A stretch of DNA of 32,000 nucleotides, taken from positions 450,001-482,000 of the forward strand of contig NC_017039.1 of the NCBI RefSeq assembly GCF_000284455.1, given 5' to 3'. The notes under the pieces are model-generated. The model ran no database searches. It was not told where the DNA came from and saw nothing but the letters and a program-made list of their open reading frames with translations. Of the stretch, positions 1 to 32,000 are shown one piece after another. The stretch is from Synechocystis sp. PCC 6803 substr. PCC-P (GTDB lineage Bacteria; Cyanobacteriota; Cyanobacteriia; Cyanobacteriales; Microcystaceae). The translations under genes were made by a program, and so were the position numbers. Positions within the stretch are counted from its first letter, which is position 1. Each line of letters starts with the position of its first letter.

Positions 1-733
1 ATGGCGGCTACACCCTCCATAGTTACCAATTGGGTTTTCTCCATCTCCATACCCAACAGGCCATAAAATTAACTGCCCCCTTACCTCCCGAACTCATCAC
101 CCCAGAAGTTAAGACTATTGCCCTGGAAACTGAAAAGCATTGATGAGAAGTGATGGAAAAAAACCAGATACCTAAAATCAATCTTGGGTGGATTCAGGCG
201 TATAAAGCTAGGTAAAGTGTTTTATTAAGTTCCTTTAAGTTAGGCAAAGTTTGGACTAATTCTAGCGGCTATAAATCTTACTAGTAAGGCATTTTGCGTC
301 TTTACCAAGCCTAATTCTTATCAGTGCCATGGAGAGAATATATGGCCTTGCCCTGACTATTTCACTTTTCAGTGTGTCATCCGATACTGACCATGACCAC
401 CGACAATGGATAGGATAAAACCAATTTAAATTCGGTAAATCATTATTTCAACCAATGAAACCGACTCATTTCATTGGCCACTGCCCCTTACTGGAGATAT
501 TGTCCGTAGTTCAATACAGAATTGCGGATAACGCAAACACAAAAACGATTTGTGCATGTATATCTCCAAATTGTGGACCAATGGTGTCAAATGTTACGGA
601 TAGTTAAGGGTTAGTTAGTTAGCCTCAACTTAAGTTAATCAAAATTGACAAACGAGTATAAGTCGCAATGATGTATCTCCCCGTCAGCGCTGATTATCAA
701 TCCATTGCCCCGCGCCCTTGAATTTGTTACAAT

Positions 734-795
734 TCTTAACAGTGACTTAATAATCTCTTAAGAATCTTGGTGTAAAGTCTTAAGAAAATCTTAAG
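734..795. repeat. Phased CTTAA / TCTTAAG repeat array upstream of the EAL gene
   Basis: CTTAA cores start at 735, 746, 757, 779 and 790, giving spacings of 11, 11, 22 and 11 bp. Three copies are the full TCTTAAG (756-762, 778-784, 789-795). The array ends 47 bp before the ATG at 842. Confidence 0.6.
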
Positions 796-841
796 GTTTT
801 CTCCTCCCCCGGAGTCATCCCTATCGAATCCTGGAAGATCT

Positions 842-1753
842 ATGTTTATATTTCCACGCTTTCCCCGGTCCCTATCTGAGAATGGTTTTTCTCAGCATGG
901 GACTGCCCCTCCCGTCGTCCCAGAGGAGAGCAATAGTTCTTCGGATCGTAAGCAATATATTAAGTGGGCCCTAACTAAAGCGGTTACTGAGGGTGGATTC
1001 AGGCTTGATTTTCAACCCCAATGGGATGGGCAGGGAATTAATTTGGTGGGGGTAGAGGCCCTAGTCCGTTGGCAAGATCCCAAGTTGGGCAATGTGCCTC
1101 CCGCAGAATTCATTCCCATAGCTGAGGAAACGGGACTGGTGACAGCCATTGGGGAGTGGGTGTTGGACACGGCTTGTCGTCAATATAAAATTTGGCAAGC
1201 CCAGGGGGTACCGGCCTTTTTGTTGGGCGTGAATTTGTCCTTGCAACAGTTGCAAAAAGCTGACTTTGCCGAGACAGTCCGGTGCATTCTGGAGGAAACG
1301 AACATGCCCGCAGCCCAACTGCAGTTGGAGATGACCGAAGGATTAATTTTTCGAGATTTGCAGCACACTATTGGGGTGCTCCGGGATCTCCAACGACTGG
1401 GAGTGCATTTGGCGATCGACGATTTTGGCACTGGTTACTCTTCCCTGTCCGTGCTGAAGGAACTTCCTGTCCACACGCTAAAAATTGACAAATCTTTTTT
1501 AGAGGATCTGGAGACGCACCAAAAGGCGGAAGTTATTATCGAAAGCATTATCAACCTCGGTCAGCGTTTACAGTTGGTGGTGGTGGCGGAGGGCGTAGAA
1601 ACGGAAGGCCAACTCCATTTACTGCAATCTTTACGGTGTGATGTACTCCAGGGTTTTTTCTTCAGTTGTCCCTTAAGTGAAGACAAGATGACCCACTATC
1701 TCCACCATTGTTGTTCTGCTAAAACTTTGAGCCGGGCGATCGCCTCCTATTAG
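842..1753 (+). CDS. Stand-alone EAL-domain protein (putative c-di-GMP phosphodiesterase)
   Basis: 303-aa ORF. EAL-family signature residues appear in order: EALVRW, VNLS, LEMTE, DDFGTGYSSL, KIDKSF, EGVE, QGFFF. No GGDEF or sensor domain is visible. Confidence 0.85.
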   Translation: MFIFPRFPRSLSENGFSQHGTAPPVVPEESNSSSDRKQYIKWALTKAVTEGGFRLDFQPQWDGQGINLVGVEALVRWQDPKLGNVPPAEFIPIAEETGLVTAIGEWVLDTACRQYKIWQAQGVPAFLLGVNLSLQQLQKADFAETVRCILEETNMPAAQLQLEMTEGLIFRDLQHTIGVLRDLQRLGVHLAIDDFGTGYSSLSVLKELPVHTLKIDKSFLEDLETHQKAEVIIESIINLGQRLQLVVVAEGVETEGQLHLLQSLRCDVLQGFFFSCPLSEDKMTHYLHHCCSAKTLSRAIASY

Positions 1754-1836
1754 GCTTTAGGCTGGCAAAATTGCGGCCATCGACTCCTTTGTTCATATCT
1801 AGCCATATCAATATTAGTTTATAACTTAAAATTACT

Positions 1837-3024
1837 ATGACTGCTTTGATCTTGCCTTTTTTTGAGGATCGTGCCATGGCCGATAAATTACAGAGTCCTG
1901 GGCTCCAAAAATTCCAAGATAATGGGGCTAAACGAGCAATTCCTCGGGAGTTGTTAGAACAGTTAACAGCGGATAAATTCACTGGTCAACTGGTGATCCG
2001 TAATCCCTTTGATGAATTTGTTGATTGGCAAATTTACCTGGGTAACGGCAAGATTCATTTTGCTAATAGTGCGGTGGGCAATGGTAAGCGCCTAAATTAT
2101 ATGTTGGGTAAATTGTTCCAGCATAGTCATCTCCAACTACCGACTGGATTGGAAAGTGACTACAACTATATCTGTGATTTATGGAAGAGAAAATATTTTT
2201 CTTTTCAGCAAACTCGGTCAGTGTTGACTCAGTTTACCCAGGAAGCTTTGGTTCAAGCCCTTTCCCTACCCAAAACTGAATATAAATTGGAGCCTAATAA
2301 CAAGCTCAGACATCTTTTCTTAAACCTAAATTTAGAGCAGGCTGTGGGTCCCATCGAGAAGAAAGTCGACTATTGGTGGGAGTTGCGCTCGGAAATCAAT
2401 TCTCCTTTTCAACGGCCTTTAGTGCAGGATATGCGGAAATTACGGGGAGTTCTAACGAAAGCTAATTTTCAAACCACGGAAGAATTTTGGAAAGTTTTTC
2501 AACAAAATTTAGAAAATTTACACTGTCTTTATGACATTGCCAGTGCCACTAAACTGAGCACTCTCCAGTTGGCGATCGCCATGCGGAACCTAATCAAAGC
2601 AGGGGATATCACCATGCTTCCCTACCAAGAAATTGCCATTGATAACCGCCCCTTAGTGGTTACTGTGGACGAAAATCAAGTCCATCAGCACATTGTCGAA
2701 TATACATTGGAAAAAAGCGGTTATCGAGTTAATACCATCACCGACCCATTTAAGGCTTTGGCTTCCCTCCAAGGTCAAAATCCTGATTTAATTTTGATTA
2801 ATGCTGACATGGAGAAAATGGATGGCTACCAATTGGCTTCCCTCTGTCGCAAATCTCCCCAGCTTAAGCAAGTGCCGATTGTATTAATGGTGGAAAATGA
2901 CAATTTGGTTCATAATATCAGGGCCAAAATGTCTGGGGTGAATGATAACTTATCCAAGCCTTTTTTACCCCAGGATTTATTACTGAAAGTCAAGACCAAC
3001 TTGCGGGAAATGGCCGCGGTCTAG
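1837..3024 (+). CDS. PatA-subfamily response regulator (N-terminal PATAN-like domain plus C-terminal CheY-like receiver)
   Basis: 395-aa ORF. The C-terminal 120 aa align by eye to a receiver domain (VVTVDEN ... DLILINADMEKMDGY ... SKPF). The long N-terminal domain is typical of PatA/PixG-type regulators. The gene lies 83 bp downstream of the EAL gene. Confidence 0.75.
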   Translation: MTALILPFFEDRAMADKLQSPGLQKFQDNGAKRAIPRELLEQLTADKFTGQLVIRNPFDEFVDWQIYLGNGKIHFANSAVGNGKRLNYMLGKLFQHSHLQLPTGLESDYNYICDLWKRKYFSFQQTRSVLTQFTQEALVQALSLPKTEYKLEPNNKLRHLFLNLNLEQAVGPIEKKVDYWWELRSEINSPFQRPLVQDMRKLRGVLTKANFQTTEEFWKVFQQNLENLHCLYDIASATKLSTLQLAIAMRNLIKAGDITMLPYQEIAIDNRPLVVTVDENQVHQHIVEYTLEKSGYRVNTITDPFKALASLQGQNPDLILINADMEKMDGYQLASLCRKSPQLKQVPIVLMVENDNLVHNIRAKMSGVNDNLSKPFLPQDLLLKVKTNLREMAAV

Positions 3025-3315
3025 GGCCAGGAATAATCAGAAAATCACTAAACTAATTTTAATCTTTTGACCTGGCTAGAGTTCCAGTTTTTCTGTGATT
3101 AAAATCCTAGGCTACACGAAATTAGGGATAATTACTATGACCTGTAGTAACTGACGTAAAAGGGAACTGCTCCTTTCCCTATGCAGACTGGATCTGATCA
3201 ACCAGGGAAGTAGGTCAACATCCACTTTCGTATCTGGTATATTGTCCTTTTGGCGGGATATTGTGTTTTCCAAGCAAATTTTGGGAAATCAAAACCTAGA
3301 TGGGGCATCACAACG

Positions 3316-4548
3316 ATGGACACCAATACTTTACTGCTAATTCTTGCCAATATCATTGTAATTATTGGCTTAGCTCGCCTGATTGGATTGCTGTTTGCCC
3401 GTTTTCAACAGCCCCCTGTGATCGGAGAAATTATTGCAGGAATTATGCTGGGCCCTTCTCTCCTCGGTCTATTGTCCCCGGCCCTAGAAAAAAGTTTTTT
3501 CCCTGCCACTACCCAGCCATTTCTGTATTTACTCTCGGAAATTGGCTTAATTTTTTATATGTTTTTGGTGGGTTTGGAGCTTAACCCCCAATATCTACGG
3601 CAAAAATTAAAGGTTGCTATTCTAACTTCTAATGTTAGTATTTTCTTTCCATTTGTACTGGGTATAGTGCTGTCTTTTTTTGTCCTCTATTCCCTCAATC
3701 AACCCAATAAAACCAGCTTTATTCCCTTTGCCCTTTTCATTGGCGCGGCCATGTCGATTACGGCCTTTCCAGTACTGGCTCGTATTTTAAAGGACACTGG
3801 TTTGGATAAAACTCCCCTGGGGACTTTGGGGCTGACCTGTGCTTCGGTGGATGACATTAGTGCTTGGTGTCTGTTGGCGATCGCCATTGCGGTGACCCGT
3901 ACGGATAACATTTTCGGTGCATTTCCTACCCTCTTGGGTATTATTGTCTACACTGTCTTCATGGTCACTCTAGGGAGAAAATTTTTTAAGTATATTCTCC
4001 GCAATTATGGTCAAAAAAATTATCTCAGCCAGGGTCTATTAACTTTTATTTATATCATGGTAATTCTTTCCGCTATGCTGACGGAATGGATTGGTATTGA
4101 CGTAATTTTTGGTGGATTTATTTTAGGGGCAATTTTACCAAAAAATACAAATCTAAGCACGGAATTAGCCACTAAAACCGAGGATTTTGTTTCCACATTT
4201 CTTTTGCCTATTTTCTTTGCCTATAGTGGATTAAGTACAGACCTTGGTTTACTCAATAAGCCTTATCTCTGGGCGGTGTGTGCTTTAGTGGTGGCAGCGG
4301 CGATCGCCGGTAAATATTGCGGGGTTTATGTGACCACCAGGGCATTAGGGGTGGAAAAGCAAGAGGCCAAGGCCTTGGGCTGGCTGATGAACACGAGGGG
4401 CTTGACGGAATTAATTATTCTCAATGTGGGTCTCAAACTAGGTGTAATTTCCCCGGTGATTTTCACTATGTTTGTGATTATGGCCATCATTACCACCATT
4501 ATTACCTCCCCTTTGGTAGTCAAAATTTATCCTGCCCCAGCCCATTAA
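3316..4548 (+). CDS. nhaS4: Na+/H+ (cation/proton) antiporter, CPA2 family
   Basis: Polytopic membrane ORF with about 11-12 hydrophobic segments and KefB/NapA-like motifs (PPVIGEIIAGIMLGPS, FLVGLEL). The track ORF starts at a TTG at 3250. The ATG at 3316 (MDTNTLLL) gives the 410-aa protein I recall for Synechocystis slr1595. Confidence 0.85.
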   Translation: MDTNTLLLILANIIVIIGLARLIGLLFARFQQPPVIGEIIAGIMLGPSLLGLLSPALEKSFFPATTQPFLYLLSEIGLIFYMFLVGLELNPQYLRQKLKVAILTSNVSIFFPFVLGIVLSFFVLYSLNQPNKTSFIPFALFIGAAMSITAFPVLARILKDTGLDKTPLGTLGLTCASVDDISAWCLLAIAIAVTRTDNIFGAFPTLLGIIVYTVFMVTLGRKFFKYILRNYGQKNYLSQGLLTFIYIMVILSAMLTEWIGIDVIFGGFILGAILPKNTNLSTELATKTEDFVSTFLLPIFFAYSGLSTDLGLLNKPYLWAVCALVVAAAIAGKYCGVYVTTRALGVEKQEAKALGWLMNTRGLTELIILNVGLKLGVISPVIFTMFVIMAIITTIITSPLVVKIYPAPAH

Positions 4549-4813
4549 AATCCATTATTGTTTTGACTTTGACTAGGCTTAAGAATCTGTTTGAAAACCC
4601 CCCTGACCCCCCAAAAAAAATTTGGGGGAAAACTGAGTGAAATCCCCCAGTATTACCGGAGCTTTAGTGAAGAAATTTAGGGGGCAGAATAAAACTTTCT
4701 AAACACGATCTAGAACCGATAACTTTTCAACGGGTAACGGGTAATGGTTTAAATTTTAAAAGTTGTCAAACACATTCCCGTACCATTGCCATTGGTAATG
4801 TCCGGGACAAAAT

Positions 4814-6895
4814 CTAAACAGATAAATTTTCCGCCCGTTGAATAATATTTAACAGTCTGCCCACTTGCTCTGTGCCCCGCACACTAATTTCACTGTGACA
4901 GAGTACTAATTTTTCCGTCACCCTGGCCAATAAATCCCGCACAATGCGCTCAAAGCGTTCCTGGTCCCATTGCAATTGTTCCGGTTCTGTCCAGGGTTTG
5001 GGCTCTCGATGGCGCAGCAATAGAGGCGATCCAAACAATTGGGATGCTCCCCCCATTTCCCAGAGGCGATCGCCAGCATCAAGCCAAAAGTGCCAGCGGT
5101 GTTGGCTACGGAGTGAACGGTATTGGTAAATAGTCGCCAGGGTAATGGCCGGCGGTGGGGGTAACCAGTCGGGAATGTCTGGTCGGGGTTGGGCGGTAAC
5201 CGTGCCTTGACCAAGTAGTTGCAAAAATAGGGCCAGCTTTTCCCGGATCTGGGGCAGACTTTCTCCGCCATGGCCAGCATTGCTCTGGAGTTTGCCCTGT
5301 ACCCGCCAAAAGTGCTGGAGAGTTTCCATCAATTCCCGCAGAGAAGCCAATTCCCCGTAGGCGAGTTGATGTTCCGGGGGCAGTTGTTCACGAATGGCTC
5401 TGTCCAGCATTGTGACCGGCGATAAAGTCTCCTGGGCCAGGGCTTGTTTTTGCTTGCTTAACCAATCCCGTAGAGCGCCATAGGCTTGACTGGCTTGGTA
5501 ACCAAAACGATCCCAGCGGGGATATTGCTCTATGGGCATCAGGGCCGGGGCTTGGGGATTAATGGCATAGCAAGTGTCTGCCAGTAGCCCTGCCCGCACA
5601 GGATCGATCGCCAGCTTGATTTGACCTCCAGAGCGTCTCTCACTCAGCATCACCAACATTTCCGCCACCTGTTCCCGGCGGGCCCATTCCCCCAGGTCAT
5701 ACACCAGGGCTAACAGAGTTAATAAACTGCGAATTAAGGGGGCACTGCTGAGGGGTCGTTGCTCATTGAGGGCGATAATGTCGATGCCGGCTTTGTTAAA
5801 AATTTCTAAAAAACTATAGCGGGCAATTTCGTCCAGACCAGGGGCGATGATGGCAATGTCCTGGGGCTTGATTTCTCCTTGGTGAACCGCCGCAATGATC
5901 TGATCGGCCGTTTGCCGTAGTAGTTGGGCCCGGGAAAAAGTTTGTAAGGCCTGCACTTGGGGAGGCAGTATGTCTGGCGATCGGGGGTCTTTGAGCAGGT
6001 TCAACACCTGGGTCGATAACTGGGGGGCCATGCCCGTTGGTCGTTCCAACCGTTCCACCTTGGCTCCTTGGGCTAATATCGCCAACGCATTGGGATCGGC
6101 ATTCAACCCCAAGCGCACCTGACCGTCGGGATTAAAGCTAAATACAGCCCAGGAACAATGGGACTGCAACTGATTAAACAAATCCACGGCGATCGCCGGA
6201 TAGTCGTCCACGTCATCGGCAAAAATTGCGTCGTAGCGTTGGCATAAATATTGTTGATATTGGGGCTTTTTCAGTAAATATTGACCATAACAATGAAAAA
6301 TCAGCCCATAGGTTAAAAATCCCCTGGCCAAACACCATTGCCGCCAATGTTGCCAAAAGGCAATCGCCTCTTCTGCACTAATCTCCCCTGGGGTTACCCG
6401 GATTTCCCCTGCCGTTAATCGTTCCAGCACCTGGCGATCGGTCCAACCCGCTGCCCCCGCCAACTGACCCAAATCCAATAGGTTACGAACTAACCTGGAC
6501 CTCTGGGCTGCATTTAAGGAACTATCCCGGCCTGGGTATTGGTTTTGCCATTGCTCCATCGCCAACCATTGTTCCGTTTCCGGTCGTAACTGGGTGGGGA
6601 AAAGTTGCTTGCTGATCCCTGCCTCTAGCAATAGGGGCCAAAATAAATGCACGTCCTCCCTCATCAGTCCCAGGGGGGTTTTGCCCATTACCGGTGCATC
6701 GCCGCCGATCGCCCGCTCTAAACTGCGGCTTAAGCGCCATCGGGTTTGGCCATTGGCCGCCAATACCAAAGCTAATGTTGGTTGATCCAAAACCCGGTCA
6801 GATTTCAAACTTCGCCACCACTGGCCATATAACTGGGTTAATCGATGGGTTTTGCCACTGAGCGATCGCCCTTCTAGCCAGATTATTTCTGCCAA
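4814..6895 (-). CDS. P-loop NTPase, UvrD/AddB-like (SF1 helicase-like) protein of unknown function
   Basis: 693-aa ORF with N-terminal Walker A (GRSLSGKT) and an acidic Walker-B-like patch (IFADDVDDYP). No clear nuclease motif was recognised. The functional call is weak. Confidence 0.5.
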   Translation of the reverse strand: MAEIIWLEGRSLSGKTHRLTQLYGQWWRSLKSDRVLDQPTLALVLAANGQTRWRLSRSLERAIGGDAPVMGKTPLGLMREDVHLFWPLLLEAGISKQLFPTQLRPETEQWLAMEQWQNQYPGRDSSLNAAQRSRLVRNLLDLGQLAGAAGWTDRQVLERLTAGEIRVTPGEISAEEAIAFWQHWRQWCLARGFLTYGLIFHCYGQYLLKKPQYQQYLCQRYDAIFADDVDDYPAIAVDLFNQLQSHCSWAVFSFNPDGQVRLGLNADPNALAILAQGAKVERLERPTGMAPQLSTQVLNLLKDPRSPDILPPQVQALQTFSRAQLLRQTADQIIAAVHQGEIKPQDIAIIAPGLDEIARYSFLEIFNKAGIDIIALNEQRPLSSAPLIRSLLTLLALVYDLGEWARREQVAEMLVMLSERRSGGQIKLAIDPVRAGLLADTCYAINPQAPALMPIEQYPRWDRFGYQASQAYGALRDWLSKQKQALAQETLSPVTMLDRAIREQLPPEHQLAYGELASLRELMETLQHFWRVQGKLQSNAGHGGESLPQIREKLALFLQLLGQGTVTAQPRPDIPDWLPPPPAITLATIYQYRSLRSQHRWHFWLDAGDRLWEMGGASQLFGSPLLLRHREPKPWTEPEQLQWDQERFERIVRDLLARVTEKLVLCHSEISVRGTEQVGRLLNIIQRAENLSV

Positions 6896-7076
6896 ATCTT
6901 TTACCCCTGATAGTTCCCGTTGGTTCTGCTAAGATTTCCTGTATTGCTCAATCCCAAAACCTTACGGATCGAACCCTGGGCCACCGTAGTTTGGGTAGCT
7001 TGAAAGAAAACTAAAACTTTATCAGACAACCTTATCAAACAATATCTTAGCTGTTTTTTTACCCAATCATCAGTCA

Positions 7077-8399
7077 ATGGATTTAACAAATTGGTGGCAA
7101 GGGGCAACCCAGTGGTTTGGCAGATCTTCACAAAAATCCTTGGAGCAAGCCTTCCGGTCTGCCCTAAAAATAAAAGAAATTGAAGATCAATACTTCCAAG
7201 GCAAAAAAATAGGGCCAGAAAATTGTGATTATAGTGCCGACACTGTCACCTATTTTGCCAACCAAATTCAGCGGCATCTGAGGAAAATAGAGCAGGAAAT
7301 TTACCACCTCAACAGCGACCAAGAATTCGTCAAAATTCTGAGCCTAGATCCAGCAGTTAAACAGGATCCACAAACGGAATATGTTCTCAATCAATTGCAA
7401 TTCATTGATGACATATTGCAACGCTATGACGGTGAACTGCCCCAGGTTAGTCCCCCCAAGCAAATTGCCAATGGGGGCGTTCTGGATTTACCCGCCATAA
7501 CTGCTAATAAACAACGGCAAATCAACAAAAAGCGCCGGGACGGTTTTCAATATATTCGGCGGGAAGATACCCAACAAAAAGTAGATACTGCCACCCAAAA
7601 ATCTGGCGTTTTGCCCCGTTCCTTCTTGCGTACCATCGACCGTCTGAAGCGGGAAATGGACCCCCAGTCCAGTGACACTGAGCAAAAGGTGCTCAAACAA
7701 TATCGCAATTCTCGCTATAAAACTGCCCTCTCAATTAAGTTTGTTTTAACCTTAATTATTGTGCCCCTGCTGGCCCATCAATTGACTAAAACATTTTTTC
7801 TTTTGCCTTCGGTGGAATCATTTTTTGAGCGTAATAGTGAGGTTGTTTTTATTAACCAGAGTATGGAGACAGAAGCCTATGAGGAATTGAGTCATTTTGA
7901 AGAATCTCTGCGTTTTCGAGAATTGTTAGGTTTTGGCGAAAAACTTTCCCCCGAAGCTAAGGAAGAAAAACTGGCGGAGAAAGCCAAAGAAATTTCCGAA
8001 AGTTACCGTCGGGTTAGCACCAATGCGATCGCCAATATTTTTGCTGATATTTTTTCCCTGGTGGCCTTTTCACTTGTTTTGGTCAATAGTCAACGGGAAA
8101 TTGAAGTTTTAAAAGAATTTATTGACGAAATTGTCTATGGCTTGAGTGACTCGGCTAAGGCATTCTTGATTATTCTCTTTACCGATATGTTTGTTGGTTT
8201 TCACTCTCCCCACGGTTGGGAAGTAATTTTGGCTAGTATCGCCCGTCATTTTGGTTTGCCGGAAAATCAAGATTTTAACTTTCTTTTTATCGCAACTTTC
8301 CCGGTAATTTTAGATACGGTCTTTAAATATTGGATCTTCCGTTATCTGAATAGTATTTCTCCCTCTGCCGTGGCTACCTACCGCAATATGAATGAGTAA
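7077..8399 (+). CDS. pxcA: Proton-extrusion / CemA-family inner-membrane protein
   Basis: 440-aa ORF. The C-terminal third shows CemA-family hydrophobic blocks (FLIILFTDMFVGFHSPHGWE, FIATFPVILDTVFKYWIFRYLN). Length and sequence match my recollection of Synechocystis PxcA (slr1596). Confidence 0.88.
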   Translation: MDLTNWWQGATQWFGRSSQKSLEQAFRSALKIKEIEDQYFQGKKIGPENCDYSADTVTYFANQIQRHLRKIEQEIYHLNSDQEFVKILSLDPAVKQDPQTEYVLNQLQFIDDILQRYDGELPQVSPPKQIANGGVLDLPAITANKQRQINKKRRDGFQYIRREDTQQKVDTATQKSGVLPRSFLRTIDRLKREMDPQSSDTEQKVLKQYRNSRYKTALSIKFVLTLIIVPLLAHQLTKTFFLLPSVESFFERNSEVVFINQSMETEAYEELSHFEESLRFRELLGFGEKLSPEAKEEKLAEKAKEISESYRRVSTNAIANIFADIFSLVAFSLVLVNSQREIEVLKEFIDEIVYGLSDSAKAFLIILFTDMFVGFHSPHGWEVILASIARHFGLPENQDFNFLFIATFPVILDTVFKYWIFRYLNSISPSAVATYRNMNE

Positions 8400-8412
8400 A
8401 TGGGCAAAATAA

Positions 8413-8442
8413 TTCCCCCTAGGCATGGTGCTCAAGGGGGAA
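8413..8442. terminator. Hairpin between convergent pxcA and gifB (candidate bidirectional terminator)
   Basis: A perfect 8-bp stem TTCCCCCT (8413-8420) / AGGGGGAA (8435-8442) with a 14-nt loop. A T-rich run follows only on the minus-strand reading (TTATTTTG). Confidence 0.5.
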
Positions 8443-8509
8443 ATAAATAATTGAGGCGACTAGTTAGTAGGTAAGATTAACTAATTTATGCCCTTAAAGT
8501 CAAACTAGA

Positions 8510-8959
8510 TTAGCTCATGGCCACGCCTTGACTGGCATAGTCAGAACGAAAATTAGCCAAAACTTTGCCTTGGATGCGGACAGCGCTGTTGACAGCTTGG
8601 TCACCACTTAAACCAATTTCTTCAGCCAAACGCACTAACAGGGATTGTTGGCGTTTTTTAATTGCCTGGGTTTTGCTGTGCAGGCGGGCCCGGACCCGGT
8701 CCTGGAAGGAAATTTGGCTGGGAGCCGCAGCGACTTCCACCTTTTTGTTGGCAGTGTACAGTTCGGGCTGTAGATCCTGGGCGGGGTTAAAGGAAACTCC
8801 CCGATAAGTTAGATTGACGTTGGGCTGAATGACGTTCTTGGTGGTGGTGCGGCGGAAACGATAGTCCAAACCACGGTAGCTGCCCGCTAGCCCCAAAACT
8901 TCGGTTTCCACTTTGGGGGGATTGTAGTCGTACTTGACTCCACGGTAACTTAATTGCAT
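8510..8959 (-). CDS. gifB: Glutamine synthetase inactivating factor IF17
   Basis: 149-aa ORF. The N-terminus has three YRG(V/L)xY/F repeats. The C-terminal part (KKRQQSLLVRLAEEIGL...) resembles the short factor IF7. It matches my recollection of sll1515. Confidence 0.85.
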   Translation of the reverse strand: MQLSYRGVKYDYNPPKVETEVLGLAGSYRGLDYRFRRTTTKNVIQPNVNLTYRGVSFNPAQDLQPELYTANKKVEVAAAPSQISFQDRVRARLHSKTQAIKKRQQSLLVRLAEEIGLSGDQAVNSAVRIQGKVLANFRSDYASQGVAMS

Positions 8960-8992
8960 AGTGCGCTCCTAATTGTTATTGAAGGTAGAGGA

Positions 8993-9052
8993 GGCGCGTT
9001 CCTTCAGGAATATATCCCTACTTCCGTCTTCTTCAAAAAGAGAAGATGAACG
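8993..9052 (-). ncRNA. Glutamine riboswitch (glnA RNA motif) in the gifB 5' leader
   Basis: The minus strand reads CGUUCAUCUUCUCUUUUUGAAGAAGACGGAAGUAGGGAUAUAUUCCUGAAGGAACGCGCC. The P1 halves CGUUC/GAACG, an internal UCUUC/GAAGA hairpin, and the conserved ACGGAAGUAGG and GAAGGAACGCG blocks are all present. Downstream GCGCCUCCU can pair with the SD region AGGAGCGC just before the ATG. Confidence 0.75.
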
Positions 9053-9063
9053 ATTTACTTTCT

Positions 9064-9098
9064 GTATCCATTTTTACGGTTTTTCAAGATCATGTCAA
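9064..9098 (-). promoter_or_regulatory. gifB promoter with an overlapping NtcA box (GTA-N8-TAC)
   Basis: The minus strand reads TTGACA (9098-9093), then 15 nt, then GTAAAAATGGATAC (9077-9064). The GTA-N8-TAC palindrome contains the TAAAAA(T) -10-like hexamer. That geometry fits the published NtcA repression of gifB. Confidence 0.6.
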
Positions 9099-9301
9099 GG
9101 AATGGTCAACAAAATACGAATTTCTTAACATTCATGTAAGATTTACTGATCATTCGGCTGGACTGCTTCAGAGTTCCGTTTTCCACGAGTGCGAGGGAGA
9201 TGGAACTTGGGCTGGATGCCAACGATCTGCTAGAAGGGTTACTTTTGCCTGTTCCCTGGGGCCTTAACATTGCTTGCAGTCTTTAAAATAACCTCATTTC
9301 C

Positions 9302-10198
9302 ATGGCCAAAATCATTAGCACCGTCAATATGAAGGGCGGAGTCGGTAAAACCACTCTGACTGTTAACTTGGCCACCTGTCTGGCTAAATATTTTCAAAAA
9401 CGGGTTTTGGTGCTGGACTTGGATTCCCAAATTAGTGCCACTTTGAGCTTAATGGCTCCCCATGATTTTGCTGCAATTCGCAAAAAGGGCAAAACCTTGA
9501 GCTATCTGTTGGCCAATGCCATCCAGCCGAATCCCTACAGTAAATTGGATATTTTTGATATTATTTGCCCAGAAATTTGCCAAATTGAGGGTTTAGAACT
9601 GATTCCGGGGGATATTGAACTTTATGACGAGTATCTGGTGTCGGAAAAACTCCACCAAGCGGCGATCGCCACGGAAAATCCTAACTTTGAGACGGTGTGG
9701 AATAAATTTGAGGGTACGTTAATTAAGGAAATGCTGGCGCCAGTGCTGGAGGAATATGATTTTGTCATCCTCGACTGTGCCCCTGGTTATAATCTGTTGA
9801 CCCGCAGTGGCATTGCGGCCAGCGACTTTTATCTGTTGCCGGCTCGTCCTGAACCCCTATCGGTGGTGGGGATGCAGTTACTGGAAAGAAGAATTGAGAA
9901 ACTGAAGGAAAGCCATAAGGCCTCCGATGATCCCCTGAATATCAATCTGATCGGAGTGGTGTTTATTCTGTCCGGCGGCGGTTTGATGAGTCGCTACTAT
10001 AACCAGGTAATGCGGCGGGTACAAACGGATTTCACCCCGGGACAACTTTTTCAGCAGTCCATTCCCATGGATGTCAATGTGGCTAAGGCAGTGGATAGCT
10101 TTATGCCGGTGGTTACCTCCATGCCCAATACGGCGGGTTCAAAAGCTTTTATTAAATTAACCCAGGAATTTTTACAGAAAGTAGAAGCTTTTGGCTAA
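9302..10198 (+). CDS. ParA/MinD-family ATPase (orphan, no adjacent partner gene)
   Basis: 298-aa ORF with a deviant Walker A (NMKGGVGKTT) and Walker B (FVILDCAPG). Confidence 0.85.
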   Translation: MAKIISTVNMKGGVGKTTLTVNLATCLAKYFQKRVLVLDLDSQISATLSLMAPHDFAAIRKKGKTLSYLLANAIQPNPYSKLDIFDIICPEICQIEGLELIPGDIELYDEYLVSEKLHQAAIATENPNFETVWNKFEGTLIKEMLAPVLEEYDFVILDCAPGYNLLTRSGIAASDFYLLPARPEPLSVVGMQLLERRIEKLKESHKASDDPLNINLIGVVFILSGGGLMSRYYNQVMRRVQTDFTPGQLFQQSIPMDVNVAKAVDSFMPVVTSMPNTAGSKAFIKLTQEFLQKVEAFG

Positions 10199-10260
10199 AG
10201 CAAAGCCCCCATTGATTAACAACGGGAGCTCGGCAAAAATTAATTATCGATTGGCTGGAA

Positions 10261-10281
10261 CCTGGTCAAACCAGGGCTTTT
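10261..10281 (+). terminator. Candidate intrinsic terminator after the ParA-like gene
   Basis: CCTGGT caa ACCAGG is a 6-bp stem with a 3-nt loop, followed by GCTTTTC. Confidence 0.45.
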
Positions 10282-10351
10282 CATCCATTGGAAAAGCGAT
10301 TTTGATCATCTAGGGTCAGGAGCAAAGATCTGATCAAATATTGATCATTTA

Positions 10352-10792
10352 TTAGGAAAGCTGAACTTTCACCACTTTATTTTTGGCTTCCTCTACTTTG
10401 GGCAAAGTCAAAGTTAGGATACCGGCATCGTAATTAGCTTTAACTTCTGTGTTTTGGATTGCTCCAGGTACAGGAATAACCCGGCGGAAACTGCCATAGC
10501 GGAACTCTGTGCGCCGCACCCCATCTTTTTCGGTGCTATGGGTATCCTGGCGATCGCCGCTGACGGTCACCGCATCCCTGGCGGCTTGGATGTCCAAATT
10601 ATCGGGGTCCATGCCAGGTAATTCTAGTTTGAGCACATAGGCTTCTTCAGTTTCAGTTAGTTCTGCTTTAGGATTAAACCCTTGGCGATCGCCGTGGCGG
10701 TCCGTAGGGACAAAAACTTCTTCAAACAGTTGGTTCATCTGCTGCTGGAAATTATCCATTTCCCGCAGGGGATTGTAAAGAATGAGAGACAT
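10352..10792 (-). CDS. hspA: Small heat-shock protein Hsp16.6/Hsp17 (alpha-crystallin family)
   Basis: 146-aa ORF with an alpha-crystallin domain (AYVLKLELPGM ... ANYDAGILTLTLPK). It matches my recollection of sll1514. Confidence 0.9.
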   Translation of the reverse strand: MSLILYNPLREMDNFQQQMNQLFEEVFVPTDRHGDRQGFNPKAELTETEEAYVLKLELPGMDPDNLDIQAARDAVTVSGDRQDTHSTEKDGVRRTEFRYGSFRRVIPVPGAIQNTEVKANYDAGILTLTLPKVEEAKNKVVKVQLS

Positions 10793-10822
10793 AATGTTAA
10801 CTCCTGATGTGTGGAAGGAATT
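10793..10822 (-). promoter_or_regulatory. hspA 5'-UTR RNA thermometer hairpin occluding the SD
   Basis: The minus strand reads AAUUCCU-UCCACACAUC-AGGAGUU-AACAUU-AUG. AAUUCCU (10822-10816) pairs with the AGGAGUU Shine-Dalgarno sequence (10805-10799). This is consistent with the published short hsp17 thermosensor. Confidence 0.6.
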
Positions 10823-11057
10823 GATTACCCTTGAATGGTTCTATCTTAAAATTTCCCCTTCCAGGTTAGATTCGGTTTTCAGGAAAGAAGGTGGGGGGAT
10901 TGCCGAAATTACATTTCTAGCCGCAATTTTTAGTAAAAAAAAGATGAGTTTTTACCTCACCTTAAGTAAATATTTGAGTGGCAAAACAAAATGGTAAAAA
11001 TAGCTAAGCTTCCACCGCCCTATGGATTTTTGGAAGGAAGTCTTAGGTTGTGAAAAA

Positions 11058-12062
11058 CTATAAAAACCAACCATAGGAATGGAGACCTTTACCCAACAAG
11101 TTGACCCCTAGGTAACAAATCCAAACCACCGTAAAACCGCTGGCGGCCAAAATAGCGGGCTTGCGGCCTTGCCAACCTTTGGTAATGCGGGCATGGAGAT
11201 AGGCGGCAAATACTAGCCAGGTGATTAGGGCCCAGGTTTCCTTGGGATCCCAACTCCAGTAGGAACCCCAAGCTTCGTTGGCCCAGACGGCCCCGGCAAT
11301 AATGCCAATGGTGAGCAGGGGAAAGCCCAGGCCAATAATGCGATAACTAATATTGTCCAAGGTGTCCGCCAGGGTAAGCCGTTGGGGAGAAAGGGTGATG
11401 GCAGGGGTAGAGGTAGTTTTTTCCAACACGGCCACATTGCCCGAGTTACCACTTACTCCTTCTAGGGCAGGATTTAGATTCCCCACCGGATTGAGATTAT
11501 TACCTTTCACCAATCCTTGCCGAAATCCCCCAGTGCCCACGGAACTACCCCGGAGTTCCACCGCCTGGCCCCTGGTAACAAACAAAAAGGCGATCGCCAA
11601 TAGGGAACCCACCATGAGGGTGGCATAACTGACCATCATCACACTGACGTGCATCATCAACCAATTGGACTTCAACGCCGGCACAAGGGGGGCAGATTGT
11701 TGCATATCGACCGGCAAAGTCAGGGCAGCAAAGGCCACAATTCCCAAGGCGATCGGGCTGGTGACTGCCCCAACAAAACGACTTTGGCTCATGCGCTCGG
11801 CAATGAAATGCACCGCCGTGATGCCCCACGCCAGGAAAAACAAGGATTCGTAAAGATTACTGATGGGAAAATAACCCGCTTCTAGCCACCGAGCTCCCAA
11901 CAGGGCTGTAATAGTCAAATTGGCGATCGCCATGGCCCCACTGGCCCCCTGCACTAACCATGGTTTGGGAAATACCACCGCTACCCAGTAGGCAAACATG
12001 GTCAGCAAAAGCACAAGGAAGGCAGTATTGTCTAAAAAACTTTCGAGGCTGACTAGATTCAT
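11058..12062 (-). CDS. ccsA: Cytochrome c biogenesis protein CcsA (System II haem handling)
   Basis: 334-aa polytopic ORF with the W-rich haem-binding motif [18 protein letters not shown] and conserved His residues. Confidence 0.9.
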
Positions 12063-12248
12063 GGCAATCCACTCTAAACAAGATTAAGCAAATGGGCTTT
12101 TTACTATCCTAGCCGCTGTTGAGTTTCCGGCAACGGCGATCGCCAGTCTGGCATTTGCTTGGGCTATCACTAGAGCAAAGCCAATCAGAATCAAAGGTTT
12201 TGATCCTAGTGGGGGACCGACCCCAGGGCAAAAATCGTTGAGGGCAGA

Positions 12249-12659
12249 TTAGTTTGGTCCTTCGCCGGTCAGAAGACTGCATTCACAGGATTCTTGCTCT
12301 AACCAGTCGGAACCTAGTTTGTGCATGGCAATCAGCACTGGCTGAATTTCCCTACCCCTGGCCGTGAGGGAATACTCCACCCTAGGGGGAATTTCTGGGT
12401 ACACATCCCGATTGATAATGCCGTGGGTTTCTAGTTGCCTAAGCCTTAGGGTTAACGTTTTAGTGCTACAACCGGGCAAGGCATCTAACAACTGCCCCGT
12501 GCGTCGTTGTCCCTTGAACAGTTCCCGCAACACCAAAATAGACCACTTATTATCAAGTAAATCCACCACATGCTGAATGGGGCAAATATGTCCGGTTTCA
12601 AAACAGGGATCAGCATTGGCTTGGGTCATGGCAGTATGAGGGAAAACCTTTTCCATCAA
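12249..12659 (-). CDS. HxlR-family winged-helix transcriptional regulator
   Basis: 136-aa ORF with the typical HxlR core (CPIQHVVDLLDNKWSILVLRELF...RRTGQL...STKTLTLRLRQLETHGII...PPRVEYSLT..G). The true start may be an internal Met. Confidence 0.8.
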   Translation of the reverse strand: MMEKVFPHTAMTQANADPCFETGHICPIQHVVDLLDNKWSILVLRELFKGQRRTGQLLDALPGCSTKTLTLRLRQLETHGIINRDVYPEIPPRVEYSLTARGREIQPVLIAMHKLGSDWLEQESCECSLLTGEGPN

Positions 12660-12904
12660 CCATTCTAACTTCCAGGGTTGGTTTCCCCACTTTACCTTGG
12701 GGGCTAAATTTCCCGGTAAACCCAGGCAGTTTGATGTTTTTTAACCCTGGCCATGGATGGAGTAATCAAACAGAGTTCTCAGCTATCAACCCAAATTTAC
12801 TCATTTTCCCCAGTTGGTGGAATGGAAATCGCCCTTCTCCCCTAGATGGAGAGAAAGGGAGTTAAGAATTTTTGATACAATCGGATCTCCTATAGCAGGA
12901 GAGA

Positions 12905-13780
12905 TTGGACGTGACCGTCAAACCGGATTGGCTCCGAGTCAAAGCGCCCCAATGGCAGAGGGTGGGCAGTGTTAAGGATATTCTGCGAGATTTACAATTA
13001 AATACCGTCTGTGAAGAAGCTTCCTGTCCCAATATTGGCGAGTGTTTTCAGGCCGGGACGGCTACTTTTTTGATTATGGGTCCTGCTTGCACCAGGGCTT
13101 GCCCCTATTGTGATATTGATTTTGAGAAAAAGCCTCAACCCTTAGACTCCACAGAGCCGGAAAGATTGGCGATCGCCGTGAAAAGGCTCAATCTTAAGCA
13201 TGTGGTGATTACCGCAGTCAACCGGGATGATTTACCCGATGGAGGAGCCTCCCAGTTTGTTAGTTGCATAGAGGCTATCCGCAAAATTTCTCCAGGCACC
13301 ACCATTGAGGTTTTGATTCCAGATTTGTGCGGCAATTGGCAAGCCTTAGCGGCGCTGTTGGAAGCTGCCCCAGAGGTTTTGAATCACAATATGGAAACAG
13401 TGCCCAGGCTTTATAAACGGGTGCGGCCCCAGGCGGATTATGATCAATCCCTAGAATTATTCAACCAGGCGAAACGGATTCTGCCCAAGGTTTACACTAA
13501 GTCCGGCATTATGGTGGGGCTGGGGGAAACAGATGCGGAAGTAAGACAGGTGATGGAAGATCTACGCCGGGTGGATTGCGATATTTTGACTATTGGCCAG
13601 TATCTACAACCTAGCCAAAAACATTTGGGAGTCAAGGAATTTGTCACCCCGGAACAGTTCGACGTTTGGCGAATTTATGGTGAATCCATTGGCTTTTTAC
13701 AAGTGGTATCCTCCCCTTTAACCCGCAGTTCCTACCATGCGGAACAGGTGCAGGCTTTGATGACCCGTTTCCCCCGTTAA
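12905..13780 (+). CDS. lipA: Lipoyl synthase (radical SAM)
   Basis: Both cysteine clusters are present: [12 protein letters not shown] (auxiliary) and CTRACPYC (radical-SAM CxxxCxxC). The start is a TTG at 12905 or a GTG at 12911. Confidence 0.9.
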
Positions 13781-13791
13781 GTTGGTCTGAT

Positions 13792-14409
13792 CTATTCTTC
13801 TAGTCCAACTTTTTGCCGTGGAAAAATCATTTTGCCAAAGGGAATGTAGCTGCCATCGGCGATCGCCACTCCAGGGCCAAGCCCCACCCCCGCACTGATA
13901 AAAACATTATTGCCAATTGTGATCCGGTCAACGTAAAGCAAAAGGTTGTGTCGTTTTGGTTTAATGGCGTGGCCCACTAGGCTGACTTGGTGACCAAATA
14001 TCACTTGGTTGCCAATGTGCAGTAAACCCCGGTCTAGGACTTGTATGCTGGGGGTCCAAAGCACGTTTTTGCCAATGCTGGATCCCCATAATCGGAGCCA
14101 CAGGGAAAACAAGCCTGGGACAAAGTGTAATATTCCTTCCAGGGCAGGAAAAGTGCTATAAATCAATTGAATTTGATAGGTTCCCCACCAAGGAATGTAA
14201 TTTTTTCCCACTAAATAACTCAGTCCGGGTTGGAGAGGATAGAAGAGCTGATGAATCCGATAGGTTAGCAGGGGCAGCCCATAAATAATTAATAATAATA
14301 ATAGTAGCCACCACCAAGCCCTAGTCATTGCCCAGAAAATGACACAACTAAGGGCTAAAGTAATTACTAGACCGGGAAATAATGCTAGGAGTTTACTTAA
14401 CAGCGTCAT
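13792..14409 (-). CDS. Membrane-anchored hexapeptide-repeat (left-handed beta-helix) acyltransferase-like protein
   Basis: 205-aa ORF with 2-3 N-terminal hydrophobic segments. The C-terminal half has a hexapeptide-like periodicity (IGNQVIFGHQVSLVGH...ITIGNNVFISAGVGLGPGVAIADGSYI). Confidence 0.5.
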   Translation of the reverse strand: MTLLSKLLALFPGLVITLALSCVIFWAMTRAWWWLLLLLLIIYGLPLLTYRIHQLFYPLQPGLSYLVGKNYIPWWGTYQIQLIYSTFPALEGILHFVPGLFSLWLRLWGSSIGKNVLWTPSIQVLDRGLLHIGNQVIFGHQVSLVGHAIKPKRHNLLLYVDRITIGNNVFISAGVGLGPGVAIADGSYIPFGKMIFPRQKVGLEE

Positions 14410-14538
14410 AGCTGGTTACAAGAACTAGTCTGGATAGCGGTACGGGGAGATTAGTTGGCTTAAGAAATTTTAACTTTAGCTATTATAAATTTTGCCTGAC
14501 AATTAGATGCCGTAAGATTAAGCGATTTTTTGCATTTT

Positions 14539-15279
14539 TTAGGTCAATGGCCAGAAAAGCTTTTGCCACAAAGTTAATTCAAGTTTAATGCCCATTCCGG
14601 AAGAAATACTAAGTTGATTTGGTAAGGTATTTTTCAAATAGGTACCATGGATTTTGTCCCAAAGTTTTAAATTAGCACCAAAATTTCCCTTGCCGATTTG
14701 GTGATGGTGCAATCCGTGGTCTTGGGGTAAAATCAGCCAGCTATTTAAGCAGTCGTGTAACCAACATTTTTTATTAATAATTAGGGAACTATGACGCCAT
14801 AGATCCAGTAAGTAGGTGCAACTAATGGCGAGAATATATCCCCTGGCATCGTGCAATAAATAAATTATGAGGCTATTTAGCCAAACGTAGGGCAAAAACA
14901 AGCTAGACCAAAAAGTGTTGCGTGCACAACTAACCATATCCATTTGACTAACGGTGTGGTGGACTTGGTGAATGGGAAATAGCAATTTGCTGTGTAGTGC
15001 TCGATGGCTCCAATAATAAACGTAATCAATAGCCACAAAGCCGAGGAGAAATTGCCCCCCAGCAAATAGGTTAAAACTATGTTGCCAGTGGGGAATAATC
15101 AAGGAGTAAAAATTGATTACTAATAACAATTGCAGCAGGGGGATAATCGCTCCTTGTATACCTAAACTTACCCCATCTAACAACCAGTCTTGCCAAGGTT
15201 TACTAGCTAAAAATTGTCTTTGTTGAGGTTGCAGTAAACTGAGGGCAAAAAATAACCAAAAGCTGATTAATGATGCCAT
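14539..15279 (-). CDS. Fatty-acid hydroxylase / sterol desaturase superfamily di-iron membrane protein
   Basis: 246-aa ORF with three histidine boxes in the canonical order: HRALH, HQVHH and HGLHHH. Confidence 0.7.
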   Translation of the reverse strand: MASLISFWLFFALSLLQPQQRQFLASKPWQDWLLDGVSLGIQGAIIPLLQLLLVINFYSLIIPHWQHSFNLFAGGQFLLGFVAIDYVYYWSHRALHSKLLFPIHQVHHTVSQMDMVSCARNTFWSSLFLPYVWLNSLIIYLLHDARGYILAISCTYLLDLWRHSSLIINKKCWLHDCLNSWLILPQDHGLHHHQIGKGNFGANLKLWDKIHGTYLKNTLPNQLSISSGMGIKLELTLWQKLFWPLT

Positions 15280-15333
15280 TTATTAAATCCAAATTGAATT
15301 TCTAAATTAAGTACGGTTCCACTATCCCTCTCC

Positions 15334-15663
15334 CTAGGAACCCAACTTGAAAGCTTCTAAGAATAAACTGTAGGAAACACCCATTTTAAAAATATTTAAT
15401 ACTTCAGCCTGCAAGTCCCCCATCTTCACCCCCCGGCGATAGAACCAACGATTGACCAATTCACAAAAAAGCAGAATGAAGGCAGCACAAACTACGTCCC
15501 ATTGGGAATTCTGACCGGCGGTGGTGGCCACGGCTGTCCCGACAAAAAAGCCGAATAAAAAGGACAATAAACTGAGGGAAATACGTCGCCAGGGATTCCT
15601 AAAAAATTGGGAAAGTTGCTGGCCACGAACTTCAACAATGGTATTTAATCGGGTGCGCTGCAT
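15334..15663 (-). CDS. ycf20: Ycf20-family (DUF565) small membrane protein
   Basis: 109-aa ORF with two hydrophobic segments. It matches my recollection of sll1509/ycf20. Confidence 0.7.
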   Translation of the reverse strand: MQRTRLNTIVEVRGQQLSQFFRNPWRRISLSLLSFLFGFFVGTAVATTAGQNSQWDVVCAAFILLFCELVNRWFYRRGVKMGDLQAEVLNIFKMGVSYSLFLEAFKLGS

Positions 15664-15851
15664 GGCAAATTACCTTAAATTTCCTGGGGGGCGGGACGGT
15701 ACAGAAACAGCAATGCTCAATTCTAGGCCGTCTTTGGCCATGGGGGTATGGGAAAATGTATTGTTGGTTAACTGTCATGATTGGCGATCGCCGTTCCACG
15801 GTTGGCCATTGACCCAATAAATTTTTCCGTGGTTGTTATCCCATTTTCCCC

Positions 15852-16595
15852 TTGAATTGCTTGGCTTTGTTTGATATTTCTTCTCCTTGGCCCTGGTTGA
15901 CCCCCAGCCATGGCATTATCGCCGCCTACCTTCTGTTGTTTGCCATCGTTCATAGTGGCTTAGCCGCCCTGCGAGCCTGGGGGGAAAGCAAAATTGGCGC
16001 TAGGGGCTATCGAGTTATATTTGCCCTGGTGAGTATTCCCCTGGCTACGGGATTAATTATTTATTTTTTCAACCATCGCTATGATGGTCTGCAACTCTGG
16101 CAAGTACAGGGAGTAACGGGAGTTAAACCCCTGGTGTGGATTTTGTCTGCCCTATCTTTTTTCTTCCTTTTTCCCGCCACTTTTAACCTGTTGGAAATTG
16201 CCGCTATCCAAAAACCGGAAATCCATCTTTATGAAACGGGCATTATCCGTATTTGTCGCCATCCTCAAATGGTCGGTCAAGTAATTTGGTGCATTGCCCA
16301 CACCCTCTGGTTGGGAACCACTTTTACTCTGGTTACCAGCTTGGGATTAATTGCCCACCATTGCTTTGCAGTCTGGCATGGCGATCGCCGTTGGCAACAC
16401 AAATATGGCGAGGCTTTTCTAGCAGTGAAACAAAGAACTTCCATCATTCCCTTTCAAGCGATCTGGGAGGGAAGGCAAATTCTAGTGTGGCAGGAATTTA
16501 TCAAACCAGCCTATGTGGGGGTAATGGGTTTCATTGCCCTACTATGGTGGGGCCATCCCTGGTTGATGGTGATGACCTCCAGAGTTAATTGGTAG
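15852..16595 (+). CDS. NnrU-family membrane protein, Z-ISO-like (15-cis-zeta-carotene isomerase homologue)
   Basis: 247-aa polytopic ORF with conserved His positions (IVHSG, CRHPQMVGQ, HHCFAVWHGDRR) typical of NnrU/Z-ISO. I recall slr1599 being assigned this role. The start codon is uncertain (TTG at 15852). Confidence 0.65.
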   Translation: MNCLALFDISSPWPWLTPSHGIIAAYLLLFAIVHSGLAALRAWGESKIGARGYRVIFALVSIPLATGLIIYFFNHRYDGLQLWQVQGVTGVKPLVWILSALSFFFLFPATFNLLEIAAIQKPEIHLYETGIIRICRHPQMVGQVIWCIAHTLWLGTTFTLVTSLGLIAHHCFAVWHGDRRWQHKYGEAFLAVKQRTSIIPFQAIWEGRQILVWQEFIKPAYVGVMGFIALLWWGHPWLMVMTSRVNW

Positions 16596-16689
16596 GGCTT
16601 GTGGCTTGGTTTAACCGCACGGGGAAGATATTCTGGGGATGCACTGTAATCTGCAATAATCCCCTAATTTTTAGGCTTAATTCAATTTT

Positions 16690-17139
16690 ATGGACGATAC
16701 TAACACCACATTACTGCTCAAGCGTCCCGTGGCCCTGAAGGTGATTGTCACTCCCCGCTGGAAAGAGGAGATGCAACAACAACTCCAAGCCCAGGTGGGC
16801 CAGATGGATAATCAGGTGCAACAGCTTGATGCCCAAAGTCAACGAGCGATCGCCGAAATTAAAAAACAAAGCTTGGTGCCCCTCCCCCCCAGTGTCAGCC
16901 AGCAAATTGAAAACATTCAAATGCAGGTCAACCAACAAAAGAGCGAAATTCTGGAGCAGAAAAACCAAGCCCTGCAACAAATGCAACAGGTGCAGTTATT
17001 AGAACTGAACCAAGAAGTCATCCAAGGACAGATGGAGAGCTTTTTCCGTATCCAAAAGGGGGACAACCTCGTGCAGAAAATGGGAGTGGAATTGGTACTG
17101 CGGGATGGGGTAGTGGAGGAAATCCGGGGTGAACTCTAG
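16690..17139 (+). CDS. Conserved Q-rich coiled-coil protein (YlqD-like), function unknown
   Basis: 149-aa ORF with a long Gln/Glu heptad-like central segment. The family assignment is from memory only. Confidence 0.5.
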   Translation: MDDTNTTLLLKRPVALKVIVTPRWKEEMQQQLQAQVGQMDNQVQQLDAQSQRAIAEIKKQSLVPLPPSVSQQIENIQMQVNQQKSEILEQKNQALQQMQQVQLLELNQEVIQGQMESFFRIQKGDNLVQKMGVELVLRDGVVEEIRGEL

Positions 17140-17302
17140 CCCCTGCCGAGGAGTTGTGCCTGGCAGCCTCAATGGAGATGGGAATGGTTAAGTATCGACT
17201 TTTCTAAAGACTTGTAACAACTTGTTTCCCAAAACTGCCCCCATATTGCAAAGTGTTGTTAATGTTTCTCACGATCTGTTTTTATCTAGGAGTTAACTAT
17301 CC

Positions 17303-17398
17303 ATGGCATTATCCGACACCCAAATTTTGGCAGCCCTAGTGGTTGCCCTCCTGCCTGCTTTCCTGGCTTTCCGTCTCTCCACGGAACTTTATAAGTAA
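17303..17398 (+). CDS. psaM: Photosystem I subunit XII (PsaM), 31 aa
   Basis: Not in the ORF track because it is under 60 aa. ATG at 17303, TAA at 17396-17398. The translation MALSDTQILAALVVALLPAFLAFRLSTELYK is a single transmembrane helix and matches the PsaM sequence I recall. AGGAG lies about 10 nt upstream. Confidence 0.85.
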   Translation: MALSDTQILAALVVALLPAFLAFRLSTELYK

Positions 17399-17426
17399 AC
17401 CAACGTCGGCCGTGTAATCCGATCCT

Positions 17427-17459
17427 TAGGGCGTGATCCGTTGCGCCCTATTGATTTTT
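17427..17459 (+). terminator. Intrinsic terminator after psaM
   Basis: A GC-rich 7-bp stem TAGGGCG (17427-17433) / CGCCCTA (17444-17450) is followed by TTGATTTTT. Confidence 0.65.
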
Positions 17460-17537
17460 AGGGGGAATGCTGGCATCTTTAGAGTCCGGTGTGAGTTGTC
17501 AGACCTCTTGCTTTCTCCGGCCTAAAAATTACCCGCC

Positions 17538-17915
17538 ATGACTGCCCAAACTTTCAAACCCAGTAATGCCCGTCGTCCTCGCTCCAAAAGTCGTAAGCGC
17601 CCGGAACAAAAGTTTCAGCCTGAGCATAAGTGGCTAGTGTGGGAAATTCTTTTCAAGCTGGGTCTCAATGGTGTGTTTGTGGTGGTTTCCATTATGGCGA
17701 TCGCCAGGCTGTTGCCCCATCAACAAGCTCAACAGGCTAAGTTAAACGAGATTCAGATGCAGGTGGAGGAAACAGAAGCCAGGGTTGAGCAACTCCGCAA
17801 TGATTTCCAACGTAGTTTTGACCCCGGCCAGAGTCGCAAAATTATGGAGGAATTAAGCCCCCGCCATGACCCCAACCAAAGGAAAATTATTCTCACGGAA
17901 CCGAAAGCTCCTTAA
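17538..17915 (+). CDS. Small membrane-anchored coiled-coil protein (basic N-terminus, one transmembrane segment, then a coiled coil); DivIC/FtsB-like architecture
   Basis: 125-aa ORF. An RRPRSKSRKRPE basic tail is followed by one hydrophobic helix and then QAKLNEIQMQVEETEARVEQLRNDF. The function is inferred from architecture only. Confidence 0.45.
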   Translation: MTAQTFKPSNARRPRSKSRKRPEQKFQPEHKWLVWEILFKLGLNGVFVVVSIMAIARLLPHQQAQQAKLNEIQMQVEETEARVEQLRNDFQRSFDPGQSRKIMEELSPRHDPNQRKIILTEPKAP

Positions 17916-17937
17916 TCCCCCCAAAAAAAGTAACGAG

Positions 17938-18768
17938 TTATCTGTAGGTGTCGGCGATTTTTTGGGCCAACTGAGTATGTAGTTTATGGCTAGCTTTGTA
18001 GGCGACAAAATGGGCTTGGGGAATTTTCCCCAGTAAACTTAAATCTCCTAGTAAATCCAATAGCTTATGACGCACCGGCTCATCGGGAAAACGCAGGGGG
18101 GGATTGAGCCATTTCTCTTTGTCGCACACCAAAGCATTTTCCAAGCTACCCCCTTTAATCAGCCCGGCCTGGCGCAATTTTTCAATCTGATCCGCAAAAC
18201 CAAAGGTCCGAGCAGGGGCGATCGCCGTGGCAAAATTTTCCTGATCCGGTTCCCAGGTGTACCACTGTTTACCGATAGGCAGATAGGGATAGTCCACACC
18301 GTAGCTAAAACGGGTAGTGGCACAGGGAAAAGCCGCCACAAATGCATCTTCTAGCTGGCAGGTTAAAGGGTCTGTAATCACAATGGGTTGGTCTTGGCTC
18401 TTCTTTGACCGAGGCCTGGTTCCTACTTTGGCGATCGCCGTTAACCAACTAAGGGCAGAACCATCCAGCAGGGGCACTTCCGGGCCGTTAACTTCAATGC
18501 GTAAGTCACCAATGTCCAAGGCCACCAAGGTTGCGAGTAAATGTTCCACTGTCCTAATCGTTGCTCCAGGTTCCCCTAGCTCCGTTGAAAGCATGGCTTC
18601 CCGCACCCAAGTCAAATCCGCTGGAATAATAGGCTTTTTAGGCAAATCCACCCGCTGAAAATAGCGGCCTTTCCCCGCCGCCACTGGACAAAGGGTAACG
18701 GTGGTTTCCACTCCAGAGTGCAGTCCCACTCCCTGGACTGTCAGAGGTGCTTTGATAGTATGTCCCAT
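17938..18768 (-). CDS. lpxC: UDP-3-O-acyl-N-acetylglucosamine deacetylase
   Basis: LpxC motifs are present ([26 protein letters not shown]). The track ORF extends to 18867, but the N-terminal 33 codons look like a fused gene relic. The ATG at 18768 ([19 protein letters not shown]) gives a canonical N-terminus. Confidence 0.9.
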
Positions 18769-19102
18769 GGTGTTTAAGGATGATTGACAAAGTAACTGTA
18801 ACTGGATTTGAGATCCGGAAATAACAGTTCCTTCGTCATTACTCTGTTTAATTTGAAACAAATCCAAATACTCAAGGATTCATTCTCCTTCATCAAATTT
18901 GCGATCAAAATCCTTAGACTTCATGTATTTTAATACAGGGCTATACATATAGTGATTGGCTACTAGTACTGTCCATTGTCAGTTTTACCTAAAGTAGTTT
19001 GCTCAGGAACAGTTCTAAATCATCGAGTACTTCGTTCTTTTGGATATACTCATTGCCTTCAGTTTGATGATCCAGATAAAAACTTAACGCATCAAACACT
19101 TT

Positions 19103-19633
19103 CTAAAAAGGTAGTCGACCTAACATGGCCGTCAACCCTTCCACTTGTTGGTACAATTCCATCAGGCGATCACCGTTGACGTGGAGTTCTGGGGTGGGAT
19201 AATTTTCCAACACTTCGATCAGTCGTACCTGATTGTCTTTTTCTGCAGAGCTGATAATAGCTCCCCGCAGAGCTTCTTTATTGTCCCGCTTAGAAGGGGT
19301 GTGGATTACCTGACCCACCTGATTGAGCACATATTCCCCGGCAAAACTGTTGAGCACCCGGGAGAGGGTAACTGGATCTGCCTGAAACGGTCGATTGAGC
19401 CAACCCCGCAATTCTTCAGGGTTTTTATTGGCCATTTTTAAATAGGCTTTGAGGGAGGGGGACACTTTCCCAGTGCGGCTCAACTCCCCTAACTCCTCAA
19501 TGGAGATGGATTCTCGCAAAACACTATAGGTCAGCACCACCCGTTCCGCTGCAGCCAGGGGAAGAGTTCCAGCACCAGCCAACAGGCTAGCAAACATTAA
19601 ACTTAAACAAAAGTGAGGAAAACGCACATTCAT
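19103..19633 (-). CDS. Secreted/periplasmic protein (DUF1400-like)
   Basis: The probable start is the ATG at 19633, giving a signal peptide MNVRFPHFCLSLMFASLLAGAGTLPLAAA. The family name is from memory of sll1507. Confidence 0.6.
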   Translation of the reverse strand: MNVRFPHFCLSLMFASLLAGAGTLPLAAAERVVLTYSVLRESISIEELGELSRTGKVSPSLKAYLKMANKNPEELRGWLNRPFQADPVTLSRVLNSFAGEYVLNQVGQVIHTPSKRDNKEALRGAIISSAEKDNQVRLIEVLENYPTPELHVNGDRLMELYQQVEGLTAMLGRLPF

Positions 19634-19693
19634 AACCACTAAATCCACATATCGACAAAAAATCTTCTCTCTATACTAGAAGAATAATTTTTA

Positions 19694-21016
19694 ATGATTG
19701 TCGCCTCCGAGGGCAGTGGAATGAGTGTCGCCTTTAATCCCCAAATTATGACCGCTGTGGAGCAGTTGGACTATGTAGTCACGGTGGGGGACGTGGCCAG
19801 CCAGGCTGGATTAGAAATTAACCAAACCCAACAGGGGTTGCTGACTTTGGCGTCGGAGGTGGAGGGCCATCTCCAGGTGGCGGAGTCGGGGGAAATTGTG
19901 TTTGCTTTTCCCAAGCAGTTCCGGACAATTCTCCGCAATAAGTATTGGCGTTTACGGTTCCAGAGTTGGCTCCAAAGCATTTGGCAGGTGTTGTTTTACC
20001 TGATCCGCATTTCCTTTGGCATTATCCTTATCCTTTCTATCCTGTTGATGTTAGTGGCCATCATTGCCATTATCATCGCGGTCAATTCCAAGTCCGATAA
20101 CGATAACGATGGGGGTTTTAAATTTTCCGGTGACGGTAACCGTGGTGGGGGTGGGGGAATATTTTTCTGGCCGGGGGACATTTTCTGGCTCCTTAGCCCC
20201 GATGGTGGCCGGCAAAAACGGGATAAGAAAAGGTCTGATAAAAATAAAAACGAGCTTAATTTCCTCGAAGCCATTTTCTCGTTTCTATTTGGAGACGGTA
20301 ACCCCAATGAGGATTTGGAAGAAAAACGCTGGCAAACCCTGGGTAGTTTAATTCGCCATAACGGTGGGGCGATCGCCGCTGAACAGGCGGCCCCCTATTT
20401 GGATAATGTGACCAAATTCAATCGGGACAATGAGGACTACATAATTCCTGTGCTAGCCCGCTTTAATGGTTATCCCCAAGTTTCCCCCAGCGGCGAATTA
20501 ATTTACACTTTCCCCAACCTACAAGTCAGTGCCCAGGAGCGCCAATCAACCACTTTGAGTGCTTACCTGCGGGAAAAACCCTGGAAATTTAGCCAAGCTT
20601 CCTCCGGCCAAAAAATAGCGGCGATCGCCTTGGGGGGAGTTAACCTAATTTTGGCCTTAAGTTTGGGGGTAATGCTGAAAACCTACGGCGCTGAGTTGGA
20701 TTTGGGGACACTGGTTTATTTCGTCCAGAGCATTTACGGCGTTCTGGTGACCTATGCAATCGGTTTCTTGGCTATTCCCCTAGTGAGATATTTCTGGCTG
20801 CAAGAACGCAATCAAAAACTAGAACAACGCAACGGCGATCGGCAACAGCGGGCCAAACTTCTGCAACCGCCCTCCCCTCCCCTCAAAGCTAAACTAGAAT
20901 TTGCCCAGGAGTGGGCCACTAGCACCGTCATTACTCCGGCGGACATCACCTACCGCACCGACCAAGACTCCCTGGAGCAGGAGTTTAAACGCTTTACCCC
21001 AACCCAGGGGGACTAA
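19694..21016 (+). CDS. Conserved hypothetical membrane protein with a Gly-rich / Lys-rich linker
   Basis: 440-aa ORF. A soluble N-terminal domain is followed by a transmembrane block, a low-complexity GGFKFSGDGNRGGGGG...RQKRDKKRSDKNKNE segment, a second soluble domain and two C-terminal transmembrane helices. The start may be the internal ATG at 19721. Confidence 0.6.
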   Translation: MIVASEGSGMSVAFNPQIMTAVEQLDYVVTVGDVASQAGLEINQTQQGLLTLASEVEGHLQVAESGEIVFAFPKQFRTILRNKYWRLRFQSWLQSIWQVLFYLIRISFGIILILSILLMLVAIIAIIIAVNSKSDNDNDGGFKFSGDGNRGGGGGIFFWPGDIFWLLSPDGGRQKRDKKRSDKNKNELNFLEAIFSFLFGDGNPNEDLEEKRWQTLGSLIRHNGGAIAAEQAAPYLDNVTKFNRDNEDYIIPVLARFNGYPQVSPSGELIYTFPNLQVSAQERQSTTLSAYLREKPWKFSQASSGQKIAAIALGGVNLILALSLGVMLKTYGAELDLGTLVYFVQSIYGVLVTYAIGFLAIPLVRYFWLQERNQKLEQRNGDRQQRAKLLQPPSPPLKAKLEFAQEWATSTVITPADITYRTDQDSLEQEFKRFTPTQGD

Positions 21017-21181
21017 CAGTTGACCAACAGTTACAAAGCCTCTATCCTTAGCATTTTTTCGCTACAGTGGCCAATTGTTTCTGAGAAGCGTTAACATAAG
21101 TTAACAACTGTTTATTATCCACTCCATCCATTGCTAACCGGTGGAATATGATAACTACACTCACTATTGGAGAGTTCTAGC

Positions 21182-23032
21182 GTGAGCAAAAATAATAAAA
21201 AATGGCGTAACGCGGGCCTATATGCCTTGTTGTTAATTGTCGTTTTAGCGTTGGCATCGGCCTTTTTCGACCGACCGACCCAAACTAGGGAAACCCTCAG
21301 CTACAGCGATTTTGTCAATCGGGTAGAAGCCAATCAGATCGAACGGGTCAACCTCAGTGCCGACCGCACCCAAGCCCAAGTACCCAATCCCAGCGGTGGT
21401 CCTCCCTACTTAGTCAATCTGCCCAACGACCCCGACTTGATCAATATTCTCACCCAACACAACGTGGATATTGCTGTCCAACCCCAGAGCGACGAAGGTT
21501 TCTGGTTCCGCATCGCCAGCACCCTATTTTTGCCCATCTTGCTCTTGGTGGGAATTTTTTTCCTCTTCCGTCGGGCCCAGAGTGGCCCTGGTTCCCAAGC
21601 CATGAACTTTGGTAAATCCAAAGCACGGGTGCAAATGGAACCCCAAACCCAAGTTACCTTCGGGGACGTGGCCGGTATTGAGCAAGCCAAACTAGAACTC
21701 ACCGAAGTGGTGGACTTCCTGAAAAATGCAGACCGCTTCACCGAATTGGGAGCCAAAATTCCCAAGGGTGTTTTGTTGGTAGGCCCCCCCGGAACCGGTA
21801 AAACCCTGTTGGCCAAAGCCGTGGCTGGGGAAGCGGGTGTACCGTTCTTTTCCATCTCCGGTTCGGAATTTGTGGAAATGTTTGTCGGTGTTGGTGCTTC
21901 TCGGGTACGGGATTTGTTTGAGCAGGCTAAAGCCAATGCTCCCTGTATCGTCTTCATCGATGAAATTGATGCCGTTGGTCGTCAACGGGGCGCTGGCCTT
22001 GGTGGTGGTAATGATGAGCGGGAACAGACCCTCAACCAGTTGCTAACGGAAATGGACGGTTTTGAAGGCAACACCGGCATTATTATCGTCGCCGCCACTA
22101 ACCGTCCCGATGTATTGGATTCTGCCTTGATGCGTCCCGGTCGTTTCGATCGCCAAGTGGTAGTAGACCGTCCTGATTATGCTGGCCGTCGAGAAATCCT
22201 CAATGTCCATGCCCGGGGTAAAACCCTTTCCCAGGATGTGGATTTGGATAAAATTGCCCGTCGTACCCCTGGATTTACCGGTGCTGACCTGTCCAACCTG
22301 TTGAACGAAGCCGCTATTTTGGCTGCCCGTCGCAACTTGACCGAAATTTCCATGGACGAAGTCAACGACGCCATTGACCGGGTGTTGGCTGGTCCTGAGA
22401 AGAAAAATCGGGTGATGAGCGAAAAACGCAAAACCCTAGTGGCTTACCATGAAGCTGGCCACGCCTTGGTGGGTGCTTTGATGCCTGATTATGATCCAGT
22501 ACAAAAAATTAGCATTATTCCCCGCGGCCGGGCCGGTGGTTTAACCTGGTTCACCCCCAGTGAAGACCGTATGGAATCCGGTTTATACTCCCGTTCCTAT
22601 CTGCAAAATCAGATGGCCGTTGCCCTGGGAGGCCGTATTGCTGAGGAAATTATTTTCGGCGAAGAGGAAGTCACCACCGGTGCTTCCAACGACCTCCAAC
22701 AGGTAGCCCGGGTCGCCCGCCAAATGGTAACCCGTTTCGGCATGAGCGATCGCCTGGGCCCGGTAGCTTTGGGTCGTCAGGGTGGTGGGGTATTCCTTGG
22801 TCGGGACATTGCCTCTGACCGGGACTTTTCCGATGAAACCGCTGCGGCGATCGATGAGGAAGTAAGTCAATTGGTAGACCAAGCCTATCAACGGGCCAAA
22901 CAGGTCTTGGTGGAAAACCGTGGCATTTTAGATCAACTGGCAGAAATCTTGGTAGAAAAGGAAACTGTTGATTCTGAAGAGCTGCAAACTCTCCTGGCTA
23001 ACAACAATGCCAAATTGGCACTTCTAGTTTAA
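21182..23032 (+). CDS. ftsH: ATP-dependent zinc metalloprotease FtsH
   Basis: Walker A GPPGTGKT, Walker B IVFIDEID, the SRH region, and the zinc motif HEAGHA are all present. A GTG at 21182 gives 616 aa, as I recall for slr1604 (FtsH3). The track ORF starts at a TTG at 21167. Confidence 0.95.
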
Positions 23033-23079
23033 GAATCCAAGCATTGGAATTCCTAGAGTTAAAACTCTGATCAAAACAT

Positions 23080-23114
23080 TATCCCCTTCCTGATTTACAG
23101 GGGGGGATTTTTTT
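23080..23114 (+). terminator. Intrinsic terminator after ftsH
   Basis: ATCCCC (23080-23085) pairs with GGGGAT (23103-23108), followed by a run of 7 T (23108-23114). Confidence 0.65.
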
Positions 23115-23126
23115 GTGGGCCATTAA

Positions 23127-23854
23127 GAGCGTGTTTGAAAAGTCGGCATAATTGGGAAAAATGGTGAAGAATACAGAATTTTCACCGTAATGATGCTGAG
23201 AGAATTTTACAGCAGCGACATCAGTGATAGCCAGTAGCAATTGGTAGAATCCAATCTCCCCCAAGCAAAAAGTGGGGGAAGAAAACGGAAAACTAATCTG
23301 AGGGAAGTGCTTAATGCCATTTTTTACATGCTCAGAGCGGGTTGTGCTTGACGACTTCTGCCCCATGATTTTCCCAAATGGCGAAGAATGGTTATTTCCG
23401 ACAGTGGTAGGAAGACGGTACCTGGAAAAAATTGAATCACATCCTCAGAAAGAAGATTCGACTTAAGGTCGGAAGAAATGCCAACCCTAGTGCTGGTTGT
23501 TTGGACTCACAGTCAGTGAAAAAGGCTGGCGCTGGACAAGAAAGTGGTTATGACGGTGGAAAAAAGGTCAATGGTCGTAAACGCACAATCCTCGTGGATA
23601 CCATGGGATTACTTCTCGATGTTGTGGTTCACAGCGCTCATCGCTCAGGCCACCAAGGTCTTACTCTACTCGGTACTTGGTTTGCTCCTCTATGGCAGTG
23701 CCTGCAATTGATATGGACTGACAGCACTTTTGGCAGTAAGAATTTTACTGCCTGGGTTAATTAATGAGACCTTTGGCTAGAATTTGGAAATCGTCAGCAA
23801 AAAGGATGGACAAAAGGGTTTTGAGGCTTTGCCTCGAACTTTTCAAACATATTC
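23127..23854 (+). mobile_element. Decayed IS5-family (IS427/IS1031-like) insertion sequence with an inactivated transposase
   Basis: Terminal inverted repeats are GAGCGTGTTTGAAAAGT (23127-23143) and ACTTTTCAAACATATTC (23838-23854), matching at 14 of 17 positions. The internal reading frames spell DDE_Tnp_1-type motifs ([73 protein letters not shown]). These are broken by TAG at 23235, TGA at 23349, a further TAG, at least one frameshift, and a C-terminal deletion. Confidence 0.8.
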
Positions 23855-23903
23855 TTAGTGCGCCAGTTAGTTGAAAGCAGCAAATCAAATTTTACCGAAT
23901 AGT

Positions 23904-24306
23904 TTATTCTGCCCAGTTTTCCAAGAATAAATTGTTAATGCGTGAAAATTCTCGAAGATTATTGGTGACAAGCGTTACTCCCAGACTTAACGCATGGGCT
24001 GCAATCAGCATATCCATAGCCCCAATGACAAGACCTCTACTTTCTAGATTACTTCTAATGTTGCCATAGGCGATCGCCGCTTCCTGAATTAAATTCCACG
24101 ATTTCTAGCGGCATCAAGAATTGCATTAAGGCATCACGATTTTTCGATTGTTGTTGACTTTTACTGACACCATATTCTAATTCCGCCACGGTAATGGATG
24201 AAATACCAATGTCTGATATCTCCAGGGTTTGAAATTTTGCCAAGACTTTAAACGGTTTCTTCTTAATGAGATAAATGCAAATATTCGTATCTAGTAAATA
24301 CTTCAT
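23904..24306 (-). pseudogene. vapC: PIN-domain toxin VapC, disrupted by a +1 frameshift
   Basis: The N-terminal frame reads MKYLLDTNICIYLIKKKP...LEIVEFNS and then stops at 24055. A shifted frame continues EAAIAYGNIRSNLESRGLVIGAMDMLIAAHALSLGVTLVTNNLREFSRINNLFLENWAE*. The total length is 403 nt (3n+1). The extra base lies in the CC run at 24073-24074. Confidence 0.8.
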
Positions 24307-24534
24307 TTAGAACTCTTCTCGTATATCTAAGGGAGGCTGTTCCCTAGTTTTCATAAAATCATCTGAAAATTGATCTAAGCTTTCAATTAAGGATTGCCAA
24401 GGGTTATTTTTAGCAATCAAAATAATTGTACTTCCAATTTTTTTAATGTAAACTTCGCTTCCGGCTATCGTAAAGTTTTCTGGTAAAATAACGATTTGAT
24501 GGGTGCCATCGGTGCTAATTTGAGCTGTGTTCAT
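24307..24534 (-). CDS. vapB: AbrB/SpoVT-type antitoxin VapB
   Basis: The 75-aa product from the ATG at 24534 (MNTAQISTDGTHQIVILPENF...) has a swapped-hairpin AbrB-like N-terminus. Its stop codon directly abuts the vapC ATG (TAAATG). Confidence 0.75.
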   Translation of the reverse strand: MNTAQISTDGTHQIVILPENFTIAGSEVYIKKIGSTIILIAKNNPWQSLIESLDQFSDDFMKTREQPPLDIREEF

Positions 24535-24612
24535 GACGTTGCCTCTAGGATAAGTAAGGGGGAAGAGTTGGCGATCGCCGAAAGATCGACTTTTCTTTTT
24601 TGACAAGTTAAA

Positions 24613-24894
24613 TTAATAGACTTCATCATGGGAACCTAAATTAAGTAATAAAATTGCCTCTTCCTTGTCTTCTGGGTTGTTTACAAATTCAAATAGCAGA
24701 CGATAATTATAGTCGATAGAGCATGACCAAACGTTAGCTAGTTCTCCTTTGAGTTTATGGGTGCGTAGGCTAGGGTGAAAAGGATCTGTTGCCAACTGAT
24801 GTAATATTTGTTCAATCATCGGTCTCAGATTAGGATTTTTGGGAATCAGGCGCTTGAATGAACGTAATGATTTTGGAGACCAGGCAATTTTCAT
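24613..24894 (-). CDS. RelE/YafQ-family mRNA-interferase toxin
   Basis: 93-aa ORF with the HKLKGELANVWSCSIDYNYRLLFEF...LLLNLGSHDEVY pattern typical of RelE/YafQ toxins. Its ATG overlaps the upstream antitoxin stop (ATGA). Confidence 0.75.
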   Translation of the reverse strand: MKIAWSPKSLRSFKRLIPKNPNLRPMIEQILHQLATDPFHPSLRTHKLKGELANVWSCSIDYNYRLLFEFVNNPEDKEEAILLLNLGSHDEVY

Positions 24895-25109
24895 TCTTGA
24901 TCGAGCGCTTCCAAAAATTGATTTACTGAACCAAACTGAACATCACCGTTAGCAAATTCTTGGCGAATTTCTTTGATTTCCTCGGCTAATTTTTTTCTTC
25001 TTTTTTCTTGCAATCGTTTTTGAATAATATCAAGTAAGATTTCTTGATCATCTAGGGGTAGATTTTCAACGGATTCAATGGCTTTTTGAAATTCTGATGT
25101 TTTTAGCAT
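24891..25109 (-). CDS. Cognate antitoxin of the RelE/YafQ-like toxin (small acidic/basic helical protein)
   Basis: 72-aa ORF with a 4-nt overlap onto the toxin gene. It has a charged helical sequence. The call is based on position and size. Confidence 0.6.
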   Translation of the reverse strand: MLKTSEFQKAIESVENLPLDDQEILLDIIQKRLQEKRRKKLAEEIKEIRQEFANGDVQFGSVNQFLEALDQE

Positions 25110-25211
25110 TGTAGTTTGACGGAATTTATTTAAGGTTTTAACTACGTGAAAGAGGATTGGCGATCGCCAAAAAATCAGCTATGGGGCACTCCGGTTAGTT
25201 GGAAAGAGTAT

Positions 25212-25547
25212 TTACATGTTTTCTAACAGAGAGTCGAATAGATAGGCTAATTCTGGTAGTTTGTTCTCAATTACATCCCAGATTATATCCAGATCAAGTT
25301 GATCATATTCGTGAACAATAACATCTCGCATTCCTGCCATTTCCCGCCAAGGTATTGCTGGATGTTGACTGCGGAAGTCTGGAGAAATTCGCTTTGTTGC
25401 TTCGCCAATAATCGTAATTTGATAGAGAATGGCTGATAATTTCTCATCGTTAATTTCTAGTTGTACTTTATCAATTTCATTCGTATAGCGCAAAATGCGT
25501 CTAATGGCATTGGCAATATCAATAAGGGATTCTTGATTACGTTGCAT
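25212..25547 (-). CDS. hepT: HepT (DUF86, HEPN-domain) RNase toxin
   Basis: 111-aa ORF with the HEPN R-x4-H motif in MRDVIVHEY. It overlaps the upstream mntA gene by 11 nt. Confidence 0.8.
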   Translation of the reverse strand: MQRNQESLIDIANAIRRILRYTNEIDKVQLEINDEKLSAILYQITIIGEATKRISPDFRSQHPAIPWREMAGMRDVIVHEYDQLDLDIIWDVIENKLPELAYLFDSLLENM

Positions 25548-25845
25548 AGATAATTTGGGCAGATTCTAAAATGTTTTTACGTCTGAGCCAGTTTTCACTC
25601 CGATTGATTGCACTTTTGACAATTAAATCGACAGGACGTTGAAATATTTCTTGCAGTTCATCTCGCATCTGTATGGTTTCTGTTAAACCACGTTTTGCAG
25701 TAGGCGCAAATTCAATGAGTATGTCAATGTCGCTGTCTGAATGAAAGTTTGGACGTAGGATGGAACCAAATAAAGCAAATTCTTTGACCTGCCATTTGTG
25801 ACAAAATTGACGAATTTGCTCCATCGGTAAATTTGTTGTTTCCAT
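25537..25845 (-). CDS. mntA: MntA minimal nucleotidyltransferase antitoxin
   Basis: 102-aa ORF with the GS...DxD nucleotidyltransferase signature (LFGSILRPNFHSDSDIDILIEF). Confidence 0.8.
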   Translation of the reverse strand: METTNLPMEQIRQFCHKWQVKEFALFGSILRPNFHSDSDIDILIEFAPTAKRGLTETIQMRDELQEIFQRPVDLIVKSAINRSENWLRRKNILESAQIIYAT

Positions 25846-25974
25846 AATCCTGACGATTTCTGTTTGAGCTATTTAAGTTTGTTTGTGTGTTTCAATGGAT
25901 CTCGAAGGAAAGGAAAATTGTATAAGCTTTTCCTATTTAGCTAGAGTGACAATCAAAGAGCATTTTTTAATTTT

Positions 25975-27501
25975 CTATCTTTTGAAAATGGCGAATCGCT
26001 CGGCTAGTGTTTTATCTCGGCAAGCTCTCGGTTTAGTAAATAGCTTAAAATCTGTATCTTTAAATAATTCCTGCTTACTTGTCACAATAGATTTGTAAAA
26101 TACATTTTCTTTGATTTTTTCGTTCTTAATAATACTGTCAAAATCTTCATTTTGAAAGCCAAGAGATATATAACGACAGAAAAATACCAACCAAACGATC
26201 TCAAAAACGGATGACATTTTCGATGCTCTGTCTAATTCATCCTTAATTGTTTCCCTAAGAAAATCCTTAAGTCCTTGATCATTTCTTTTATTTTCAATAT
26301 ATAAACGCTCAATAACTGATAAAACATGACATAGGATTTTTGTTGATTCTCGTTTTAGTAAAAACAAAAGAGAAATTGTCTTTCTGATTTCTTTTCCACG
26401 ATTTTGACTTGAATAACTAACCTTTAAATTATGTCTTTTGTCAAATAACTCTGCAATAAATTTTTCAATAATGCTAGTACCAGGGTGCTTTCGATGAATA
26501 TCTAATGCAATTAGCAAGGTATGTTCAAATTTTCTAAAAGAAATATATTTCTTTCTTCGCAATACATGAGGAAAATATGCTCGATTATGTTCTCGATAAA
26601 GCCCATCGGGAAGATTGAGAAACGATGTTTTACTTTCGTTCAATGAGAGATTATATTGAGAGAGTTGATGGGAAAGAATGTCAAGCAATTTTTTTGCATT
26701 TTCTTTCGAATTACATAATATTCTGTAATCATCTTTAAAGCGGACAGCTGCATATTCAATATGCTTGGATTCTTGGGAAAACTTACGATCAATATCTGCT
26801 AAGATAGTCTCAGCAATTAGATCAGAGAGTGCCGAACCGATGGGAATACCATTTGTTCGTCCATCATTTGAATATTGAAATAATCTATCAATTTTATTTC
26901 CAAAAAGTCTAAATTCTTTATCTTCAAGTGCTTCTTCTCTTCCATGAATGGCCCATCCAATACCATGAGTATAGATTGACGGATAGAAATTTGTAATATC
27001 GGTTTTGGCTAAAATATTAAATTTTTGACCATCTAGTATAAGGTCTTCCTCTGCCATTTCAAGCCATTCATAAATCATTCTACCTGCACGAAGAGGGCTT
27101 AAGTCTTCAAAATCTTTTTTTGAAACTGGAATAGGAAAACTGTAGGCGGCAACCTTATTTTCTGAGTGGAAAATATGGCTTAATATATTATCCCAGTTTT
27201 GATGTAAATAAAAAATAATGTCGTGATAATTCCAAGGATGCTGAACACTAAAATTTCTGTATGTTAAAGTACTTTTGGGAAATGAAACAAAAGCCACTTG
27301 ACGCTTTTTTAAATCATTAATGTTGATATTGTATGGAGTGTCTTGAAGTTTAATCTCTTTTGATACAGTAAAACTCGGTGGCAGGATATTTTCTTCGGGG
27401 AAATAACCAACATTCAGCAACCATTTTGCTATTTTATCCTTATTTACTTTCCGCACAAGAGATTCTGTTTCTCGGAAATGCTCATAGGTTGCAAACTTCA
27501 T
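25975..27501 (-). CDS. Stand-alone reverse transcriptase with a helical C-terminal extension (UG/Abi / DRT-like)
   Basis: The 508-aa ORF carries RT motifs in order: FPKSTLTYRNFSVQHP (1-2), AKTDITNFYPSI (A), NGIPIGSALSDLIAETIL (B), VRFKDDYRILC (C; the DD codons are at 26728-26733) and LSLNESKT (D). A roughly 200-aa Lys/Glu/Leu-rich tail follows. The gene is AT-rich and contains no HIP1 site. Confidence 0.85.
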   Translation of the reverse strand: MKFATYEHFRETESLVRKVNKDKIAKWLLNVGYFPEENILPPSFTVSKEIKLQDTPYNININDLKKRQVAFVSFPKSTLTYRNFSVQHPWNYHDIIFYLHQNWDNILSHIFHSENKVAAYSFPIPVSKKDFEDLSPLRAGRMIYEWLEMAEEDLILDGQKFNILAKTDITNFYPSIYTHGIGWAIHGREEALEDKEFRLFGNKIDRLFQYSNDGRTNGIPIGSALSDLIAETILADIDRKFSQESKHIEYAAVRFKDDYRILCNSKENAKKLLDILSHQLSQYNLSLNESKTSFLNLPDGLYREHNRAYFPHVLRRKKYISFRKFEHTLLIALDIHRKHPGTSIIEKFIAELFDKRHNLKVSYSSQNRGKEIRKTISLLFLLKRESTKILCHVLSVIERLYIENKRNDQGLKDFLRETIKDELDRASKMSSVFEIVWLVFFCRYISLGFQNEDFDSIIKNEKIKENVFYKSIVTSKQELFKDTDFKLFTKPRACRDKTLAERFAIFKR

Positions 27502-27769
27502 TAGCTATTATAAGTAATGACTTAAATATAGATTTTATCGCTGATTCGATTAGGGATGAGATACTCCTAAGTTCTGGAATCTTTATTTCTTAAGCTTCGT
27601 GTATCCTAAGAGTGTCCCATATCCATCCTAATTTGCTATAAACATATTTTCAACCCTTGTTCATTAAGTCGGCAAAAGATAATCTGTCCCCCTATTCTAC
27701 TGAAAAAGTGATTTTTTGACGTTGGGCTAGACTTCAGCCAGTTTAGCCCAGTTCCATCATAAATTTATC

Positions 27770-30700
27770 CTAACTCCCCCCAATGCGAGCCACATCCTTG
27801 GCATTCTCCTCAAACGCCGCATTCAAAGCATCATCGCCGCTCAAACCCGCTTCTAGCGCTTTTTTGATGGCTTGCAATACCCGTTTATAATCCCGAGGCA
27901 TTACCTTAACGAATTTGGGAATACTCGCTTCCCAATCTGCTAAAACAGCTTTACCTTTGGCGCTGTCGGTGTAGTTAACATGGTTCTGGATTAACTCTTT
28001 GAGATCCTTAATTTCTTCGGGATCTTCTAGTTTTTCTAAACCCACCATGGCGGAATTGCAACGGGTGGCAAAATCCCCAGTTTCATCGAAGATGTAGGCC
28101 ACACCACCACTCATGCCCGCCGCAAAGTTTCGTCCTGTTTGACCAAGAACCACGACTTTACCGCCGGTCATATATTCGCAACCATGATCGCCCACCGCTT
28201 CCACCACCGTATTGACGCCGGAATTGCGGACACAGAACCGTTCCCCCACCATGCCGGAAATATAAACTTCCCCAGCAGTGGCGCCATAGAGACAAACATT
28301 ACCGGCAATGATGTTTTCCGAAGCGATAAAACTAGAGCCTTTGGGGGGATAGACAATAATTTTGCCGCCGCTCAATCCTTTACCCAGGTAATCGTTGGCA
28401 TCCCCTTCCAGTTCCAGGGTCATGCCCTTGGGAATAAAGGCCCCAAAACTTTGCCCCGCACTGCCTTGGAAATGGAGATGGACAGTATCTTCCGGTAAAC
28501 CTTCCCAATGGCGTTTGGTGATTTCGTTGCCGACAATGGTGCCCACCACCCGGTTGATATTGGTAATGGGTAAAGTGGCGGTGACTTTTTCCCCTTTGGC
28601 GATCGCCGGTTGGCAGAGATCCAATAACTGGGTGATGTCGAGGGAATGCTGAAGACCATGATCCTGGGGAATTTGGCAATAACGACCCACATCGTCCCCT
28701 ACTTCCGGCTGATGGAGAATAGTGGAAAGATCAATGCCTTTTGCTTTCCAGTGAGCTACGGCCTTTTTCGGTTCCAGAATATCGGTGCGACCAACCATTT
28801 CGTTAATGGTGCGGAAACCCAGTTGGGCCATCACTTCCCGCAGTTCCGTGGCAATAAAGGTCATAAAGTTGACCGCATGGGCCGGATCGCCGGTGAATTT
28901 GGCCCGCAGTTCCGGATTTTGGGTGGCAATGCCCACGGGACAGGTATTTAAATGACAGGCCCGCATCATAATGCACCCCAGGGATACCAGCGGCGCAGTC
29001 GAAAACCCAAACTCTTCCGCCCCCAGTAAAGCGGCGATAGCCACGTCCCGGCCAGTTTTCATTTGCCCATCGGTTTCCACCACAATACGGGAACGGAGAT
29101 TGTTCAACACCAAGGTTTGATGGGTTTCCGCTAGGCCCAATTCCCAGGGCAACCCAGCATGTTTAATGGAAGTTTGGGGTGATGCTCCGGTTCCTCCGTC
29201 ATAGCCAGACACTAGCACCACATCGGCATGGGCCTTAGCCACCCCAGCGGCGATCGTGCCCACCCCGACTTCCGACACCAGTTTGACGTTAATGCGGGCT
29301 TCCCGGTTAGCATTTTTCAGGTCGTGGATTAATTCCGCCAAATCTTCAATGGAATAAATGTCATGGTGGGGCGGGGGAGAAATTAAACCTACGCCGGGAG
29401 TGGAATGACGCACTTTGGCGATCCAGGGATAAACTTTTTTGCCGGGTAGCTGACCCCCTTCCCCAGGTTTTGCACCCTGGGCCATTTTGATTTGAATTTC
29501 CTTTGCTTGGGAGAGGTACAAACTGGTCACTCCAAAGCGCCCGGAAGCCACCTGTTTAATGGCACTGTTTTTGGAATCTCCCTGATCGTTAGTCCAGGTA
29601 AACCGTTCCGGATCTTCCCCCCCTTCCCCAGTGTTGGACTTACCACCAATGCGATTCATGGCGATCGCCAGGGATTCATGGGCTTCTTTGGAGATGGAGC
29701 CGTAGCTCATGGCCCCGGTTTTAAAGCGTTTCATGATCGCTTCAATGGGTTCCACTTCTTCGAGGGGAATAGATTCTCGGTCTTGGAAATCCAGTAAGCC
29801 CCGCAGGGTAAAGAACTTTTGGTTTTGTTCATTAACCAGGGCGGCGTACTGTTTATAAAGCTCGTAATTACCTTCCCGCACCGCCCGTTGTAATAAATGA
29901 ATGGTTTGGGGACTAAATAAATGCTCTTCCCCATCCTTCCGCCATTGGTACTCACCCCCTACATCAAGGGTATGCAAATCACCAGGGCGAGGAGCAAAGG
30001 CATGTTGATGGCGCAAAATAGCTTCCTGGGCAATTACACCTAAATCAGAACCTTGGATGCGGGAAGAAGTGCGGCAGAAATATTCATCAATCACACTCTG
30101 ATTTAAGCCCACCGCTTCAAAAATTTGGGCACCTCGGTAACTTTGGATGGTGGAAATGCCGATTTTAGAAGCAACTTTAATTACCCCTTTGGTGGCGGCT
30201 TTGATATAGTTTTTGCAAGCGGTTTTGTGATCCACATTAACCAGTAAACCTTCGGCGATCATACCGTCCAAAGTTTCAAAAGCTAAGTAAGGATTAATGG
30301 CTCCACAACCGTAACCGAGTAGGACAGCAAAATGATGCACTTCCCTCGGTTCCCCAGATTCCAATACTAGACCCACCTTGGTACGGGAACCGTTGCGAAT
30401 CAAATGGTGATGTAACCCCGACACCGCCAGCAGAGCAGGGATAGCCGCTTTTTCCGCACTAACTTGGCGATCGCTGAGAATGATTAGGTTAGCTCCTTGG
30501 GAAATGGCCTGGTCAGCTTCCGTAAACAAATTATCTAACGCAGTTTTAAGGCCCGCTTCCCCTTGGTTCGGATCAAACAAAATGTCTAGGGTGACGGATT
30601 TAAATTCATCGTCGTCTAACGCTTTGAGCTTAGCTAGATCTTCGTTGGTTAAAATGGGAGTTTTCAACTCAATTAAGCGGCAACTTTCTGGCCGAGGATC

Positions 30701-32000
30701 AAGCAAATTACCTTCACCACCAATGGTGGTTTCTGCGGAAGTAATAATTTCTTCCCGAATGGAATCAATGGGGGGATTGGTAACCTGGGCAAATAATTGT
30801 TGGAAATAGTTGTAGAGTAATTTGGGCTTGTCAGATAGTACAGCCAACGGAGTATCCGCCCCCATGGAACCGATCGCCTCCACCCCATCCCGACCCATGG
30901 GAGCTAGGAGAATACGCAATTCCTCAAAGGTGTAACCAAAGGCCATTTGCCGTTGCCGTAAACTTTCTGCATCGGTGCCAGGAACATTGCCGGGGGAGGG
31001 TAATTGCTCCAGGGATTTCAAATTAGCCGCTAGCCATTCACCGTAGGGATGCTGACTGACAATCTCCTGCTTAATTTCTTCGTCGGCAATGATGCGCCCC
31101 TGTTCCATATCCACCAAGAACATCCGCCCTGGTTGTAGGCGACCTTTCTTGGCCACCCGCTCCGGTTCAATGGGCAATACTCCTGCTTCGGAGGCCATAA
31201 TCACCAGATCATCTTTGGTGACGTAGTAGCGGGAAGGACGCAAACCATTACGATCCAACACTGCCCCCATCATTTTGCCGTTGGTGAAGGCAATGGAGGC
31301 CGGGCCATCCCAGGGTTCCATCAAACAGGAATGGTATTTATAAAACGCTTTCTTTTCCTGACTCATGGATTCGTGGGCACTCCAGGGTTCGGGAATCATC
31401 ATCATCACCGCATGGGGTAGGGAGCGGCCAGCCAGATAAAGCAGTTCCAACGCATTATCAAAAATGGTGGAATCACTGCCGTCAATGTTAATCACCGGCT
31501 GAACCTTGGCCATATCTTCCCCAAACAGGGACGATTCAAACAGGGCCTGGCGGGCCTGCATCCAGTTGACGTTGCCCCGCATGGTATTGATTTCGCCATT
31601 ATGGGCAATGTAGCGGTAGGGGTGGGAGCGCTCCCAACTGGGAAAGGTATTAGTGCTAAAGCGGGAATGGACAAGGGCCAGGGCACTTTCCATGTCCGGG
31701 TCATGCAATTCCGGATAATACTGCCCCACCTGGGCTGTGGTCAGCATCCCCTTATAAACCAACGTCCGAGCCGATAAACTAGCCACATACCAATAGGTAT
31801 CAATTTTCGGCGATCGGATTGCCCCGTGGGTCAACTTACGGATTACGTATAATTTGCGCTCAAAGTCCAGGTCATCAGTCAAGCCTTCCGGCCGGGCAAT
31901 GTAAACCTGTTGCATAAACGGTTCACTGGCGATCGCCGTTTCCCCCAGGGGTTCGTTCTGAGTAGGAATGTCCCGCCAACCCAAAACTTTTAAGCCTTCT
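27770..32000 (-). CDS. gltB: Glutamate synthase large subunit (NADH-GOGAT type), with the 5' end outside the window
   Basis: GOGAT blocks are visible: [12 protein letters not shown] (amidotransferase), the FMN/TIM-barrel region, the 3Fe-4S cysteines [13 protein letters not shown], and a C-terminal GXGXG beta-helix. The frame stays open through 32000 (...[12 protein letters not shown]). The sequence differs from the Fd-GOGAT (glsF) I recall, so the NADH-type paralogue (sll1502) is more likely. Confidence 0.9.

Follow-up and report, generated by a model that had tools for sequence, protein, structure and literature searches.

The ftsH3-gltB gap of Synechocystis sp. PCC 6803 holds a strain-variable island of toxin-antitoxin cassettes and a UG14 reverse transcriptase

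The gap between the convergent ftsH3 and gltB genes of Synechocystis sp. PCC 6803 raises the question of whether the toxin-antitoxin (TA) genes and the reverse transcriptase (RT) found there are a defence island, a single multi-gene system, or the debris of mobile elements. The island is not new, as exactly this gene set was described by Kopfmann et al. 2016 (PMC4963859), who termed it a "possible mobilome island", and all of its parts belong to known families; the interest that remains lies in a UG14 enzyme, whose defence role is a prediction, in a tractable model organism. We consider it probable that the convergent gap is a recombination-tolerant hotspot of independent, co-oriented accessory cassettes, in which the RT and TA genes would have the roles proposed below. 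All positions refer to the window, the whole stretch of 32,000 nucleotides of the PCC 6803 chromosome that was analysed.

Content and composition of the island

As shown in Table 1, the gap holds an AT-rich island of 4.6 kb (23127-27769) that contains a degenerate IS5-family element, vapB with a frameshifted vapC, an antitoxin gene with a RelE-family toxin gene, mntA-hepT, and the gene of a 508-aa RT. A preliminary description of this DNA had listed these elements, and every one of them was present where it had been placed or within a few bases of that position; open reading frames and profile matches confirmed the RelE-like toxin with its antitoxin, mntA-hepT and the RT on the minus strand, which carries all of the island genes. 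The ftsH open reading frame ends at 23032 and is followed by a stem-loop at 23084-23106 and a T-run up to about 23116, while at the other end the island stops, as described, at the gltB stop codon (27770-27772). The composition of the island is clearly foreign: its GC content was 0.363, relative to 0.472 in the remainder of the window, and the GC3 of the RT gene was 0.24, relative to 0.53-0.58 in the flanking genes.

Table 1. Features of the ftsH3-gltB gap, in window coordinates.
Feature	Position	Strand	Basis or remark
Intrinsic terminator of ftsH3 (slr1604)	23084..23116	+	9-bp stem, 5-nt loop, T-run; CCCTTCCTGATTTACAGGGGGGG ATTTTTTTGT
Degenerate IS5-family insertion sequence, containing annotated fragment ssr2699	23116..23865	+	Inverted repeats, transposase matches, pSYSM alignment
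vapC pseudogene (PIN-domain, tRNA-fMet-endonuclease type)	23904..24306	-	Profile match of joined halves
vapB antitoxin (ssl2922), 75 aa, intact	24307..24534	-	NCBIfam VapB models; abuts vapC start codon
HIP1-centred 21-nt motif	24567..24587	-	GATCTTTCGGCGATCGCCAAC; 34-53 nt upstream of vapB
RelE/StbE-family toxin (ssl2921), 93 aa, intact	24613..24894	-	TIGR02385 35.2 bits, cut-off 27.9
Cognate small antitoxin (ssl2920), 72 aa	24891..25109	-	ORF next to toxin ssl2921
HIP1-centred motif, second copy	25156..25176	-	GATTTTTTGGCGATCGCCAAT; 48-67 nt upstream of ssl2920
hepT (sll1505), HEPN RNase toxin of type VII pair, 111 aa	25212..25547	-	Pfam HepT-like 97.5 bits
mntA (sll1504), minimal nucleotidyltransferase antitoxin, 102 aa	25537..25845	-	Pfam NTP_transf_2 71.6 bits; PADLOC PDC-S09
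Stand-alone class 1 UG/Abi reverse transcriptase, group UG14 (sll1503), 508 aa	25975..27501	-	PADLOC RT_UG14, invariant residues, fold
5' leader, 259 nt, TSS to RT start codon	27502..27760	-	TSS from Kopfmann 2016 Table 2
Right island junction	27764..27772	-	Sister homology resumes at 27765, 5 nt from gltB stop

The IS5-family element starts directly past the ftsH3 terminator, in agreement with the preliminary description, and has kept both of its ends as a 28-nt inverted repeat (23116-23143 and 23838-23865). Its transposase gave partial matches to the Pfam DDE_Tnp_1 model and to IS5 models of NCBIfam, and three-frame translation showed the frame to be disrupted by stops, frameshifts and 4-nt indels. 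Alignment with an IS5-family element annotated on plasmid pSYSM gave 81% identity with small indels, and showed a deletion of roughly 135 bp in the island copy just inside its right end. Because the transposase frame is destroyed, we regard this element as a relic and not as a functional member of its family.

The vapC gene is split into an N-terminal part of 83 aa, annotated as ssl2923 (24055-24306), and a C-terminal half in the +1 frame, which runs from 24083 down to a stop at 23904; the +1 frameshift is located after codon 74. When the halves were joined conceptually (133 aa), they covered the VapC profile from 1 to 130 of its 130 positions with 191 bits (cut-off 140), so that the frameshift noted earlier was borne out, and this type II VapBC pair consists of a split PIN toxin and an intact antitoxin. 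The frameshifted gene recurs in several independent PCC 6803 assemblies, which excludes a sequencing error confined to a single record. Kopfmann et al. (PMC4963859) reported that the 83-aa Ssl2923 fragment is toxic in E. coli, which fits awkwardly with vapC as a dead gene. The NCBIfam VapB models matched residues 25-98 of an open reading frame longer than the vapB called in public assemblies.

The ssl2921 toxin, which scored above the threshold of its family model, gave weak matches to Pfam YafQ, ParE and HigB-like models. The small antitoxin gene upstream, ssl2920, had no family match in profile searches, and its stop overlaps the toxin start by 4 nt (ATGA), an arrangement that places the two genes with type II RelE/ParE pairs. 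The mntA and hepT genes overlap by 11 nt and, as read from the sequence, encode the motifs GSX10DXD (MntA) and Rx4H (HepT, as RDVIVH); together with their Pfam matches, these features identify a type VII MntA-HepT pair. Neither protein reached its NCBIfam equivalog cut-off (42 and 45 bits vs 60).

Variation of the gap between strains

The preliminary description had proposed that modules were gained and lost at this convergent gap, and the comparison of two haplotypes, those of PCC 6803 and the sister chromosome CP019225.1, upheld this proposal. The sister chromosome encodes an identical FtsH protein, its flanks are 93-98% identical in DNA, and what its gap has in common with that of PCC 6803 is limited to the IS relic over its left 450 bp (up to 23567), vapB (95% DNA identity), and a remnant of vapC that has lost an internal segment. 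The RelE pair, the mntA-hepT of PCC 6803 and the RT were all absent from the sister gap, which carried cargo of its own: a DUF6887 gene, an MmeI-like methyltransferase/target-recognition gene, hicAB and a DUF2283 pair. The mntA-hepT of the sister strain is 44-46% identical, non-orthologous, and located at another position. The junctions of this cargo swap coincided with gene boundaries, and two metagenome scans yielded no further alternative haplotypes of the gap.

The two haplotypes carry differing cargo between the same conserved flanks, and in PCC 6803 the GC content is 0.36 in the island vs 0.47 in the remainder of the window. Because the cargo differs between the strains, the reading of the gap as a hotspot and defence island is supported, with the anti-phage function itself being something that we infer. 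A conserved gene order with host-like composition, which the preliminary description had named as the sign of an ancestral locus, was not observed, the cargo being strain-variable and the composition foreign. Two layers can be distinguished in the island, an older one shared by the strains (the IS relic and vapBC) and one specific to PCC 6803 (the RelE pair, mntA-hepT and RT). On this basis, the IS5-family element, now dead, would have been present early along with vapBC, the toxin of which is now frameshifted, and the RelE-family TA pair, the MntA-HepT type VII pair and the single-gene UG14 RT would have arrived later.

The reverse transcriptase and its surroundings

The RT of the preliminary description is indeed present and full length, but it is not a retron RT, nor a generic one: sll1503 is a full-length member of class 1 UG/Abi group UG14. 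In the PADLOC search, which also returned mntA, sll1503 matched RT_UG14 with 665 bits (E=1.4e-200; residues 5-508 aligned to profile positions 4-492 of 493), as compared to 235 bits for the next-best group, Drt6; its match to Pfam RVT_1 scored 46.8 bits. The catalytic residues D168 and D257/D258 (in FKDD) showed no variation among 21 relatives with 52-81% identity, and 100+ further positions were invariant among relatives of this identity from many phyla. The AF2 model (pLDDT 85) showed an RT core and, C-terminal to it, a domain made up entirely of helices (about 304-507, mostly above 85), which corresponds to the alpha-helical repeats (alphaRep/HEAT-like) that UG14 enzymes carry in fusion with the RT. 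In Foldseek comparisons, this model superposed over about 480 columns on DRT4/UG15 (TM 0.67-0.71), Abi-P2, DRT6 and AbiK, whereas retron and group II RTs matched on the core only (TM about 0.3); the best PDB sequence match was Abi-P2 (1.8e-34). The priming Tyr125 of DRT4 aligned to UG14 position 147, a Leu in PCC 6803, and the invariant UG14 Tyr144, three residues off that position, is a candidate priming residue.

The defence role of UG14 was predicted from neighbourhood enrichment by Mestre et al. 2022 (PMC9226505), and in the literature searched UG14 appears only in that survey. DRT4, Abi-P2, DRT6 and AbiK are protein-primed, template-independent DNA polymerases (PMC12783706, which describes the DRT4 mechanism, and PMC13213688, a class overview). 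By analogy with DRT4/UG15, DRT6, Abi-P2 and AbiK, its structurally closest characterised relatives, sll1503 would most likely be an oligomeric enzyme that uses one of its tyrosines as primer and makes untemplated single-stranded DNA, and this DNA might turn toxic once a phage factor stabilises it, resulting in abortive infection. The intact toxins are predicted to be RNases, with RelE-type cleavage of mRNA and a HepT HEPN RNase that would be curbed by nucleotidylylation by MntA; the TA pairs would help to keep the island stable, and may also contribute to abortive infection.

Every family-invariant residue has been kept in this full-length RT, and the tested members of its clade are defence enzymes. 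Both observations argue against the island being selfish mobilome debris, in which the TA genes would be addiction modules that prevent their own loss and the RT a retroelement remnant, with no host defence. Such debris could account for the dead IS adjoining the array and for the frameshifted toxin, no phage phenotype is known, and Kopfmann et al. (PMC4963859) themselves used the term 'mobilome island' and called the RT 'mobile'. However, the RT has no intron RNA, endonuclease or maturase domain, its homology to its nearest relative stops at the borders of the open reading frame, and elsewhere UG14 genes adjoin diverse defence genes. We judge this explanation unlikely. As to how the cassette could move, no mobility gene linked to the RT was found, nor were UG14 relatives found on IMG/VR viral contigs.

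The neighbourhoods of UG14 genes also bear on whether the RT and the downstream TA genes are one system, in which the RT would be the sensor and HepT, RelE or VapC the effectors, comparable to retron-plus-effector or UG22-plus-HEPN systems. In a sample of 77 UG14 genes, the 133 immediate neighbours matched many different PADLOC families (type I and IV restriction, PbeA, mad2, PD-Lambda-3 and others), and no recurrent partner emerged, as no gene cluster adjoined UG14 in more than 5 of the 77 loci. An MntA-like gene was a neighbour in one of these loci, and HepT, RelE or VapBC in none. The nearest RT relative (81% aa identity) lies at an unrelated cyanobacterial locus, where homology comprises the open reading frame and about 25 nt upstream and the small neighbour genes are different, and the sister strain has a TA array but no RT. 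These observations make a single system very improbable, despite the co-orientation of the genes, their reported inclusion in a larger transcription unit that has one start site, located upstream of the RT gene (PMC4963859), and the association of other class 1 UG/Abi groups with HEPN proteins (PMC9226505). The stacked modules of the preliminary description are thus all present, but as independent cassettes.

The sole reported start site of that transcription unit (477658 R in Table 2 of Kopfmann 2016, PMC4963859) corresponds, by derived coordinate mapping, to window position 27760, 10 nt downstream of the gltB stop, and a TAGGAT -10-like hexamer read from the sequence (27772-27767) overlaps this stop codon. 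The RT leader that begins there folded unremarkably (z = -1.5) and was not conserved in the 81% relative, and no Rfam family matched in 22900-27900. The idea that sll1503 is a retron RT making msDNA from an msr/msd RNA in the 260-nt upstream region, which this long untranslated leader and the name 'retron-type reverse transcriptase' given by JGI and Kopfmann et al. (PMC4963859) might suggest, is effectively refuted by a retron RT model score of 43 bits (cut-off 235), by the structural match to retron RTs on the core only, and by the finding of no adjacent ncRNA. The RT of this hotspot is a stand-alone enzyme, with neither a conserved partner gene nor a conserved ncRNA.

Comparison with known systems

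The gap resembles the chromosomal defence and TA hotspots of other bacteria in its variable cargo between conserved flanking core genes, but differs from them in that no integrase, tRNA or attachment site was found in the PCC 6803 island, and its junctions lie at gene borders. The vapBC pair resembles VapBC of the tRNA-fMet-endonuclease type (Shigella MvpAT and Leptospira VapBC; NF047863, NF047862) in that the conceptually repaired VapC covers the whole length of the profile with a score that exceeds the cut-off, and in that vapB immediately precedes vapC; the difference is that the toxin gene is frameshifted in the island and internally deleted in the sister strain. The MntA-HepT type VII system has been characterised in Shewanella oneidensis. 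The island pair shares with it the order mntA then hepT, the overlapping stop and start, both motifs and the strong Pfam matches, but falls under the equivalog cut-offs, and its activity is a predicted one.

With the UG14 group (PMC9226505), sll1503 shares the full-length profile match, the RT core with C-terminal helical repeats, the single-gene organization and the varied defence neighbourhoods. We found no structural difference from this group, the defence role of which is predicted, although in PCC 6803 the gene lies within a cyanobacterial TA array. The likeness to DRT4 (UG15) and DRT6 (UG12) extends to the fold over about 480 residues (TM 0.6-0.71), the domain order, the single-gene logic and the xxDD motif, but sll1503 is only 20-21% identical to them, scores under the Drt4 equivalog cut-off (166 vs 450 bits), and does not conserve the priming Tyr125 of DRT4 at the aligned position. 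Abi-P2 is prophage-borne and AbiK is plasmid-borne, whereas sll1503 is chromosomal, with a dead IS 2 kb away as its sole linked mobile element, and it belongs to another UG/Abi group than either of them. Abi-P2 and AbiK (PDB 7r08, 7r06; PMC9508834) nonetheless share with sll1503 the architecture of an RT with a helical C-terminal domain, and their characterised members carry out protein-primed, untemplated DNA synthesis.

Gene content and composition of the gap

We mapped the interval between ftsH3 and gltB on the PCC 6803 chromosome, where the window coordinate plus 449898 gives the BA000022.2 coordinate. All of the modules listed in the preliminary description were present between these two genes, with the genes on the minus strand in the order vapC pseudogene, vapB, a RelE/StbE-family toxin with an overlapping 72-aa antitoxin, hepT, mntA and the reverse transcriptase (RT) gene sll1503. 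The IS5-type relic does begin right after the ftsH terminator, as had been claimed, with the first arm of its inverted repeat (see the table). Translation of this relic yielded transposase segments in two frames, broken by stops, and the DDE_Tnp_1 and IS5 profiles matched it only in part. Plasmid pSYSM carries an annotated IS5-family element to which the relic is 81% identical; compared with that element, the relic shows 4-nt indels and is missing ~135 bp just inside its right repeat. In the MntA-HepT pair, the GSX10DXD and Rx4H motifs were both present.

The base composition of the island is foreign. Its GC content was 0.363 (23117-27764) versus 0.472 for the remainder of the window, and GC3 was 0.20-0.33 in the toxin-antitoxin (TA) genes and 0.24 in the RT gene, versus 0.53-0.58 in ftsH3, gltB and slr1603. 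The array thus consists of co-oriented independent cassettes in a strain-variable gap, in which the RT (of group UG14) and two TA pairs are intact, one TA pair has a broken toxin, and the IS is dead. The record AP012495.1 (7.59 Mb) also carries the PCC 6803 island; it is probably a Bacillus subtilis strain with a cloned Synechocystis genome, and so presumably no independent natural occurrence.

Features of the ftsH3-gltB gap in PCC 6803 and of the corresponding gap in the sister strain CP019225.1 (window positions, unless the CP019225.1 locus, L093, is named)
Feature	Position	Strand	Remark
ftsH3 (slr1604)	21182-23032	+	left flanking gene
ftsH terminator	23084-23116		
IS5-family relic, 750 bp	23116-23143 / 23838-23865		28-nt inverted repeat forming its two ends
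vapC, out-of-frame part	24083-23904	-	VapC profile 74-130
vapC, N-terminal 83 aa (ssl2923)	24055-24306	-	VapC profile 1-72
Junction versus CP019225.1	24534/24535		exactly at vapB start codon
GATYTTTYGGCGATCGCCAAY, first copy	24567-24587		
GATYTTTYGGCGATCGCCAAY, second copy	25156-25176		
RT (sll1503), 508 aa	25975-27501	-	
Junction versus CP019225.1	27764/27765		5 nt past gltB stop codon
gltB (sll1502)	27770-27772 (stop codon)	-	right flanking gene
DUF6887 gene			CP019225.1-specific
mntA-hepT			CP019225.1-specific, between IS relic and vapC remnant
MmeI-like methyltransferase/target-recognition gene			CP019225.1-specific, interrupted by assembly gap
hicAB			CP019225.1-specific
DUF2283 gene with DUF4258-like partner			CP019225.1-specific
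GATYTTTYGGCGATCGCCAAY, third copy	L093 13229-13249		upstream of CP019225.1 mntA

The frameshift proposed for vapC was borne out, in that two reading frames jointly cover the VapC profile; when conceptually joined, they scored 191 bits over profile positions 1-130 of 130 (cut-off 140), and the identical 83-aa ORF recurred in independent assemblies. Kopfmann et al. (2016, PMC4963859) reported that Ssl2923 inhibits growth of E. coli, that Ssl2922 relieves this inhibition, and that Ssl2923 has RNase activity in initial tests. As judged from its reading frame, the toxin used in those experiments corresponds to no more than the N-terminal half of a 133-aa VapC whose gene is frameshifted. The C-terminal half of a PIN domain normally provides two of the four acidic active-site residues, and the 83-aa Ssl2923 should be without part of this active site. 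The published activity is in tension with the sequence because the 83-aa product is without the C-terminal PIN half, which affects how the published toxicity data are read. A 123-aa antitoxin-toxin "fusion" ORF in two Logan assemblies (L005 11372-11743 and L103 7426-7797) was rejected as a gene-calling artefact, because the DNA is identical to that of the window and in-frame stop codons are read through.

The island had been described before (Kopfmann et al. 2016, PMC4963859), and all of its genes are members of known families. Beyond that account, we add that sll1503 is a UG14 enzyme and not "retron-type", that cargo has been exchanged relative to the sister strain in two layers of different age, and that the published toxin Ssl2923 is, by its reading frame, a truncated VapC.

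Exchange of cassettes in the gap

A search for identical copies of the FtsH3 protein gave, in addition to many PCC 6803-type contigs, the 3.58-Mb chromosome CP019225.1, whose flanks are 93-98% identical to the window. Both gaps share the IS relic as far as window position 23567, vapB, and the first 79 nt and last 68 nt of vapC; as CP019225.1 retains only these two ends of vapC, its copy has undergone an internal deletion, versus the frameshift in PCC 6803. The CP019225.1 gap contains no RT, and the junctions with the PCC 6803 sequence fall at or near the codons listed in the table. The mntA-hepT pair of CP019225.1 is only 46% and 44% identical to that of PCC 6803, and so was acquired independently.

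The gene set of the gap therefore differs even in a close relative, and these sequence data show two layers, an older one of IS5 and vapBC and a younger one of strain-specific cassettes. The comparison likewise shows the gap to be a true exchange hotspot. The observation of an island in the preliminary description was confirmed, and its interpretation as a site of repeated gain and loss was supported by the cargo exchange relative to CP019225.1, by the decay of the older layer in a different way in each strain, and by the composition, which is not host-like.

Exact-pattern scans of metagenome contigs with the gltB and ftsH 3' ends gave no further haplotypes of the gap, and an exact look-up of the VapB protein returned only PCC 6803-type contigs. 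We found no evidence of tRNA-targeted integration, as neither the window nor the CP019225.1 locus contains a tRNA gene. A tRNA-Gly(CCC) follows the ftsH terminator only in a relative of ~90% DNA identity (Logan SRR30404809, L096 7836-7906), where it stands in the place of the IS relic; this contig ends before adjacency to gltB is visible. Elsewhere in the window, 18771-19100 is a second strain-variable TA spot (compare L093 7107-7919), where CP019225.1 has a DUF433/DUF5615 pair between lpxC and a DUF1400 gene and PCC 6803 has only ~330 bp, with a dip in GC to 0.38.

Transcription start and a HIP1-centred motif

Kopfmann et al. (2016, Table 2, PMC4963859) place the start of the transcription unit that includes sll1504 at 477658 R, at a distance of 1915 nt upstream of this gene, and state that the other two TA pairs are without a start site of their own and within a larger unit. 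The start at 477658 R corresponds to window position 27760, 10 nt after the gltB stop and 259 nt ahead of the RT start, and is the only one reported. At the position expected for a -10 box, TAGGAT (27772-27767) overlaps the gltB stop codon, and we read this hexamer as a putative -10-like element; CP019225.1 has TAGGTT in its place.

Across the two strains, three TA cassettes that are not homologous to one another are preceded by a 21-28-nt HIP1-centred motif, TAGCTGATYTTTYGGCGATCGCCAAYC. Its 21-nt form GATYTTTYGGCGATCGCCAAY, centred on the cyanobacterial HIP1 palindrome, occurs only twice in the window, which contains 32 plain HIP1 sites, with none expected by chance. Both of these copies are inside the island and precede the start codons of vapB and ssl2920 by 34-67 nt, and the third precedes the non-orthologous mntA of CP019225.1. 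The window's other 29 HIP1 sites all failed to match GATYTTTYGGCGATCGCCAAY, even with 2 mismatches allowed. A role as a general TA-upstream element was not supported, as a plasmid-database search gave chance-level matches and one 24-nt match on a PCC 6714 plasmid; the motif is not general among Synechocystis plasmid TA loci. GATYTTTYGGCGATCGCCAAY may represent a promoter element common to the cassettes, or else a scar left at cassette junctions. If the HIP1-centred motif is a site of cassette recombination or junction, as it could be, the gap would hold an integron-like cassette system without an integrase. The cassettes of both strains all share one orientation. We consider it very improbable that the gap is more than a passive dump, be it as a landing pad that offers incoming cassettes a promoter or as such an integron-like system, or, as a second option, that the co-transcribed UG14 RT is functionally coupled to the TA toxins.

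Identity and proposed action of the reverse transcriptase

PADLOC matched sll1503 end to end to RT_UG14 (E = 1.4e-200, 665 bits), with the Drt6, AbiP2 and Drt4 profiles scoring 190-235 bits, and the enzyme fell far under the cut-off of each of the NCBIfam Drt4, Drt3b and retron models. A PDB profile search returned Abi-P2 (1.8e-34) and DRT4/UG15 (~1e-29), and also Drt3b and AbiK. In the AlphaFold2 model (pLDDT 85, pTM 0.84) the RT core leads into a C-terminal domain made up entirely of helices; the model superposes over ~480 columns on DRT4/UG15 (TM 0.67-0.71), Abi-P2, DRT6 and AbiK, whereas retron, group II intron, DGR, DRT2 and DRT9 enzymes match it on the core alone (TM ~0.3). Sll1503 is a class 1 UG/Abi enzyme, in the sense of Mestre et al. 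2022, of group UG14. The existing label "retron-type" is wrong, because profile and fold evidence place the protein in this group; the UG14 profile, the sub-cut-off retron model and the core-only structural match rule out a retron.

The best 120 of the more than 1,100 homologues found share 51-81% identity with the enzyme, and their hosts include cyanobacteria, gamma-proteobacteria, Bacteroidota and Planctomycetota. Across 21 of these relatives ~110 positions do not vary, D168 of motif A and D257/D258 of motif C among them, and as these residues are retained the PCC 6803 copy looks functional. UG14 is among the groups predicted to be defensive by neighbourhood enrichment (Mestre et al. 2022, PMC9226505). 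A full-text search found no other RT-related paper naming UG14, and a search of IMG/VR found no UG14 relatives and so no evidence of phage carriage. Its natural transformability and the extent of previous study would make PCC 6803 a convenient native host for a first functional test of UG14.

We examined 77 of 80 UG14 loci sampled from species-representative genomes, searching all ORFs with the island proteins (phmmer). An MntA-like ORF lay near the RT in one locus, and relatives of HepT, RelE, VapB and VapC in none of the 77. All-against-all clustering of ORFs within 3 kb of UG14 gave no family in more than five loci, and coupling of the RT to MntA-HepT was rejected on these grounds. The idea that the RT would use the neighbouring toxins as effectors likewise found little support. 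Neighbours that did recur were subunits of type I restriction-modification systems and a large helicase-like gene, the latter in some cyanobacteria. Among 133 immediate neighbours, PADLOC recognized many defence families with 2-4 members each, including PbeA, type IV and type I restriction enzymes, mad2, PD-Lambda-3 and PDC candidates. The nearest relative of the RT (81% aa identity) comes from a cyanobacterial locus unrelated to this one, where its neighbours are other small TA-like genes (DUF6887, DUF4926, a Phd/YefM antitoxin and XisH/XisI), and DNA homology to the window extends from ~25 nt upstream of the ATG to the stop codon. The ~260-nt region upstream of the RT had no Rfam match, folded unremarkably (z = -1.5), and contained no ORF of at least 20 aa on the coding strand except one overlapping gltB; with only ~25 nt of this leader conserved in the 81% relative, a leader ncRNA was rejected. 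With no recurrent partner and no leader ncRNA, the RT is a single-gene cassette complete in itself.

MntA-HepT should be a HEPN RNase neutralised by a nucleotidyltransferase, and the RelE-family toxin should be an mRNA interferase; these TA pairs may serve in phage defence or do no more than stabilise the island. Homology in sequence and fold to DRT4, DRT6, Abi-P2 and AbiK suggests that the RT probably oligomerises and primes DNA synthesis on a tyrosine of its own, which would yield untemplated ssDNA. In the case of DRT4, such ssDNA is shielded from a host exonuclease by a DNA-binding protein of the phage, and its build-up kills the cell (PMC12783706; overview in PMC13213688). The DRT4 priming residue Tyr125 aligns to UG14 position 147, where there is no tyrosine; Tyr144, invariant and three residues upstream within the conserved GRMIYEW, is the obvious candidate for the priming residue.

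Follow-up and report, generated by a model that had tools for sequence, protein, structure and literature searches.

The reverse transcriptase (RT) gene sll1503 of Synechocystis sp. PCC 6803 is an intact and ordinary member of group UG14 of the Class 1 UG/Abi reverse transcriptases, and nothing of substance sets it apart from this group. Our preferred reading, which we consider fairly probable, is that this intact, acquired, stand-alone RT makes protein-primed, untemplated single-stranded DNA (ssDNA) and that this leads to abortive infection. The gene was studied within a window of 32,000 nt of the PCC 6803 chromosome, and all positions given below refer to this window.

The gene spans positions 25975–27501 on the minus strand, starts with ATG and codes for 508 aa; the translated ORF is an exact match to the Synechocystis PCC 6803 protein sll1503/BAA17017.1. 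A first-pass annotation had described an ORF of 508 aa with an intact RT core and the catalytic residues D168 and D257-D258, and this was borne out by the sequence and by an alignment of 120 homologues. As read from the sequence, Asp168 of motif A lies in AKTDITNFYPSI (codon 26998–27000), and Asp257-Asp258 of motif C lie in RFKDDY (codons 26728–26733). All three residues show no or almost no variation in the alignment, and each of 108 family representatives carries D168 and D257. Pfam detected RVT_1 (E 3.7e-12) at residues 130–295, and together with the alignments this defines the fingers/palm core (26617–27114, minus strand). No domain beyond RVT_1 was found in Pfam, neither a maturase nor an endonuclease, in agreement with the earlier description.

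The subgroup that was missing from the first-pass annotation was supplied by PADLOC. Its UG14 model (PDLC03751 RT_UG14) matched sll1503 with 665.3 bits (E 1.4e-200), residues 5–508 being aligned to positions 4–492 of the 493 positions of the profile. The runners-up were Drt6 (234.6 bits), AbiP2 (202.7) and Drt4 (192.9); the AbiK profile scored 117 bits, and the NCBIfam Drt4 equivalog gave 165.6 bits, below its cutoff of 450. Among the candidates scored, 1121 homologues were found at E ≤ 1e-10, and those listed are all about 500–540 aa long. Invariant motifs such as LRxGRMIYEW and SYSFPIP set UG14 apart from Abi-P2-like and Drt6-like relatives, in which they are lacking. sll1503 is not a new kind of system, and UG14 was already listed as a predicted defence group in 2022: for this group of Class 1 UG/Abi enzymes, a defensive role was predicted but not tested (Mestre et al. 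2022, NAR 50:6084). It is among the groups with strong enrichment in defence islands, its association frequency being 0.15 or more (Mestre et al. 2022). No experimental test of any UG14 protein was found in the literature searched.

The AlphaFold (AF2) model of sll1503 reached a pLDDT of 92.8 and a pTM of 0.91. Residues 304–502 are all helical in this model, mostly with pLDDT above 90, and the C-terminal domain (residues 304–508; 25978–26592, minus strand) is assigned to the alpha-repeat type on the basis of the model and of Foldseek. The only internal stretch of low confidence covers residues 131–150, with pLDDT below 50 at residues 139–141. The first-pass annotation had described the tail as helical and rich in Lys and Glu; it is helical and rich in Lys (12%), but its Glu content of 7.8% hardly differs from that of the whole protein (7.3%). 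Foldseek aligned the model over its full length to DRT4 (9vdo; TM 0.69/0.71, 479–489 aligned columns), UG15 (9l9s), Abi-P2 (7r08; TM 0.65/0.67) and DRT6 (9wy8; TM 0.63/0.65). Since the alignments to DRT4, DRT6 and Abi-P2 span 458–489 columns, the helical domain is included in these matches. The TM values were 0.54–0.59 for AbiK and 0.44 for AbiA. Class 1 is defined by the fusion of the RT with an alpha-helical repeat (alphaRep) domain, and the model shows such a domain. The earlier placement of sll1503 among the single-gene proteins with an RT and a helical tail, as known from AbiA, AbiK, Abi-P2 and the UG/DRT proteins, is confirmed by profile searches, by the predicted structure and by its fold matches.

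Protein-primed untemplated synthesis has been demonstrated for AbiK, Abi-P2, DRT4 and DRT6. In sll1503 the RT fingers/palm core is predicted to be joined to an alpha-helical repeat domain that would stand in the place of the thumb. By homology with DRT4/UG15, DRT6/UG12, Abi-P2 and AbiK, the protein most likely forms trimers or hexamers, and it would use a tyrosine of its own as primer and polymerise ssDNA without any nucleic-acid template. In the relatives, host 3′-5′ exonucleases render the ssDNA product harmless; shielding of the product by a phage ssDNA-binding protein causes toxicity, and the infected cell dies or arrests before phage release. We infer that oligomerisation, protein priming, template independence, trigger and defence function of sll1503 most likely follow its relatives, and those from which function and chemistry are drawn share only 20–36% identity with it.

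The predicted priming tyrosine, Tyr144, is located in the invariant loop L137–W146 (LRAGRMIYEW; 27064–27093, minus strand). Y144 (codon 27070–27072) is invariant in 120 UG14 sequences; a few divergent members have no Tyr at this position, and P0210 has Phe. It lies within the only flexible internal loop of the model. The distance from Y144 to Asp168 of motif A is 24 residues, exactly as found between the priming Tyr125 of DRT4 and its Asp, and a gapless phmmer alignment pairs these two tyrosines. A profile alignment displaces Tyr125 of DRT4 by three residues from Y144, so that the assignment depends on the alignment used. We infer that Tyr144 is the best candidate for the primer, with Tyr120 as the alternative. 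A priming site of the Abi-P2 type (Tyr61 of the fingers loop, motif LPxY) was considered for UG14 and rejected, the aligned position being S43/F44 (LPPSF). This site was mapped via ORF544, a homologue from P2-EC58, in which Tyr60 of LPSYVDF was taken as the counterpart of Tyr61; Abi-P2-like sequences retain the Tyr of LPxY in the alignment.

Class 1 enzymes are not uniform: the products of Drt3b and DRT7 are defined, protein-templated repeats and not random DNA. sll1503 may therefore be a Class 1 UG/Abi enzyme with a product or role unlike that of DRT4, such as a protein-templated repeat, another trigger or a non-antiviral role. We regard this as unlikely, although it is the alternative that survives best. 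Besides the differing product chemistry within the class, the identity of only about 20% between UG14 and both DRT4 and DRT6 and the invariant motifs of UG14 speak for it. Against it stands that the nearest folds, those of DRT4, DRT6 and Abi-P2, all belong to single-gene systems that make untemplated DNA of undefined sequence, and that Drt3b and DRT7 operate together with another polymerase or domain, for which UG14 has no counterpart.

Horizontal acquisition is the best explanation for the presence of sll1503 at this locus. The gene lies in a low-GC islet (23033–27769) that extends from ftsH (slr1604) to gltB (sll1502) and that we regard as its context, not as part of the RT system. This islet also contains an IS remnant (23116–23865) and three toxin-antitoxin (TA) pairs (24055–25845), and was described as a possible mobilome island (Kopfmann et al. 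2016, PMC4963859). In strain PCC 6714 synteny stops directly after ftsH, and the RT is absent from the corresponding site. The GC content of sll1503 is 32.2%, compared to 45.6% for the window. The first-pass annotation had contrasted a low-GC RT gene with a value of about 60% for gltB; the low GC of the RT gene holds, but gltB has 50.6%, a weaker contrast than that of the sampled lines. UG14 genes average 32% GC, and in 54 of 56 loci the gene has a lower GC content than the flanking DNA. Low GC is thus a trait of UG14 as a whole, which points to a mobile cassette of the defence type and to nothing special to this locus. The gene also lies, as described earlier, in the longest HIP1-free gap of the window (25160–28599, 3439 nt; 32 sites in 32 kb). 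This had been taken as a pointer to foreign origin, a view that we do not follow: a longest gap of at least 3439 nt was obtained in 66% of random placements (P = 0.66), and a statistically unremarkable gap carries no weight alone.

The position of sll1503 in a mobilome island, beside the remnant of an IS element and three TA pairs, and its absence from the corresponding site of PCC 6714 would also fit a hitch-hiking or decaying cassette that has no current function in PCC 6803 and persists solely through stabilisation of the islet by the adjacent TA genes. This is slightly less likely still than a role unlike that of DRT4. The ORF has its full length and retains all invariant UG14 residues, the identical protein is recorded from 222 contigs, and an environmental, near-identical copy of the locus shows only 3 base differences in 2.3 kb, all of which argues against decay.

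Directly next to the RT gene lie the MNT gene sll1504 (25537–25845) and the HepT gene sll1505 (25212–25547). They share the strand of sll1503 and follow 130 nt downstream of it. The TA pairs are transcribed as a single larger unit, and the published dRNA-seq transcription start 477658R may lie upstream of sll1503. This arrangement could point to a multi-gene system, in which the effector of the RT would be the MNT-HepT pair (HepT being a HEPN RNase) or the TA operon as a whole. HEPN partners are known in the Class 1 groups AbiA-large and UG22, and in three enterobacterial UG14 loci a HEPN-like ORF (R-x4-H, sub-threshold matches) begins 1–4 nt after the RT stop. We nevertheless consider such a partnership improbable. 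When phmmer was run with the TA proteins of the window against the surroundings of other UG14 loci, only one MNT-like match was obtained (locus L009), and this is on the opposite strand. The closest relative of sll1503 (81% identical) has different neighbour genes, and DNA homology between the two loci extends from 22 nt before the ATG to the stop codon, where it ends. MNT-HepT works as a TA module by itself, and PCC 6714, whose corresponding site is RT-free, has a homologous pair.

A scan of a genome collection for UG14 loci did not return the PCC 6803 locus itself. Clustering of 699 neighbour ORFs from 80 UG14 loci yielded a largest cluster that spans 7 loci, and PADLOC and Pfam searches of the 128 immediate neighbours in these loci found no family in more than 8 of the 128. 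Components of type I/IV restriction systems and candidate defence genes stand beside a minority of UG14 loci. ORFs of about 195 aa downstream of the RT were tried as a common UG14 partner and rejected; except for the enterobacterial trio, they are mutually unrelated. sll1503 has no conserved partner gene, and the term 'orphan' used in the first-pass annotation is correct, with no partner gene being conserved in the 80 loci.

sll1503 also lacks a partner RNA. The 268-nt spacer that separates the gltB stop codon from the start of the RT gene (27502–27769, minus strand) showed no detectable RNA element, and its fold z-score was −1.8. Upstream of sll1503, a terminator-like hairpin of gltB is located at 27724–27749, and one promoter-like site was found at 27625–27653; such sites occur at chance frequency. 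An Rfam scan of positions 23000–28200 gave no hits at all at E ≤ 1, and 59 upstream and 59 downstream regions of UG14 genes showed no conservation beyond close relatives. Class 2 DRTs (DRT2, DRT3a, DRT9, DRT10) are ncRNA-dependent and have a conserved structured ncRNA beside the RT, which serves as template or scaffold. Membership of sll1503 in Class 2 was rejected: the flanks are unconserved, the DNA of the closest relative is similar only over the ORF and the 22 nt before it, and the fold comparison with DRT2 and DRT9 gave TM values of only 0.32–0.36. The same region (23000–28200) contains neither retron a1/a2 inverted repeats nor TR/VR pairs of a diversity-generating type (DGR), only short chance matches and no long direct repeat pair, and the neighbours are TA genes, not Avd-like genes. 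The first-pass annotation had likewise noted no group II intron RNA, no retron repeats and no DGR elements.

A retron-type RT, as sll1503 is called in the annotations of JGI and Kopfmann 2016 ('retron-type reverse transcriptase'), a group II intron RT or a DGR RT would fit the generic RVT_1 similarity, but such an identity is refuted by profiles (43 bits versus a cutoff of 235 for NCBIfam retron St85; 46.8 bits versus a cutoff of 300 for the group II intron RT/maturase model TIGR04416), by the lack of a maturase or endonuclease domain, by the absence of msr/msd, intron or other Rfam matches and of flanking inverted repeats or TR/VR pairs from 23000–28200, and by a fold likeness limited to the core (TM about 0.3), so that we give it practically no chance.

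With sll1503, the model cyanobacterium in widest use carries a full-length, intact UG14 copy on its chromosome. The gene is already in print within the 'mobilome island', mislabelled as 'retron-type' (PMC4963859), and is unmentioned in the supplements of Kopf 2015 and Kopfmann 2016. At present its product is labelled 'reverse transcriptase domain-containing' or, wrongly, 'retron-type', and a corrected label will be useful for annotation. sll1503 is also a convenient test case for the questions whether UG14 enzymes make protein-primed untemplated DNA, whether Tyr144 is the primer, and whether DRT-type systems act on cyanophages. There is a small chance that sll1503 proves to be the first member of UG14, and the first cyanobacterial DRT-type RT, with demonstrated activity, and that its chemistry or trigger departs from DRT4, for example by a defined, protein-templated product or by cooperation with a HEPN RNase; the MNT-HepT pair downstream and the HEPN-like ORF of the three enterobacterial loci are hints of the latter.

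Compared to its own group, sll1503 agrees with the other UG14 proteins in its length of about 500 aa, in the combination of an RT core with a helical C-terminal domain, and in the stand-alone layout of the gene. The group is scattered across phyla, and sll1503 is a cyanobacterial member, which adjoins TA genes rather than restriction-modification genes. Outside the group, DRT4 (UG15; Wang et al. 2025, PMC12783706) is the best whole-chain structural match. It is a single antiphage protein that works without an ncRNA, and this single-protein, ncRNA-free layout is also seen in sll1503. Both proteins have the N-terminal YFP..PP(S/C)F motifs and the conserved Tyr 24 residues before the motif A Asp; they share about 21% identity, and their helical domains are unlike in sequence. 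DRT6 (UG12) gave the second-best PADLOC profile but is a separate group with about 20% identity to sll1503. It is a single-gene Class 1 system that makes protein-linked untemplated DNA, and in one Drt6 representative, P0329, Tyr is missing where sll1503 has Y144.

Abi-P2 from P2-like prophages (Figiel et al. 2022, PMC9508834) has the same bilobal architecture of RT and helical domain as sll1503 and, of the proteins with solved structures, matches it best in sequence (E 2.5e-29 with the single sequence, 2.3e-34 with a profile). It is prophage-borne, whereas UG14 members were absent from the phage and plasmid collections searched, in which only distant relatives with less than 36% identity were found. 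AbiK and AbiA from Lactococcus share class and overall architecture with sll1503 but are much more distant in sequence; their priming tyrosines are located elsewhere, and AbiA has an extra HEPN domain.

The predicted protein of 508 aa, encoded with an ATG start at 25975-27501 on the minus strand, is an exact match to sll1503/BAA17017.1 of PCC 6803. Four other proteins of the window, slr1603, PxcA, a PatA-subfamily regulator and sll1504, are likewise identical to PCC 6803 entries, which places the window in the chromosome of this strain. The gene is flanked by gltB (sll1502) on one side and by three toxin-antitoxin (TA) pairs, an IS remnant and ftsH (slr1604) on the other. PADLOC returned a full-length match to RT_UG14 at 665 bits (E 1.4e-200; positions 4-492 in a profile of 493), while the sister profiles Drt6/UG12, AbiP2, Drt4/UG15 and AbiK scored 235, 203, 193 and 117 bits. 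No NCBIfam equivalog reached its cutoff (Drt4 166 versus 450, retron St85 43 versus 235, group II RT 47 versus 300). The catalytic residues are those described in the first-pass annotation, D168 within AKTDITNFYPSI and D257-D258 within RFKDDY. The sole Pfam domain is RVT_1 (E 3.7e-12, residues 130-295); maturase and endonuclease domains are absent, as that annotation had also reported.

What defines the Class 1 UG/Abi groups, UG14 among them, is the fusion of an RT with an alpha-helical repeat domain. We modelled sll1503 from 120 homologues with AlphaFold2 (mean pLDDT 92.8, pTM 0.91) and compared the model to the PDB by Foldseek. The whole chain matched DRT4 (9vdo, TM 0.69/0.71), UG15 (9l9s), DRT6 (9wy8, TM 0.63/0.65), Abi-P2 (7r08, TM 0.65/0.67), AbiK (TM 0.54-0.59) and AbiA (TM 0.44), whereas similarity to DRT2, DRT9, retron, DGR and group II intron RTs was confined to the RT core (TM 0.29-0.36). 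This confirms a Class 1 architecture by positive evidence and not by exclusion. The placement among RT-plus-helical-tail proteins is thereby borne out, and the UG/Abi-type assignment is sharpened to UG14 by profile and fold. The tail of about 200 residues, taken to be Lys/Glu-rich, is helical in the high-confidence model and Lys-rich, but not notably Glu-rich. It is possible that sll1503 is a Class 1 enzyme of another chemistry or role, as Drt3b and DRT7 yield protein-templated repeats.

To a specialist it is unsurprising that sll1503 is a further UG14 member. The family is large: 1121 of the candidates scored matched it at E<=1e-10, and a library of 1.8 billion proteins, clustered at 50%, yielded 117 clusters with E<=1e-30. 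Proteins with as little as about 32% identity can still be recognised as UG14, and members are spread over Cyanobacteria, Bacteroidota, Proteobacteria, Planctomycetota, Acidobacteriota, Patescibacteria and further phyla. UG14 is one of seven strongly defence-island-enriched groups predicted to be novel defense genes (Mestre et al. 2022); that study assayed UG12, UG10, UG7 and UG28, but not UG14. The group is absent from the other reverse-transcriptase papers in the literature searched, and DRT10 is UG17. The value of sll1503 lies in the re-annotation of a model organism and in a test bed for a group predicted to be defensive.

The GC content of sll1503 is 32.2%, whereas the window as a whole has 45.6% and gltB 50.6%. 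UG14 genes average 32% GC irrespective of the host, and at 54 of 56 loci the flanking DNA has a higher GC content than the gene; the low GC is therefore a family-wide trait, typical of a mobile cassette. The gap in HIP1 sites (GCGATCGC) at 25160-28599, previously read as a pointer to foreign DNA, is indeed the longest in the window, but it carries no evidential value, because random placement of 32 sites gave a longest gap of such size in 66% of cases. HIP1 sites are found within the TA genes at 24070, 24571 and 25160, and none in the RT gene. The gene may possibly be a functionless hitch-hiker; its intact ORF, the exact protein sequence recorded on 222 contigs and a near-identical environmental copy argue against this.

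In the sister strain PCC 6714 (CP007542.1), synteny with 19694-27769 covers slr1603 and ftsH and is broken beyond them; ftsH is followed by a 339-aa ORF, Mur ligase and pyruvate kinase, with no IS remnant, TA cluster, RT or gltB. An environmental contig (JGI metagenome 3300048597), compared over 25600-27900, has gltB-RT-MNT junctions identical in arrangement and three differences in 2.3 kb, two of them in the RT (A224T, V361I) and the third in the spacer. In three pleurocapsalean-type cyanobacterial genomes acnB (aconitase B) lies directly upstream of the UG14 gene, which suggests a second, independent insertion site inherited in this lineage. Phage and plasmid collections contained no UG14 member, only relatives below 36% identity, among them the P2-EC58 Abi-P2 prototype.

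The IS remnant (23116-23865) has imperfect 28-nt inverted repeats (79%) around a 110-aa DDE_Tnp_1 transposase fragment (23432-23764), known in the literature as the partial transposase ssr2699. Three consecutive TA pairs follow at 24055-25845 on the strand of the RT: PIN and antitoxin, RelE/ParE-like toxin and antitoxin, MNT (sll1504) and HepT (sll1505). The PIN ORF of 83 aa covers profile positions 1-81 of 120, and Ssl2923 (PIN) was reported to be toxic with RNase activity despite its short ORF. Kopfmann et al. (2016; PMC4963859) list genome position 477658 (reverse strand) as "TSS of TU" for sll1504/05; candidate places are the 130-nt spacer (25846-25974) or the region upstream of sll1503 (27502-27769), and the latter would put the RT at the head of a seven-gene unit. 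Just past the gltB stop, a GC-rich hairpin (GGGCTAAACTGGCTGAAGTCTAGCCC; 27724-27749, minus strand) followed by A/T runs is probably the gltB terminator; the RT would then depend on its own promoter.

Across 80 related loci from representative genomes, the biggest neighbour-ORF cluster, a type I restriction-modification subunit, occurred in seven, and no Pfam family was shared by more than eight, and no PADLOC family by more than five, of the 128 immediate neighbours, so the description of the RT as an orphan holds. In three enterobacterial loci, from Franconibacter, Pseudescherichia and Enterobacter (L032:8510-9097; L036:8507-9100; L037:8507-9100) an ORF of 195-197 aa starts 1-4 nt past the RT stop. 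It contains an R-x4-H motif (RNKLSHEM/RNKIAHEM), has sub-threshold matches exclusively to HEPN domains, and may encode a HEPN accessory of UG14 restricted to this lineage. These ORFs, together with the known HEPN partners of other Class 1 groups, point weakly to a functional link of sll1503 with the downstream MNT-HepT pair; this pair, however, is not kept elsewhere, as no homologues of the MNT, HepT, RelE-like or PIN proteins were found near other UG14 loci except for one MNT-like match.

An Rfam scan of 23000-28200 gave no family at E<=1, and no retron a1/a2-like or DGR TR/VR-like repeat pair was present there, in agreement with the first-pass annotation. Conservation of flanking DNA is limited to close relatives. 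The closest relative, from cyanobacterial metagenome contigs, has 81% protein and 81.7% DNA identity, and similarity extends from 22 nt upstream of the ATG to the stop codon; what was transferred is therefore, in essence, the ORF, and a Class 2-type ncRNA partner is very unlikely. None of the readings as a retron, group II intron or DGR RT passes its defining tests (Pfam, NCBIfam, Rfam, repeats, fold). Kopfmann et al. (2016) treated the islet as a possible mobilome island; the label "retron-type" under which the RT appears there is unsupported.

By analogy, sll1503 likely works by the scheme of AbiK, Abi-P2, DRT4 and DRT6. [quoted passage not shown] DRT4 constitutively produces random ssDNA that is removed by host ExoI, until the phage ssDNA-binding protein ORF55 of T5 shields its 3' end, ssDNA builds up and the cell dies (Wang et al. 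2025; PMC12783706). Likewise, sll1503 would form a hexamer or trimer and prime template-free ssDNA on its own tyrosine, and a host exonuclease would clear this product until a phage ssDNA-binding protein shields the 3' end, leading to death.

The priming site varies by family (AbiK Tyr44, Abi-P2 Tyr61, AbiA Tyr298/303, DRT4 Tyr125). An Abi-P2-type site is ruled out for UG14, because the tyrosine taken to correspond to Tyr61 in the P2-EC58 Abi-P2 homologue (LPSYVDF, numbered Tyr60 in that protein) aligns with S43/F44 (LPPSF). The best candidate for the primer in UG14 is Tyr144. A second tyrosine specific to the family, Tyr120, has exceptions of its own. Tyr144 is invariant in 120 sequences and missing in a few divergent members (Phe in one family representative, P0210); it lies within the invariant LRxGRMIYEW stretch, the sole internal low-confidence segment of the model and presumably mobile. 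Tyr144 and DRT4 Tyr125 are three residues out of register in the profile alignment and are paired in a gapless phmmer alignment; DRT4 Tyr125 is located 24 residues ahead of its own motif A Asp, as is Tyr144 ahead of D168.
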